Shown in pieces: positions 1 through 64,000 of a stretch of DNA of 64,000 bases. Location: contig JBBIPC010000001.1 of NCBI GenBank assembly GCA_037443035.1, forward strand, positions 96,001 through 160,000, in the 5' to 3' direction. The notes under the pieces were generated by a model, which was given only the letters and a program-made list of their open reading frames with translations, had not been told where the DNA came from and made no database searches. Numbering within the stretch: position 1 is the stretch's first letter; each line of letters begins with the position of its first letter. Source of the DNA: Chthonomonadales bacterium. Its GTDB lineage: Bacteria > Armatimonadota > Chthonomonadetes > Chthonomonadales > CAJBBX01. The translations under genes were made by a program, and so were the position numbers.

Positions 1-1
1 G

Positions 2-97
2 CGCAATCATCGCGACAGCCACGATGAGTAGGATCAGCAGGATCTTGCGGCGGAGCATATCCTCCAATGTCTGCTTGGCAATGGCAAGAGTGACCAT
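2..97 (-). CDS. ABC transporter permease (N-terminal fragment, runs off window edge)
   Basis: ATG at 97 (minus), 2 nt after the ABC ATPase stop; MVTLAIAKQTLEDMLRRKILLILLIVAVAMIA resembles an ABC-2 permease N-terminus. Confidence 0.75.
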   Translation of the reverse strand, partial: MVTLAIAKQTLEDMLRRKILLILLIVAVAMIA

Positions 98-99
98 GG

Positions 100-1032
100 C
101 TAGCTTCCACTCTCCTTGAGCACTGTCTCGACGAACACTTCCTCGAGAGACCGTTTGTGAGGCACGACCGCTTGCACGGAGCCCTTGGCTCCCCGTATCA
201 GGTCCACGATGGCGTTCACATCCTTTGGATCGACGGAGGGGACGCGCTTAGCACCATTCTTGGATTCGCACGCGCCGGCGACTTGCTTGACTTTCTCCAC
301 CAGACCATCATCGCCACCTTCGAAGATGATCTCGACCTTGTCGCCGGCGGTAAGCTCATCCGTCCGCCCGGTCTTGAGGAGCCTGCCCTGATGAATGATG
401 GCTACACGGCTACAGGTGAGCTCCACGTCCGGCAACTGGTGGGAACTCAGGAACACCGTCTTGCCCCTTCGCCCTACATTGACGATGATCTCGCGCAACT
501 CCGCGTGCGCGATGGGGTCTAGCCCCGACGTCGGCTCATCCAAGAATAGGAGTTCCGGCTCGTTGATCAGTGCTTGGGCGATGCCGATGCGTTGCCGCAT
601 TCCCTTGGAATACCCGCGCAATGGACGTCGCCACGCCTGAGGATCCAGCAAGACGTCTTGCAGGGCCTTCTGGATGCGGCGAGATCGCTCGGGTTCACTG
701 ATACGGAACAGGCGAGCATAGAAATCCAGTAGATCCCAGCCGGTCATGCCCTCATAGAAATAAGCCTCTTCCGGCAGATAGCTGATCCGCGCTTTGACCT
801 CTATGTCGCCGATCGGCTTGCCCAGCACGGTAGCAGTTCCAGCCGTGGGAAAGATCAGCCCCAGAAGCATCTTGATGGTGGTAGTCTTACCTGCTCCGTT
901 CCGGCCGAGAAAACCGAAGACCTCGCCTTCCTCGACATCCAGACTGAGATTGTCCACAGCCCGGATCTCAGTCTTGGTCCATACGTCCAGATAGGTCTTT
1001 GTGAGGCCCTGGATGCTGACAGCAGCAGCCAT
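100..1032 (-). CDS. ABC transporter ATP-binding protein (ABC-2/exporter type)
   Basis: Walker A GRNGAGKTT, signature YSKGMRQR, Walker B LLFLDEP, H-loop SSH; SD AAGGAGG upstream. Confidence 0.95.
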   Translation of the reverse strand: MAAAVSIQGLTKTYLDVWTKTEIRAVDNLSLDVEEGEVFGFLGRNGAGKTTTIKMLLGLIFPTAGTATVLGKPIGDIEVKARISYLPEEAYFYEGMTGWDLLDFYARLFRISEPERSRRIQKALQDVLLDPQAWRRPLRGYSKGMRQRIGIAQALINEPELLFLDEPTSGLDPIAHAELREIIVNVGRRGKTVFLSSHQLPDVELTCSRVAIIHQGRLLKTGRTDELTAGDKVEIIFEGGDDGLVEKVKQVAGACESKNGAKRVPSVDPKDVNAIVDLIRGAKGSVQAVVPHKRSLEEVFVETVLKESGS

Positions 1033-1108
1033 TCAAGCGTCCTCCTTGGCACGCGTGCCTAAGTCACAACAAAGCGGGGCGTATCGCATCTGCGCCCCGC
1101 GCCAGTCG

Positions 1109-1138
1109 AGTATAGCGTTTCGCCGCATAGGGTGTCAA
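1109..1138 (-). promoter_or_regulatory. sigma70-type promoter for the ABC operon
   Basis: TTGACA (1138-1133), 18 nt spacer, TATACT (1114-1109) on minus strand. Confidence 0.7.
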
Positions 1139-1162
1139 CTTGCGCTCTGGTGCCGTATCTGG

Positions 1163-1171
1163 TGTTACAAT
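1163..1171 (+). promoter_or_regulatory. extended -10 promoter (TGnTACAAT) for the aspartyl protease gene
   Basis: TGTTACAAT ends 6 nt before ATG 1178; no SD. Confidence 0.55.
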
Positions 1172-1177
1172 ACCGCA

Positions 1178-2170
1178 ATGCGACGTCTCTATTGTTCCCG
1201 CCTTCACAAGCCACTGTTTGCGCTCCTCGCGACACTGACAGTGGTCGCGGGGTTCGCCGCTCCCCAGCGAGTCGATACCCGTATCTCGGACGGCTCCGTG
1301 CTACCGACTCGGGTGCCTTTCAAGCTGGAGCAGGGATGCATGGTTCTAGAGGCGCATCTCGGGTCGGGGCTTCCCATCAGATGCGTGCTCGATTCCGGTC
1401 TCGTGCCAGCTGTCATGGCTCCGGGCCTCGCTGAGGAACGGGGCATTCGCGGTAGCGGAGAGGCCGTTGTTCAGACGCCCCTAGGAGCGCTCCCTGGGCG
1501 CGCTGCAGGCACCGCTGCGTTGCGTTTGGGGGCAGTGACTGTGGAGGGAGTGCCGGTTACGATCGCCGACATGCGCACGTTTCTCTCTCCGTCGCGAGCC
1601 GAGACGCTACCGCAACTCTGGATGGGTGTCTCCGCCCTGGCGCCGGTCGGCGTGCTTCTGAACCCCGACGACTCCGTGCTCGTTCTCCTCGAGGCCGGTT
1701 CCGGTCCGCCGCGAGCGTTCCGAACAACGATGCTGGACGTCACGCCCCAGGGGATGCAGACCATGGTCAGTGTCAACGGCACTCCGGCGAAGCCTTGGAT
1801 TCTCAGCACAGGAACCCCCGGAACACTTGTGCCTGTGAGCATCGTCAAGGCCCAGGGGCTGCCAGTGGAGAACGAACGCGAGGTCCGCAACGCCGGAGGC
1901 GGTGTGCTGAAGATCGGCACCGTTACATTGAAGGAAATCAGCATGGGTCCGGTGAAGATTGAGGGTGTTCGTGCCGTAACGGTGTTATCGGGTCATGATA
2001 TGCCGACGGGAGTCGTTGGTATGGACGTGTTGTTACGCTACCAGCTCTATATCAACGTATCACGACGCATCCTTGGCTTCTTGGCTCGAAAAGAGGCGCG
2101 TACACCCAACACCGTGCCGCCAAGTGGCGATTCGCAGCGAGTTCCGGTTGGTGGCATCAGACGCCCATAG
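1178..2170 (+). CDS. secreted two-domain retropepsin-like (aspartyl protease family) protein
   Basis: Signal-like N-terminus; domain 1 VLDSG motif; domain 2 ILSTG and GVVGMDVL motifs. Start moved to ATG 1178 because the ORF-track start overlaps the ABC gene and promoters. Confidence 0.75.
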   Translation: MRRLYCSRLHKPLFALLATLTVVAGFAAPQRVDTRISDGSVLPTRVPFKLEQGCMVLEAHLGSGLPIRCVLDSGLVPAVMAPGLAEERGIRGSGEAVVQTPLGALPGRAAGTAALRLGAVTVEGVPVTIADMRTFLSPSRAETLPQLWMGVSALAPVGVLLNPDDSVLVLLEAGSGPPRAFRTTMLDVTPQGMQTMVSVNGTPAKPWILSTGTPGTLVPVSIVKAQGLPVENEREVRNAGGGVLKIGTVTLKEISMGPVKIEGVRAVTVLSGHDMPTGVVGMDVLLRYQLYINVSRRILGFLARKEARTPNTVPPSGDSQRVPVGGIRRP

Positions 2171-2208
2171 GTGCCAGCGCCAATTCTAGAAAGGAAGTAG
2201 CGCGACCG

Positions 2209-3162
2209 ATGAAACGATTGCTAGTATGTTTGCTGCTCATGTGCGCTGTCGCTCTGGTTGGCAGCACCGTTGCCGCACAGCAACAGAATCGTGCCACCAC
2301 CGGCAGCAAGGCCCGCCAGTCGAAAAGGACGGGCCAAAGCACCAAGAAGAAGGCGAAGACCTCCTCGAGTACGCGGTCGAAGACGAAAGCCGCGTCTGGT
2401 TCTGGCACGGCGAAGTCCGGGGCACAAAGCAAGTCCAGCGGCACGGCCGCCAAGGAACAGACCGGCGCGAAGACTGGTTCGGAAGCAACTAAGGCGGCCG
2501 AGAACGTCGAGAAACCGGTCAACTACGGCACCCTTCCCATCAAGAAGCTCTTCAACGGCAAAGACCTCAGTGGTTGGCGGCTTAGGCATGCCGACGGCAA
2601 GAACGCCTGGCAGGTTGTCAACGGAGTGCTCGCCAACACAGAACGTGGAACAGACCTCGTCAGCGAAGAGAAGTTCACCGACTTCGAGCTGCACCTCGAG
2701 GTAAACGTGCCGCAGGGAGGAAACAGCGGCGTGTACCTTCAGGGACGGTACGAGCTTCAAATCGCGGACTCGGCTGGCGCGACGGAGTTGACGAACTCCA
2801 TGATGGGCGCGATCTACAGCAAGGTGGCGCCGCGGGTGAACGCTGCCAAGCCTGCCGGTGAGTGGCAGACAGTGGATGTCCACTTCATGCAGGCCGTTCG
2901 GGATAAGACCGGCAAGATCGTTCTAAAGCCCATGGTAACCGTCATCCTCAACGACGAGATTGTCATTGACAGTGCCGAGATCGACGGCGTTACAGGCGGT
3001 GCGCTGGATGCGGAGGAGGGGACGCCGGGCCCATTGATGCTCCAAGGCGACCATACTGCCGTCCAGTACAGGAACATTCTCATCCGGCCTCTGCCGCCAC
3101 GCACAGTACCAGAGGCAGAACCGGAGGAGACGCCGGCATCCACTCCCCCGAACGGGAAGTGA
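2209..3162 (+). CDS. secreted DUF1080 (3-keto-disaccharide hydrolase-like) protein
   Basis: [33 protein letters not shown] motifs; signal peptide followed by a K/S/T/A-rich linker. Confidence 0.9.
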
Positions 3163-3227
3163 CTCAGCCCCGGGGACGACGGCCGAACCCTCGGCTGCGT
3201 CCTTCAGGCAAGAAAGGACACCAGTCC

Positions 3228-3920
3228 ATGCGTACCAAGAGAAACCAGGCGTTCACCCTGATCGAACTGCTGGTTGTAATCGCCATTATCGGCATTCTCG
3301 CGGCCATGCTGTTCCCGGTTTTCGCTCAGGCACGCGAGAAGGCACGGGCCATCGTGTGCATTTCCAACATCAGTCAGCTCGGCAAGGCCATGGTAATGTA
3401 TTGGATGGACTACGACTCGCAGTCTCCCGTCCAAGAGCACCTGTACATCGAAGGCAATTGCCCCTTCTGGATGGATGCAGCCTACGGCGTACCGAACTGG
3501 TACAACGGCCCATATACGAACTGGGCGCGAGCCATCTTTCCCTATGTTCGCAACTTGGACGTGTACAGGTGTAGCTCGCATCGGGGCTGGACCCAGAACT
3601 CCGACTCGACACAGCCCGGGCTGAGCTACATCTTCAATGGCTTTGCAGCAGGCAGAAGCGATGCGGCAGCTCAGGACGCCTCCAATACGGTCCTCCTGTG
3701 GGACTACCGATACATGACCAGCTACGCCGTCGTGAATCCGGCGCCTCCGCTGCCTGGTTTGTGCACGGACCCTGGTTGCTACTGCTACTATGATGGCTGG
3801 TCGGCCCACAACCAACAGTTCAACGTCCTCTACTTCGACGGCCACGCGAAGAACATGCCTGAAGCTGTCCTGCGGGGTAATCTGTTCGGTCTTCCTCCGG
3901 GCAACGTCTTCAGTTTCTGA
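3228..3920 (+). CDS. prepilin-type N-terminal cleavage/methylation protein with H-X9-DG motif (DUF1559-like)
   Basis: [14 protein letters not shown]...[12 protein letters not shown]...C.SN; C-terminal [13 protein letters not shown]. Confidence 0.9.
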
Positions 3921-3968
3921 GAGATGATCCGTATGCGGTTCCGACGGCGCGCGTAGGAGGTGGAACCG

Positions 3969-4787
3969 ATGAGCGGCCAACCAAAGTGGCGCCCGCCCGC
4001 GGAAGTTCGCGAGGGTGCTGAAGAAGTCAAGGCCAAGCTGCGGGAAGACCTGTCCCGCTGGGCGCGATTGCGGCGATTCGTGAGCCTGAAACCGGAGATC
4101 CCGTGTCTGGAGTGCGACGGCGCCGGCAAGATCCAGTGCGCCGCATGCCGTGGTACGGGCAAGTCAGCGATCGTAACGGAGACGGGCGAGCAGGAGCCCT
4201 GCCCGCACTGCGGAGGCCACGGTTCCATCACATGTGTGGACTGTGCCGGTCGTGGCGTGATTCCCAACCGTAACCGCAAGCCGCTTATCTGGATACTTGT
4301 TGCTGGCGGTGTCGCATGGGCGCTGATACTGTTCCAGCTTTGGGGTGGTGATATCCTGCCGGAGCAGCGGGCAGCGGTGCTGCAGCGGGGCGAGCATGGA
4401 CGGTCTGTCGTGGCGCCGCCACAGAGGGCAGGTGGTGGCGTCGGAGTGGCAATCCCGCGGACACAGGGAGGAGGCTCCACCAACCCGGTCGCGCCTGCTG
4501 GAGGTGTTACGTATCGGCCGGTGCCACCTGCCGGTTCTGGGGCGGGAGGTGGAGCCCAAGGGGCACAGCCGTGGCAGCAGGGCTATGTTCCTGGTGACAA
4601 CGCTTCCGGCACCCTGCATGGCAACTCCGTTCCGAGTTCAAGTGGGTTCGCCCAGCCGCCCGGCCCGTACGGCGGTGTACCTCGAGCCGGTTATGGGGCG
4701 ACCGGCGCCGTGCCGGGTTCGGGAATGGGTGGTCCCATGGGAGGTGGGAACAGCCTGCCTACCCGGCCGGGCAGCTACGGCCGGTAG
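3969..4787 (+). CDS. membrane protein with DnaJ-type zinc finger (4x CxxCxGxG) and Gly/Pro-rich tail, no J-domain
   Basis: CLECDGAG, CAACRGTG, CPHCGGHG, CVDCAGRG; one TM helix; SD AGGAGG 8 nt before ATG 3969. Confidence 0.8.
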   Translation: MSGQPKWRPPAEVREGAEEVKAKLREDLSRWARLRRFVSLKPEIPCLECDGAGKIQCAACRGTGKSAIVTETGEQEPCPHCGGHGSITCVDCAGRGVIPNRNRKPLIWILVAGGVAWALILFQLWGGDILPEQRAAVLQRGEHGRSVVAPPQRAGGGVGVAIPRTQGGGSTNPVAPAGGVTYRPVPPAGSGAGGGAQGAQPWQQGYVPGDNASGTLHGNSVPSSSGFAQPPGPYGGVPRAGYGATGAVPGSGMGGPMGGGNSLPTRPGSYGR

Positions 4788-5001
4788 CCCCCTTCACACA
4801 ACATACAAGTACAAGCGTCCGGCGTGGGGTATAATCACCGGCGACGGCCAGCGAGCTGTCGCCGGGATGCCGTTGCAAGTGGACGTGCTTCCACGGCTTA
4901 TCTCAACATCTGCCAACAAGTGCTGACGTACGGGTGCGTCGGCGTGTTGAGAACAATAACGGGACGCCCTATGTGGGAGTCCTTGTTGAGAGGAGCCATG
5001 C

Positions 5002-6405
5002 ATGACCAGTGAAGCTGCGGCTTCGCCACCTTCCAGTCTGGCCCGCTGGAAGGTGCTGATCGGGGCCATCGTCGTCCAACTGATCCTCGGAACCGTCTAC
5101 GGATACAGCATCTTCTGGCAGCCCCTCGAAGAAAGACTCTATCCTCGGGACTTCATCTCCCAGTCCGAACAGACGAAGCTCGTAAGCGCGGGCAAGGAGG
5201 TCCCGCGCGGGGTTGTCGTTCTTCCTGACGACGCAGCGAAGAAACGCCACGACGAACGGCAGGCGCCACTCAAGTATGCTTTCGCCGTGGCGATTCTCTC
5301 CTTCGCTCTCTTCATGGTTCCCGCGGGTCGCCTGCAAGATGCGAGGGGCCCCAGGCTCCCCGCTCTCATTGGAGGAATACTTCTGGGAATCGCATTCCTC
5401 GTGGAAGGGGCTGTGTTGTCGACGGGTGTGGTGCAGGGTGTGGGAGCCAATACCGTCGTCCTCCTGTTGACCGTCGGCCTCATGGCCGGCGCGGGTATCG
5501 GCTTCGCCTACGTCTGTCCCATTGCAGCCCTTGTCAAGTGGTTTCCGCAAGCCAAGGGCCTCGTCTCGGGACTTGCGGTGGCTGGCTTCGGCTTTGGCGC
5601 TTACCTATACAGCAACAAGGACCTGCCGTTCGGCGGGAGCGTCTTCTTGCGGGAACACGGGGTCGCTACGTTTTTCCTCGTGCACGGAACGGTCGCCCTC
5701 GTTGCCGTTCTCATCGGGGCCCTGATGTTGAGCAATCCGCCCGGGACACCGCCCAAAGCACCTGCGGAGAGCGAAGCGAAGGAGCTTCTTCGGAATCCTG
5801 GTTTCTACATGCTATGGGTGATGTTCTTTAGCGGAGCATTAGCGGGCCTAACGGTCATCGGTGTAGCGAAAGGTTTCGCGGGTGAACAGCTAATAGCGGC
5901 CGCAGCCGGATCACTAAGTGCGGACGATCGGAAGCGTCTCATGGAGCAGGGCGCGTTGGCGGTGGGTTCACTGGCGATCTTCAACGCTATCGGCCGAATC
6001 GTCTGGGGTACTCTGTCCGACCGAATCGGTCGGACGCTCGCGTTCGTCGCTATGTTCGCGTTTCAAGCGGTCATGATGTTCGTGCTGCCATCTCTCAGAG
6101 CGGAAACAGCCATTGCACTGGGTACCGGACTGGTGGGGTTCAACTTCGGAGGCAATTTCGCGCTGTTCCCATCGGCAACAGCGGATCTGTTCGGAGCCAA
6201 GAACCTCGGCGCGAATTATGCACTGGTGTTTACTTCGTATGGTGTGGCAGGTGTTGCAGGGATCTATGCCGCGAACACGGCCAAGGACCTAACCGGTAGC
6301 TACGCTGGAGCGTTCGCCGTCTGCGGGGTCCTATGCGTCCTGTCATGCCTGCTTGCCATAGCTCTCCACGTGTGGAGGACAAGGAACATTCCGGCGAGTG
6401 TATGA
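5002..6405 (+). CDS. OFA-family (oxalate/formate antiporter-like) MFS transporter
   Basis: GTVYGYSIF, KWFP..KGLVSGLAVAGFGFG, GRIVWGTLSDRIGR, FGAKNLGANY motifs; about 12 TM helices. Confidence 0.9.
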   Translation: MTSEAAASPPSSLARWKVLIGAIVVQLILGTVYGYSIFWQPLEERLYPRDFISQSEQTKLVSAGKEVPRGVVVLPDDAAKKRHDERQAPLKYAFAVAILSFALFMVPAGRLQDARGPRLPALIGGILLGIAFLVEGAVLSTGVVQGVGANTVVLLLTVGLMAGAGIGFAYVCPIAALVKWFPQAKGLVSGLAVAGFGFGAYLYSNKDLPFGGSVFLREHGVATFFLVHGTVALVAVLIGALMLSNPPGTPPKAPAESEAKELLRNPGFYMLWVMFFSGALAGLTVIGVAKGFAGEQLIAAAAGSLSADDRKRLMEQGALAVGSLAIFNAIGRIVWGTLSDRIGRTLAFVAMFAFQAVMMFVLPSLRAETAIALGTGLVGFNFGGNFALFPSATADLFGAKNLGANYALVFTSYGVAGVAGIYAANTAKDLTGSYAGAFAVCGVLCVLSCLLAIALHVWRTRNIPASV

Positions 6406-6551
6406 ACCGCCGAAATCTGAGCAACGCGCTGCGATGGTTGGATAGTGAGGGAGTGACCGGCATGTCGAACGTCGCAGCGGAGACATGTGCGAACGTACAA
6501 ACACTTGCGTGGGCAAGGAGCTCGCGCGACTGAATGGAGGTCAACCAGATA

Positions 6552-8513
6552 ATGTCAGAAGTGCCAAAGACCACCGAGAGCCTGCTTGCAGAGGCCCGGA
6601 CCTTTCCGCCGGATCCTGCGTTCACGGCGCAGGCCAACGCAGACGACCCGGCAATCTACGACCGAGCCAAAGCAGACCCCGAGGGGTTCTGGGCGTCTTT
6701 CGCAGAGGAACTGGACTGGTTCGAGAAGTGGACCAAGGTCCTGGAGTGGAACTGTCCTCACGCGCAATGGTTCGTGAACGGCAAGATCAACGTCTCGTAC
6801 AACTGCGTGGATCGCCATGCCAAGGGAGCGAAGAAGGACAAGGTCGCCATCATCTTCGAAGGCGAACCTGGTGACGTTCGCAAGCTTACCTATGGCGACC
6901 TATACGTCGAAGTGAACAAGTTCGCCAACGTGCTGCGGAGCCTGGGTGTCAAGAAGGGCGATCGCGTCGCCATCTACCTGCCGATGATCCCTGAGCTGCC
7001 CATTGCGATGTTGGCGTGCACGCGCATCGGCGCGCCACATTCGGTCGTCTTCGGTGGGTTCTCGACGGAGTCCCTGCGTGAGCGCGTTGTCGATTCCGGA
7101 GCGAAGGTGCTCATCACTGCAGATGGTGGCTGGCGACGCGGGAACGTCGTGCCGTTGAAGAAGACGTCCGACGAGGCGCTGCAAGAATGCCCGGAGGTGG
7201 AGAAAGTCGTCGTCGTCCAGCGGATCGGCGCCGAGAAGTGCCCCGTGCACATGGAGCCTGGCCGGGATGTGTGGTGGCACGAAGCGATGGCGGGCGCATC
7301 CGCGGAATGTGCACCGGAGAAGTGCGACGCAGAAGACACGCTGTTCATTCTCTACACTTCTGGGTCCACAGGCAAGCCGAAGGGCATCCAGCACACTACT
7401 GGCGGCTACCTTACTGGCGTCTACGCTACAACGAAGCTCATCTTTGACCTCAAGGATAACGACATCTTCTGGTGCACAGCGGATGTGGGCTGGGTCACGG
7501 GTCATTCCTACATCGTCTATGGCCCCCTAGCCAACGGTGCGACTGTGGTCATGTACGAGGGTTCGCCGGACACACCGGGCCGTGACCGGTTCTGGCGGAT
7601 TATCGAGAAGCACAAGGTAACGGTGTTCTACACCGCACCGACGGCCATCCGCACGTTCATGAAGTGGGGCGATGATCTGCCGAAGGCTTGTGACCTCTCG
7701 TCGCTGCGACTAATGGGGTCTGTGGGTGAGCCGATCAACCCAGAGGCATGGCTCTGGTATCACAGCGTGATCGGCGGTGGCAAGCTCCCCATTGTAGACA
7801 CATGGTGGCAGACCGAGACCGGTCACATCATGATCAGTCCGCTGCCCGGCCTCGTTGCGCTCAAACCCGGTTCTGCGACGCGGCCGTTCCCAGGTATCGC
7901 AGCAGAAGTCGTAGATGATGCCGGAAATCCGATGCCTGCGGGACAGAAGGGCTATCTGGTTGTCACGCAGCCGTGGCCTGGAATGTTGAGAACTCTCTGG
8001 AAGGACGACGCCCGCTACCAGCAGGTCTATTGGAGCCGGTTCCCTGGACGCTACTTGACGGGCGACGGTGCCGTGCGCGATGAGGATGGCTACTTCTGGC
8101 TCATGGGACGTGTGGACGACATCATGCTGGTGGCAGGCCACAACATCAGCACGATGGAGCTGGAGAGCGCCTTGGTCGAGCATCCTGCGGTGGCCGAGGC
8201 TGCAGTGATCGGCAAGTCCCACGATGTGAAGGGACAGTCCCCTGTGGCGTTCGTCATCGTTCGTGAAGGCTACCATGGTGACGACGCTCTCGCGGCGGAG
8301 CTGAAGAAGTTCGTGGGTAACAAGCTGGGACCCGTCTGTCGTCCCGACGACATCATCTTCACGGCAGACCTTCCGAAAACGCGTAGCGGCAAGATCATGC
8401 GGCGCTTGCTTCGCGACATCGCGGAAGGCCGCGTTCTCGGCGATACGACAACCCTGGCGGATCCCCATGTCGTTGCGAGTCTGAAGGACAAGTACTCCAG
8501 CGACGAAGGCTAG
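6552..8513 (+). CDS. acs: acetyl-CoA synthetase (AMP-forming)
   Basis: [31 protein letters not shown] motifs; alternative start 6534. Confidence 0.97.
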
Positions 8514-8523
8514 GTCGAAGGTC

Positions 8524-8562
8524 ACTGGGCAGTCTCGAGAGGTTGACGCGAGGCTGCCCAGT
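8524..8562 (+). terminator. stem-loop downstream of acs (terminator or mRNA stabiliser)
   Basis: actgggcagtctcg / cgaggctgcccagt, 14-bp stem with one G-U; weak U tail. Confidence 0.5.
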
Positions 8563-8628
8563 TGTCCAATGCAGAGACGGCGAGCCAACGGCGGGCAATC
8601 GCCGTCTCGTTCGTAAGGAGGACACGCA

Positions 8629-9654
8629 GTGTACGTTACACGCATTCAAATCGCCGCACGTTCCATTTTGGGGCTAGTTGCCGTATTCGTCGGCACGACT
8701 GTTGCCTATGCCGCGGATGCACCAGCGGCCAAGCCGTGGTACGAGCGCATCACCGTCAAGGGGTACGTCCAGGTCGACGCGATCTTCCCTCAGGGCAACG
8801 CGGTTCAGGGCCCGTACTCCAACTTCAGGATTCGCAGGGCGAGGCCCACCATCATCGCGCCCCTTGATGATCTCACCAGAGTCCAGGTCCAGGTAGATGC
8901 CGGGAGTGGCAAAGCGGGCTCAGGCCAGTCCACCGTGATCGTTACGGACACATTCGCGGAACGCAGTATCCAGGGGCTCGGCTTAGTACGTGTCGGCCAG
9001 TACTTGCTACCGTTCGGATCGGAGATATACGAGGACAACGCGGCCCTCCGGTCGCCCCTCGAGCTGTCCTTTGCTGCCGAGAGCATAGCGCTCGCAGAGC
9101 GCGACATCGGCATTACGCTCCAGTCCTCACCCAATCCGGCAGATCGAACCCACTGGGCGGTTGCCGTCTTCAATGGTCAAGGCTTTCGGTCTGCTGACGG
9201 CAACGCGAACAAGACCATTGTCGGTCGAATCGCCCAGGACCTATGTCCTGAGGTGAGAGTGGGCGTCTCTGGAATTCTTGGCAGCTACACGGCGGTAGAC
9301 AAGAAAGAATACGACAGGCACGTGCTCGGTGTCGAGCTGCACGCGAAGACGGGTTCGGCCGGCAAGCTAACTGGCGAGTTCTACAATGCGCGCTTTGTAA
9401 ACAGCACGACATCGGCCACGCCGTCTGCCGCTAGGTTCAACGGGGGATACCTTCTCTTCGAAGGAAACGTACCATCTCTCAAGAGCTTTCCGTTCGTTCG
9501 GTACCAGCGCACCTATGGCGACATCGAGTATCGGTCCATTGATATCGGTTGGCGTTACCAGTACTCGCCCAATCAGCGCCTTGTCGCCGAGTACGATTTC
9601 GTCAAGGGGCACCAGAGGGACAGCTTTGGCGTCCGCTGGCAGTTGGGGTTCTAG
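8629..9654 (+). CDS. outer-membrane porin, OprO/OprP-like
   Basis: Signal peptide; FRIRRAR, RVGQY.LPFG.E, RDIG, AVFNG motifs; amphipathic beta strands; C-terminal Phe (WQLGF). Confidence 0.8.
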   Translation: MYVTRIQIAARSILGLVAVFVGTTVAYAADAPAAKPWYERITVKGYVQVDAIFPQGNAVQGPYSNFRIRRARPTIIAPLDDLTRVQVQVDAGSGKAGSGQSTVIVTDTFAERSIQGLGLVRVGQYLLPFGSEIYEDNAALRSPLELSFAAESIALAERDIGITLQSSPNPADRTHWAVAVFNGQGFRSADGNANKTIVGRIAQDLCPEVRVGVSGILGSYTAVDKKEYDRHVLGVELHAKTGSAGKLTGEFYNARFVNSTTSATPSAARFNGGYLLFEGNVPSLKSFPFVRYQRTYGDIEYRSIDIGWRYQYSPNQRLVAEYDFVKGHQRDSFGVRWQLGF

Positions 9655-9779
9655 CCTGCTAGATACCTGCTCAGTGGTGGGTGCAGGCCGCTGTGTGAAG
9701 AACGTGGTGGAGACGTGGTGCCAGTCTGGCGATGAGCGTTGGGCCGGGCTGGCACCCGCGTCTGCGTTGGATCAGTGCC

Positions 9780-11669
9780 ATGGATAGTCAGGAACTCTAC
9801 AGACAGAAGCTCGTGAGCCCTGCCCGTGCTGTGGCGCCCATTCGCTCGGGCAAGCGCGTGTTCGTAGGCGGAGGAGCGGCAGAGCCACAGACGTTAGTCG
9901 AGGCCCTCGTGGCGCGGGCAAGCCGCCTAGCGGACACGGAGATCGTCAACGTCCTCACACTTGGGGTAGCGCTCTACACCGAGGAGCACTTCGCCAATCA
10001 CTTCAGGTGCAACTCGTTCTTCGTCGGACCTAATACCAGGGCCGCGGTGAATGAGTGCCGGGCGGACTACACACCCGTGTTTCTCTCCGAGCTTCCTGGG
10101 CTCTTCCGTCGGGGGCAGATACCCCTGGATTGGGCGCTAGTACAGGTCTCGCCACCCGATCCGCACGGATACTGCAGCCTGGGCGTCTCTGTGGATGTCG
10201 TGAAGGCAGCAGTCGAAAGCGCCCACCATGTTGTGGCCGAGGTGAACCGCCAGATGCCTCGGACGCTCGGGGACAGCTTCGTACACGTGAGTCGGTTCGA
10301 CGCCCTTGTCGAATCCGATCGTCCCTTGCCCGAGTTGCAGCAACCGAAGCTCGACGAAGTCATGGAGCGCATTGGCCGACATGTCGCAGACCTCATCGAA
10401 GACGGTGCTACGATCCAGACTGGAATCGGTGGAATCCCGGACGCCGTGCTGGCCTGCCTGAAGGACAAACACGACCTAGGCATGCACACAGAGATGTTCA
10501 GTGACGGTATCATGGCATTGGTGGAAGCGGGCGTCCTCACCGGACGCAAGAAGACACTGCACCCCGGCAAGATCCTAGCAACCTTCTGCATCGGAAGCGC
10601 GGATCTGTACCGTTTCGTGGATAACAACCCCGGCATCGAGTTCCGCCCGACGGAATACGTGAACGATCCCTATGTGATTGCGCAGAACGACCGTATGGTT
10701 GCTATCAACAGTGCCATCGAGGTGGATCTCACTGGTCAAGTCTGCGCCGACTCGTTCGGCGAGTACTTCTACAGCGGCATCGGTGGTCAGATGGACTTTC
10801 TCCGTGGAGCAGCGCGCAGCCGCGGCGGCAAGCCCATCATCGCCATGCCTTCGACTGCTACGCTCGCTGACGGCACGGTCATCTCTAGGATTGTCCCGAG
10901 CCTGAAGCCAGGCGCAGGTGTCGTTACCTCGCGTGGTGACGTCTGGTACGTAGTCACGGAGTACGGAACGGCGTACCTGCACGGAAAGACGATTCGGGAG
11001 CGTGCGATGGCGCTCATCAGCATTGCCCATCCGGATTTCCGGAAAGAGCTGCTGCACGCCGCGCGCGAACGGAGGCTGGTGACGGTCGAGACGACAGAAC
11101 TGGCGCTGACGCCTCGGTATCCTGAGGAATTGGAGGAGACACGGCGGCTCAGCGACGGCACCGAAGTGTTCGTTCGACCGATCAAAGTGACCGATGAAGG
11201 GCTGATCCGAGAGTTCCACTACCAGTTGTCCGAAGAGACTGTATATCGGCGGTACCGGCGGCCGCTCAAGGCGCTTCCGCACCGCGAGCGGATCCGCCTG
11301 GTCAACGTGGACTACGACCGGGAGATGGCTTTGGTGGTTGTTGTGAGGCATGACGGCAGAGAGGAACTCCTCGGCGTTGGTCGGTACTACGTTGATGAGG
11401 AGACACGTATCGCTGAAATGGCCTTCACAGTGAGAGACGACTGGCAGGATCGTGGTATAGGTTCACTGCTCATGAGCAAGCTGCTGGATGTGGCAAGGAG
11501 CCGCGATCTGGCCGGCGTCGAGGCGCATACTCAGGCTGACAACCACAGGATGATTGCCATACTCATGCGGAGCGGTTTTCTAGCCGTGGGTGAGGATCAC
11601 GAGGACAACACGACGCACTGGCGGCTGATGCTGCGCGAGCAACCGTCACGTCCTCCGGAGGGCGCTTGA
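9780..11669 (+). CDS. acetyl-CoA hydrolase/CoA-transferase fused to a C-terminal GNAT acetyltransferase
   Basis: GMHTEMFSDG (catalytic Glu) and SGIGGQMDF in the transferase; GNAT motif A WQDRGIGSLL. Confidence 0.9.
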   Translation: MDSQELYRQKLVSPARAVAPIRSGKRVFVGGGAAEPQTLVEALVARASRLADTEIVNVLTLGVALYTEEHFANHFRCNSFFVGPNTRAAVNECRADYTPVFLSELPGLFRRGQIPLDWALVQVSPPDPHGYCSLGVSVDVVKAAVESAHHVVAEVNRQMPRTLGDSFVHVSRFDALVESDRPLPELQQPKLDEVMERIGRHVADLIEDGATIQTGIGGIPDAVLACLKDKHDLGMHTEMFSDGIMALVEAGVLTGRKKTLHPGKILATFCIGSADLYRFVDNNPGIEFRPTEYVNDPYVIAQNDRMVAINSAIEVDLTGQVCADSFGEYFYSGIGGQMDFLRGAARSRGGKPIIAMPSTATLADGTVISRIVPSLKPGAGVVTSRGDVWYVVTEYGTAYLHGKTIRERAMALISIAHPDFRKELLHAARERRLVTVETTELALTPRYPEELEETRRLSDGTEVFVRPIKVTDEGLIREFHYQLSEETVYRRYRRPLKALPHRERIRLVNVDYDREMALVVVVRHDGREELLGVGRYYVDEETRIAEMAFTVRDDWQDRGIGSLLMSKLLDVARSRDLAGVEAHTQADNHRMIAILMRSGFLAVGEDHEDNTTHWRLMLREQPSRPPEGA

Positions 11670-11694
11670 CGGATGCTCGCTTACGTGCTACATT
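11666..11694 (+). promoter_or_regulatory. sigma70-type promoter
   Basis: TTGACG, 17 nt spacer, TACATT with extended TG. Confidence 0.55.
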
Positions 11695-11724
11695 CGTGAG
11701 GATAGCGATGGAGCAGGAGGGAGT

Positions 11725-13131
11725 GTGGGGGTGAGACAATTCGGTCGTCCCTTGGGAGTGGCAATCGGAGTGCAAGGGCTGGTGGCGGCTTGGCTCATGG
11801 CGACGGCGTCGGCAGTAGCTGCGCAACAGGGAGAGGGGCAGACACAGGTGACCGCCGTTCAGCCAGCAGTCGTCATCAACTATCGAGAGCGCCCGCGAAT
11901 GCCTTTCGATCCGCAGCGTCTGAAGCTCCGTCCCGTGATTGACGGTGATATAGGCGCAACGGAATGGACGCCGCTGTACACCGTCAGTGAGGGACCGGTG
12001 ACCGGAACTGTCTACATGAACTGGGACGATGATAACGTCTACCTCGCTGCTCGGACGAATCAGGTCGGGTGGATGGTTGTGGACTTGGACGCCGCGGGCG
12101 ATGGCTGGTTGCGTGGCGCAGACAACCTCGAAATCGCTGTCGCACCCCTAGGCGCCAGCGGCACGCCGCCGCTCACTGCGCGCCTGCTCGATGCCGTGGC
12201 GAATCGCGACGTGCCTGCGTGGAATACGAGTGTGGTCAGCCCGCAGCAGATCCAGTGTGTCGTGAGGCAGAACGGCGGAGGCCAGTCGGTCGAGATGGCG
12301 ATTCCGCGGGGGGTGGCAGGTGTTACTCCGCGTGAAGGTGCCCAGATGGGAGTGCGCGTGGATTTCCTGCCTACCGGGACGGTACCCGCGGCCACGGCAC
12401 CGTACGAGCCTCACCTTCTCTTGGACGTTACGCTCGTGGAGTCTCGTTCGACTGGTGTGACAGGTGTTGTGCCGCGGCTATCGTTGGAAGACAGCGAGCT
12501 CGTGCCTGGTCAGGTCTTGCATGCAACCCTGGACCTGGTCAATCAGGTGGACACGCGGCGCACGGTGAGATCGGTCACCTGGACCGGTGTCGGGCCTGCG
12601 CAGAACTACGTGAAGCTGCTGCGCGAAGTGAATATCCCCCCCGTCCTCGGACTCAAGACGCTCCGCCTTCGCTACGCGACCCCTCTGCCCGAAGCTACCG
12701 TGCCAGGGTTCTATCAGTTGACGGTTTCGGCGGTGCTCGATGACGGTTCCGAAGTGAGTGCCACAGCGAGTTTCTCCGTTGTCGAGGCGTTCACGATCCA
12801 ATTGGATGCTGATCCGCTGGACATTGCCCTGATCGGGCCGACGAATGTGAAGGTGACGGCAATCGTGTCTTCGGCGGCACCAGGGTTCAAGAAGGCAGAG
12901 GTGACCCTTTCGCCACCTGCAAGTTGGGAGCTGAAAGGAAAGCCACGGCGCAGCGTCAACATCCACCGCGAGAACGGAGTCGGTCGGGTTACGTACGGGC
13001 TGACGATTCCGTCGGTCACTCAGACCGGCGAGTACCGCGTCTCTGCCGAGGTAACGTGGCGGGGACGGAGCTGGGCGGCACATCGCACCATCAAGGTGAC
13101 GCGCGTCGAGCAGTCACGTCAGGCACCGTGA
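11725..13131 (+). CDS. secreted hypothetical protein (CBM9/DOMON-like N-domain plus Ig-like domains)
   Basis: Signal peptide; PVIDG..EW and WDDDNVYLA resemble CBM9-like folds; beta-rich C-terminal repeats. Confidence 0.6.
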   Translation: MGVRQFGRPLGVAIGVQGLVAAWLMATASAVAAQQGEGQTQVTAVQPAVVINYRERPRMPFDPQRLKLRPVIDGDIGATEWTPLYTVSEGPVTGTVYMNWDDDNVYLAARTNQVGWMVVDLDAAGDGWLRGADNLEIAVAPLGASGTPPLTARLLDAVANRDVPAWNTSVVSPQQIQCVVRQNGGGQSVEMAIPRGVAGVTPREGAQMGVRVDFLPTGTVPAATAPYEPHLLLDVTLVESRSTGVTGVVPRLSLEDSELVPGQVLHATLDLVNQVDTRRTVRSVTWTGVGPAQNYVKLLREVNIPPVLGLKTLRLRYATPLPEATVPGFYQLTVSAVLDDGSEVSATASFSVVEAFTIQLDADPLDIALIGPTNVKVTAIVSSAAPGFKKAEVTLSPPASWELKGKPRRSVNIHRENGVGRVTYGLTIPSVTQTGEYRVSAEVTWRGRSWAAHRTIKVTRVEQSRQAP

Positions 13132-13156
13132 GCATGTAGGCCAAGGACCGTCCGCT

Positions 13157-15232
13157 ATGGTTCCCGCCCGGGCGAGGAATGCTGTTGATGGTTCCTGGGT
13201 GGGGGGCAGAGCGCTCGCCATCTGGTTCCTCTTAGTTGCCGCTTGCCCTATCTCTGCCGACGGGGACCGCGACTTTGTGCGCCTTGGTGGCATCGGAACC
13301 GGGTGGATCTCCATTGGCAAAGATGCTACGTTCGGACCGGTCTTAGGGAGCCCGATCGGCATGGAACCGGTGGGCGTCGGGCCGGGGAGCTTCGCTGCTC
13401 TGTGGACAGAGGCAGGGGGAGTGCGAGCGTCGCGCGTTCTCGCAGGCACAAGCGGCTATGGCTTGCCTGTGAGTCGCCAGATCCGTAGCGGTGCGCACTT
13501 TCCCTTCGCGGATGTAACATTCGCCGACGACGACCTTCCCGTCCGGGTAGAGCTTCGCGCGTTCGTGCCAGTTCTCATACACGACGCGACGGCTTCGAAT
13601 CTGCCATGTGCGGTGCTTGTCTACCGGCTCGAGAATGTCGCACGAGCACCTGTGCAGGCCGCCGTGGCAATGAGCTGGGAGACGATGCTCGGCAGGCCTG
13701 GAAGGAGCAGACGGGGCGTGCCTCTCGAGGACGTCGCTGTGCGCCGAATCCCTCCTAGCGACGGTGCTGTGGGATTCAGGTTCGATGGACCGGAACTAAG
13801 GGACGAACTGGTTCGGGATCTTCGGGTGCACAACGCGCGTGGCTCGGAGGCTGTCCTGGCAGAATACCCTCCTGCAGCGGATGCCAGCACGGCGGTATGG
13901 GACGTTTTCGAGGCGCAACCTTCGTGGTGGCCTGAGTTCGCCGACCGTGGTCAGGTCTCAGTCGCTGGCGTTCAGCATACGCCAGGAGAGGGTATGGCAG
14001 CAGCATGCGTGGCCATACGCCTGGCACTCAAGGCTGGTGAGACGAAGGAGATCGCCTTTGCCGTCGCATGGTACCGTCCTCGGCTGTACGACGGCGCCGG
14101 GCAGGCATGGGTGCCTGCCTACGCGCGGCGGTTTGCCGATGCCCAGGCGGTGGCCACGAATGTCTTGAAAGACCGGCGCATGTATGCGACGTTGTCAGAG
14201 GAATGGCAAGTCGCTGTCAGACGGTCGCCTCTAGGGGCGTCGCGCGTCGAGGCGCTTGCTGCCGAGCTAGAAGAGATGGCCGCATGTTCGTTCTACGGTT
14301 TCCCGGACAGGGACGAGAGACGGCCTCCCGTTGCCTTCCGTCTGGCGGGGGATTCCCGCGAGCCGAACGACCTACTTTCCTCGGCTGAGCGTGCGCGGCT
14401 TCAGGGCTGCTTACTGGCAGCCTTCCCGGAGCTAGACGCGCTGGATCTGAGCGAGCGGGTAAGCCGAATAGCGGAGGGCGTCACCAATCGAGCTGAGGAC
14501 GCCGCGCTGGTACGACTAGTCCATCGGCACCTGGAACGCACTCACGACACAGCGTGGTTGACGAGCGTATGGACGAAGATGCGTGTGGTAGTGCAGAGGA
14601 TGTGGGCGGACGGAGAAGCTGGCCCCGCACTGGATTCGTACACGCTGCGCGCACTGCAAGATCTCGCGGCGTCGGCTAACGATAGCAGGCTGGCGGAGGA
14701 ACTGACCGGACGTCTTGCCAAGACGGAGCGACCGTCAGGAATACCTGTGGCAAGTGCCTGGTCGGCATGGGATGAACGACTCGGATGCGCGCTCGATCAG
14801 GGAGGGGTACTCAAGCTATTGCCGAGCGGCCTCGAGGTTGGCCGTATCCTAGCGGGACCGGTGTTCGATCCTGGCTTCATGGCTACGGTGGAATACCGTC
14901 CGCGTCCCGTCGGTCTGGAGGTCAGCTTCCGGGTAGATCGTCTGCTTCGTCCTTCCTCTCGCATGCCCGATACTGCTAGCACTGCAGGGCTGACACTTGC
15001 GGCCCTCGAGGTGCCTTTGCTGGCGGATGCTGCGGCCGTGAAGCCGCAAGTGGTTCTATCTCGTAGGCCGATCGGGGTTGCGTTGGTCACGGTGAGCGGA
15101 CGCGCAGTGCGAATCGACCTCGATACACCGGTGCTCGTTCAGACCGGCGACACGCTCACGGTGAGTCTGGGGAAGACTGTCGCAGACGTGGCTGCAGACG
15201 AAGCAGCTCTGCAGGCCGCTCGCGGTCCTTAG
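13157..15232 (+). CDS. GH116-like protein (N-terminal domain recognisable, catalytic domain short/divergent)
   Basis: LGGIGTGWISI, FPFADV.F.D, AFVP...D..ASNLP.AV and FAVAWY.P match the GH116 N-domain pattern. Confidence 0.65.
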   Translation: MVPARARNAVDGSWVGGRALAIWFLLVAACPISADGDRDFVRLGGIGTGWISIGKDATFGPVLGSPIGMEPVGVGPGSFAALWTEAGGVRASRVLAGTSGYGLPVSRQIRSGAHFPFADVTFADDDLPVRVELRAFVPVLIHDATASNLPCAVLVYRLENVARAPVQAAVAMSWETMLGRPGRSRRGVPLEDVAVRRIPPSDGAVGFRFDGPELRDELVRDLRVHNARGSEAVLAEYPPAADASTAVWDVFEAQPSWWPEFADRGQVSVAGVQHTPGEGMAAACVAIRLALKAGETKEIAFAVAWYRPRLYDGAGQAWVPAYARRFADAQAVATNVLKDRRMYATLSEEWQVAVRRSPLGASRVEALAAELEEMAACSFYGFPDRDERRPPVAFRLAGDSREPNDLLSSAERARLQGCLLAAFPELDALDLSERVSRIAEGVTNRAEDAALVRLVHRHLERTHDTAWLTSVWTKMRVVVQRMWADGEAGPALDSYTLRALQDLAASANDSRLAEELTGRLAKTERPSGIPVASAWSAWDERLGCALDQGGVLKLLPSGLEVGRILAGPVFDPGFMATVEYRPRPVGLEVSFRVDRLLRPSSRMPDTASTAGLTLAALEVPLLADAAAVKPQVVLSRRPIGVALVTVSGRAVRIDLDTPVLVQTGDTLTVSLGKTVADVAADEAALQAARGP

Positions 15233-16578
15233 CCACGCACGAGGCGCAGGATATCATTGTAAGTGACCGCAAGGATGAGCAAGACGATAATGCCGAGTCC
15301 CACGGCTTGCGCGCCGTAGACCTCTCGCGGTGAGAGCTTGCGTCTGCGCACCAGTTCGGCGGCTAGAAGTAAGAGTTGGCCGCCATCGAGAACTGGGATG
15401 GGCAAGAGATTGAGGACGAAAAGGCTGATGCTGAACTGCGCACCGAGAAGCAGCATGGGGCCAATGCCGAGGCGCTGCACGTCCGTGGCCATCTTTCCCA
15501 TGGCAATGGGACCGCCAACGTTTTCGCGTACTTGCCTCCGGTCACTGAGGACTTCGATCATCTGCCGCACGGAAGCGTAGGTAGAGAAAGTGCCGACGCG
15601 GATGGATTCGAGAACCCCAACGCGACGAAGCTCGGGGTTCGCCACAATACCGATCACGCCCCACGTGACCTTCTTGCCATTCTCGTCGGTGAACTCGCGC
15701 GGCTTGGGCATGACCAACGCCTCGAAGGTCCGAGAGCGTCTGCGAACGGTAATGCGAGTGGGCACGCCGATGCGGCCGTGTATCTGATCAACCAGGTCCT
15801 TCCCATCGCGCACCGGCTTGCCGTCGAGGGCGATGATCCAATCGCCGGGGCGTATGCCCACGCGAGAGGCCTCTCCACCTGGCACGACGTCGGCAACCTG
15901 GTTCGTGATACGGCTATCGCTGGTCGGTAGCCCGACAGTGATCCCCATCATGCTGAAAATGACGTACCCGAAGAGAAGACTGGCGACAGGGCCGGCCACG
16001 ATCACAGCAGCGCGCTGGTAAAGAGGCTTTGCAATGAACAGCTCCGGATCGGCTTTGCGAGCGTGGGCGTTGAGAAGGAGGTCGATCAGCCTGGCCTCGG
16101 ACTCCGAGATATGTTCCGCCTGTCTTAGCATCTGGAGCTGCGCTGCACCTTCATCTGTCAGACGCGCATCGAATCCAATAGCGCCGGCGATGGCTTCACG
16201 GACGACAATGCTGACGTCCTTCGGATCCAGCTTGAGGAGGTTGTCGCGAGCGAGCTGGCGCAGAGTACGGTCCACAGCATCCGGGTGGGAGCTACTGAAT
16301 GCCTGCTGGAGGGTCCGCAATACCGGCATTCCGGCCGCGACGTCCTCGGGTTCCATCCCTGCAATCCGCACAAACCCGCCGAAGGGAATGGCGCGGAGAT
16401 GGAACCGCGTCGCACCGCGTTGGCCCAATCGGGCGATCACGGGTCCGAAGAAGAGGGAGAAGTCCTCGACTCGCATGCCACACCAGCGAGCTGCAAGATA
16501 ATGACCCCCCTCGTGTGCTAGCACCAGTAAGCTGATGGTAATCAGCAGAAAGACAATGCCAAGAAGAATGTCGGTCAT
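15229..16578 (-). CDS. rseP: RIP metalloprotease RseP (M50 family) with PDZ domain
   Basis: HEGGH, PFGGFV, NLLPIPVLDGG; directly downstream of dxr. Confidence 0.92.
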   Translation of the reverse strand: MTDILLGIVFLLITISLLVLAHEGGHYLAARWCGMRVEDFSLFFGPVIARLGQRGATRFHLRAIPFGGFVRIAGMEPEDVAAGMPVLRTLQQAFSSSHPDAVDRTLRQLARDNLLKLDPKDVSIVVREAIAGAIGFDARLTDEGAAQLQMLRQAEHISESEARLIDLLLNAHARKADPELFIAKPLYQRAAVIVAGPVASLLFGYVIFSMMGITVGLPTSDSRITNQVADVVPGGEASRVGIRPGDWIIALDGKPVRDGKDLVDQIHGRIGVPTRITVRRRSRTFEALVMPKPREFTDENGKKVTWGVIGIVANPELRRVGVLESIRVGTFSTYASVRQMIEVLSDRRQVRENVGGPIAMGKMATDVQRLGIGPMLLLGAQFSISLFVLNLLPIPVLDGGQLLLLAAELVRRRKLSPREVYGAQAVGLGIIVLLILAVTYNDILRLVRG

Positions 16579-16590
16579 GTGGACTGTCGC

Positions 16591-17769
16591 CTACTCCGTC
16601 TGAGTATGAAACCGTGGTGCCAGCGCGCAGGCTCGCTGCCGGGCCCAACTGTCCGCCTGCAAGACATTATCGAAGGACTCCTCAACTGGATCATGCTCAG
16701 CCATGACAGCCTGCACTAATTGCATAATACCGAGGAATCCGAGCCGGCGTTTCAAGAAGAGCTCCACCGCAGCCTCGTTGGCTGCGTTCATCACAGCCGG
16801 CATGGTGCCACCGATCTGGAGAGCTCTGCGTGCTATGCCGAGTGCGGGGAAGCGCTCATCGTCGGGAGCGCTGAACTCCAACAGACTGCAGGCGGTGGGC
16901 TCGAGGCGCGGTAGTTCTGTGGGCAACCGTTCCGGATAGACCAGCGCATATTGGATGGGCAGGCGCATGTCAGGAAGGCCGAGCTGCGCCAAGACCGAGC
17001 CGTCTCGAAAGCGGACCATGGAGTGTACGATGCTCTGCGGGTGTATGACGACTTCGATCTGCGACACAGGTACACCGAACAGCCAGAAGGCTTCGATGAT
17101 CTCCAGACCTTTGTTCATCAGTGTAGCTGAGTTGATAGTGACCAAGCCGCCCATAGACCACGTCGGATGGCGCAAGGCGTCTTCAGGCTGCGCCCTGCGC
17201 ATGGTTTCCAGGCTGGCATCTCGAAACGGGCCTCCAGATGCCGTCAGGTAGAGACGTTCGACGTCTGCCGCTGTGTGGCCGATCATGCATTGGAATAGCG
17301 CTGAATGCTCGCTATCGATCGGCAGAATGGGCACACCGGCCTGCCGGGCGAGATCCATGGTCTGCCGACCGGCAGCGACAAGGACCTCTTTGCTTGCCAG
17401 CGCTATCCGCTTTCCGGAGCGGATGGCGGCGTGGGTGGGCCGGATTCCAATGGCACCTGCCACGGCAACGACAACAACGTCGGCCTCACGCAACGTGGCG
17501 AGGTTCACGATGCCTTCGAGGCCACTCAGAACGCGGCACGTATCGTCGCAGAGCTGACGGCACTCGGCAGCGGCACTAGGGTCCATGACAGCCACGGTAC
17601 GCACGCCGAACTCACGTGCTTGGGCCGCTAGTGCGGATGCGTTGCGGTGTGCCGCCAGCCCTACGACCTCGAGGCGTCGTGGCAGGCGTCGGACGATGTC
17701 CAGCGTCTGAGTCCCGATGGAACCTGTAGAGCCTAGGATGACGATCCGCGTTCGAGGCGGCGTGCTCAC
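16591..17769 (-). CDS. dxr: 1-deoxy-D-xylulose-5-phosphate reductoisomerase
   Basis: LGSTGSIGTQ, PIDSEHSA, NKGLE, HPQSIVHS motifs. Confidence 0.98.
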   Translation of the reverse strand: MSTPPRTRIVILGSTGSIGTQTLDIVRRLPRRLEVVGLAAHRNASALAAQAREFGVRTVAVMDPSAAAECRQLCDDTCRVLSGLEGIVNLATLREADVVVVAVAGAIGIRPTHAAIRSGKRIALASKEVLVAAGRQTMDLARQAGVPILPIDSEHSALFQCMIGHTAADVERLYLTASGGPFRDASLETMRRAQPEDALRHPTWSMGGLVTINSATLMNKGLEIIEAFWLFGVPVSQIEVVIHPQSIVHSMVRFRDGSVLAQLGLPDMRLPIQYALVYPERLPTELPRLEPTACSLLEFSAPDDERFPALGIARRALQIGGTMPAVMNAANEAAVELFLKRRLGFLGIMQLVQAVMAEHDPVEESFDNVLQADSWARQRACALAPRFHTQTE

Positions 17770-20495
17770 TGCTGAATGGAAACCCGACAGGTGCCTGAGA
17801 CGCGTAGGATCAGTCGGCCATCGCCAGGCTCGTACTGCATGCTCTCGCCTTCGGCAAGTACCTTACCGTTCACCCTAACCGAGGGCTGCTTACGGCATCC
17901 GTGGATGAGAATCCAGTAGGGCCTGTCGGTCCAACCGCGGACCGTGAACTGCACAGCCGATCCCGACTCCACGCATGCCTCGAGAGCCGCAGGCGCGTGG
18001 ACCGTGAGGCCAGCCTTGAGGAAATGCCGATAATCGTACACGAGCGGGCCACCATAGAGCTGGACGGCATTCGCCTGCACCGTGCCTGGGTTGATGGCTA
18101 CGGGGTTGCGGTTCTGACTGCGAAATACAAAGGAATCAGGCAGGAGTCCCTGCAAGTCCTTGTCCGACGCCGGCCAACTCTGCTGAATACCGGATATGGT
18201 GATACCCTGCGCGAGCTTGCGCCAGAGATTCGGCTCATCGTAGCGCGCCAGACGGTAGAGCGCGTCCGAGTAAACCAGCCCGCACCACTGTACTGGAAGA
18301 CCAATCCAGTTCGGGGCCACCCAGTTAGTAGCGCCCAGGACCGGAGTCGTGGCGTACAGGCCCACCGGCTGTTCTGTCGGCTTCTGCAGGTAGACGAACG
18401 GCACACCGGTCCACGCCCAGTGTCGGGCCATCCGCAGAAAGTGCTTATCTCCTGTAATCTCGTAGCCTAGGACATATGCCTTCACGAGGTGGGCGGATGC
18501 CAATATGTCCGGTGTATGGAGGGGTACTTCCCAGGTTTGCGCTCCTCGCGGAGCCGAGTTCACATAGCGGTCGAGAGCACGGAGCTTCTCCAGACCGGCG
18601 CGCACCAGGTCACGATCGCCAGCGTAGAGTGCATTCTGGAGTACCTGCACAACAACGGGTGCGGTCAGGCCGTTGGCGTGCTTCTCGAAATGGGTCTGTC
18701 CGTAATCGGTCCCCCCGGATGGTCTGTAGAGGATCGTTCCGTCCGGCTCGAAGCGCTTCAGCGCCGCTTGGGCTGCGGACCTCGCATGGTCCACCGAGCC
18801 GAGGACATCGCCGAATAGCAGAGCTTGAGCAGGGTACGTGACGTGGGAGACCGCGGCGCTGTTGCGTGTTGCTGGATCGGTAATATCGAGAACCGCGGAC
18901 ACTTGCTGCTGGAGACGCTCGGCAATGGGGTCCCCATGCAAGACACTTGCGAGCCACTCCATCCATAGTGCCGCGTCGGCGGCGGGTTGTGGGGAGAAGC
19001 CGCTGAATCCCGGCCAGTAGGCGTGACGGAAGCGAGCACCTTCACGGATACGTGAGTCGAGCCAGCCTCCGGCAGCCCAGCGAGCGTACGCACGCTTGTC
19101 CATGCCTATCTTGGGCAGCTCAGGAAGGCCTCGCTCCTGAACGAAGCGCTGCACGGCTGGTAGGACGCTTTCGCCTGCGCCTCCGAAGATGGTGGCGGTA
19201 GCTGTCAGCGTGCGATTGGCCGTGAGTGCAAGTGGCGCGTAGGGAAGCAGGCTACCTTCGGAGCGGTTCGTTCCGTCCGATCCGGGCACGAGGAGCGCCA
19301 TGGCATTGGATTTGGACCCGAACGAACGATCGGGCGTGTCGAACGCCGCAGCGAGCCAGGGCTCTGCATTCCACGTGAGCGCGAGGTAGCGCTTGCGAGC
19401 CTGCATGACCATGAGAGGGAAGGTCAGCTTGATCTGATCGGGTACGAGGCGCTGCGCCTGTTCACCCCGCAGATCGGCCTGCGAGCTGCTTTGGTCCGGT
19501 GGGTCGAGGTACTCGACTCCAGCCAGTAGACCCCGCTCTCGCGCGGTGCCGAACGAACCGCGTCCAGGGAAGATCGCCAGTACGGGCAGGAAGTAGACGT
19601 TGCGTGGGCTTGACACGGCCACCGTTGCGGTAACAGCGATGCCACCCGGACGCGGGGTGGGGCGCAAGGTCTGGACGAACCGCCAACGAGCGCCGTCCGG
19701 GTCCAGAGCATCACATGCGACGCGGATGCCCTTGGACGATGCAGTGACGGTGGTCTTGCCAACCGATGCTGCATCGAACCAACGCACCTTGTCCCCACTC
19801 TCGTATGCTACGGGCAGGCGCGACCAACCTGTCGCGAACCGGTAGCCCTGGACTTGTACAGTGAATGCATTGATGCGGCGCCTGTCGTAGAGGACGGCGA
19901 CAGACCCCGACCTGAGCGTCGAGGCACCGGTGGTAGGTGGGATGGGCGGCGGAGTCCATCGAGGCAATGCGGGGACGGATCGCGGAGCGAGCTCGAGCCA
20001 CGCGATGGTACACGTGCCCGCGGTGCCGGGTGGGTCAATGCGCAGTCTCGTTCCTGCCTCGAGTTGCGGAACTGGGAGAGATACCTCTGTCCATCGTTTC
20101 GCCGGAACAGAGGCGCGGGCAGAGCGCTCCTCGGTAGGCGAAGTGCGGAAGAAGAAGACCTGAACCGTGCCACCTGCTTCCGATAGCAGCCTCATGCGGA
20201 TCCAGAGCGGAGTACCACTCGGCGGATCGACGGGCGGACCGATAATGTAGGGATCGCCGCCAGATATCCCTACACGCATGCCTTCGGGCACCGATTCGAT
20301 GGTGCTAACATCGTGCGTCGGCTGCCAGCGGCTGACGACCTCGGCAGAGGTGAATTCGAGCCTGACGCTTCGACCCTTCTGCTGGGCTGTCGCGCACGCC
20401 ACGAGCACTGCCAGGCACGCGCACGTTACGATCGAGACTGCCAGGACGCGGGCGGGTTGCGGCATCCTGCGCGTTTCAAGGCCTGAAAGCTTCAT
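17766..20495 (-). CDS. large secreted hypothetical protein (possible carbohydrate-active, helical C-terminal domain)
   Basis: About 909-aa ORF; signal-like hydrophobic stretch ending ATA-QQ; Trp/Tyr-rich C-terminal half; stop overlaps the dxr start; start uncertain. Confidence 0.7.
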   Translation of the reverse strand: MKLSGLETRRMPQPARVLAVSIVTCACLAVLVACATAQQKGRSVRLEFTSAEVVSRWQPTHDVSTIESVPEGMRVGISGGDPYIIGPPVDPPSGTPLWIRMRLLSEAGGTVQVFFFRTSPTEERSARASVPAKRWTEVSLPVPQLEAGTRLRIDPPGTAGTCTIAWLELAPRSVPALPRWTPPPIPPTTGASTLRSGSVAVLYDRRRINAFTVQVQGYRFATGWSRLPVAYESGDKVRWFDAASVGKTTVTASSKGIRVACDALDPDGARWRFVQTLRPTPRPGGIAVTATVAVSSPRNVYFLPVLAIFPGRGSFGTARERGLLAGVEYLDPPDQSSSQADLRGEQAQRLVPDQIKLTFPLMVMQARKRYLALTWNAEPWLAAAFDTPDRSFGSKSNAMALLVPGSDGTNRSEGSLLPYAPLALTANRTLTATATIFGGAGESVLPAVQRFVQERGLPELPKIGMDKRAYARWAAGGWLDSRIREGARFRHAYWPGFSGFSPQPAADAALWMEWLASVLHGDPIAERLQQQVSAVLDITDPATRNSAAVSHVTYPAQALLFGDVLGSVDHARSAAQAALKRFEPDGTILYRPSGGTDYGQTHFEKHANGLTAPVVVQVLQNALYAGDRDLVRAGLEKLRALDRYVNSAPRGAQTWEVPLHTPDILASAHLVKAYVLGYEITGDKHFLRMARHWAWTGVPFVYLQKPTEQPVGLYATTPVLGATNWVAPNWIGLPVQWCGLVYSDALYRLARYDEPNLWRKLAQGITISGIQQSWPASDKDLQGLLPDSFVFRSQNRNPVAINPGTVQANAVQLYGGPLVYDYRHFLKAGLTVHAPAALEACVESGSAVQFTVRGWTDRPYWILIHGCRKQPSVRVNGKVLAEGESMQYEPGDGRLILRVSGTCRVSIQQ

Positions 20496-20550
20496 TCTCG
20501 CCTGTGACCTCCCGTACCTCACTGTTGCGAGTATGGCACACCAGCATGGC

Positions 20551-20605
20551 AAGAAACCAAACCGCACGCGGTCTAGCGAGACTCGGGCGACGGCGTGCGG
20601 TTTGG
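20551..20605 (-). terminator. intrinsic terminator after the DHODH-like gene
   Basis: ccaaaccgcacgc / gcgtgcggtttgg 13-bp stem followed by TTTCTT on minus. Confidence 0.6.
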
Positions 20606-20637
20606 CGAGTAGCGCCTGGAGACAGGGAAGTATCGCC

Positions 20638-21651
20638 CTAGAGGAGTCTCCCTGTGGGATCTCCCTTCCACGATGCCAGCGTCTTCATGTAGTTGGCTCG
20701 TTCGAACGCTGCCGGCTCTGCTACGTTTTTCTGGCTCATGCTGCCCTGCATCTGCTCGACAGACTCGTATTCCTTCTCCTCCATCCACGCCTGCATCTCG
20801 TCCACGATGCTCGCAATCCGGCCAGGGCCGTTGTGGAGTAGTTCCGAAGCCATCTGAACGACCTTGGCGCCGGCCATCATCGCCTTGATGACATCGGTTC
20901 CCGTGTGGACCCCAGAGGTGATGGCAAGGTCCGTCTGAACCCTTCCGAAGAGAATGGCGACCCAGCGAAGTGGCAAACGCAGCTCATCGGAGTCACTGAG
21001 AACGAGGTGGGGCACGACTTCGAGCTGCTCGAGATCAAAATCAGGCTGGTAGAAGCGATTGAAGAGGACCAGGGCATCGGCGCCTGCTCCTTCAAGCTTC
21101 GTGGCCATGTACGGAAGAGACGTGAAGAAGGGACTCAGCTTAATGGCAACCGGTATGGTGACACTCTGCCTGACCTCTCTCAAGACGTCTACGTACATGC
21201 GCTCGATCTCATCGGACGTGAGACCTGGGTCCGTGGGGATGTAGTAGACGTTGAGTTCTAGAGCGTCCGCGCCCGCTTGCTGGATGAGCGCGGCGTAGCG
21301 TGTCCAGCCGCCTGCAGAGACGCCGTTGAGGCTGCCAATGAGCGGGATGCTCAGCTTCTGCTTCGCCTGTCGTATGAGTTCGAGATAGGCATCCGGACCG
21401 ATATTGTAGTTCTGCAGGTCGGGGAAGTACTGGATCGCTTCAGCGAAGCTATCTGCGCCGTACGAGAGGTAATGGTCGAGCCGATGACTCTCAGCATCGA
21501 TCTGCTCTTCGAACAGTGAGTACATCACGATTGCCGGCGCTCCTGCGTCCTCCAGACGCTTCATGGCGTCGAGGTTCTTCGACAGGGGAGAGGCTGAGGG
21601 CACGACCGGGTGCTTCAGCGTAAGGCCCATATACCGGGTGGTTAGATCCAT
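20638..21651 (-). CDS. dihydroorotate dehydrogenase-like FMN protein (PFOR-associated type)
   Basis: [35 protein letters not shown]; lacks the SCPN catalytic loop. Confidence 0.88.
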
Positions 21652-21741
21652 CTTCGACTCCTTGCGATTACTAGTCGAGGTCGGTTCGTGTGAGTCCGGA
21701 AGCTAGAGCACTTCGGGCGCGAACCGACCTCTACGGACAAC

Positions 21742-24700
21742 TCAGAACGTCGTGCGGCTTGCCATGTCCTGGTAGATGCGCCAGCGTCGCTGCACATCCT
21801 CCTGCGCGGCCACCAAGAGCCGCGCGGCCGCCTCGGGATTCGCCTGCTGCAGCATCCGGTACCGGGTCTCCGTATAGATGTAGTCAGAAAGGGGAATGGA
21901 CGGTTCCTTGCTATCGAGCTGCAAGGGGTTCTTCCCTTCTGCGGCCAGACGCGGATCGTAGCGGTAGAGAATCACTGCGCCAGAGTCGACGGCAAGCTTC
22001 TGCTGCTGCAGACCCTTGGACATGTCAATGCCGTGGGCGATGCAGTGACTGTAGGCGATGATCAACGATGGACCAGGGTAGGACTCCGCTTCGATGAAGG
22101 CCCTTACCGTCTGGGCGTCGTTCGCGCCCATGGCCACCGATGCTACGTAGACGTGACCATAGGTCATGGCCATGCGTCCAAGGTCCTTTTTGGAGGCAGA
22201 TTTGCCGCCGGAAGCGAACTTCGCGACCGCGCCACGAGCAGTGGACTTGCTGGCTTGGCCACCTGTATTCGAATAGACTTCCGTATCCAGTACCAGCAGG
22301 TTGATGTCGTAGTTCGTAGACAGAACGTGGTCGAGGCCGCCGTAGCCGATATCGTAAGCCCAGCCGTCGCCGCCGAAGGACCAGACGCTCTTACGAACGA
22401 GCGCATCTGCGACGTTCAGCAGCTCCTTGGCGGCTTCGTCGCTCGCGCCGGCCAGCTTCCGTTTCAGCTCTGCCACCCGTTGACGCTGAGCGACAATACC
22501 AGCTTCGGTGGTCTGGTCTGCCGTGAGGATCGCCTGGCACAGATCATCGCCCAAGAGGGCTCCCATCTGGCTTAGGAGCTGCCGGGCGTACTGCTCTTGT
22601 TGGACCAGGGTCAGCCGGAAACCAAGGCCGAACTCAGCCGCGTCCTCGAATAGCGAGTTATTCCAGGCCGGTCCGCGGCCTTGAGCGTCAACGCAATACG
22701 GGGTTGTCGGCAGATTACCGCCGTAAATGCTGGAACAACCCGTGGCGTTGGCGATGATGGCACGGTCACCGAAGAGCTGCGTCACCAGCTTGACATAGGG
22801 TGTCTCCCCACATCCAGCGCAGGCACCCGAGTACTCGAAGAGAGGCCGTAGTAACTGCACATTCTTGATCGTGTTGAACCGAATCAGTTGCGTATCGCGT
22901 GGCATGTCAGGGATACTCAGGAAGAACTCGAGGTTCTGCGCTTCCTGACTCCGGAGCGGCCGCTGGGGCGCCATATTTATGGCCTTCCGGCCGACTTGGG
23001 TCTTGTCCTTGGCCGGACATGCTTCGACACATACTCCGCAGCCCGTGCAATCCTCCACCGCCACCTGGATCGTGAATCTCCGGTCGGCGAACTCGCGCCA
23101 CTTGGCCGTAGTGGACTTGAATGTAGGTGGCGCCTTTTCCAGAAGAACCGGGTCATAGACCTTGGATCGGATACACGCGTGCGGGCAGACGAGAACGCAC
23201 TTTCCGCACTGGATGCAGATCTCGGGCTCCCAGACTGGCACATCGAGGGCGATATTGCGCTTCTCCCACTGCGTCGTCGCGGTCGGGAAGGTTCCGTCCA
23301 CGGGCATGGCGCTCACCGGCAGGGTATCACCGCGCCCGGCAATCATCGTCGCTGTAACGGTCTTGACGAACTCTGGTGCCGACGGTGATACGACAGGTGG
23401 CATTGCGACATCGCCGATGTTACGGCCCGGAACCTGGACCTCATGCAGGTGTTCCAGTGCAGCATCCACTGCGGCGTAGTTCTTCTGAACGACCGCTTCG
23501 CCGCGTCGGCCGTAGGTCTTCTTGATGGCAGCTTTGATCTGCGCGATGGCTTCATCTCGTGGCAGAACACCGCTGATGGCGAAGAATGCCGTCTGCATGA
23601 TGGTGTTGATGCGGACACCCATGCCCGTCGCACGAGCGACGTCGTAGGCATCCACCACCCACAGACGGAGGTTCTTGGCGAGGACCTGTCGCTGGAACTC
23701 CGCGGGTAGCTTGTCCCACACCTCGTCCGGTCCGTAGGGGCTGTTCAGGAGCACTGTGGCGCCGCGGACGGCGTTGTCGAGTACGGGGTAGCGCTCCACG
23801 AAGCCGAACTGATGGATGGCAATGAAGTTCGCGTGGTCAATCAAGTAGGTGCTGTGGATGGGCCTCGGGCCGAAACGCAGGTGGGATGTGGTTACGGAAC
23901 CGGATTTCTTCGAGTCGTAGACGAAGTACCCTTGAGCTGCGTTGGGAGTCTCTTCTCCAATGATCTTGATGGAGTTCTTGTTGGCGCCGACCGTCCCATC
24001 GGCACCCAGTCCCCAGAACACTGCCCGGACCACATCGTCGGGCTCGGTGCTGAAGGAGGGGTCATATCGCAAGCTCGTGTGCATAACGTCGTCTTCGATG
24101 CCCACTGTGAAGTGGTTCTTCGGAGACTTGACGGTCATCTCGTCGTAGACAGCTTTGCACATGGCTGGTGTGAACTCTTTCGAAGAGAGTCCGTAACGTC
24201 CCCCGATAATGCGTGGCATGGCGCTGAATGGAGCCTTGCCTGCGCCCACGGCTTCGGACACGGCGGTGACGACATCCTGGTAGAGAGGCTCGCCAGTGGC
24301 ACCGGGTTCCTTCGTGCGGTCGAGAACTGCGATGGAGCGAACGGTCCCGGGCAGTGCGGCTACGAACGCGTCCACGTCGAATGGGCGATACAGGCGCACC
24401 TTGACGACGCCAACCTTCTCGCCGTTGCCAGCCAGGAACTCCGCCGTCTCCTGGGCTGTCTCGCATGCGGAGCCCATGAGGACGATGACGCGCTCAGCGT
24501 CCGGCGCGCCGACATAGTCGAAGAGATGGTACTGGCGCCCCGTAAGCTGCGCGAACTGATCCATGGTGTCCTGAACAATCGCTGGCACCGCTGCGTAAAA
24601 TGGGTTGGCGGTCTCCCTGGCCTGGAAGAAGACATCAGGATTCTGCGCGGTACCGCGGATCACTGGCCTATCGGGTGAGAGGCCGCGCGCACGGTGCTGG

Positions 24701-25302
24701 CGGACCAACTCCATGTCAATCATGGCCCGAATGTCATCGTCGTTCAGAGCTTCGACCTTCATAACCTCATGGGAGGTGCGGAAGCCGTCCATGATGTTGA
24801 GGAAGGGGACTCTCGACTTGAGCGTGGCGGCCTGAGCGATCAGGCTCATATCCATGACTTCCTGTACGGAGTTCCCGAACAGGAAGGCCCAACCGGTCTG
24901 ACGAACCGCCATGATGTCGCTGTGGTCGCAGAAGATGGACAGGGCGTGCGTAGCGACGGTTCGCGCCGTGATATGGAACACGGTACTTGTGAGCTCACCC
25001 GCGATCTTGAACATCGTGGGGATCATGAGAAGGAGTCCCTGACTAGCCGTGAACGTGGTGGTCATCGCGCCGGTTTGCAGCGCACCGTGGCATGATGCGG
25101 CCGCGCCCGCCTCGGACTGCATTTCCTGCACCAGCGGGACCGTGCCCCACACGTTCGTCTTGTGTGCTGCCGCCCAGGCGTCACAATGCTCCGCAATCGG
25201 CGACGACGGGGTGATGGGATAGATGGAAATCACCTCGGCCGTCTTGTACGCAATGGACGCGGCAGCCTCGTTTCCATCGATCGTTACGTAACTGCGAGGC
25301 AT
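21742..25302 (-). CDS. nifJ: pyruvate:ferredoxin (flavodoxin) oxidoreductase
   Basis: YPITPSS, two CxxCxxCxxxCP ferredoxin motifs, ACAGCGET, GGDGWAYDIG, DTEVYSNTGGQ. Confidence 0.98.
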   Translation of the reverse strand: MPRSYVTIDGNEAAASIAYKTAEVISIYPITPSSPIAEHCDAWAAAHKTNVWGTVPLVQEMQSEAGAAASCHGALQTGAMTTTFTASQGLLLMIPTMFKIAGELTSTVFHITARTVATHALSIFCDHSDIMAVRQTGWAFLFGNSVQEVMDMSLIAQAATLKSRVPFLNIMDGFRTSHEVMKVEALNDDDIRAMIDMELVRQHRARGLSPDRPVIRGTAQNPDVFFQARETANPFYAAVPAIVQDTMDQFAQLTGRQYHLFDYVGAPDAERVIVLMGSACETAQETAEFLAGNGEKVGVVKVRLYRPFDVDAFVAALPGTVRSIAVLDRTKEPGATGEPLYQDVVTAVSEAVGAGKAPFSAMPRIIGGRYGLSSKEFTPAMCKAVYDEMTVKSPKNHFTVGIEDDVMHTSLRYDPSFSTEPDDVVRAVFWGLGADGTVGANKNSIKIIGEETPNAAQGYFVYDSKKSGSVTTSHLRFGPRPIHSTYLIDHANFIAIHQFGFVERYPVLDNAVRGATVLLNSPYGPDEVWDKLPAEFQRQVLAKNLRLWVVDAYDVARATGMGVRINTIMQTAFFAISGVLPRDEAIAQIKAAIKKTYGRRGEAVVQKNYAAVDAALEHLHEVQVPGRNIGDVAMPPVVSPSAPEFVKTVTATMIAGRGDTLPVSAMPVDGTFPTATTQWEKRNIALDVPVWEPEICIQCGKCVLVCPHACIRSKVYDPVLLEKAPPTFKSTTAKWREFADRRFTIQVAVEDCTGCGVCVEACPAKDKTQVGRKAINMAPQRPLRSQEAQNLEFFLSIPDMPRDTQLIRFNTIKNVQLLRPLFEYSGACAGCGETPYVKLVTQLFGDRAIIANATGCSSIYGGNLPTTPYCVDAQGRGPAWNNSLFEDAAEFGLGFRLTLVQQEQYARQLLSQMGALLGDDLCQAILTADQTTEAGIVAQRQRVAELKRKLAGASDEAAKELLNVADALVRKSVWSFGGDGWAYDIGYGGLDHVLSTNYDINLLVLDTEVYSNTGGQASKSTARGAVAKFASGGKSASKKDLGRMAMTYGHVYVASVAMGANDAQTVRAFIEAESYPGPSLIIAYSHCIAHGIDMSKGLQQQKLAVDSGAVILYRYDPRLAAEGKNPLQLDSKEPSIPLSDYIYTETRYRMLQQANPEAAARLLVAAQEDVQRRWRIYQDMASRTTF

Positions 25303-25387
25303 AACCTGTACCCTTTCTTACCTAACGTCGGCACATGCTAGCCGACGAGAATGTAGCCCCGAAGCCTCGGAAAGCGAACCCGACAAG

Positions 25388-25418
25388 GAAAAGGGAGGAT
25401 GCCCGGCGGCTCCTCCCT
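25388..25418 (-). terminator. terminator-like hairpin in the region upstream of nifJ
   Basis: agggagga / tcctccct stem followed by TTT on minus, about 85 nt before the nifJ start. Confidence 0.5.
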
Positions 25419-25587
25419 AGATCGTTAGTGGTGCTATGGATTGTCTCGTCAGTGGATCTACGCTCCACACTGGCCTTCTGCAGCCGTATGGAAGGAGGTG
25501 TGCCTGGCGCGGACGCAAGATCACTGACTGGCCTTCCCGCTCGCCTGCCATGCAGGTTCGCATTCGCGTACTTCCGTAATCGGCCAT

Positions 25588-25596
25588 AGTATACCA
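25588..25596 (-). promoter_or_regulatory. extended -10 promoter facing nifJ
   Basis: TGGTATACT on minus strand. Confidence 0.45.
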
Positions 25597-25727
25597 CGGT
25601 GCACGTCCGTTTCATGCAGCTTGGCAGGAAGGCGTCAGCACGGAAGCAGAACGGCGCGGTCATGGATGGAGCGACAGGACTGGGGCGAGTACCGCCGAAT
25701 GAAGCAGTGCACGAAAAGTGAGGAGGA

Positions 25728-26735
25728 ATGGACATGGCGAGGATACTGGTGACAATGTCCGACGACTCTTACAGGAAGGTCATTGGCGACGAGCTGGAGT
25801 GTCGGCTTCGTCAGCTCGGTGATCTCGATCTCGTCCTGGATGCAGGAAGGCTCTCCAACGACGATTACGCCCGTCATTGGCAGGACGCGGAGTACGCTCT
25901 TACCGGCTGGGGTGTCAGACCTCCGGACGCCGCGTGGTTCGATCAGCGCACCAAGCTGAGAGCCATATGTCACGCTGCGGGTTCGGTGAGGATGTTCCCG
26001 CGCCGGTTGCTGCAAGAGGGCATCGTTATCACCAGTGCGCGTGCCGCCATCGCGCGGACGGTGGCTGAATTCTGCCTCGCAGCCGTGCTTACCCTGCTGC
26101 GACACATGGCATGCTACGATGCGCGAACCGCAAAGACGATATCGAGCCTGGCAGGTTCGGCGAAGCCACGTACCGAGACACTCTTCGGGAAAACGGTCCT
26201 CCTAGTCGGGCTGGGGCATGTGGGCCGGCACTTCCTCGACCTGCTACAACCATTCAAGGTGCGGGTTCTAGTGGCGGACCCTTACTTGCGTGAGGACGAC
26301 GCAGCGCGGCTCGGTGTCACGCTGGTCACCCTGGACGAAGGCATTCCACAGGCCGACGTGATATCCTTGCATGCGCCCGATATTCCAGAAACGCATGGGT
26401 TGGTGGGACCCAAGCAGATAGCGAAGATACGTGAAGGAGCGATCTTCGTCAATACAGCTCGTGGCAGGCTCGTTGACACGGCTGCGCTCACAGAGGCGCT
26501 TGCAGCGTGCAGGTTCAGTGCCGCCCTCGACGTAACTGATCCTGAGCCGCTTCCGGAGACCCATCCTCTTCGTCGCATGCCGAATGTGCTCCTAACTCCG
26601 CATGTGGCCGGGCCGACGACCGACGAACTCCCGAGCCTGGGGTCCATGGCCGTTGCAGATCTCGAACGACTTCTCAAGGGGCAGAAGCCCGAACATGCCA
26701 TAGACCTCGAAGCCTACGATCGGATGAGCTTCTGA
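25728..26735 (+). CDS. D-isomer-specific 2-hydroxyacid dehydrogenase
   Basis: VGLGHVG Rossmann motif, FVNTARG, LDVTDPEP, LTPHVAG. Confidence 0.92.
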   Translation: MDMARILVTMSDDSYRKVIGDELECRLRQLGDLDLVLDAGRLSNDDYARHWQDAEYALTGWGVRPPDAAWFDQRTKLRAICHAAGSVRMFPRRLLQEGIVITSARAAIARTVAEFCLAAVLTLLRHMACYDARTAKTISSLAGSAKPRTETLFGKTVLLVGLGHVGRHFLDLLQPFKVRVLVADPYLREDDAARLGVTLVTLDEGIPQADVISLHAPDIPETHGLVGPKQIAKIREGAIFVNTARGRLVDTAALTEALAACRFSAALDVTDPEPLPETHPLRRMPNVLLTPHVAGPTTDELPSLGSMAVADLERLLKGQKPEHAIDLEAYDRMSF

Positions 26736-26737
26736 GT

Positions 26738-26764
26738 GGAACCCGAATTGCCTGCAACTCGTCT
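26738..26764 (+). promoter_or_regulatory. ECF-sigma-type promoter (probable autoregulation)
   Basis: GGAAC, 17 nt spacer, CGTCT directly upstream of the ECF sigma gene. Confidence 0.6.
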
Positions 26765-26824
26765 GCCAAGAGGCCCGGACGCTCTGCTTCGGGTGCGCGA
26801 TGTGTTGCTAAGGGACGCACAGCC

Positions 26825-27400
26825 GTGACTTTCGAGCTAACCGCACACACCCGGAGTGCGGACTACGAAGACCGCCTCGCGATCGAGGCACGCGACGGCA
26901 ACCAGGCGGCGTTCGACGAGCTCGTCAGGCGGTACGAGGCTCGTCTGTATCGATTCGCGTACCGGATGTTGCAGCACCCCTGCGATGCGGAGGACGTTCT
27001 GCAGGCTACCTTCCTCCGAGCCTACAGGGCGCTGGAGGCATACAAGCCGGGTGGCTTCTTCGCCAGTTGGCTGTACCGGATAGCTCTCAACGAATGTCGG
27101 CGGAAGATACGAGGCCGAAAAGCGTCACTGCCAGGCGGTGTGGAGCTGGCGCAGCAAGTGCCAGCCGGCCCGGCCACTGATCCGGAGGCTCTGGCGCTCA
27201 GACAGGACCGTAACCGACATATCCGCGGCGCGGTTATGTCATTGCCAGAGCACTACCGGGATGCGATTCTGCTGTTCTACTTCGAGGAGCTGTCCGTAGA
27301 GGAAGTTGCACGCACGATGGGAATAACGGTGACTGCAGCCAAGGTGAGACTCCACAGGGCCAGGGCGAAGCTCCTTGCAGCGCTGGATGGATATGTATGA
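26825..27400 (+). CDS. ECF (sigma-70 group 4) RNA polymerase sigma factor
   Basis: DAEDVLQATF, F.SWLYRIA.N region 2; region 4 HTH KVRLHRAR. Confidence 0.93.
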   Translation: MTFELTAHTRSADYEDRLAIEARDGNQAAFDELVRRYEARLYRFAYRMLQHPCDAEDVLQATFLRAYRALEAYKPGGFFASWLYRIALNECRRKIRGRKASLPGGVELAQQVPAGPATDPEALALRQDRNRHIRGAVMSLPEHYRDAILLFYFEELSVEEVARTMGITVTAAKVRLHRARAKLLAALDGYV

Positions 27401-27858
27401 CCGCACCGCTTTGGCTCCGCAAGCGATCCTGCCGACGTGTGCGCCGCCAGATAGACGATTGGTTGGACCAACGATCGGTTGCGCAACTGCCTGACGTCGT
27501 GGGTGAGCACATGCGCACGTGCGAGCCGTGCAGACGGTACGTGGCACAGTGGCACGCACTCGAACTGCAGCTACGCTCCTTGCGCTCGGTGTGGCCGCCG
27601 GAGTCGGCACTCCACACGCTTCCGGTCACCGTCTTGGAGGGCGATCGTATCCCGTCTCCCGAGAGGCGGACGGTGCGGCTGGTCCTGCAAGGTGCGGCAG
27701 TGCTCGCGGTAGCTGTCCTCGTGAGCGCAACTCTGTACTTGGCCATCGTCGGTCGTGCACCACAGATGCTGGCACGCGGATCGTCCCAGATGATGTCGCC
27801 CGCTGCTCAACCGGGACAGGCCATGAGCCCTGACCTGCCGGTGGCTGCGACCCGTTAG
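27397..27858 (+). CDS. zinc-binding (ZAS) transmembrane anti-sigma factor
   Basis: HMRTCEPC (HxxxCxxC), one TM helix, ATGA overlap with the sigma gene. Confidence 0.85.
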   Translation: MTAPLWLRKRSCRRVRRQIDDWLDQRSVAQLPDVVGEHMRTCEPCRRYVAQWHALELQLRSLRSVWPPESALHTLPVTVLEGDRIPSPERRTVRLVLQGAAVLAVAVLVSATLYLAIVGRAPQMLARGSSQMMSPAAQPGQAMSPDLPVAATR

Positions 27859-27887
27859 CTCCCCGTCGCCTTTGCGGTGGCATCTGC

Positions 27888-29180
27888 TCAGAAGGCGGTG
27901 GTGCTGGAGAACGCGAACTCATCAACCTTCATGGGTGGGACGTAGGCTGCGCCGTAGCCGCGAACCGCCTCGGGCTGGCCCAGCGCGACAATCCGCTCGA
28001 ACATGCGGAGCGGGCTTTCGTTGAACCTGAGGTTCTTGACACCAGACACGACCCTGCCATCCTCAATAAGGAAAAGCCCGTCACGAGTCATGCCTGTAAG
28101 GAGAAGCTTCATCGGATCCACGAAGCGGATATACCAGAAACGTGTGACGAGGAGTCCCCGCTCGGTGGACTGGATCATGTCGTCGACGGTTGCATCCGTG
28201 CCATCTAGGATGATGTTCGTCGGCGAGCCGGTGTAGGGGCGTTTCATCTTTGCGGCCCAATAGCGGCTGTGTGCCAGGTTCTCGAGTACACCGGACCGCA
28301 CCCAGTGCACCGTTGGCGAAGGCATCCCGTCGGCGGCAAAAGGAGATCCTGGGCAGACAGGATGATCCGGCACGCTGGCGATCGTAAGTTCGGATACTCC
28401 TAACTTGCTTCCAAGCTTGCCGGTGAAGGCACTACGCCCTTCGTCAGCGGCTTTGGCATCTAGAGACCAAGCCTCGAACGCGAGTAGTTCTGCGGCCGCC
28501 GCAGGTTCCAGAATAACCGTGTACGGTTTGGCCTCGATGGACTTCGGCTTGCGGCCTGCCGCGGCCTTCTCAGCGGCTCGTTCCGCTGTGGCAACGACCT
28601 GGACGTTGTCCAGACGGTGAGATCCTGAGGACGCCCATCCGGAGCTATCCTCGGCGATTGCCGTGCAGACGAGGCGAATCCCCGTCTCGCGATGGAACGC
28701 GAAATGCCCGCGGCTGTTCAAGACAGCGGTCACACTGCTCTCCGACGCCAAGCTGCCCGCGGCCGTCAGACCACGGCTTCGTATGGTACCGATGACATCG
28801 CGCACGGCATCTGCTCGCTGCGACGGCCCGAACGCGGCCACGGCGTCGTCCCATGCGCAGACAGGGGGGACCAGGGTCGGCTCGACGGGCGGCATATACT
28901 CGGTGTCAGGTTCTGCCTGCTTGGCTATTTCTTCCGCCCGTCGGACAGCCTCCACCATAGTCTCGCCAGTGAGGCGGTTCGTCCGGGCGGTTCCCACGCG
29001 ATTGCCATATGCCACATGGATGGTCAGGCTGGCGTCGGACCGCGCCACTGCCTGGGTGATGGCATTGTTCGCGAATCGTGTGGAACCTTCGTCGCTCGCC
29101 CGTAGCAAGAGTACCGCCTCGTCAGCCTGGCAAGCGCTCAGCGCCTCCTGGAGGATGGTTCGGGCGTCAGATTCGGTCAT
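27888..29180 (-). CDS. TldD/PmbA family protein (TldE-like subunit)
   Basis: TRFANNAI, VILEPAA, GLLVTRFWY, TGMTRDG, NLRFNES; no HExxxH. Confidence 0.88.
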   Translation of the reverse strand: MTESDARTILQEALSACQADEAVLLLRASDEGSTRFANNAITQAVARSDASLTIHVAYGNRVGTARTNRLTGETMVEAVRRAEEIAKQAEPDTEYMPPVEPTLVPPVCAWDDAVAAFGPSQRADAVRDVIGTIRSRGLTAAGSLASESSVTAVLNSRGHFAFHRETGIRLVCTAIAEDSSGWASSGSHRLDNVQVVATAERAAEKAAAGRKPKSIEAKPYTVILEPAAAAELLAFEAWSLDAKAADEGRSAFTGKLGSKLGVSELTIASVPDHPVCPGSPFAADGMPSPTVHWVRSGVLENLAHSRYWAAKMKRPYTGSPTNIILDGTDATVDDMIQSTERGLLVTRFWYIRFVDPMKLLLTGMTRDGLFLIEDGRVVSGVKNLRFNESPLRMFERIVALGQPEAVRGYGAAYVPPMKVDEFAFSSTTAF

Positions 29181-29203
29181 GATAGGACGTTCCTTTCGCA
29201 AGG

Positions 29204-30031
29204 CTAAGTGCCGAAGTCAAACTCATCGTTGAGCCGCACTGTCAGAAAGCTTATCCCGGACAGTAGGCTTAGCGCAGCAAGCCACATCAGTCCAACCCGG
29301 CCGTTGTCCGAGACGTGCAGTCCCACGTAGAGCCACAAGAACCCGATGACGGACCACACCATCATGCTCCCGAACGTCAGCAACCAAAACAAGAACTTGC
29401 AAAAGTAATGGCGCAGGAATATCATGACGCCCGGTGCGCAGACGACAACGCCCGTCCAGAAGTAGTCAGCCCACGTTACGCCCGGGTGTGCCGGATCGGC
29501 TTTGATAAGGAACCGCCCACAGTAGACCGCGGATGCTCCCAGCGCAATCCAGGCCAATCCGAGCACGTCGAATCCCCAGGAGCGACGGAGGGGGGTGAGG
29601 TCGGGTGGTGGACCAGTTAGCACAGGGAGCGGCTGGTGACACTTCCGACATTCGACGGCGCCTTCATCGTTCTGAATCCCGCAGGTCCTACAGTACGTCA
29701 TCCGGAAGACGGGCTCCGGGGCACTAGCATCCGATAACGCTGACGGTGCCTCCGGGGGCTTGGGCGTCTGGGCAGTCGCCGGCATGGCCGAGAAGTCCGG
29801 TACTTCGACCACTTCTCCGGTGAGTGTCGTCTTCAGGACGGTTGGAGGGTTCGGTGCGATCGGCGTGGTCGGGGAGGGTTGCGTGCTGGCAAAGTCAATG
29901 AGCTGCTCGTCAGACGTGGGTTCATCGAGGCCATGGCCGCAACGCCAGCAGACCGTCTCGCCCTCGAGGCATTCGGCCCCGCAGGTCTGGCAAACACGCC
30001 GCGCTATACTCATCTGCTTCTGACGCACCAT
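29204..30031 (-). CDS. double zinc-ribbon membrane protein
   Basis: Two CxxC-X10-CxxC ribbons, Pro-rich linker, four C-terminal TM helices. Confidence 0.75.
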   Translation of the reverse strand: MVRQKQMSIARRVCQTCGAECLEGETVCWRCGHGLDEPTSDEQLIDFASTQPSPTTPIAPNPPTVLKTTLTGEVVEVPDFSAMPATAQTPKPPEAPSALSDASAPEPVFRMTYCRTCGIQNDEGAVECRKCHQPLPVLTGPPPDLTPLRRSWGFDVLGLAWIALGASAVYCGRFLIKADPAHPGVTWADYFWTGVVVCAPGVMIFLRHYFCKFLFWLLTFGSMMVWSVIGFLWLYVGLHVSDNGRVGLMWLAALSLLSGISFLTVRLNDEFDFGT

Positions 30032-30032
30032 T

Positions 30033-30752
30033 TCAGTGTAGCCGCACGAATGGCTTCATCGCAGCGAGCTTCTTCTCACCAATGCCGCTTACTTCCGTCA
30101 ACTCGTCAACCGAGCGAAATCCGCCCTTTTCTGAGCGGTACGCGAGGATTCTGGCGGCGATAGCCGGACCCACTCCTGGCAACCGCTGGAGCTCCTCGAG
30201 CGATGCCGTGTTGACGTTGACTGTTCCCTCGCCGGGTGAGCGGAGTTTGTCGGGAGCGCGCTGGCCATGTCGTCGAGAAGAGGAAACGTGCTTCTGGTCC
30301 GAGGTGCTGCGAACTGCCGGTGCTGGCGACTGACGGACCTCCTTCTCGGGGACGATTACCTGGTCGGCGTCCGATAGGAGTGCTGCCGGGTTTACTCCCA
30401 GGGGATCCGCACCCTCGGCAGGACCTCCAGCGGCACGGAGCGCGGCTTCTACGCGGCTACCCTTGGGTAGGTAGTACACCCCTGGCTTCTTGACTGCACC
30501 GGCAACGTGCACAGCAATCTGTTCGGTTGTCACGGAAACAGGGTTCCCGCCGGTGGAAAGTGCCCCGCCAGTGCCGCGGGATGGTTGCACCACTAGAGCA
30601 TCCTTGGGGATCTGGTTCTGACGGTAGGCGTACACGAACGCACCTACAAACAGCAGTACGGCCAACAGGAGCGACGCCCAGCTCTGCGGATCGCTTGCAG
30701 GCATTAGCTTGCGTTGCACGCGTTCCTCATCGGGCTTTGGCTGGCCAGTCAT
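30033..30752 (-). CDS. comEA: competence DNA-binding protein ComEA
   Basis: TM anchor, SLBB domain (VHVAGAVKKPGVY), HhH motifs (LPGVGP, VSGIGEK). Confidence 0.9.
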   Translation of the reverse strand: MTGQPKPDEERVQRKLMPASDPQSWASLLLAVLLFVGAFVYAYRQNQIPKDALVVQPSRGTGGALSTGGNPVSVTTEQIAVHVAGAVKKPGVYYLPKGSRVEAALRAAGGPAEGADPLGVNPAALLSDADQVIVPEKEVRQSPAPAVRSTSDQKHVSSSRRHGQRAPDKLRSPGEGTVNVNTASLEELQRLPGVGPAIAARILAYRSEKGGFRSVDELTEVSGIGEKKLAAMKPFVRLH

Positions 30753-30759
30753 GTCAGGG

Positions 30760-32154
30760 TCAGAAGTCAGCGTTCCCCGGCGTTCTTGGGAACGGTATCA
30801 CATCCCGGATGTTCTTCATACCGGTAACATACATCAAGAATCGCTCGAGCCCCAACCCGAAGCCAGCATGCGGCGCGGATCCGTATTTCCGAAGCTCGAG
30901 GTACCACCAGTAGGGTTCTGGGTCGAGACCACATTCCTTGATACGTTCGAGCAGCACGTCATAGCGCTCCTCTCGCTGACTGCCACCGATGATCTCGCCG
31001 ATGCGCGGTACGAGGACATCCATGGCGCGGACGGTGCGGCCATCCTCATTCAGCCGCATGTAGAACGCCTTGATTTCTCTGGGATAGTCCGTCACAATGA
31101 TAGGCCGCTTGACTGCTTCTTCCGTCAGGTAGCGTTCGTGCTCGGCTTGCAGGTCGCATCCCCATCCGACCGGGTACTCCCAGTCGCGGCCGGCCTGCTC
31201 GAGTAGCCGCACTGCCTCCGTGTAGGTGATATGCTCGAAGGGCGACTCCGCGACATGCTCGAGTGTTTCCAGAACAGTTGGCTCGATCCGCTTGTTGAAG
31301 AAGGCTAGGTCGTCAGCGCGCTCTTGCAGCACCGTCTTGATGAGGTACTTCAGAAAGGCCTCTGCCAGCTTCATGTCGCCGGCAAGGTCGCAAAAAGCCA
31401 TCTCCGGCTCGACCATCCAGAACTCGGCGAGGTGGCGAGGTGTGTTGGAGTTCTCTGCGCGGAACGTTGGTCCGAACGTATAGACGTTGGCGAATCCGAG
31501 TGCGAAGATCTCGGCCTCGAGCTGGCCACTGACCGACAAGTAAGCGCGCTTGCCGAAGAAGTCCTGCGCGAAGTCCACGTGGCCATCCGGCGTCCGGGGC
31601 AAAGCCAGAAGGTCGAGTGTCGTCACTCCAAAGAGCGCCCCAGCCCCTTCGCAGTCCGATGCCGTGATGATGGGCGTGTGTACATAGAGAAAGCCGTGCT
31701 CCTGGAAGAAGCGGTGGATGGAGTAGGCGACGGTGTTGCGGGTGCGGAAGACCGCCCCGAACGTGTTGGAGCGCACGCGGAGATGGGCGATCTCCCGCAG
31801 GAACTCCATTGTATGCCCCTTCTTCTGAAGAGGATACGTGGCAGGGTCTGCTACACCGTGGACCATGGCCTCGTGCGCGACGAGCTCTACGGGCTGCCCA
31901 CTACCAGGGGATTCCACGAGGGAGCCCTCGAACTCGACGCAGGCGCCGGTGGTGATATCCTGAAGAACGGCCGGCGGGATACCACTATCGTCCGTGATCA
32001 CCACCTGCAAGTCGGCAAAGCAGCTACCGTCGCTCAACTGGATGAAATGGACGCCCTTGCTATCCCGCCGTGTCTTGACCCAGCCCCGGGCGCGATGTCG
32101 GCTGCCGACCGGCGACTGCAGAATGTCGCGGATGTACTCGCCAGGAGCGATCAT
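30760..32154 (-). CDS. asnS: asparagine--tRNA ligase
   Basis: [38 protein letters not shown]; alternative start 32163. Confidence 0.97.
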
Positions 32155-32159
32155 CCGAA

Positions 32160-34832
32160 TCACTCCTTGCCCACCGTGAAGCTTATGAGGCGATCCGGTA
32201 CGAGCACAGTCTTTCGAATCTCCTTGCCACCGAGCGCTTGCACGACCTTCTCGGACTCCATGGCTATGGCGCGCACGGTCGGCTCGTCAGCCCCAGATGG
32301 CACGGTGATGCGATCTTTCACCTTGCCATTGACCTGTACGGCAATCGTGACCGTTGCATCTGCCGCAACGGTCTCCTCATAGAGTGGCCAGGTCGCATGA
32401 TATGTGGAACTCTCGTGCCCCAGTGCTTCCCACACTTCGTCGGCTATGTGGGGCGCGAACGGAGCCAGGAGTAGGACGAGTGTGTCCAGGGCCTCCCCTA
32501 CGACGGCGGGATTCGCCTTCGACTTATCACCGTCCGGAGGATAGTAGAGATACAGGTCGTTGACAAGCTCCATCAGGGCCGCAATAGCGGTATTGAGGCG
32601 GAACCGGTCAATGTCTTCGTCCACCTTGCGAATCGTCTTGTGGAGCTTGCGTAGGATCGCCCTGTCGGTTTCTGGTGCACCGGCGAGAGCGTCTCCCCGC
32701 AATCGTCCTGCCGCCTGGTGTGCAAGTGGCATGGCTGCTCTGATCCACTTCCACGTTCGATGAAGGAAACGCAGCGCCGCATCAACTCCTTCTTCGTGCC
32801 ATTCGATGTTCGACTCGAAGGGCGCCACGAACATGATATGGAGACGCAGAGCGTCAGCACCGTATCGCTCGATCATGGACTCCGGCGTCACGACATTTCC
32901 CTTGGACTTCGACATGCGGACCCATCGCCACACTATCTCTTCTTTGGGAAACGTGGCGAGCTCATTGGGCCGGAGCACGATCCAGTCTATGATCTGGTCC
33001 GACTCTTCGGCCTCAGTTGCATCGGAGGATTCGCCGGGACGTGGCCGCCGGCCGGGCGTGAGTGCGAGAACCGCTCCCTGATTCCGGAGTCGAGTGAACG
33101 GTTCGGTGAATCCTACGAGACCCGCGTCGTACATGACCTTGGTCCAGAATCGGGCATAGAGCAGATGCATGACGGCGTGCTCTGCTCCACCCGTGTACAT
33201 GTCGACTGGCAACCAGGCATCTATTCTCGATCGGTCGGCGAAACATTGGGCGTTATGGGGATCGGCGAACCGGAGGAAGTACCAGGACGAGCACGCGAAT
33301 CCGCCCATCGTATCCGTTTCCCGTCGGGCCGCGGTGCCACATTGCGGACACTCAGTGCGAACGAACTCGGGGATGGTGGCAAGGGGCGACTCACCGGTAC
33401 CGGACGGTTCGTAGTGTTCGACGTCGGGCAGAAGCACTGGTAGCATCTCTTCGGACACGGGAACCTCCCCGCATCTCGGACAATGAACGATGGGGATGGG
33501 AGCCCCCCAATAGCGCTGTCGGCTGATAAGCCAGTCCTTCATACGATAGTTCACGCGACCCCGGCCGACGCCGCATTCCTCTAGCCATCGTACGACCGCA
33601 GCTACTGTGCTCTTATCGTTCGGCAGTCCTGCGAACGGCGCCTTCGGCGTCAGTGCGCGCGGACCTGGCTCGAAATCGCGCATGACGCCGCCATCTGGCA
33701 GTGCCATAGTCATCGCGTCGCCGGTCTGCGGCCCTCCGTCGGTGACGTAGACAAGCTCGATGGGTATGCCGTACTTGCGTGCGAATTCGAAGTCGCGCTG
33801 GTCATGAGCCGGCACGGCCATGATGGCACCGGTGCCGTAGCCCATCAGCACGTAGTCTGCTATCCAGATGGGGATATGCTGACCATTGACTGGGTTGAGT
33901 GCATAGGATCCTAGGAAGACGCCTGTCTTCGTCCGCTCGATGGCCATCCGCTCGATGTCGGTGCTCATTTGTGCGCGCCGTATGTAAGCTGCCACCTCGT
34001 CTTGTCGTTCTGGTTGGGTCAGTTCCGGGACGAGCGGGTGTTCGGGAGCCAGCACCATGAATGTTGCGCCCCAAAGCGTATCTGGTCGTGTCGTGTAGAC
34101 CGTAATGGTCCTATCCGTGCCGACAACAGGAAAATCCACATCGGCGCCTTCGCTCCGTCCTATCCACTCGCGCTGCTGCAGTTTGATGCCCTCTGGCCAG
34201 TCCAGTTGATCCAGATCCTCGAGCAGACGATCAGCGTACGCGGTGATCCGGAAGTACCACTGCTGCATAGGACGCCGCTCGACAACGGTGTCGCATCTCC
34301 AGCATCGCCCTTCCTTGACCTCTTCGTTGGCCAAGCCAGTGCGGCAACTAGGACACCAGTTGATAGGAGCCTCGGCGCGATAGGCCAGACCTCTCTTGTA
34401 GAGCAATAGGAAGAACCATTGCGTCCATCTGTAGTACTCGGGATCGCTGGAGTTGATTTCGCGATCCCAATCATAGCTGGCGCCTATGAGCTTCAGCGTG
34501 CGCTTGTAGTTCGCGGCGTACTCCGGGACCATTTCTCGAGGGTGGCGCTTCCTTCGGATGGCCTCGTTCTCAGCCGGCTGACCGAACGCATCCCATCCCA
34601 TTGGGTGGAGCACGGCGTATCCCTTCATGCTCTTGTGTCGGCAGAACGCATCTGCCGGGGCGTAGTTCTTGCAGTGACCTACGGAAAGCCCTGCTCCAGA
34701 AGGGTAGGGGAACATCTCCAAGACGTAGTAGTGCGGTTTGTCAGCCCCGTCATCGGCGCGGAACGTCTTCTCTGCTTCCCAGCGTGCCTGCCACTTAGGC
34801 TCTATCTTCCGGAAGTCGTAGCGATCGTCCAT
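32160..34832 (-). CDS. leuS: leucine--tRNA ligase
   Basis: MFPYPSG, CP1 editing motifs TTRPDT and [27 protein letters not shown]. Confidence 0.97.
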
Positions 34833-34861
34833 GAATCCACCCTCGCGTGTTTGAGCACGTC

Positions 34862-34891
34862 ATTATAGTCGGCCAGCTTGAGATGCGTCAA
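34862..34891 (-). promoter_or_regulatory. sigma70-type promoter for the leuS operon
   Basis: TTGACG, 18 nt spacer, TATAAT on minus. Confidence 0.7.
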
Positions 34892-34927
34892 ACGGACAAT
34901 CTCGGCCGGTCGTCGCGACAAGATCGC

Positions 34928-35725
34928 TCAGAAAATGCCGTCGGGCCTGGCTAGGATCACGAGCAGATCGAACGTCACTGCACAAGCCCAATGGAGGCAG
35001 AATCCAGGGTAGAACGAACGTGCCCGGAGCGCAAGGTGACCAAGCACAAGCCCGGCGATGAAGGACCCGGCGAACTCCGGCCATGGCTTGCCATAGTGCA
35101 TGAGTCCGAACGCCGCGGCCTGGGCGATAACCGCTATCGTCGATCCGAAGCGACGCGCAAGGCCGAAGGTCAGATAGCCCCTGAAGAAGAACTCCCATCC
35201 CAACATGTAGAGGCCATACGTCAGCTCGAAGTAGATCAGGTGAGGCCACGAATAGGCTGCCTCTTGCTGGATGGGGTAATAGGCCATGAACTCGGGTCGG
35301 CGCGAGGCCAGGAACAAGGGGAGCAGCATGGCGACGTACAGGATGAGCACCGTACGCCACACCTGAGACCGAGGACGCCACCATCCGAAGAGGTGCGGCC
35401 CCTCGCGTGGTAGAGCGTAGATGCTGAGCATCGGTAGGAGCACCAGCCCTGTCAGGTTGACGAGCAAGTACTCCTCCCAAGAGCGTGGACCGCCGCACCC
35501 GCGACCTAGGGACCATACTGGGCACGGCTGCAGGTTGTACGCGGTCAGGGCGACCACCACCAGCGCGCCGACAGCCAGAACTACGAGGGAGACGCGCAGG
35601 TTACGCAGGGTTCCTACCGCCGGAGCAGTTCTGGCTTGGTCGGCATGGACATTGGCAGTGCTCTCTACATCAGACACGCTCGCTGAATCCTGTGTGCAGC
35701 TTGGCGCATCCTGCGACGCGCCCAT
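34928..35725 (-). CDS. CPBP/Abi family intramembrane glutamic endopeptidase
   Basis: WEFFFRG, FGLMH and LHW motifs; multiple TM helices; start uncertain (35725 ATG or 35677 GTG). Confidence 0.8.
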   Translation of the reverse strand: MGASQDAPSCTQDSASVSDVESTANVHADQARTAPAVGTLRNLRVSLVVLAVGALVVVALTAYNLQPCPVWSLGRGCGGPRSWEEYLLVNLTGLVLLPMLSIYALPREGPHLFGWWRPRSQVWRTVLILYVAMLLPLFLASRRPEFMAYYPIQQEAAYSWPHLIYFELTYGLYMLGWEFFFRGYLTFGLARRFGSTIAVIAQAAAFGLMHYGKPWPEFAGSFIAGLVLGHLALRARSFYPGFCLHWACAVTFDLLVILARPDGIF

Positions 35726-37041
35726 GTCAGTCTCTCGCAGCGCACGCGGCCACGTTCGGCCACTACTTCCCCATTCACCATCGTCAGCATGACATCGTGG
35801 CACGCCGCCGCATGGACAACGGCCTGTACTGGATGATAGCACGGTTGCATGCGCTGGCCCACACGGACTGCGGTCAGATCGGCAGCTTTGCCGACGTGGA
35901 GGCTTCCGATGAGGCGATCGAGTTCTAGTGCTCGTGCCCCACCTTGTGTCGCAAGTGCCAGCATGTCGCCCGCGACTGGGGTCTCGGCGCGACGCCACAT
36001 AGCACGCTGCACCAGCAGACCCAGCCGCATCTCCTCGAACATGTCTGCGTTATTGCTACTCACGGCGCTATCGGTTCCCAGTCCCACGCAGGCATCAAGC
36101 GTGCCAACAGCCCGTGATGCATCCTTGGTGGTGTGCGTTATGAGTGTAGCTAGATGCGCAGCACCATTCCCCAGCTTGGCGTTCGAGCGCGGACAGTACG
36201 CAACACCTGAACCGGAGCGCTGGAGGATCTCCATATCCTCGCTTGTTAGGGACACGCAGTGGACGAGGAGGGTAGATGGACGCAAGACATCGAGGTCCGC
36301 CAGGTAGCGCAACACTCCCATCCTGGGTGCTTGCCAGTGGATTCGGCGTTCCTTGAGTCGAGCTGCCCGTACACCTGTGCCTGTGAGGAGCAGCTCAAGC
36401 TCCGGCTGGGACTCTGCCGCGTGGATGCAGACTGGCAGCCGGTGCTCTTGGGCATATTGTGCCGCTGCACGCAGCAGCGCCGGACGCACGGTGTACACGC
36501 TATGGGGTGAGATACCGACTCGTACGAGTGTCGGATCCGTGTGACGCGCTAGCACCGCCAGTTTCGTGCGTAGGCGCTCCAGCGCGACTTCCAGGGGCAC
36601 GTCCTCGCCAATACCGAATACCTCCTGGTACACGATGCCCCGCAGCCCCACGGAGCTCAGGCCGTGGGCGGCCGCGCCGGAGTCCGTACAGTCGGCGACG
36701 GTTGTGACGCCTCCTCGCGCAGCCTCGGCGGCGCCGCAGATGGCCGACGCAATCCAGTCGTCGGGTTCCAACAGCGCCTTCAGCTCCATGAGCCGATCCA
36801 GCCACGGAAACATGGGAATGTCTTCCACCGCTCCACGAAGCACTGTGTACTCCAGGTGCGTGTGCGCGTTCACTAGACCAGGCAAGAGAATCGCATTGCC
36901 GAGGTCTCGTGCCTCTGTGCAAGGCTGCCCGTCTATTCGTCGGGCGCGAACCTCCACAAGGAGCCCGTTCTCGATTACGACCTCGCCGTCCTCCAGCACG
37001 GTGGCTGAGTCGGGGAGGACCCACTTGGCCCTGAGTCGCAT
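35665..37041 (-). CDS. amidohydrolase (MTA/SAH deaminase-like)
   Basis: PGLVNAHTH, SPHSVY, IHAAE, VHCV, LGTDS. Confidence 0.88.
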   Translation of the reverse strand: MRLRAKWVLPDSATVLEDGEVVIENGLLVEVRARRIDGQPCTEARDLGNAILLPGLVNAHTHLEYTVLRGAVEDIPMFPWLDRLMELKALLEPDDWIASAICGAAEAARGGVTTVADCTDSGAAAHGLSSVGLRGIVYQEVFGIGEDVPLEVALERLRTKLAVLARHTDPTLVRVGISPHSVYTVRPALLRAAAQYAQEHRLPVCIHAAESQPELELLLTGTGVRAARLKERRIHWQAPRMGVLRYLADLDVLRPSTLLVHCVSLTSEDMEILQRSGSGVAYCPRSNAKLGNGAAHLATLITHTTKDASRAVGTLDACVGLGTDSAVSSNNADMFEEMRLGLLVQRAMWRRAETPVAGDMLALATQGGARALELDRLIGSLHVGKAADLTAVRVGQRMQPCYHPVQAVVHAAACHDVMLTMVNGEVVAERGRVRCERLTWARRRMRQAAHRIQRACLM

Positions 37042-37046
37042 GGTGC

Positions 37047-37685
37047 TCAGAGTGGGCTGGCCCAGAGTATCTCGACCTGACTCCGACTTAGGTTCTTGGT
37101 ATGGCCATCTCCGTGCAGCACGCAATAGCGCATCTGGTCGAAGATGAGGCCGCCATGCCACCGCCCGCTGGCGTCGAAGAGGACATTGATGGAGGCTGGT
37201 TCCCGCATGCTAGTCTCACCCATGCGGCGGAAGGCGATCTCGGTACGATAGTTGTAGCTCGTACCGAACTTCTCGAAACTGCTCGGACGTGCATCTAGAG
37301 GTACACCTGTGAAGTCTTCGACATCGTAGCCGGTATCCGATGGGCACCGGAAGAGGTTCTTGGAGCGAATGTAGGGCTGCAGGACCTCGTGAATCATAGG
37401 CATGAATGGTATCTGGGCCTGGAAGTCAGGGTAGGGATCCCAGATCTGCGGCGTGTACTTATCCGTCGGGTCTACCGCCCATGGATAGATGTCGTCGTAA
37501 TCCTGGGCGTACATACGGATCGCCAGGCCGGTCTGCCGCAAGTTCGACACGCAGGTTATCTCCCGCGCCTTGCCACGTGCAGTCATGAAGACGGGGAACA
37601 GGAGGCCAGCCAACACCGCAATGATCGCAATCACGGTAAGCAGTTCGATGAGGGTGAAGCCTCGGCGAGCACTTGGATCGAGCAT
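37047..37685 (-). CDS. prepilin-type N-terminal cleavage/methylation protein (DUF1559-like)
   Basis: RGFTLIELL..IAII..LFPVF..AR.KAR..C.SN; FRCPSD; C-terminal DGH; SD AAGGAG. Confidence 0.88.
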   Translation of the reverse strand: MLDPSARRGFTLIELLTVIAIIAVLAGLLFPVFMTARGKAREITCVSNLRQTGLAIRMYAQDYDDIYPWAVDPTDKYTPQIWDPYPDFQAQIPFMPMIHEVLQPYIRSKNLFRCPSDTGYDVEDFTGVPLDARPSSFEKFGTSYNYRTEIAFRRMGETSMREPASINVLFDASGRWHGGLIFDQMRYCVLHGDGHTKNLSRSQVEILWASPL

Positions 37686-37784
37686 GGTACGGTCTCCTTG
37701 GGGCCTGTGTAACGTGAATACTACCTCGACGCATGTTCGGGTTTCACTGCGACAAACGTGAGGACGCATACGTACGGACATTCG

Positions 37785-39404
37785 ATGCAACCGACACAAG
37801 ACCAGTACGATATCATCGTAGCCGGCGGCACCGTCTTGGACGGTGAGCTCGACTCGCCTTTCAGGGCTGACGTTGGTGTCGTGGACGACAGGATTGCTGC
37901 GGTCGGAGACCTGTCCCAAGCACGCGCCGGCCGCGTCGTCGCTGCATCCGGCAAGCGCGTTGCGCCGGGCTTCATTGACATACACACCCACTCCGACATT
38001 TCCGTCAGCTTCCACCGGCCCATGCTCAGCATGATCTCGCAGGGCGTCACGACGCAGGTGGTGGGCAACTGCTCTCTTTCACTGGGGTTGGCGTTGGACC
38101 GCCCGGAGTTCGCGTTCGAGCGGACTTGGTTGGAGAGCCATGGCGCCAGGATCGTGTGGAAAGACATGGCGACTCACCTGGACGTTGTACGTGACAACGG
38201 CGTGGCAACGAATTACGTGACGCTTGCGGGCCATGGTACGATCCGGAAGCGCGTGATGGGGATGGCCGACCGTCCAGCGCAGCCTGATGAGATCGAGGCC
38301 ATGAAGCGACTCCTCGTCCTGGCTTTGGAGCAGGGAGCATGGGGCCTGTCCACTGGCCTGGAGTACACGCCTTCGGGCTATGCGAATCTGCAAGAGCTGG
38401 TGGCTCTGTCGGCAGTCATCAGGCGTTACGGAGGCATCTACGCGACGCACCTCAGGAACGAGGGCGACGCGCTGCTGGAAGCCGTGCAGGAGGCCCTCGA
38501 CGTGGGAGAGACGGCCGGTGTCTCCGTACAGCTCTCCCACCATAAGGCAGAGAATCGTCAAAACTGGGGAAAGGTACGCGCAACCCTCCGCATGGTAGAA
38601 CAAGCAAGGGAGCGTGGAGTTGATGTCTGGCTCGATCAGTATCCGTACACGGCGTACATGACCAACCTGGGCATTCAGATATTGCCACGTTGGGTGCTCG
38701 AAGGCACGTCGGACGAGATAGTATCGCGTCTGAGCGATGCCGCGAGTCGTTCTCACATCTTGCAACGGCTGGTGGCGCAGCATCCAGACTGGGCGGATGA
38801 CTCAGGCGACGGACCCTGGTCGAGGGTGGAAATCGCAGTGGCTCGTAATCATCGCGAGTGGCAGGGGCGAAGCATCGCAGAACTCGCCCGGACGATGGGG
38901 AAATCGGGCTTGGAAACAGCCGTGGACATCATCTGCCAGGAGAGGAACATGGCGGCGGCCGTGAACCACGCCATCAGCGAATCGGACGTCGAGACCGTTC
39001 TCAAACATCCGCTGACGATGGTGGGGTCGGACGCGGTCGGAACCGGTCCAGACGGCAAGACGGGCGAGGATCGGGTTCATCCTCGATGTTACGGTACCTT
39101 TCCTAGAGTGCTGGCCCGCTACGTGCGCGACGGAAGGGCAATCAGCGAAGCCGAGGCGGTCAAGAAAATGACGAGCATGCCGGCGCGAAGGCTGCGACTC
39201 GATCATCGCGGGCTCGTGCGGCCTGGGTACTATGCTGACCTGGTGATATACGATCCGGCAACGATCCGGGACGTGGCTACCTACGAAGAACCGCACCGGC
39301 TGGCAGTCGGCATCGAAGCAGTCTTGGTGAACGGTCGCCTGGTCTGGCAGAATGGAGCCTGGACTGGGCTCTTGCCCGGACGTGTTCTGCGCCGGAATGG
39401 GTAG
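37785..39404 (+). CDS. N-acyl-D-amino-acid deacylase family protein
   Basis: PGFIDIHTHSD, GNCS, HLRNE, SHHK, HPRCYGTFPR. Confidence 0.92.
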   Translation: MQPTQDQYDIIVAGGTVLDGELDSPFRADVGVVDDRIAAVGDLSQARAGRVVAASGKRVAPGFIDIHTHSDISVSFHRPMLSMISQGVTTQVVGNCSLSLGLALDRPEFAFERTWLESHGARIVWKDMATHLDVVRDNGVATNYVTLAGHGTIRKRVMGMADRPAQPDEIEAMKRLLVLALEQGAWGLSTGLEYTPSGYANLQELVALSAVIRRYGGIYATHLRNEGDALLEAVQEALDVGETAGVSVQLSHHKAENRQNWGKVRATLRMVEQARERGVDVWLDQYPYTAYMTNLGIQILPRWVLEGTSDEIVSRLSDAASRSHILQRLVAQHPDWADDSGDGPWSRVEIAVARNHREWQGRSIAELARTMGKSGLETAVDIICQERNMAAAVNHAISESDVETVLKHPLTMVGSDAVGTGPDGKTGEDRVHPRCYGTFPRVLARYVRDGRAISEAEAVKKMTSMPARRLRLDHRGLVRPGYYADLVIYDPATIRDVATYEEPHRLAVGIEAVLVNGRLVWQNGAWTGLLPGRVLRRNG

Positions 39405-39449
39405 AACTTATCGCAGGCGATTCGGCACCACGCGCGGCCCAGACTGCTT

Positions 39450-40601
39450 CTAGCGGATTCCTTCTTCTGAGAGCGCCTTGAAGAGTCGGTCGGGCTCGAA
39501 GCCTTCTCCCTTGTAGATCACCTTGCCTTCGCGGTTGAAAACGACGTTGGTGGGATAGGCCCGGACACCGAACATGGCCACCAAGTCCGTCGGTGTCTTG
39601 TTGAGCGCCACCGGGAACGTAAGGCCACGCTCCTGAGCCCACCGTTTGACTTCGTCCCTGGATTCGCCCGTGCCGTTGACAGCAATCACCTCCAGACCCA
39701 GTTGCTTGAGCCGATCGTACACACTCTGCAGTTGCACGACCTCATCGTTGCAATAGGGGCAGGACGTGAAGAAGAAGGTCAACAGAATGACGCGACCCCG
39801 GAGGTCGGAGAAAGTGATCCGGCGACCGTCTACGGTCTCTGTGGCCATCGGAATGGGTACTGCGGGCTCTTCGGGCGCTGGCAGAACCCGCGCCTTGATA
39901 GATCCAGAAGGAAGCTCGAGGCGAAACACGCTGTCGTCTAGTTTGGTGTCGAACGACACCGCGGTGACCGTCTCGACGATCTCGGGAGTCCCTTTCCGGT
40001 ATAGTGCCACGCGGCGGACGAGCCAATCGTCCTGGGTAATGTACACTCGGGCTGTGTAGTCGGCGTCGTAGTCGAACGTGATGACATAAGCTAGCGCATC
40101 GCCGAAGCCCTGAGGGCCGGACAGAGTACCAGCATACAATCGGCCGATCAGCGGATCCGTTCGGTCTTGCCACCGGCCCTGGAGCAACACTGTGATGAGG
40201 CGCGTGGCCGGTGCCGGGAGTGTCACGCCGGCAAGAACGTCCGCTCCGATGAGTTGCTTGGGCGCTTGCTTCTGCGTGAAAACCTGGCGTAGCATACGCA
40301 GCGCAGTGAGCTCGCGTCCATCGCAGGCGATTTCTGTATCGAAGTATGCCCCTCGAGCTGATAGACGGAACAGGTTGGGACGCTTCGCCGCCACTGCCAC
40401 CGTCGCTCTGTATTGTTTCTCGCCGAGGGTGCGGGTCCACTCCGTAGATACGCGCATTGTCTGCGCGGCTCTGTAGTTCGCTGCCGTCTTCATGAGCACC
40501 TGCTGCAAGTCGAGTGGGCCTGAGTGGGCGTGAGCGGTTCCCGCAAGTAGCGCACACAGTGCCGAGCTTGCGACGTACTCGATTCCACGCAGTGTTCTCA
40601 T
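39450..40601 (-). CDS. secreted LolA/DUF2092-like domain fused to a TlpA/redoxin domain
   Basis: Signal peptide AHA-H; KRPNLFRL..IACDG LolA-like beta pattern; CPYC and cis-Pro motif AYPT. Confidence 0.8.
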   Translation of the reverse strand: MRTLRGIEYVASSALCALLAGTAHAHSGPLDLQQVLMKTAANYRAAQTMRVSTEWTRTLGEKQYRATVAVAAKRPNLFRLSARGAYFDTEIACDGRELTALRMLRQVFTQKQAPKQLIGADVLAGVTLPAPATRLITVLLQGRWQDRTDPLIGRLYAGTLSGPQGFGDALAYVITFDYDADYTARVYITQDDWLVRRVALYRKGTPEIVETVTAVSFDTKLDDSVFRLELPSGSIKARVLPAPEEPAVPIPMATETVDGRRITFSDLRGRVILLTFFFTSCPYCNDEVVQLQSVYDRLKQLGLEVIAVNGTGESRDEVKRWAQERGLTFPVALNKTPTDLVAMFGVRAYPTNVVFNREGKVIYKGEGFEPDRLFKALSEEGIR

Positions 40602-40609
40602 CGCATCAC

Positions 40610-41266
40610 CTATCCAATCCCGAGCCACGTGTTCATCAAGAACCACACGCGGTCAATGAGCAGCGCCATTCGAGCCATGACCGTCGAGCCGAAAATGGCG
40701 CCGAAAGCGAACATGAGCATGAGCCTGCCGGTCCGAGCCGTGGTGCGCAGTACCGGGTTCTTCTGCTCGAAGGAGAAGAAGAAATACGTCATTACGGTGA
40801 TGATAATGACGACGAAGATGATGTTGTTCAGGGTCTGGCCCAGCGCGGTAACCGAGCTGCCAGGCGGCAGCATATTCTGGGTCACCCAGAGAGGCTTGAA
40901 CGAGCCGCGGATCTGCGGAATGTACAGGTTGGCGGTCGCCTGGAACGACTGGCCAGCGGCGAAGCCGAGAAGGATGCCGATGGAGAGCCGGCTCATCCAG
41001 TTATAGCGCTTGGTGAAGATGGTGTAGAAGAGTAGCCCTCCAAAGAGGGCGAAGACCCACGGCCACTGGCCGTCCCGTGTCATGGGCGTCCACCACTGGG
41101 GTTCCAGTATCTCGTGCCACGCTGCCTTGATGGTGTACCCCGCCGCCAGGCCGATGAACATGTGCTCGAACAGCCGGTACAGCCGGTTCTCGCGGTAGAT
41201 GAGTGAGAAAAGGGCGAGCGTGCCGATGGCGCCAATCCAGACTCCTATGGGATGGGACCACTGCAT
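40610..41266 (-). CDS. conserved polytopic membrane protein (about 6 TM), DUF6754-cluster subunit
   Basis: Hydrophobic helices; ENRLYRLFEHMFIG; TGATG coupling to the upstream gene. Confidence 0.8.
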   Translation of the reverse strand: MQWSHPIGVWIGAIGTLALFSLIYRENRLYRLFEHMFIGLAAGYTIKAAWHEILEPQWWTPMTRDGQWPWVFALFGGLLFYTIFTKRYNWMSRLSIGILLGFAAGQSFQATANLYIPQIRGSFKPLWVTQNMLPPGSSVTALGQTLNNIIFVVIIITVMTYFFFSFEQKNPVLRTTARTGRLMLMFAFGAIFGSTVMARMALLIDRVWFLMNTWLGIG

Positions 41267-42102
41267 CAGGCGTTCCCTCCTCTCCGCTTGGCTGCGTACA
41301 TACCGTAATTGCCCAGGCCGATCAGGACGAACAGCAGCACCAGAGACAACGACACTGGTGTAATGGCTCGGGTCGTGAAGCCCTTGATTCCCAACAAGCG
41401 TTCGTACTCGGCAGCCCCCTTGATGCCGAAGAGCATTCCCTTCATCTGGCCGGAGTCTATATACGTATACAGTTCTGGAGCCATGACCGAAGTAGGGGCG
41501 TAGCAGAAGGCAGCGTCCGTCGTACCGACCACGAGGCCAAGCCAACTGGCGTAGTTACCGCTAGCCGAGACCTCGGCGATGACATTCACGTCCTTGATGT
41601 TGTGAATGCCCTTCATCACGGGGAACTGGTCGAGCGGCTTGTCTTCCTGGGAGTCCCGCTTCAGCGTCTCCCGCATGTCCTTGACCATGCCCTTGAGCGT
41701 TCCCGCGATGTCAGCACGGTAGCCGAAGTTGATCCAGTCCCTGCCGTACTCGTAGTGGTACTGTTTAGCGAGCCCCTCCGCCACCTCCTGAGCGAGGATG
41801 GTGGACTGAGGATCGCCGAATGCGATGAGAGCGAAACGAAGTCGTTTGCGCATGAGGTGTTCCAGGATGACGCGGGTCTGAGGGCGGTTCTCCCCCTGTG
41901 TGCTGGCGCTCCACAGCGTCGAGACCAGCGCAATCTTGTTGGGATCTGCAGTCTCGATGGCCTGGTAGAAGCCTCGTGCCTGAGGCCCTACTGCCAAGGG
42001 TAGCGGAATGGGCACAAGAAGGCCCAAGACGACGATAATGAGCAGAGCAGCGTACAGGTAGCGCCGGTCAATGGCCTGTAGCTTCGTCCAGAAGTCGGTC
42101 AT
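41266..42102 (-). CDS. membrane-anchored alpha/beta-domain protein, DUF6754-cluster subunit
   Basis: N- and C-terminal TM helices flanking a soluble domain (YGRDWINFGY, GIKGAAEYE); TGATG coupling. Confidence 0.8.
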   Translation of the reverse strand: MTDFWTKLQAIDRRYLYAALLIIVVLGLLVPIPLPLAVGPQARGFYQAIETADPNKIALVSTLWSASTQGENRPQTRVILEHLMRKRLRFALIAFGDPQSTILAQEVAEGLAKQYHYEYGRDWINFGYRADIAGTLKGMVKDMRETLKRDSQEDKPLDQFPVMKGIHNIKDVNVIAEVSASGNYASWLGLVVGTTDAAFCYAPTSVMAPELYTYIDSGQMKGMLFGIKGAAEYERLLGIKGFTTRAITPVSLSLVLLFVLIGLGNYGMYAAKRRGGNA

Positions 42103-42911
42103 CAGTCTTCCGCCTTTGCCTCGAAGAATGCGCCGCGCTCCAGAGAAAGCCAGAGGCGCAGGGCGATGGCTAGACCGCCAATGCCCAGCCCGAACCCGAT
42201 GGCGCGTGTGGCCGGAGCGTTGACAGTCAGCAGCAACCAATTGCTGATGTTATCCAACCTGAAGAGCGACGCGAACGTGCCTTTCTCCGGAATGACATGG
42301 GTGATGTACTGACCAATGGGGATCTGCCCCAACATGACAACGAGGGCCGCAACCATGAGCAGTGTCGCTTCGGCGGACTTTACCCGGAATGCTCTGTATG
42401 CTGCGGAGATGATGAAGAACGCTAGGGTCGCGAACATGGCTGCGTCGAAGCTGTTCAGTACGTCACGGAACAAGGACCGGAAGAAGAGGGAATCGCGGAA
42501 GCCCAGACCCGCAATCGCCATGACCAAGAGCGATACGAGCAGGACGACGCTGTTCTCCCACCCCTCTCGTAGCTTGGTCACCTTGCCGACGTGGATTCGG
42601 ACAAGACTGAACACGCCGAGCCCCAACGTGAATGCGGCTAGCACATTGATGACGTTCCCCACCGTGGGCACTGCGAACGTCAAGAAGTTCTCGTCGGTCT
42701 TCTTGTCCACAGGCCAGAAGAACTCCAGCGCGTAGAATAGCCCTGCGAGGAACGTCATCGTTGCGATCAGGGCCTTGCGGGCGCGTCCCGGCAGTGCCTG
42801 CAGCGCGAAGAACAGCACGACGCAGCCCAGCGCCGCCAGGAGGATGGCAATCCACTTCCAGTGGCCATGGGCAGGTGGGAAGGCCGCCGAAAGGAACTTC
42901 TGCAGATTCAT
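42102..42911 (-). CDS. conserved polytopic membrane protein (about 7 TM), DUF6754-cluster subunit
   Basis: LAFFIISAAYRAFRVKS.EA.LL motif; Gly-rich last helix. Confidence 0.8.
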   Translation of the reverse strand: MNLQKFLSAAFPPAHGHWKWIAILLAALGCVVLFFALQALPGRARKALIATMTFLAGLFYALEFFWPVDKKTDENFLTFAVPTVGNVINVLAAFTLGLGVFSLVRIHVGKVTKLREGWENSVVLLVSLLVMAIAGLGFRDSLFFRSLFRDVLNSFDAAMFATLAFFIISAAYRAFRVKSAEATLLMVAALVVMLGQIPIGQYITHVIPEKGTFASLFRLDNISNWLLLTVNAPATRAIGFGLGIGGLAIALRLWLSLERGAFFEAKAED

Positions 42912-42927
42912 CGTCACGCTCCACTTC

Positions 42928-43710
42928 TCACTTCAATGTGAACCACTGGACGAACCACCACTCCTTGCCCAGTGCTGGGACCGTCATGCCAACGACACCG
43001 ATAAGTATCACCAGCAGGAAGATGATCTTGCAATAGTCCTGGCCAACCAGACTGCCAAGGAGTGTCGGCTCGCGGGAGATATAGGCGCTGGCCGCGTAAT
43101 ACTCGTCGCCTATAATCGTGTAGTCGCACGAAGCGATGAAGAATGGTAGCTGAGTAGTCGAAACGGTGCCCGCCACCTGGATGGCACCCACCTGCTGACC
43201 AGCCTCAGCAAAGATCAGCGACTCGGCAAAGAAGTCGCCGAAGAGAAAGCTGGCTGCCACACGCTCGCGGAAGATGGTACCGGCTACACCTGAGGCGAAG
43301 GCGAACTGACGATCGGAGAGGAAGTAGACCGAGTTCGGATCGTAGTCCTCTGGCTTGCCCGCAGCAGCATAGGAATCCCGGACTACTTCCTCAGCAACAG
43401 TGTAGAGAGCCGAGTCTGCCGTCGGCATGATGAGCTTGTTGCCAAACTTGGCGGCCGTCTTGATGATGTAGCTGAAAATGGTCAGTGCCTGGAGTCCTAC
43501 TACGCCGAGTCCGCTGAGACCGGGAACCATCAACAGAGGCCGTCCCATTTCCGTCGCTCGGCCCACCGCTTCGTCTATGGCGTTCAGGCCTGGGATGCGG
43601 CGGATGAAGTACTTGCGCCCTCGCTGTGCCGTGATGATCGTGTAGAGGATGATCACCGACATCAGCGCAATGAGGATCGCAGATTCCCACCTATCACTCG
43701 CGTGAGTCAA
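42928..43710 (-). CDS. DUF6754-like membrane protein
   Basis: IRRIPGLNAIDEAVGRATEMGRP, AESL, QVAGT, IIGDEYYAASAY, GQD motifs recalled as DUF6754 (needs HMM confirmation); TTG start overlaps the upstream stop. Confidence 0.75.
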   Translation of the reverse strand: MTHASDRWESAILIALMSVIILYTIITAQRGRKYFIRRIPGLNAIDEAVGRATEMGRPLLMVPGLSGLGVVGLQALTIFSYIIKTAAKFGNKLIMPTADSALYTVAEEVVRDSYAAAGKPEDYDPNSVYFLSDRQFAFASGVAGTIFRERVAASFLFGDFFAESLIFAEAGQQVGAIQVAGTVSTTQLPFFIASCDYTIIGDEYYAASAYISREPTLLGSLVGQDYCKIIFLLVILIGVVGMTVPALGKEWWFVQWFTLK

Positions 43711-44021
43711 GAGGATTCCCCCTTTCGGTCTTGCTCTCTGGACGTCGCCAGCTCTTCGAGCCTTCTGATGAGCAGCTCGACATTGTCCCGGCATTCCAGC
43801 AGACGCGAGGCAGCTGAGACACGGCCGAACCCGACGATGGGCGCGATCAATGGCGACGTGACGATGAGCGTTTGGCTGGCAAAGAAGGACAGCGGCTTGT
43901 GCATCTCCAGAAACAGGATCGCGGGTGTCTCCAGGCCGCGCCTGTGGATATTCTGGGCGATAGACTCGATCAGCTCGTCGCGCTCCTCCGGAGAGAGCGG
44001 CTCACCGAAGTCAGCGACCAC
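43707..44021 (-). CDS. small conserved hypothetical protein
   Basis: RRGLETPAILFLEMHKPL...LLE.RDNVELLI; overlaps both neighbours. Confidence 0.7.
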   Translation of the reverse strand: MVADFGEPLSPEERDELIESIAQNIHRRGLETPAILFLEMHKPLSFFASQTLIVTSPLIAPIVGFGRVSAASRLLECRDNVELLIRRLEELATSREQDRKGESS

Positions 44022-44505
44022 TGCGTGCGATCTCCACCGAATCTCGAACGAGTCTCTCGATTTCCGATCTGCTGGCCGACGTATCCCCGGTCGGGTACCG
44101 GAGGCAGATGCCTCGGAAAGCATCGAGGCGGCTGGGGCTGCTGAACGGCGAGAGTCGAAGCCCGTCCCGTTCCGGGATGATCCTGCGTATCCCGCGCCAG
44201 GGCATCTCCAAGCGCGCCAGGCCGTAAGCGCAGTGTACGGACCTGGACGTTAGGCGGTACCGAACCGGCAGCAGGAACTCGGCAGCCGAACCCATCACGA
44301 ACAAGGAGCCCAGCACTGACCCCATCCAGTGATGCAATGCCAGTCCGCCCACAGCCGCTGCAAGCACAACCGCAGCAGCTACTCCCCACACCTTGTGTGG
44401 CTGTGTCGCCATCAGATGAACAGACCACTCGGCAAGCACGACTTCCTCGGCGTGGGCCGAGTCACGTTCTGGACTTGCCGTCGCTTCAGGGTTAGTGGTA
44501 AGCAT
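44011..44505 (-). CDS. hypothetical membrane protein (2 TM plus PH-like beta domain)
   Basis: Two TM helices then FLLPVRYRLT...MPW...LSPF..PSRLDAFRG; start uncertain. Confidence 0.65.
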   Translation of the reverse strand: MLTTNPEATASPERDSAHAEEVVLAEWSVHLMATQPHKVWGVAAAVVLAAAVGGLALHHWMGSVLGSLFVMGSAAEFLLPVRYRLTSRSVHCAYGLARLEMPWRGIRRIIPERDGLRLSPFSSPSRLDAFRGICLRYPTGDTSASRSEIERLVRDSVEIARSGR

Positions 44506-44679
44506 GAGTGCATTGACCGCTTGCTGCAGCAGCCGATTGGTACCCGTTGGGAGCCCGAGGAGACGTGCGTGTTGACTAGTCGTGGCTCCCGACAGTGGCC
44601 CAGCAACGGCGCCCGCGACCACCTGGCCAGCGAGCACGAACCTCTCGTCGAACCCACTGGTCGGTTGGCAGTGTTGCGG

Positions 44680-44709
44680 ATTATAGTTTTCCGCGTTACT
44701 GGTTGTCAA
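44680..44709 (-). promoter_or_regulatory. perfect-consensus sigma70 promoter for the 44505-39450 operon
   Basis: TTGACA (44709-44704), 18 nt spacer, TATAAT (44685-44680). Confidence 0.8.
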
Positions 44710-44823
44710 CCTAACCGCAGAGGAATCAGACAAATCGAGATCCGAGCAGGCGGCTGCGACTCCGGCAGCCATGAGAGCGTCCGGAGCGCTGATATGCGTG
44801 GAGATGAGCCAGTGCCTCGGTCG

Positions 44824-44853
44824 TTGCGACAGTCAGGGGCTATTTAGTAGAAT
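44824..44853 (+). promoter_or_regulatory. sigma70-type promoter for the 5'-nucleotidase
   Basis: TTGCGA, 18 nt spacer, TAGAAT. Confidence 0.5.
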
Positions 44854-44893
44854 GTGGGCACCACGGTCGTGAGGCCGCGAGGAGGGTAGCAGA

Positions 44894-46432
44894 ATGCTTG
44901 TTCGACGCGTCGGTGCAGCCGTGCTCGTCTTGGCAGTGTTCGTCTGCGCTAGCTGGGCGGTCGTACTGCCGATCTCCAGCGGAGAGCTGAGTATCACGGT
45001 TCTGCATACGAACGACACACATGGCCATCTGCTACCGTTCAGCTACCCTGAAACGTTCGAGCCCAGTTCGCCGCTGGCACTGCTACCGGTCCGGAGAGAT
45101 GTGGGTGGTATAGCACGGCGCGCGGCCGTTGCGCGACGCATCAAGGCTCAGATGCCGGGACACGTCCTCCTGGTGGATGCAGGTGATTTCTGCGACGGTA
45201 CCCCATTCTCCACTGAGTACAAAGGTGAAGCTGACCTCGAGGCGATGAACGCCGCTGGCTATGACGTGGTCTGTCCGGGCAACCATGAGTTCAACAATTC
45301 ATCTCAACAGGTACGGAAGTTCGCCAGCGTAGCCCGATTCCCGATCGTTTGTGCCAACGTCAAGGACAGCAGCAGCGGTCGGTTGATCTTTCGCCCGTAT
45401 GTTATCCGGCGCGTGGGTCCAGTTCGCGTCGCGGTTGTAGGTTTGCTGACGGAGGATGCCAGATCGTATCCTGCTGCACGCGATGGGCTCAGCGTGGATT
45501 CCCCCCTTACCGTGGCGCGACGTCTGGTGCCAAGGGTTCGGGCAGAAGCTGATCTCGTTGTGGCATTGACGCACCTCGGAATCGAGCAGGACAAGCAACT
45601 AGCTATCAGCGTTCCTGGGATCGACGTCATCGTGGGTGGTCATTCCCATACGCTTCTTCGAACGCCGGCGGTCATGCGACCGACTGGTAGCGCCGCTGCT
45701 CGTCGCCCGACGATCGTGACGCAGGATTTCGAGTGGGGAGCAATGCTGGGCCGCCTGGACCTGCGGCTCGCTCGGAATGGCACAGGGGGCTGGCGAGTAG
45801 CTCGACATTCAGGCAAGGGAATCGTTATCACGAAGTCAACACAACCGGATCCCCGCACCTCACGCGTGGTGGAACGGTTCTGGCGACCCATTCGACCCAA
45901 GTACGGCAGAGTCGTCGGGAGAGCGGTCCGGGATTTCACGCAGAAGGGGCAGGACCACGCCGAGTACAATCTCGTTGCGGACGCTGTCCGGGAATCCACA
46001 GGCGTGCAGGTTGCGCTGGAGAATGTCGGAGGCGTGCGGGCGCCCCTTGTACGCGGGGCCATCACTTTCGGCGACGTGGTGACGATGGACCCGTTCAACA
46101 ATACTATCGTTACGTTTACGTTGAGCGGCCGGGAGCTGCAACAGGTCCTCGAAAGGTATAGGCCGGCTGTGTCAGGTATCCGCTACAAGGTCGTCGCTGG
46201 CCATCTGGAATGGGCCGCCATCGGTGGCCGGCCCGTGCGTCCTGAGCAGGACTACACCGCAGCAGCGAACAGCTTCTTCGCACGCAGCGAATTGCTGAGC
46301 GTCGCCCGCGACCGCAAAGACACGGGCATATCGCGCCTGGATGCTATTCTGCGCTACATCCAGCGCCGCCAGACCATCGCTCCTTCATATGATGGTCGGC
46401 GCATTGTCCGACGTATGGAGGATGAATTCTGA
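44894..46432 (+). CDS. bifunctional metallophosphatase / 5'-nucleotidase (UshA-like), secreted
   Basis: HTNDTHG, DAGD, GNHEF, LTHLG, GGHSH; C-domain N.GGVR and PFNN. Confidence 0.93.
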   Translation: MLVRRVGAAVLVLAVFVCASWAVVLPISSGELSITVLHTNDTHGHLLPFSYPETFEPSSPLALLPVRRDVGGIARRAAVARRIKAQMPGHVLLVDAGDFCDGTPFSTEYKGEADLEAMNAAGYDVVCPGNHEFNNSSQQVRKFASVARFPIVCANVKDSSSGRLIFRPYVIRRVGPVRVAVVGLLTEDARSYPAARDGLSVDSPLTVARRLVPRVRAEADLVVALTHLGIEQDKQLAISVPGIDVIVGGHSHTLLRTPAVMRPTGSAAARRPTIVTQDFEWGAMLGRLDLRLARNGTGGWRVARHSGKGIVITKSTQPDPRTSRVVERFWRPIRPKYGRVVGRAVRDFTQKGQDHAEYNLVADAVRESTGVQVALENVGGVRAPLVRGAITFGDVVTMDPFNNTIVTFTLSGRELQQVLERYRPAVSGIRYKVVAGHLEWAAIGGRPVRPEQDYTAAANSFFARSELLSVARDRKDTGISRLDAILRYIQRRQTIAPSYDGRRIVRRMEDEF

Positions 46433-46486
46433 CTTCGGGGACGGCGCCGGTTGGTCTCCGCAGTCTTATGGGAAGGGGGATACTGT

Positions 46487-47524
46487 ATGGGAATCCGGCC
46501 ACGTGTGGACGCTGAAGCCGTTGTTGGTGTTGACCTGGGCGGTACCAACGCGCGCGCTGCTGTCGTGTACGCGGACGGGCGTGCGGGTAGGGAGTGTAGC
46601 CAGCCATCGCGTGCGAAGGAGGGCGAGGATGCGGTACGGTCGCAGGTCATTCGCGTGATCCAGGATGCCATCGCTGCGGAAGGACTGACGCCATCCGATA
46701 TCGGGGCTGTTGGCATGGCTGTCCCTGGTCACATAGACCCGACGACGGGCGTGATCATCTGGTCGCCGAACTTCGGAACGATAGAAGATGGGAAGCTGCG
46801 CATCTTTCTCGATGTGGAGTTCGGTAAGCCCATCTCTGATGCCCTGGGAATCGCCGTCTTCGCAGGTAATGACGCGAACGTTGCAGCGATAGGCGCATTT
46901 CGCAAGCTTCAGCAAGAAGCGCCCGCCGGCCAGCAGGTCACCGACATTGTGCTGTTCACTCTCGGGACAGGCATAGGCGGCGGGGTGGTATCCGGAGGCA
47001 GGCTCGTCACGGGTAGTACGGGAGGCGCAGTGGAAATCGGGCATCAGGTCATCGTCGCAGGAGGGCGGAAATGCGGTTGCGGTACGCTGGGTTGTCTCGA
47101 AGCATACTGCGGCGCGAACGCTATCGTCGAGACGGCATTCCGGATGTTGGAGCGAAACCGAGACTCCGTCCTGTGGGACATGATCCGGAAGGACAAGATG
47201 GAGCTGACGCCCAAGCTGATCTCCGATGCTGCGAACAAAGGAGACGAGACGGCTCTGGAAGTCTGGAGGGAGGTCGGCTACTATCTAGGCATCGGTATGG
47301 CCAACGCCGTCAATCTATTCAACCCGCAACGGGTCATACTCGCAGGACAGACGCGCCACGGTCCTGGCCTCGTGGATGCGGCCAAGCGCTCGATGCTCCG
47401 GCATGCCATCTACTCCATCGCGAAGTCATGCGAAGTCACCGAAATGGAACTTGGCGATGCACCGGGAATACCTGGCGGTGCGGAGCTAGCTTGGATGGAA
47501 ATCCGGAACATGCGGTACCAGTAG
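46487..47524 (+). CDS. ROK family sugar kinase (glucokinase-like)
   Basis: GVDLGGT, NDAN, LGTGIGGG, EIGH, CGCG..GCLE. Confidence 0.9.
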   Translation: MGIRPRVDAEAVVGVDLGGTNARAAVVYADGRAGRECSQPSRAKEGEDAVRSQVIRVIQDAIAAEGLTPSDIGAVGMAVPGHIDPTTGVIIWSPNFGTIEDGKLRIFLDVEFGKPISDALGIAVFAGNDANVAAIGAFRKLQQEAPAGQQVTDIVLFTLGTGIGGGVVSGGRLVTGSTGGAVEIGHQVIVAGGRKCGCGTLGCLEAYCGANAIVETAFRMLERNRDSVLWDMIRKDKMELTPKLISDAANKGDETALEVWREVGYYLGIGMANAVNLFNPQRVILAGQTRHGPGLVDAAKRSMLRHAIYSIAKSCEVTEMELGDAPGIPGGAELAWMEIRNMRYQ

Positions 47525-47547
47525 ACGCATATACGCCTCAGGTCGAC

Positions 47548-47583
47548 AGAGGAGCTGTTGGGCGAGGCAGCCGCAGCTCCTCT
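47548..47583. terminator. stem-loop between convergent ROK kinase and ccmF
   Basis: agaggagctg / cagctcctct 10-bp stem. Confidence 0.5.
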
Positions 47584-47589
47584 TCGCGT

Positions 47590-50046
47590 TCATGCGGATT
47601 CTGCTGGTTCGGGTGCTCGGCGAGGAGCTCGGCCTGCACGTGCAGCATGTTCCTCTCGCGCTCGACGAACCATCGCTGTGAGCGCACCGGCAACGATGAA
47701 AGCGACGCCCAGCCAGACGAGATTGATCATCGGCTTGTTCGTTGCCGCGATCGGCACGACCCATGTTGCGGGAGCACCCGGAAGCTCGAACGCTACGGTC
47801 ACTTCTTTGGTGTCTGGCCGGATGCCACCTTGGAGGATGACGGCTCCGCCGATCTCCGGTATCTCGACGTTCGTTGGTGTCGGCTCACCATGGGCGAACG
47901 ACAACCCGGGGCGTATTCGCACCTTCCGGTGATCCGGCGTAATGAGCGTCATTTCCGCACCCATCTCGCCATTCATCATATCGCCGTGACCTGTACGATA
48001 GAATCGGTCGTACCGAACCTGATAGCCGGTGGGCGCCATCCCAGGCGTACCGATCGTTGACGTTTCCCCGGGCAGGAGGGTCGCACTCGGTCGAATCAGC
48101 TTAGGATCATCGGCAGCCGCGAGATAGATATCCCGATGAAGTTGCTTACGAATGTCGGGCCAAGTCATGGTAGCCCATTCGTTCTTGCTGGCGTTCCAGT
48201 ACTTGAACACAGCCACCCGTGCCGTGTAGCCTACGCCGGCGTCGTCCGAACCTGCCGGGCGCACGCGAAGCAACACAGCATGGTCGTGCCGCTTCCACTC
48301 GCGAAGCACCTGTTCCTCTGGCTTGCCATCATGGGTCCAACCAGCGAACTCGAGACTATAACCGAACTCTGTCTTCACAGGTCCGCGCCCTTCGACCACG
48401 GCGTAGCTCGCGGTCTTCTCGTACACGTTGGTCAGGACAGTACCGAGCAGCAGTAACCCGACACCCACATGCGCTAGCCAGCCCCCAGTGCTCAACTTCT
48501 GCTTTCGCAGCAGCTTCCAGACGAGCACGAGGTTGGCCAGACCAGCGAAGAGGCCGAGCGTGGAGATGGCGACTGTGACGGCCCGGGGCGTGTCGGCCAG
48601 ATGTCCGATGGCCGCCTCGTGAAGCACGAACCACAGAACGGCTCCTCCACCCGCGATGGCAGCGAGCCACGGCAGCATCATACGGCGCATCAAGCGCTCA
48701 GAGTCGGTTCTTCCCCATGCCAGGAACGGGACCGCACCGATCACGAACAGCGCAGGGACGATTAGCACCGTGCCGAGGCGATTGTAGAAAACTGGTTCTA
48801 CTCGTACGCCCTCAGCGGAAGCTGCGCCCTTGAGGACAGGTATTGCTCGCAGCCACCCCCATCGCGAAATCAGTGGCCAAGATGTACCAAGGCAGACAGC
48901 AGCCGCGCCTACGGAGAGCACTAGCACTGCAAACCACATCGCAGTATCGCGGGAGAGCAACGCATCCGATGTCTGGCGTCCCGGAATGTTCCGCCACCGC
49001 CAGACCAAGAGCACGACTGCAGCAACACCTTGGACAGCAATGAGCGCCACCAGCAGCCGCAGAGCACTGTTGTCCAACATACCAAAGGCATGAACGGAGA
49101 AGTTCGCCAGAACACCTGAACGGGTCAGGAAGGTCCCGTAGACGAACAACAGCCAGGAGAGAACAGCCAGGACGATGTTCGTACGCGCCATTGCCCCGCG
49201 CGTCCGCTGGACAACCAGACCGTGAGCCAGGGCCAAGGAACCGAGCCATGGAAACAGCGAAGCGTTCTCGACCGGATCCCATGCCCAGAAGCCATGCCAG
49301 CCCTGCGTCTCGTAAGCCCAGTACCCGCCCAAGAACAGACCCGCGCCCAGCGTGCCCACGCACCACAAGACGTAAGGGGCGACGCGTGATACCCATTCCA
49401 CATATGCGGACCGTATCAGTGCGGCCATGGCGTAAGCATAGGGAACTGCTAGCGATGCGAAGCCGATGAAGATCACAGGCGGATGGATGGCCATCCAGTA
49501 ATTCTGCAGACTCGGGTTCAGTCCATTCCCGTCGGTAGGCGGCCAGGGCGGAGGCCAGGGCATACCTGGAGGCAGCTCTGGCGGCGGAGGACCGGTCTCC
49601 TTCGGCACGAGTGCGAACGGACTCAACCCATGCATGATCGCGAACAGGACCGCCAGGTTGACGATGTAGATGGGCATGACAAGCGTTTCCCAGTCGCGAG
49701 CACGCCATGCCACGAGCAGCCCGATCACCGCGGTGAACAGGGCCCAAAGGGCAAAGCTCCCCTCCTGTCCAGCCCACGTTGCGGAGTACAGAAACGGTCC
49801 ATCCAGATCAGCCGAGACGTAATCGAACACGTACCGATAGGCGAATCGCTTGGCTGCGACCAAGAACATCAGGCGGAAGAACACGAAGACTGCTGACGCT
49901 GCAGCCACTGCGTAACTTGCGCGCGCCACAGCGCGCACACGGTCGCTGCCCCGAAGCGCGGCGAGATAGCACGCCACCGACACCACAGAGGCTAACAGAC
50001 CGACCATGACGGCCATACGGCCAGGTTCGGCCAGCAACGCGTTCAT
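47590..50046 (-). CDS. ccmF: cytochrome c biogenesis heme lyase CcmF
   Basis: WAGQEGS, GLNPSLQN..M.IHPP, WWD domain WHGFWAWDPVEN, SVHAF, LAHVG. Confidence 0.93.
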   Translation of the reverse strand: MNALLAEPGRMAVMVGLLASVVSVACYLAALRGSDRVRAVARASYAVAAASAVFVFFRLMFLVAAKRFAYRYVFDYVSADLDGPFLYSATWAGQEGSFALWALFTAVIGLLVAWRARDWETLVMPIYIVNLAVLFAIMHGLSPFALVPKETGPPPPELPPGMPWPPPWPPTDGNGLNPSLQNYWMAIHPPVIFIGFASLAVPYAYAMAALIRSAYVEWVSRVAPYVLWCVGTLGAGLFLGGYWAYETQGWHGFWAWDPVENASLFPWLGSLALAHGLVVQRTRGAMARTNIVLAVLSWLLFVYGTFLTRSGVLANFSVHAFGMLDNSALRLLVALIAVQGVAAVVLLVWRWRNIPGRQTSDALLSRDTAMWFAVLVLSVGAAAVCLGTSWPLISRWGWLRAIPVLKGAASAEGVRVEPVFYNRLGTVLIVPALFVIGAVPFLAWGRTDSERLMRRMMLPWLAAIAGGGAVLWFVLHEAAIGHLADTPRAVTVAISTLGLFAGLANLVLVWKLLRKQKLSTGGWLAHVGVGLLLLGTVLTNVYEKTASYAVVEGRGPVKTEFGYSLEFAGWTHDGKPEEQVLREWKRHDHAVLLRVRPAGSDDAGVGYTARVAVFKYWNASKNEWATMTWPDIRKQLHRDIYLAAADDPKLIRPSATLLPGETSTIGTPGMAPTGYQVRYDRFYRTGHGDMMNGEMGAEMTLITPDHRKVRIRPGLSFAHGEPTPTNVEIPEIGGAVILQGGIRPDTKEVTVAFELPGAPATWVVPIAATNKPMINLVWLGVAFIVAGALTAMVRRAREEHAARAGRAPRRAPEPAESA

Positions 50047-50071
50047 GTGCGGCGTTCCGTAGCGGGGATCA

Positions 50072-50491
50072 TCAGCAAGACAGGCGTCTGGCCGCGAAGG
50101 GCCATCGAGCGGCGTCTTTGCCTTGGTACTTGCTCGGGCACTTGACGAGAAGTGTACTGGCCTCGAACACACCGTCCTTGTATTGGCCGATAGCCTCCAC
50201 GCTCGTCGCGTTGTGGAAGTTCTCAGGCCGCGGCTTTCGATAAACGACCGTCATGTGCTGGGAGCCACCCTGCATGTCCACGATGACGAACCGCAGCTCT
50301 GGCTGCTTGTCGTGGATGCGGAAGGAGACGGTCTCCTTGAGGATCTGCCCGGGGACCTGCACTGTCTTGCCTGGCGAAGCCATGGCCTCCGCAATGGTCA
50401 CATGCTTGACGGTGGCCTGCGAGAAGCTAAGGAAGGTCGTGATCGCCGCCGCAACGAGCACGATGAATGCAATAATCGCGCCCGGTTTCAT
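50072..50491 (-). CDS. ccmE: heme chaperone CcmE, CxxxY type
   Basis: TM anchor, OB fold, LLVKCPSKY. Confidence 0.9.
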   Translation of the reverse strand: MKPGAIIAFIVLVAAAITTFLSFSQATVKHVTIAEAMASPGKTVQVPGQILKETVSFRIHDKQPELRFVIVDMQGGSQHMTVVYRKPRPENFHNATSVEAIGQYKDGVFEASTLLVKCPSKYQGKDAARWPFAARRLSC

Positions 50492-50613
50492 TCCTCATCC
50501 TCGCCTATGCCGACCTCGATGGCTGCAAGCTTGCGCTCCAGCATGAGGATGTAGGTGAACACGCCTGCCCAGACAATGATGGGAACCAAGAGGACCCACA
50601 TCGCGCCTGTCAT
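50488..50613 (-). CDS. ccmD: CcmD small membrane protein (not in ORF track)
   Basis: 41 aa MTGAMWVLLVPIIVWAGVFTYILMLERKLAAIEVGIGEDEE between ccmC and ccmE; SD AGGAG; ATGA overlap with ccmE. Confidence 0.8.
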   Translation of the reverse strand: MTGAMWVLLVPIIVWAGVFTYILMLERKLAAIEVGIGEDEE

Positions 50614-50630
50614 CTATCTGTCTCCTGTTA

Positions 50631-51323
50631 TTACCGTTGGTTTATGGTCCGGTCTTCCAGAGCCGCTATACGCATGCGAAGCTGCATGAGCCACGCGAAC
50701 AGCCCCAGAAAACCGGGCAAGGCGAAAGCATACAGAACGAGCCGATACTGGGGGTCCAAGCCGCCCCCAATGACTGCTTGGTTCGCACCCCCATGGAGCG
50801 TGTTCACGATGCGTGGCAACACCCAAATCAGGAAGAGCCCTGGCACCACCGCGACTAGCGCATAGGCGGAGCTCAAACGCGCCCGCGTCTGTGGCTCGGT
50901 CAACGCGCTCCTAAGTACCAGATACGCGGCGAACAGCAGCATGATTACCAGAATGGATGTTTGTCGCGGATCCCAGCTCCAGAACGCGCCCCATTGCAGT
51001 CTGGAGAAGATGCTCCCAGTGATGGTGGTCAGCGCCGAGAACACTAGACCCAGCTCCATCGCAGCATTGCAGCCATCGTCCGCACGGCGCCACTGCTGAC
51101 GGGAACCTCGACCGACGCTACGCAGAATCCTTACGGCGTACCAGGCGGCCACGAGATACGCGAGACACGCGATCCACGCGCAGGGGACGTGGAGGATGAT
51201 GATCCGAGCGCCGTCCGGATAGAGGAACCCCTCTGCCGGGCGTACGTACACCATAGCCCCCCATGTGGCCAGTGCCAGCAAGATGCCCGTCGTCGCTCTG
51301 TGGGTCCAGCGTAACAGTCTCAT
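50631..51323 (-). CDS. ccmC: heme exporter CcmC
   Basis: ILHVPCAW, WGAFWSWDPR, TLH. Confidence 0.92.
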   Translation of the reverse strand: MRLLRWTHRATTGILLALATWGAMVYVRPAEGFLYPDGARIIILHVPCAWIACLAYLVAAWYAVRILRSVGRGSRQQWRRADDGCNAAMELGLVFSALTTITGSIFSRLQWGAFWSWDPRQTSILVIMLLFAAYLVLRSALTEPQTRARLSSAYALVAVVPGLFLIWVLPRIVNTLHGGANQAVIGGGLDPQYRLVLYAFALPGFLGLFAWLMQLRMRIAALEDRTINQR

Positions 51324-51325
51324 GC

Positions 51326-52006
51326 TCAGTTCGTCTCCCAGATCGCCGGAAAAACAAGGACCGACGCAGCCACCATCATGGCGGCGTAGCCCACCAATCC
51401 ACCTACGTCACGCATCCAGGACCAGTCGTCGGCGTCAGCGCCCACGGCACGCCTCGTGGCAACGACGGCCATCATCAGAAGTGGCAGGACCACAGGGAAA
51501 CCAAGTGCTCCAAACAGTGCCCCACGCGCCCGTGCCTTCGCTACAATAGCCCCAACGATGGTGGCAGCAGATGCCAGCGCCACGCTGCCGAATACCACCA
51601 CTCCGACGAACTGGCCGGCCCGAGGCACAGGCAGCCCTGTTATCAATAGAAACAATGGGACGGCCACAAGACCCACGACGCCCAGCAGCGCAAGGTTGTA
51701 GAGCAGCTTCCCGACGTACACTCCCTCTGCGCTGGCAGCCATGAGCAGTGCTGAAGCCGTGCCTCCTTCCTCCTCCTCGACAAAGACGTGTGCGAGGCCA
51801 GAGAAGGCAGCGAAGAAGAGCACGATCCAGAGAAGTGGGACGGCCACGTCGGATGTCAACGCAAGACCTGCCAGTGCGAACCCCACGACCACCAGCGATG
51901 TCACGGCGAAGAGCAGCACGGATGTGACGGAGGTGCGCTCACGAAACTCTATACGCATGTCTTTGGCGCAGATCGCCAACGCCTGGCGCCACCATGCCTG
52001 GCTCAC
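51326..52006 (-). CDS. ccmB: heme exporter permease CcmB
   Basis: KDMRIEFR, FVEEEEGGT, LGFPVVLP; about 6 TM. Confidence 0.9.
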   Translation of the reverse strand: MSQAWWRQALAICAKDMRIEFRERTSVTSVLLFAVTSLVVVGFALAGLALTSDVAVPLLWIVLFFAAFSGLAHVFVEEEEGGTASALLMAASAEGVYVGKLLYNLALLGVVGLVAVPLFLLITGLPVPRAGQFVGVVVFGSVALASAATIVGAIVAKARARGALFGALGFPVVLPLLMMAVVATRRAVGADADDWSWMRDVGGLVGYAAMMVAASVLVFPAIWETN

Positions 52007-52674
52007 TGGCTCGCCGTACTCCCGAGATGAATCAGGGCATCCGCCATATCGAGTTCGCGGTCGTCGTTGCCGGCAACCACTGTCACACCGGCGTCCCGAT
52101 GCATCTCGACCAGACGACGAACAGCTTCGATGGCAGCCAGATCCAGGTTTCCGAACGGTTCATCCAGCAGGAGAATTCTGGGACGGTGGATCGTAGCGCA
52201 GACGTACCGGAGCCGCTGCCTCATTCCGGACGAATAGGAGCGGACGGGATCGCGCAGACGTCGGCCGAGGCCAAACACAGCCAGCGCTTCGCGGATCTCC
52301 TCGCTGGTGAGGACAATACCGCGTAACGCCGCGTAGAGCTCGACGTGCTCAGCGCCGGTCAGTGACGGGTACAAGCCCACCTCCGGAGCGACCCAGCCGA
52401 TCACTGCCCGTCTCTCATGCCGATCGAGCGTGCGACCTGAGACGGTTACCCGTGCTTCGCCGCTATCCGGCACGAGAATGCCAGCGAGGATGCGAAGCAG
52501 GGTGCTCTTTCCGGATCCATTGGGTCCCGAGACGCCAAGCACGGTGCCCTGCTCGATGGTGGCACTGACGTCGGTCAGTACGCGCCGCCGCCCGTACCGC
52601 TTGGAGACGTTCGACAGTGCAATGCACACGGGTTCGCAGGTACCGGGCGGCGTGCTGGCGTGCAGCGCGATCAT
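52003..52674 (-). CDS. ccmA: heme ABC exporter ATP-binding protein CcmA
   Basis: GPNGSGKST, YSSGMRQR, LLLDEPF; overlaps ccmB; start uncertain (52674 or 52686). Confidence 0.88.
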   Translation of the reverse strand: MIALHASTPPGTCEPVCIALSNVSKRYGRRRVLTDVSATIEQGTVLGVSGPNGSGKSTLLRILAGILVPDSGEARVTVSGRTLDRHERRAVIGWVAPEVGLYPSLTGAEHVELYAALRGIVLTSEEIREALAVFGLGRRLRDPVRSYSSGMRQRLRYVCATIHRPRILLLDEPFGNLDLAAIEAVRRLVEMHRDAGVTVVAGNDDRELDMADALIHLGSTASQ

Positions 52675-52684
52675 TGCGGCCGAC

Positions 52685-52713
52685 ATTATACCTGGGTTCT
52701 TAGCCCCGGTAAA
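52685..52713 (-). promoter_or_regulatory. sigma70-type promoter for the ccm operon
   Basis: TTTACC, 17 nt spacer, TATAAT on minus. Confidence 0.55.
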
Positions 52714-52780
52714 CAGTGCACATTGCTTCACGTAATATCTGCTCGCAGAGCAGCCGTCTCGGCCGTACCACGAACGGCGA

Positions 52781-53054
52781 TGCTGCATGCGAGGACTGCT
52801 GCGCTACGAGGTACCTGCGCTACGAACACGCCTGGGCGACTGAGGCAGCCGCTTTTCCTCAATATCTGAAGGGAATCCCCGGTAAGGGGTGAGGCGTCAC
52901 CGGCCGGTCTGACCGCACCTGAATTGCATGCCACACGCTCACTGAGGTCAACGTTCGTGCCCACGACAACCGGCGTGTTCTGGCGACATGTCGGCGTCAC
53001 CCAGCCCGGCGCAGACGCATCACGAGATCGAGGCCGCTGCGCAATGGCTGCATC
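52781..53054. repeat. degenerate direct repeat, left copy (starts with a REP-like element)
   Basis: Colinear with 56879-57150: first 46 nt match at 37 positions; later shared blocks ccggtctgacc, gtcaccca.ccggc, atcgagg..gctg..ca..ggctgcatc. Confidence 0.7.
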
Positions 53055-53112
53055 GAGACAGCCCCGTCACATAGACACGTGGCGCGATCCTGCGTACGGC
53101 GGCCGTCGCAGC

Positions 53113-56100
53113 CTAAGGCCGCGAAGACAGGGTCCAGACCTGGGTCAGGGTCAATCTCTCCCTGGGTTGAAGTTGCCTTTCGGGCGTGAACAGCTCGAGG
53201 TTCACCCGGCCCTGTTCCCGAGACCAGTTGAGGAGACAACGGGCGACCTGTTCCCGAGCGAACGTGCAGCGGATGCGTCGGCCGGATTGCGGGTCCACGA
53301 TGGCCCATTCGCCTGCCGGCATATCCTCGCCATCGAGCCAAAGGTCCATTTCGGATTGGGCTTCGGTCAAGGAAATCGTCCGGAGCGAACCGTCGCTCCT
53401 CTTGATCTCGACAACGGTCCCAGGACCAAACGAGGCGGTGAAGGTGGGGTGGCCACGGAGACAGGCAGTCTTGGGAGCGCCGGAAGTGTTGGAGAGTTCG
53501 GAAGCGATGGTGAGCTGCGCCGAAGAGGGGTCCAACTCGATGCGGCGTGTCAACCGAAGGCCGTTGGGTAGCGTGGCTTCCAGAACTGCGTGGCGATCGC
53601 TGCGCTCGCGAACCGTGTAGAGCTCCTGCCAGCCTGGGGTGCGGTAGCCGGGTTCGCTGTACTCCTCGTAGCCGTGAACGAGGGGCTCCCAGCCGTCGGC
53701 GCTTCCCGCGACGGCGATGCAATCGCGCCCTTGTGCGTCGCGGAGCCGCCAGATCCGGCCTCCGAGGCCAGGAAGCACGTCTGCCCGAAGTCCTCCGCCC
53801 TCCAGGCGGAGGATTTCAAGTTCCTTGGGGCGCCTCGGCACCGACTTCAGCCAAGCATCCAGCGTGGCATCCGGTCCACCTTCGCGCACCATGGTGACAC
53901 CCTCGGCCCGCGCGATCCGCTCGAAGCGATCGGCCAGCGCAGCGATGTCCGAGCCGCCGTGTTGCCGCAGCTGCCCGTTCTCCTCACGATACGGGCCGCT
54001 CTGGTTCAAGACGATCTCGGCATAGAGGATGGGCAACCGGGCCACTTCTACACGGTGGAGCCGTACCGCGTCGTTCCGCACGTCCGCCTCGGCTTCGTCG
54101 AAAATCGCTCGCGCCCTCGATAGCATCTCGGCGGTCACGTAGCTCTTCGGGTGGGAGTAGATCATCACATGGTTGTTGGGATCCCGCTGGGTCTCTTCGT
54201 GGATGAGCCGGATGTACCGCTGGATATGCGGCGAGGCCGCGCCGTAGTAGGCGTCGCAGAACTCGCGGATGGCCTTGTCGGTGTCGTAGTTGGGGTCCCA
54301 GAGTGTCTTTGCGATGATGTAGTTGCGAAGTTCCTGGAGCTCCGAGCCCTTGGTGAAGTAGCAGGATTCCTCGTAGATGCCCTTCACGCCGTTGGCCAGG
54401 AAGAACTGGATGTTGGGCTTGAGGACGTAGAGGTTCGGGAAGGGGCATATGGAGTGAGCGTAGTTGATGACATAGTCCCAAATCCACAGCCGGTCGCATA
54501 TCTTGCTCCAACCCTTGATATCTTCCACGAAGCTCGCGTTATGGGGGTCCGTGGCGAGGGGGTGGATGAAGCAGCACTCGATGCTACACAGACAGATAAT
54601 GACATTCGGCCGCGGCTTGGTGAGCTTGGGCGGCTTGCGTGTGTATTGGTAGGCCAACGTCTCGATGGCGATGTTGGGGTGGTCCTTGGCGATGGCGTCG
54701 GCAACGGCGTTGACGAACCGCAGGAGCGGCCCAGCCTGGCTCCCCTCCTCCTCTGCAACCGCGGTACAGTTGGGGCATTCGCAGTAGTTGAACGTATCGT
54801 TCTGCGAGACCGAGAAGACCGTCATGCTGGGATTCTCGCGGATCCACTTGCGGACGCCCTCGATGCAGATCTTCAGCACATCGGGATTCGTCAAGCAAAG
54901 CTGCGCATAGCCTGACTGGCGCTTGCCGTTCACCAACGAGAAGTACTCCGGATGCTCGGCGAAGTAGCGCTCCGGCGGGCAGAGGGCCGCAAACGTATGC
55001 GCCAACGAATGCACGCCCACGTTGCCGCCCTGCTCGGGCGTTATGGCATGGTTGGCGCCGTTGAGCCGCAGGCGCGCCGCGAACTCTCCCGAACGCGCTA
55101 CGGGGTAGTCGCCGCCGCGGTATTCCAGCGGTGGGGCATAGCGGCGATCGATCTTGCTGACGGCGATGCGGCCACTCTTGGGCCAGGTGCGGCAGTCCGG
55201 GGTGAACAACCGGCAGCCCACGTAGTCCTCGAGGAACGTGTAGACGGCGTAGAGCACGCCGCGGCCGTTGCCTCCGAAAGCGATGGCGGGCCCGATAGTT
55301 CGGATCCGCAGCTCCTCCCGGCCGAGGCGGAGTTTCGGTTCCGCTGTCGCCTTGCACCGTCCGACGAAGAGCCCGGTCCGTCCGGCCAGGTCCCGTTCCG
55401 AAACGATGGGGATGGCGCTGCCGGTCACGAGCTCCAAATGGTGCTGCAGCTCCCGCGCCGCGTAGCGTTCGACAGCCACGGGCCGGTCGGGCAGTACGAT
55501 GGCATGGGTCTGCGGGGTCAGACGCTTCCCGCCGATGGTCAACACACACTGGCCCAACTGCGCCCTCTCGGAATCGAGCTGGGCTTCCTGTTGCCGAAGC
55601 CGGGCGATACCGCGCCGAAGAACCGCGGCGGCCTCGGATTGCTGTTCCGTGTTCGACATGGCACCCTCCAAGGTCCTGAGCCAAGATTGCACGCGACGAC
55701 GACGCTCGGCGATGGTGGATGGTCCCTCGTTCGCCGTGCTCGACCGCTCCAGCAAGAGTTCGACGGCGCGGACGCACCGGTCATAGCGGGGATTCATCCG
55801 GAGCGCACGGACGATGACGTTCGCACGCTGGAGATCGCTGAGACCGGCAGTCATCTGCATGAACCGGGCCACGCCCTCGTGATAGGTCGGACCGCCGTAG
55901 GCCACTGCCTCGGCAGCGTAGCGCGCGCGCTCGGCGGGGGCCTTGGCGGCCAAAGCGAGCACAGTGGCTACGTCGGCCCGAAGCAATCCATCGGCTCCGG
56001 GTAGCAACTTCTCGGCTTCGGCCAAACGGCCCTTGGCGACGAGCCACCGCGCGAGCAGCCTCGTCTCGGTTTCGTTACGAGCGGGGTTCCGCTGGATTTC

Positions 56101-56607
56101 AGCCATGACTTCCGACGGCTCCGCGATCTTCTCCACGACTACATCGTCCACCCATGCCTCGGAGTTCTCCGCGTCTATGTAGGCCAGGGGATGCACATAC
56201 ATCGTGGAGTAGGGCGAAACGAACGTTGTCTCCATGCGGGTCCATTCCGAGATGTTCCCCGTGATGGGCACGGCCGCCACGAACACCCATTCGTAGCTGT
56301 CCCATTCGTAGCAGTACGGCGCGTAGAAAGTGCCTTTCCGCACGTTCGCCTTCCCGTAGCACGTCACCCGGTACCGCGCGAACGGCTCCACCTCCAGCCT
56401 GCCGCCCAGCGCGTCCCAGTGTTTCTCTGCGTCCACCCGCAAGTGCCCCGCCTTCTGGCCCGACCGAGCCTGTGTGGCAACTCCCGTCGCTTCGAAACCC
56501 GGATCTGGATAGATGTTACGTTGGGCGAGCTTCGTTGCGGGATTCGCATAGGCGGCCGTCGCACCGAAGACCAGAGCCGCCGCGACGAACGAACGAACTT
56601 TCGACAC
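53113..56607 (-). CDS. secreted DUF4838-domain protein with N-terminal CBM-like and C-terminal mutarotase-like domains
   Basis: YAARELQHHLE.VTG, RGVLYAVYTFLE, HPEYFSLVNGKR, QLCLTNP, SQND..YCEC..C, LAYQYT, KTLWDP; GTG start with SD GGAGGT. Confidence 0.85.
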   Translation of the reverse strand: MSKVRSFVAAALVFGATAAYANPATKLAQRNIYPDPGFEATGVATQARSGQKAGHLRVDAEKHWDALGGRLEVEPFARYRVTCYGKANVRKGTFYAPYCYEWDSYEWVFVAAVPITGNISEWTRMETTFVSPYSTMYVHPLAYIDAENSEAWVDDVVVEKIAEPSEVMAEIQRNPARNETETRLLARWLVAKGRLAEAEKLLPGADGLLRADVATVLALAAKAPAERARYAAEAVAYGGPTYHEGVARFMQMTAGLSDLQRANVIVRALRMNPRYDRCVRAVELLLERSSTANEGPSTIAERRRRVQSWLRTLEGAMSNTEQQSEAAAVLRRGIARLRQQEAQLDSERAQLGQCVLTIGGKRLTPQTHAIVLPDRPVAVERYAARELQHHLELVTGSAIPIVSERDLAGRTGLFVGRCKATAEPKLRLGREELRIRTIGPAIAFGGNGRGVLYAVYTFLEDYVGCRLFTPDCRTWPKSGRIAVSKIDRRYAPPLEYRGGDYPVARSGEFAARLRLNGANHAITPEQGGNVGVHSLAHTFAALCPPERYFAEHPEYFSLVNGKRQSGYAQLCLTNPDVLKICIEGVRKWIRENPSMTVFSVSQNDTFNYCECPNCTAVAEEEGSQAGPLLRFVNAVADAIAKDHPNIAIETLAYQYTRKPPKLTKPRPNVIICLCSIECCFIHPLATDPHNASFVEDIKGWSKICDRLWIWDYVINYAHSICPFPNLYVLKPNIQFFLANGVKGIYEESCYFTKGSELQELRNYIIAKTLWDPNYDTDKAIREFCDAYYGAASPHIQRYIRLIHEETQRDPNNHVMIYSHPKSYVTAEMLSRARAIFDEAEADVRNDAVRLHRVEVARLPILYAEIVLNQSGPYREENGQLRQHGGSDIAALADRFERIARAEGVTMVREGGPDATLDAWLKSVPRRPKELEILRLEGGGLRADVLPGLGGRIWRLRDAQGRDCIAVAGSADGWEPLVHGYEEYSEPGYRTPGWQELYTVRERSDRHAVLEATLPNGLRLTRRIELDPSSAQLTIASELSNTSGAPKTACLRGHPTFTASFGPGTVVEIKRSDGSLRTISLTEAQSEMDLWLDGEDMPAGEWAIVDPQSGRRIRCTFAREQVARCLLNWSREQGRVNLELFTPERQLQPRERLTLTQVWTLSSRP

Positions 56608-56878
56608 CCTCGATACCTCCACTTCTGCTGATCCTGGCGCAATGCTTCGTACGGTTACGCTTAGATTCCTGCCAACGACCGACGGTCCGCTTTGGTCCCT
56701 GAGCCCTTGGACGGAGGTCGTGCGGTGTGGCAATCCGATCGGGGCGGGCACTCTCCGGGACGATCACACTGGAGAGGCGGGGCGGGGTCGGGATCTGGTG
56801 CTCCCACCTGTTTCGTCGTGGGGGCAATGGGGCCACCAGGATACTGCGCGTCTCGTTGCGTCGTGTAGGATCTGGTGG

Positions 56879-57150
56879 TGCTGCGGGCGAGGACGCCTGC
56901 GCTACGAGACACGTGTGCAACGAAGCGGTTGCGCGGCAGAGGAGGCCGCTTCACCCAGGGGTTCGAGAGAAGTTCCGTGATTGATCGGAGATCGCGGCCC
57001 GGTCTGACCACGCCGATGTGCCGTGCGACAGGCTCATTCATGCCTATCTGTCTACCGACCAAGCCCGGCAGGCTCTGATGGACACGTCCCTGTCACCCAA
57101 TCCGGCTGGCATGCGTAGAGGCATCGAGGAGGCTGTCCAGCGGCTGCATC
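56879..57150. repeat. degenerate direct repeat, right copy (starts with a GTAG-type REP-like hairpin)
   Basis: Minus strand GTAGCGCAGGCGTCCTCGCCCGC (GTAG plus imperfect palindrome); colinear with 52781-53054. Confidence 0.7.
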
Positions 57151-57272
57151 CCAACGTTTCGGCCATGCGAGGTGACGCTACCAGACGTTCCGGTCTGGTT
57201 CTTAGGTGAGGCAACACTGATTGCTGTGGACCCGGGTACGATGGACAGACCCACGCCAGACGCGTACGGCCA

Positions 57273-57301
57273 TTGACTCGCGTTGCCTCCTCTGGTATAC
57301 T
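57273..57301 (+). promoter_or_regulatory. sigma70 promoter for infC-rpmI-rplT
   Basis: TTGACT, 17 nt spacer, TATACT with extended TG. Confidence 0.8.
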
Positions 57302-57342
57302 CCCGCGCGTCATCTCACCCGAGAATAGAAGAGGGTCAACCC

Positions 57343-57882
57343 ATAAACAAAGAGCTTCGCGTTAACGAGCAGATCCTACGCTACAACCGCGACCTGCCGC
57401 GTGTGCGGGATGTGCGCGTGATTGACGAGAACGGCGAACAGCTCGGGATCATGGACGTCCGACGAGCGTTAGAGGTGGCCAGAGAACGATCGCTGGACCT
57501 GATCGAGGTTGCGCCCCAAGCCGTACCGCCGGTGTGCCGGATCATGGACTATGGGAAGTTCAAGTACGACCAGTCCAAGCACGATCGGACGGCACACAAG
57601 AAGCAGAGGGGTGGAGACCTCAAGGTCGTGTTGCTGCGTCCGCAGACCGATGAGCATGACCTCGAGTTCAAGGTTCGGAACGCGGTGAAGTTCTTGAAAG
57701 AGGGCGACAAGGTCCGCATGACAGTACGGTTCCGGAGCCGTGAGATCACGCATCCGGAGTTTGCGGTGGAACTGCTGCAGAAGGTGGCAGAGATGGTCAA
57801 AGACGTGGCTGTCGTGGAGAAGGGAGCCGCCATGGAAGGCAGAACGATGACCATGACGCTCGCTCCGAAGAAAGAAAGTTGA
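57343..57882 (+). CDS. infC: translation initiation factor IF-3 (ATA start codon)
   Basis: RVNEQI, PPVCRIMDYGKFKY, FLKEGDKV; ATA at 57343 follows SD-like GAAGAGGG; the ORF-track start lies inside the promoter. Confidence 0.95.
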   Translation: MNKELRVNEQILRYNRDLPRVRDVRVIDENGEQLGIMDVRRALEVARERSLDLIEVAPQAVPPVCRIMDYGKFKYDQSKHDRTAHKKQRGGDLKVVLLRPQTDEHDLEFKVRNAVKFLKEGDKVRMTVRFRSREITHPEFAVELLQKVAEMVKDVAVVEKGAAMEGRTMTMTLAPKKES

Positions 57883-57922
57883 GGCCGATAGACGACGGTC
57901 TCGGTATGGGGAACGGATAGGA

Positions 57923-58123
57923 ATGCCGAAGATACGCACATCGAAGACGGTGGCAAAGAGGTTCAAGGTTAGCGCCGATGGAAAGCTCCTACGGCGTAGC
58001 GTTGGACTCAACCACCTGATGCGTAAGAAGTCCAAGAGCAGGCGTCGGTCGCTCACCAAGGGTAGCGAGCTCGACCCTGGTAACAAGCAGCGCATCGTTC
58101 GCATGCTGGGTGGGCTGAGCTAA
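57923..58123 (+). CDS. rpmI: 50S ribosomal protein L35
   Basis: MPKIRT...KRFKV...HL..KK. Confidence 0.95.
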   Translation: MPKIRTSKTVAKRFKVSADGKLLRRSVGLNHLMRKKSKSRRRSLTKGSELDPGNKQRIVRMLGGLS

Positions 58124-58205
58124 CGCCACCCAGCGCACCAACACGAGAGAACGGGAAATCGAAGCGGGCATAGCCCCTCCCGTCTGTTAGGAGCCGAAAG
58201 AATCC

Positions 58206-58577
58206 ATGCCACGTGTCAAGCGAGGGACGCTGGTACGAAAGCGTCACAAGAAGATACTCGATGCCGCGTCCGGTTACTTCAGCGGCAAGCACCGCCTGTT
58301 TCGCAGTGCCAACGAGCAGGTGCTCAAGAGTGGTGCATATGCCTATAGAGACAGGCGGAATCGCAAGCGCGAGTTCCGCCGCCTGTGGATCACCCGCATC
58401 AGTGCTGCGTGCCGTGCCAATGGTCTATCCTACAATCGCTTCATTCAGGGACTTGGACTAGCCGGCATCGCCGTGGACCGTAAGGTACTGGCAGATCTTG
58501 CAGTGTCCGATGCGGGCGCGTTCGAGCGCCTAGTCGCTGCCGCGGCAGGCGCTTTGTCTTCAGCCGAGAAGGCATGA
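58206..58577 (+). CDS. rplT: 50S ribosomal protein L20
   Basis: [35 protein letters not shown]. Confidence 0.98.
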
Positions 58578-58752
58578 GATAACGAACGAGGGCCCGCCGG
58601 CAACTCGCAGCATCCGGGAACTCCCGTTATCTATAGCAACAAGGCAGACGCCTCGGCAGCATTCCACCGGGTGAAGCTCGGATGGAGAGCTGGCGGGGCG
58701 TTGTTCTTAGAGGCCTATCCACGGTGGGCAGTGTACGCTGGGAGATAAAGGG

Positions 58753-59733
58753 ATGAACGATATCGAGCAACTGCTTCGACAAGCGCAGGTAGAGCTCGCC
58801 GGAGCTACTACGTCTGGCGATATCGCTGCTGTCGAGGCTCGGTACCTCGGATCGAAGGGCACAATACAGGCCCTCCTGAAGACCATCGGGTCGCTTCCGC
58901 TAGAGCAAAGACCAACGTTTGGCGCCCGGGTCAACGAGGCCAAGGCAGCGCTGACAAGGATGGTGGCAGAGCGCCGCGCCTTCGTCGAAGCAGAGGAGTT
59001 GCGGCAGCGCCTAGCCTCCGAAGCAGTGGATGTAACGTTGCCTGGCTTGCCAGTCCCCTGTGGTCGGCTGCATCCTCTGTCCGCCACCGTCCGGCGCATC
59101 AAGGAAGTGCTGATTGGGTTGGGATTCGAGTTCGTTGACGGTCCAGAGTTGGAAGACTACGAGCACAACTTCGAAGCTCTGAACTATCCTGAGGAGCATC
59201 CAGCCTTCGATGAACAAATGACCTTCTATGTGGACGACAGCCGTCTCCTACGCACACAGACTACCTCCATTCAGGGACGGGTAATGTGCCAGAGGCGGCC
59301 GCCGTTCCGCATCGCGACTACCGGACGATGCTTCCGTTATGAAGCTGTCGACGCGACGCATCACCATACGTTTCACCAGGTGGACGTGTTCATGGCGGAT
59401 GAGGGCATCTCTCTTGCCGACCTGAAGGGGATTCTGCGGTGCTTCGCGAGCGCAATGTTCGGTGAGGATGTCCAGGTGCGATTTCGTCCGGACTACTTTC
59501 CATTCGTAGAGCCAGGCGTGGATTACTCCATCCTGTGGCATGGTCGGTGGCTAGAACTAGGCGGAGCCGGGCTGATCCATCCGAACATCCTCGAGCATTA
59601 CGGCATCGATTCGGAACGCTACACTGGCTTCGCCTTCGGCCTGGGCGTGGAGCGGATCCACATGATTCGGCATGGCGTCACCGACCTGCGCAACTACCTG
59701 GATAATGACATTCGCTTCCTGAGCTGCTTCTGA
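58753..59733 (+). CDS. pheS: phenylalanine--tRNA ligase alpha subunit
   Basis: LLRTQT, FHQV, FPFVEP, GFAFGLGVER. Confidence 0.97.
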   Translation: MNDIEQLLRQAQVELAGATTSGDIAAVEARYLGSKGTIQALLKTIGSLPLEQRPTFGARVNEAKAALTRMVAERRAFVEAEELRQRLASEAVDVTLPGLPVPCGRLHPLSATVRRIKEVLIGLGFEFVDGPELEDYEHNFEALNYPEEHPAFDEQMTFYVDDSRLLRTQTTSIQGRVMCQRRPPFRIATTGRCFRYEAVDATHHHTFHQVDVFMADEGISLADLKGILRCFASAMFGEDVQVRFRPDYFPFVEPGVDYSILWHGRWLELGGAGLIHPNILEHYGIDSERYTGFAFGLGVERIHMIRHGVTDLRNYLDNDIRFLSCF

Positions 59734-59758
59734 CCGTTTACTGTAGAGGAGGAAGGCT

Positions 59759-61822
59759 ATGAAGGTGCCTGTAGAGTGGATTAGGGAATTCGCGCCGGTG
59801 GAGATGTCGGCCGACCAGATCGCCGACCGGCTGACAATGGCGGGTCTGGAGGTCGAAGCATCGGAGGAATCGGACGTCGGTATCGTCCTCGACATCAAGG
59901 TAACTCCTAACCGCGGTGACTGCCTGTCGGTGCTCGGTCTTGCACGGGAGTTAGCGGCTAGCTGTCGCATTCAGTTCCGCGGAAGACAGGTCGTGCCGAG
60001 CTCTGCGGACGAGCCACCAGATGCGGCGGCTTACACTGCTGTGACCATCGAGGCACCTGACCTCTGCCCGCGCTACGCGGCACGAGTCGTCGAAGACCTT
60101 CGCATTGGCGAATCCCCGGCGTGGATACAGGATCGGCTGGCAGCAGCGGGGATGCGTCCCATATCCAACGTTGTGGATATCACGAACTACGTCATGCTGG
60201 AGACCGGTCAGCCACTCCACGCCTTCGACTACGACACCCTTACGGAACGCCGGATCGTCGTGCGGCGTGCGCGAAACGGCGAAGTGCTTACGACGCTCGA
60301 TGGAGTCGAGCGACTCCTGAACAACGACATGTTGGTTATCGCAGATGCTCGGCGACCGGTTGCGCTGGCAGGAATCATGGGAGGGGCCGAGACAGAGATC
60401 ACGGAACGCACACGAACGCTCTTGTTGGAATCCGCCCACTTTGATAGGCGTTGTATCCGACGCACAGCTCGGACGCTCGCGTTGAATACAGAAGCGTCCT
60501 ATCGCTTCGAAAGGATCGTAGACCCAGAAGGCGTTGTCTATGCCGCGGACCTGGCCTGTAAGCTCATCGAAGAACTGGGCGCAGGTAGACCCGTTATGGG
60601 AGTGGTGGATGTCTATCCGGGACGACGGGAACTACGATCGGTGGTGCTTCGGCTGAGCAGGTGCCGTCTCCTGATGGGTTACGAGCCATCGGCCGAGGAT
60701 GTGACGCAGGCTCTGGAGAGGCTCGGATTCGGTCTAGTGCAGGTGGACGCAGGTGTCTGGGAGGTGCGGCCGCCATCGTGGCGACCGGACATCGTTAGGG
60801 AAGTGGATGTGGTGGAGGAAGTCGCCCGCGTTCTCGGTTACGACAGAATTCCCGAACGCCTCATGACGGGTCTGACAACGCGCGGCACGGATACCGAGGA
60901 GGCACGATTCCGTGACGCGGTTAGGGACAACCTCATCGGAGCAGGGCTACAGGAGGTCGTGTGCCACACGCTGATGGCCCCGTCGGATCTCGATGACCCA
61001 TCGCCGGAGACCCAGCGAGTAGCGATCCGTAGTGCCCTCTCTGCCGAACTCTCGGGTCTCCGGCGCTCGCTCATCCCGGGCCTATGCGATGTTGCCAGTC
61101 GTAACGCGCGTCGAGGACTCGGTCCGCTGGCTTTCTTCGAAGTTGGCCCGGTCTTCGCGGTCACGCGGGACGGCACCTACCTGGAGCGCGATGCCGTCGC
61201 GGGTCTAGTGAGCGGTCGGACGACTCCGCGCTCGTGGCACAAGCTCACTGCCGAAGTAACCCCGTTCTACGTGGGCAAGGGCCTTGTCGAGCGGATCTCA
61301 GGACAGTGGAAACTGGAGCTACGGTTTCAGCCGAGCGATGACCCGCGCCTCCACCCGACACGTCAGGCCGCGGTTACGCTCGATGGGCACCGAATCGGTG
61401 TTGTCGGCGAACTGCATCCGGCCAAGCATGCCGATCTCCATCTGCGAGAGCGGTGCGTGGTCTTCGAACTCCTACTGGAACCGTTGCGACTAGCGGCGGG
61501 CGTGGCTCGGCCCACGCCAGCGCAGCTAAGCAAGTACCCATCGGTTGCCCGCGACCTGGCGCCACGCGTGCCGATGGATGTGCCATACGAGGACGTGCGT
61601 GCACGGGTGGAGGAAGTGGCCGGTGAGTGGCTGGCAGAGCTTACGCTGGTGGATGTCTTTTCTGGACCGCCTTTGCCGGAAGGTACGCGAAGCTTCACGC
61701 TGTCCCTCGTGTTCCGTGCCGGAGATCGCACCCTGACCGATGCAGACGTGGACGGCGTCGTGGATCGCATGCGAGAGAGGCTGAAGTCGGAGCTCGGGGC
61801 CACGTTTCAGGAAGCCGGTTAG
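59759..61822 (+). CDS. pheT: phenylalanine--tRNA ligase beta subunit (short form lacking B2)
   Basis: TPNRGDCLS, VDITNYVMLE.GQPLHAFD, ASYRFER, RPDI..EVDVVEEVAR, C-terminal FDX-ACB domain. Confidence 0.95.
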   Translation: MKVPVEWIREFAPVEMSADQIADRLTMAGLEVEASEESDVGIVLDIKVTPNRGDCLSVLGLARELAASCRIQFRGRQVVPSSADEPPDAAAYTAVTIEAPDLCPRYAARVVEDLRIGESPAWIQDRLAAAGMRPISNVVDITNYVMLETGQPLHAFDYDTLTERRIVVRRARNGEVLTTLDGVERLLNNDMLVIADARRPVALAGIMGGAETEITERTRTLLLESAHFDRRCIRRTARTLALNTEASYRFERIVDPEGVVYAADLACKLIEELGAGRPVMGVVDVYPGRRELRSVVLRLSRCRLLMGYEPSAEDVTQALERLGFGLVQVDAGVWEVRPPSWRPDIVREVDVVEEVARVLGYDRIPERLMTGLTTRGTDTEEARFRDAVRDNLIGAGLQEVVCHTLMAPSDLDDPSPETQRVAIRSALSAELSGLRRSLIPGLCDVASRNARRGLGPLAFFEVGPVFAVTRDGTYLERDAVAGLVSGRTTPRSWHKLTAEVTPFYVGKGLVERISGQWKLELRFQPSDDPRLHPTRQAAVTLDGHRIGVVGELHPAKHADLHLRERCVVFELLLEPLRLAAGVARPTPAQLSKYPSVARDLAPRVPMDVPYEDVRARVEEVAGEWLAELTLVDVFSGPPLPEGTRSFTLSLVFRAGDRTLTDADVDGVVDRMRERLKSELGATFQEAG

Positions 61823-61834
61823 GGGCAGTTCCGG

Positions 61835-63553
61835 ATGGCTCGACAGCCGGATGGGAACAGCCGCCCACTCGGATCCGCCGAGGTCATCCGCGGGCGGGTT
61901 CTCGAAGCGGCTGGCCTTGCTGCGGTTGTTGGTATGGCGGTTGTACTGCGCGCCTGGGGCATTCACTGGGGGCTGCCGAATGCCGACCAGATGTGTACCT
62001 ACCATCCGGACGAAGGCGTGAATCTGTTCAACGGCGTGCTGGATCGAGGCGTGGCCCGCCCCCATCTGGACATAGGCTTCTACAACTATGGTTCGTTCTA
62101 CTTCCTGTTATGGCAGGTTGCAGTGGCCGTGAACAGTGCCTACGGTTTCGTGGCGGTACCTTCCATCAACGAGACCAAAGTCCCGCCGTACGAGACCCTG
62201 GGGGCGATGATCCTTGTGGGAAGGCTGCTGTCCGTCCTCATGGCTGTTCTCACCTGCATGATGCTGTGGTGGTATGGGCGCGTCGTGGGACGTCGCGGGG
62301 TTGGGCTAGTTGCAGGCACCACCTACGCGGTCATCCCTCTCGCTGTGGTGCATGCACACTTCGCTACCGTGGACGTGACGGCCACGTGTCTGGCGACCGC
62401 TTCCATGCTCCTGGGGGCGTGGTACTTGCAGAAGGGTAGGTTAGGCGCTGCTCTGGCATCGGGGCTTCTGGCTGGTCTGGCGGCTGCCACCCGCTACAAC
62501 GTGGTCCTCGTAACGGCAGTGCCCCTCACCGCTGTCGCTCTTCGCTGGTGGCAGCAACGGCGAGACGGCGAGGGGCCTGCTTCTTGTATGACCGTCCTGG
62601 GCGTCGTAGCTGTGGGCGTTCTTGCCGGCTTTCTGTTTGGCTGTCCTGGTGCTCTGCTGAACTGGCCGAAGTTCAGCTCCGACATTGTTTTCGAGGCACG
62701 CAAGTCTGCGCAGGGGATGGGGCTGCTGTTTCAGGACACCGGCAATGGCTGGGTCTACCATTACGCCAGCTCCCTACGTCATGGGCTCGGCCTGCCACTG
62801 CTCGCCGTAGTCACGGCCGCAGTTCTTCTGGCGGACTGGCGTCGCTGCCGGGAATTGCAGCTCATCCTACCGTTCGTTCTTGTCTACTACCTCTTCATGG
62901 GGGCTGCTCAGGTACGATTCGCCCGGTACATGATACCGCTACTACCGCCTCTGTGTCTGATAGTAGGCTTCTTCGGAAGCGGCATGACCCGCTTCGCGCT
63001 CATCAGGCGGATCGGCGCGGCCGTGGTTGTGCTGGGAGTTCTTCCAGCGTTGCATGCGTCGGTCGCATACGCACACCGCATGGCTTCGACGGATCCCCGC
63101 GACGAGGCAGCCGAATTCATCCAGCAGGCGCTCCCGCGTGGTGCTACGATCGCCTTCGCCACCACGCCATGGTATTGGTCCCCTCCACTGCTGCCAGTAT
63201 TCACAGCTCCCGTACCAGGTGCAGCACGTCGCAGACTCATCTTGGCCGCGCCTAGCGAGTACCGGTTGCTCCTGCCAAGGCAGGACACCGAGTGGGATAC
63301 ACGGGTGCTGACCGAGAGTGCGCCAGACTGTGTTGTCATATCGGACCTGGAGAGCCAGGACGCGTTGCGGCTGCATCTGCCGCAGGCTCTCGAGTTCCAC
63401 CGCCTGGCTCGCATCGGCCGCAGGACTGTGAGATTCGGTGGGCGTCCACGCCTGTGGGGTATTGTCGCGGCATCAGAGACCTACTTGCCCAACGACATGC
63501 TCTACGTCTGCCCCCGAATCACTGTGTACGTGCGCGCAGGCATGCACCGTTGA
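61835..63553 (+). CDS. GT-C membrane glycosyltransferase (ArnT/PMT-like)
   Basis: WGLP..HPDE, HAHFATVD, GLAAATRYN, RYMIP; many TM helices. Confidence 0.8.
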   Translation: MARQPDGNSRPLGSAEVIRGRVLEAAGLAAVVGMAVVLRAWGIHWGLPNADQMCTYHPDEGVNLFNGVLDRGVARPHLDIGFYNYGSFYFLLWQVAVAVNSAYGFVAVPSINETKVPPYETLGAMILVGRLLSVLMAVLTCMMLWWYGRVVGRRGVGLVAGTTYAVIPLAVVHAHFATVDVTATCLATASMLLGAWYLQKGRLGAALASGLLAGLAAATRYNVVLVTAVPLTAVALRWWQQRRDGEGPASCMTVLGVVAVGVLAGFLFGCPGALLNWPKFSSDIVFEARKSAQGMGLLFQDTGNGWVYHYASSLRHGLGLPLLAVVTAAVLLADWRRCRELQLILPFVLVYYLFMGAAQVRFARYMIPLLPPLCLIVGFFGSGMTRFALIRRIGAAVVVLGVLPALHASVAYAHRMASTDPRDEAAEFIQQALPRGATIAFATTPWYWSPPLLPVFTAPVPGAARRRLILAAPSEYRLLLPRQDTEWDTRVLTESAPDCVVISDLESQDALRLHLPQALEFHRLARIGRRTVRFGGRPRLWGIVAASETYLPNDMLYVCPRITVYVRAGMHR

Positions 63554-64000
63554 CGCTCTCCGAGCTTATCGAACGGTTCTTGGAGCACATGGCCGTCGAG
63601 CGAGGCGCCTCGTCCAACACGATTGAGGCCTACGGCCGTGATCTTCGCCAGTTCTGCGGCTACATGAAGGCTTCAGAGGCATACGATGTATCCAGGCTGG
63701 GAGTCGAGAGCGTCGAGTCCTTCATAGCTGATCTCCGACGCAGCAGCATGAGCGATGCCACCATCGCTCGCAAGGTTGCCGCTATCAAGTCGTTCTCCAG
63801 ATTCGCCCATGCCGAAGGCTATCTGCCCACGAACTTCGCGGAGGATACACCGCCACTCCGGGCAGCCCACAAGCTACCTTCTGTGTTGTCGCCGTTGCAG
63901 ATCGCCAAGCTGCTGGGCGCTCGTCCGATGCATGACCGGACGGCCATACGCGATCGCGCCATGCTCGAAGTCCTCTACTCGTCGGGTCTCAGGGTGTCGG
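63550..64000 (+). CDS. xerD: site-specific tyrosine recombinase XerD (partial, runs off window)
   Basis: TTG 63550 overlaps the upstream stop; FLEHMAVERGASSNTIEAYGRDL, TIARKVAAIKSF, RDRAMLEVLYSSGLRVS. Confidence 0.88.
   Translation, partial: MTLSELIERFLEHMAVERGASSNTIEAYGRDLRQFCGYMKASEAYDVSRLGVESVESFIADLRRSSMSDATIARKVAAIKSFSRFAHAEGYLPTNFAEDTPPLRAAHKLPSVLSPLQIAKLLGARPMHDRTAIRDRAMLEVLYSSGLRVS

Follow-up and report, generated by a model that had tools for sequence, protein, structure and literature searches.

Subunit A of the membrane system analyzed here belongs to the Pfam family DUF6754 (PF20539), which is catalogued without a function and on which nothing was found in the literature searched; neither the other membrane subunits (B, C and D) nor the two small proteins of the system (U1 and U2) belong to a family. 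In Group II ECF transporters one shared energizing module serves several scattered membrane modules, and by analogy the copy numbers found here would fit a single driver, made of an actin-fold protein (G) and its partner (X), working with several ABCD modules. The present system differs from ECF in that its driver is of the actin fold and its module has four subunits, including two soluble domains, and no match to an ABC nucleotide-binding domain, EcfT, a permease, a known binding protein or an S-component was obtained for A–D, U1, U2, G or X.

The diol dehydratase reactivase is another actin-fold ATPase acting with a partner, and is known to serve a soluble B12 enzyme. G and X might analogously form such a pair, with the Rossmann-like domain of A as a possible client, but there is no significant sequence match and the putative client here is a membrane complex. 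G itself resembles the GlmL/MutL and Or-4 proteins (PF13941, NF040745, NF040744, TIGR01319) over its whole length and keeps the actin-fold nucleotide motifs, differing from them in scoring below the curated cut-offs and in occurring mostly without glutamate mutase E. PMC4682846 describes GlmL as a reactivating chaperone. In PMC5597319, PilM and type II secretion protein L are grouped with the glutamate mutase and reactivase families in one actin superfamily, where the diol dehydratase reactivase is also listed. The resemblance to the Rnf/Nqr ion pumps is limited to the barrel-sandwich domain of X, which recalls RnfC/NqrA; no match to the membrane families of these pumps was found, and neither B nor D has conserved cysteines.

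The locus and its membrane subunits

The window, a 64,000-nt stretch of a Chthonomonadales genome, contained the following genes of the system:

42928–43710, minus strand: subunit A (DUF6754), TTG start, 260 aa
42102–42911 from ATG (42917 from an in-frame GTG), minus strand: subunit B, 269–271 aa
41266–42102, minus strand: subunit C, 278 aa
40610–41266, minus strand: subunit D, 218 aa
43707–44021, minus strand: U1, small protein, ~104 aa (start estimated; longest ORF to 44123)
44011–44505, minus strand: U2, small membrane protein, ~164 aa (start estimated; overlaps U1)

The ORFs of A–D were all recovered on the minus strand at the positions given in the preliminary description, together with the sequence motifs quoted there (QRGRKYFIRR, DRRY, KRRG, IIGDEYYAASAY and LFGIKGAAEYE). 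Its account of the junctions held for the TGATG overlaps of B/C and C/D and for the 16-nt gap between A and the ATG of B; the TTGA overlap, which it had also placed within the four genes, joins A to U1, a fifth gene lying upstream with its stop at 43707, and is therefore not among the three junctions within A–D. The four proteins contained no ATPase or known binding-protein domain of Pfam or NCBIfam, as had been stated.

A is a full member of DUF6754 (319.1 bits for PF20539 against a cut-off of 27, positions 8–248 of 257), counts 2,406 relatives when clustered at 50% and is the best conserved of the membrane subunits. The nearest clusters of C in the protein atlas were unnamed. Separate AlphaFold2 models of A and C (pLDDT 93.8 and 95.2, respectively) bore out the proposed plan of a soluble domain between two transmembrane helices (TM), with the predicted helices and strands of the two proteins following each other in the same order, element for element. 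The opposite charge distribution reported for the two proteins turned out to be true family-wide: the mean number of K+R per 12 residues before/after the helix was 0.59/4.62 for TM1 and 1.41/0.17 for TM2 in A (139 rows), and 2.99/1.0 and 1.1/3.37, respectively, in C (150 rows). Relatives of A carry FN3, beta-propeller or PKD domains on their outer ends, and in the natural fusion C-FN3-A (P0388) the C domain comes after an N-terminal signal-like peptide. Since the charge bias, the extracellular domains and the fusion agree, we infer that the Rossmann-like domain faces the cytoplasm in A and the outer side in C, so that the two anchored domains, as earlier proposed, would share a predicted fold class and lie on opposite sides of the membrane.

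Fold neighbors of both models were the small protein MT0777 (PDB 1kjn), aligned over the core of A (Z 9.8, rmsd 3.5, 134 aligned) and of C (Z 10.1, rmsd 3.1, 138 aligned), and Rossmann-like domains of a generic kind (SDR, sirtuin, RCK). At Z ~10 and 10–13% identity, and with no Foldseek match at E 0.001 for either model, no function is transferable from these neighbors to A or C; a B12-binding domain was absent among the Foldseek matches listed. Folds of the Rossmann-like type abound (the fold search with A gave 265 chains at Z of at least 8), so the fold common to A and C is weak evidence for a common origin. Their sequence comparison by BLAST and profile-profile alignment gave E values of 0.018–0.028, which is not above the controls, 6 of 25 block shuffles scoring higher.

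B has seven hydrophobic segments, predicted to be transmembrane, which agrees with the 6–7 TM previously assigned to it and to D. Many of its relatives are shorter (207–234 aa), and its alignment is marked by a conserved basic loop, SAAYRAFR.RS.EA, and a C-terminal LRIWLGLERG; searches of Pfam, NCBIfam and PDB sequences gave no match. The Gly-rich, polytopic D showed only three to four hydrophobic segments at the threshold used; three weak internal hairpin repeats (E 0.0016 and 0.0066) suggest that it probably consists of three helical hairpins with six helices. Nine positions of D are invariant in the alignment (E34, G39, G101, F162, G180, M185, G189, M197 and R199), and it had no consistent family match. 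The profiles of B and D matched no transporter family. For none of the proteins A–D, G and X was a significant sequence match obtained in the PDB.

In the preliminary description A–D were regarded as a self-contained secondary transporter or channel of inverted twin subunits, operating without an ATPase. The predicted common fold and opposite facing of A and C would suit such a device, as would the RCK gating domains among their fold neighbors (Z 8–9.6) and the invariant charged residues E34 and R199 of D, located in or beside hydrophobic segments. However, the RCK chains ranked level with unrelated Rossmann folds or behind them, and the similarity between B and D was at shuffle level (E 0.09–0.15 by BLAST and profile-profile comparison, with 12 of 25 block shuffles scoring higher). 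The ABCD units are also frequently distant from G, which speaks for their autonomy; the genomic distribution given below makes this explanation, in our estimate, highly improbable.

Gene order and co-occurrence with an actin-fold protein

Among 161 distinct copies of A in related loci, 138 were followed directly by B-C-D and another six were followed by B-C-D after a duplicate A; 12 were cut by a sequence end and five were alone. This order is far beyond chance, supporting the earlier view of a conserved, uncharacterized four-subunit membrane unit. The operon, however, does not end there, and A–D alone are not the whole system. In several phyla U2, U1, G and X share an operon with A–D: the complete arrangement U2-U1-G-X-A-B-C-D was present in 12 loci (L101, L110, L113, L114, L115, L118, L228, L231, L233, L235, L236, L237), the WOR-3 loci L140–L142, L212, L213 and L217 had U1-G-X-ABCD, and a very divergent locus (L182) had A-B-C-D-G-X. 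U1 adjoins A in Armatimonadota and the ATPase gene G in WOR-3, and was single copy in every genome but one. U2 gave 72 matches in 100 loci and is the first gene of the operon in many lineages; of 135 copies of A, 57 had the U2-U1 pair immediately 5' of them.

The same genes also come and go together. Of 151 Armatimonadota genomes, an identical set of 132 contained A, D and U1; G was present in 134 and X in 130, and 17 had none of the five. Of these 17 joint absences, which represent ~4–5 independent losses, 13 fall in one family in which the system is absent from all 13 genomes. Two genomes (92–93% complete) had G and X without A, D and U1, and none of the 132 genomes with A was without G. A larger search (300 genomes, 256 with A) covered the same phylum and was not counted as independent. 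In WOR-3, A was found in 38 of 41 genomes with 1–5 matches each, and exactly one top-scoring G in each of 38 genomes. Of the 38 genomes with A, 37 had a full-length G and the remaining one a fragment. The system was present in 12 of 14 genomes searched from the CSSED10-310 phylum. In the present genome ABCD occurs twice and U1, U2, G and X once each, with the G-X pair located elsewhere. Because G-X share an operon and co-occur with A–D, the assignment as a secondary transporter lacking an ATPase is probably wrong. Covariation between subunits in 83 operons (effective number 66) showed no enriched subunit pair, the within-protein signal being also unusable, and a plasmid search gave no match.

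G matched PF13941 over its full length but remained below the cut-offs of the curated GlmL/Or-4 profiles (240.7 bits vs 475 for NF040745, 217.7 vs 600 for NF040744 and 173 vs 204 for TIGR01319), while a control protein from locus L152 scored 593.7 in the same test. Relative to GlmL/MutL it has ~120 additional C-terminal residues. D11-G13-S14-T16-T17, D286-G288-T291-T292 and G425-S426-G427 were invariant in 65 of 65 rows, and we take them to be the phosphate-1, phosphate-2 and adenosine motifs of Actin/ASKHA ATPases; G is thus predicted to be an ATPase. X had weak matches to Biotin_lipoyl (19 of 22 rows), RnfC_N (17 of 22) and NQRA_N (8 of 22) and weakly resembled RraA, a protein of the swivel type (E 0.16).

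Neighboring genes

The neighborhood of G in WOR-3 raises the possibility of a cofactor-handling or ion-pumping metabolic complex tied to glycine cleavage or lipoate, in which the barrel-sandwich domains of X would be carriers and G would reactivate a cofactor that A holds. Glycine-cleavage or lipoate-ligase genes adjoined 13 of 20 WOR-3 G loci, with gcvP directly upstream of U1-G in 12 and lplA after D or G in four, and the linkage recurred in L101, L110, L100, L107, L131 and L140–L142 and, divergently, in L032 and L042. The domain matches of X and the reactivating function of GlmL (PMC4682846) point the same way. On the other hand, the linkage was missing from all 40 other loci of that test (20 from the CSSED10-310 phylum, 20 G loci from Armatimonadota) and in the present genome gcv/lplA are ~82 kb away, so that it may be an inherited gene order; moreover, the X alignment has no invariant lysine, the alignments of B and D no conserved cysteines, and this genome no match to the B12 mutase E (PF06368). 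We therefore consider such a complex improbable.

A peptide or amino-acid substrate had been suggested from the D-aminoacylase, amidohydrolase and CPBP genes of the window. The D-aminoacylase gene is on the strand opposite to A–D, and none of 121 related loci, compared over ~4.5–8 kb past the genes, had these neighbors; this reading of the cargo was rejected as the neighbors are unconserved.

A further alternative is an envelope-building, export or transmembrane-signalling platform instead of an importer, with G acting like PilM/GspL, the actin-fold scaffolds holding bitopic membrane proteins, or with C sensing the outside and A relaying to G-X. It would be consistent with the near-universal, mostly single-copy presence of the system in Armatimonadota (132 of 151), where ~115 of the 132 genomes with A had a single match, so that a housekeeping role fits as well as a nutrient importer. 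Further points in its favor are the big, variable ectodomains of adhesin type on A, one C protein with a low-complexity extension of 750 residues, and the placement of PilM and type II secretion protein L in the actin superfamily (PMC5597319). A LolA-like/thioredoxin gene lies only 8 nt 3' of D in the window, but a LolA-like neighbor was found in just one of the 121 loci, and no secretin, pilin or cell-wall gene cluster was prominent among the recurring neighbors. Furthermore, complete ABCD units have multiplied and diverged, up to ~5 per genome, suggesting different specificities, and one whole family (13 of 13 genomes) does without the system. A platform function accordingly appears unlikely to us, if less so than the metabolic complex.

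Proposed mechanism

The explanation that we prefer, at slightly less than even confidence, is that the eight genes (A–D, U1, U2, G and X) encode a modular, probably ATP-driven importer. A–D likely form one interchangeable membrane unit of a larger machine, and G, X, U1 and U2 are likely its shared cytoplasmic driver. Cargo would be caught by the outward-facing C, aided by the variable outer domains of A, and pass along a membrane path formed by B and D, and the inward-facing twin domain of A would receive it or report occupancy. G-X might then grip A and spend ATP on returning the unit to its starting state or on forcing the cargo off, a step modelled on GlmL and the diol dehydratase reactivase, chaperones acting on B12 enzymes. 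The several diverged ABCD units of a genome would handle separate cargoes with one common driver. As to the cargo, our guess is a small molecule that is held tightly, be it a cofactor, an amino acid or a peptide.

More tentatively, and with somewhat lower confidence, the system may represent a new class of primary active transporters distinct from the ABC, ECF and P-type. Several membrane modules of four subunits, each built on an oppositely facing Rossmann-like pair, would be driven by a single chaperone-like ATPase of the actin fold, and the class would be nearly a core trait of Armatimonadota, WOR-3 and other mostly uncultured phyla. We know of no described transporter with energy coupling by an actin-fold ATPase; in a true transporter, solute movement driven in this way would add a principle of energy coupling. 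Whatever its role, the system occurs in 132/151 Armatimonadota, 38/41 WOR-3 and 12/14 CSSED10-310-phylum genomes with membrane subunits to which no function has been assigned, and the question is directly testable, since the ATPase and each of the two soluble domains lend themselves to separate purification.

The distribution of G also bears on annotation. Glutamate mutase E (PF06368) was detected in only one of the 151 Armatimonadota genomes, namely one that also holds a true GlmL, and G was present without it in 133 of 134 genomes, which suggests that many database labels reading "GlmL" or "glutamate mutase L" are wrong.

The membrane module and its distribution

The region under study comprised the following genes:

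40610–43710, minus strand: A (DUF6754), B, C and D, four membrane-protein genes
upstream of A: U1, a fifth gene (~104 aa) in TTGA overlap with A
overlapped by U1: U2, a sixth gene (~164 aa)
39450–40601, minus strand: LolA-like DUF2092 domain in fusion with a TlpA-type thioredoxin (CPYC), starting 8 nt past the D stop
37050–37700, minus strand: prepilin-type N-methylation/DUF1559 gene, between the D-aminoacylase and amidohydrolase genes

The four reading frames, their junctions and the motifs quoted in the preliminary description were all recovered; the TTGA overlap also exists, its partner for A being U1 instead of one of the four. A was a full member of DUF6754 by its Pfam profile. None of B, C, D, U1 and U2 matched a Pfam or NCBIfam family above cut-off, family scans of all 107 B and 99 D rows gave scattered weak hits and nothing more, and profile searches of A, B, C and D against solved structures produced no match. 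The LolA-like/thioredoxin gene is probably co-transcribed with D in the window, and its counterpart was present in 1 of 121 related loci.

Among 161 distinct A copies, counted over 237 loci, 138 were followed directly by B-C-D, and the co-occurrence proposed for the four genes thus holds across genomes. In six more a duplicate A stood between the first and B-C-D, 12 were truncated where the contig or locus ended, and five had none of B, C and D downstream; in five genomes checked where A was solitary or cut (five loci), C was present elsewhere in four. The same 132 of 151 Armatimonadota genomes were positive for A, D and U1, and the same 19 negative. Beyond Armatimonadota, A matched 38 of 41 WOR-3 genomes (1–5 matches per genome) and, in the CSSED10-310 phylum, 12 of 14; zero matches occurred among 14 control genomes. 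The system is real and widespread, matching no family tested, and ABCD is its likely membrane module, which the preliminary description had identified together with its inside-outside pairing. It is apparently undescribed: neither DUF6754 nor PF20539 was mentioned in the full texts searched, mainly open-access articles without their supplements, and a supplementary table may name them.

On its contig C2, this genome carried another ABCD set, diverged from the first (30–50% identity), whose B (L111:1070–2605) was 511 aa long with a large insertion behind the first segment; by eye, the insertion resembles a glycoside-hydrolase-type propeller, which may hint at the cargo of this paralogue. A alone was tandemly duplicated before a single B-C-D set in loci L045, L125, L131, L136, L137 and L241, which suggests that one core can accept alternative A variants.

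Linkage to an actin-fold ATPase gene

The four genes had been taken for the entire system, with no ATPase; the system is larger, and its putative driver genes, which share operons with ABCD in several phyla, had been missed. Clustering of neighbours recovered G, a GlmL-like actin-fold ATPase gene (600 aa, PF13941), in 16 loci and its partner X (375 aa) in 18. The order U2-U1-G-X-A-B-C-D was complete in L101, L110, L113, L114, L115 and L118 and in 6 of 20 CSSED10-310 phylum loci (a seventh was cut after A), while U1-G-X-ABCD-ABCD occurred in WOR-3 (L140–L142, L212, L213, L217) and A-B-C-D-G-X in L182, a very divergent metagenome locus. U1, placed before A in Armatimonadota and beside G in 16 of 25 WOR-3 loci, bridges both halves of the system. 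G was present in 134 of 151 Armatimonadota genomes, namely all 132 with A and two others (92–93% complete), and X in 130; A, D, U1, G and X were jointly missing in 17, corresponding to ~4–5 independent losses. Exactly one top-scoring G was present in 38 WOR-3 genomes, against one to five A matches, with additional weaker G paralogue(s) in six. Beside this linkage, the original reading of ABCD alone as a secondary carrier appears very unlikely.

In one Armatimonadota family (f6), all five genes were absent from 13 of 13 genomes. The more divergent second G paralogues were located at G159:C40, G173:C118, G164:C193, G189:C48, G177:C101 and G160:C15, in G159 on one contig with two A copies. This genome had a single G and a single X on contig C9, separated (L151:4195–6359) by a small membrane-anchored gene and a sialate O-acetylesterase-like gene; a bidirectional NiFe hydrogenase-like cluster followed X.

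All 65 G rows retained the actin-fold nucleotide motifs. PMC5597319 lists actin superfamily members, and PMC4682846 describes MutL/GlmL as a chaperone for glutamate mutase reactivation. A role of G as a B12 helper, as its label implies, is contradicted by its scores below all three GlmL-type cut-offs, which a true GlmL from L152 passed, and by the occurrence of glutamate mutase E in 1 of 151 genomes, as a weak match in the genome with the true GlmL. Within the same scope limits, no full-text literature was found for reactivation, ornithine aminomutase and MutL together. Barrel-sandwich domains were recognised in X (of 22 rows, 19 matched Biotin_lipoyl and 17 RnfC_N), together with a weak SH3/KOW-like match in its tail and a weak match to RraA; its rows shared no invariant lysine.

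Predicted fold and sidedness of A and C

The A and C models followed one series of elements (TM, helix, six strands alternating with helices, TM), C differing by a single insertion and by the shortness of its final strand, which is very brief, and the late motifs noticed in both indeed correspond, lying at the last strand and helix. Both cores aligned to Rossmann-like chains, such as 1kjn (152 residues; A: Z 9.8, rmsd 3.5, 134 aligned; C: Z 10.1, rmsd 3.1, 138 aligned), with no single match standing out. Foldseek gave no match for either model at E 0.001, and profile similarity was at shuffle level for both A-C (beaten by 6 of 25 shuffles) and B-D (12 of 25), so that neither a common origin of A and C nor any B-D symmetry is established. 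From the proposed inverted pseudo-symmetry, the same predicted fold class in opposite orientation is supported for A and C.

The opposite facing was upheld by a family-wide bias of basic residues, placing the A domain inside and the C domain outside. Several of 64 longer A relatives scanned carried FN3, beta-propeller, PKD or Ig domains before helix 1 or after helix 2, indicating that both A ends are outside. A natural fusion, P0388, consisted of a signal-like peptide, C domain, FN3-like linker (read by eye, without Pfam hit), TM, A domain and TM, which places the C domain on the same side as the outer end of A and joins the two proteins physically in that organism. Given such outward domains, an envelope or signalling platform may be considered, but seems rather unlikely. 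The C subunit P0389 (L182:7763–10993) carried a zinc-ribbon-like motif at its N-terminus and, ahead of helix 1, a low-complexity stretch of ~750 residues rich in Pro, Asp and Trp, on the presumed cytoplasmic side.

Proposed mechanism and genomic neighbours

We tentatively favour, as plausible though short of probable, an ATP-driven importer, in which one U1-U2-G-X driver would be common to interchangeable ABCD membrane modules: C would capture the cargo, B-D form the conducting path, A take over the cargo or couple, and G-X spend ATP to reset the module.

The D-aminoacylase, amidohydrolase and CPBP neighbours had been over-read as a hint to peptide or amino-acid substrates, their counterparts being found in 0 of 121 related loci. 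Prepilin-type/DUF1559 genes occurred in 6 of 121, probably due to the abundance of that family in the phylum. A glycine-cleavage/lipoate linkage is a lead only: gcvP was directly upstream of U1-G in 12 of 20 WOR-3 loci and lplA downstream of D or G in 4 of 20, with the linkage also in two Fermentibacterota loci and, divergently oriented, in six Armatimonadota loci; it was absent from the other 40 loci examined for it, and in this genome gcv/lplA were ~82 kb distant. A cofactor- or glycine-linked complex, to which these genes would point, is accordingly rated as quite unlikely. In the WOR-3 and Fermentibacterota loci L212, L213, L217, L101, L110 and L140–L142, the operon was directly preceded by glycine-cleavage genes and followed by a gene for lipoate-protein ligase, all on the same strand.
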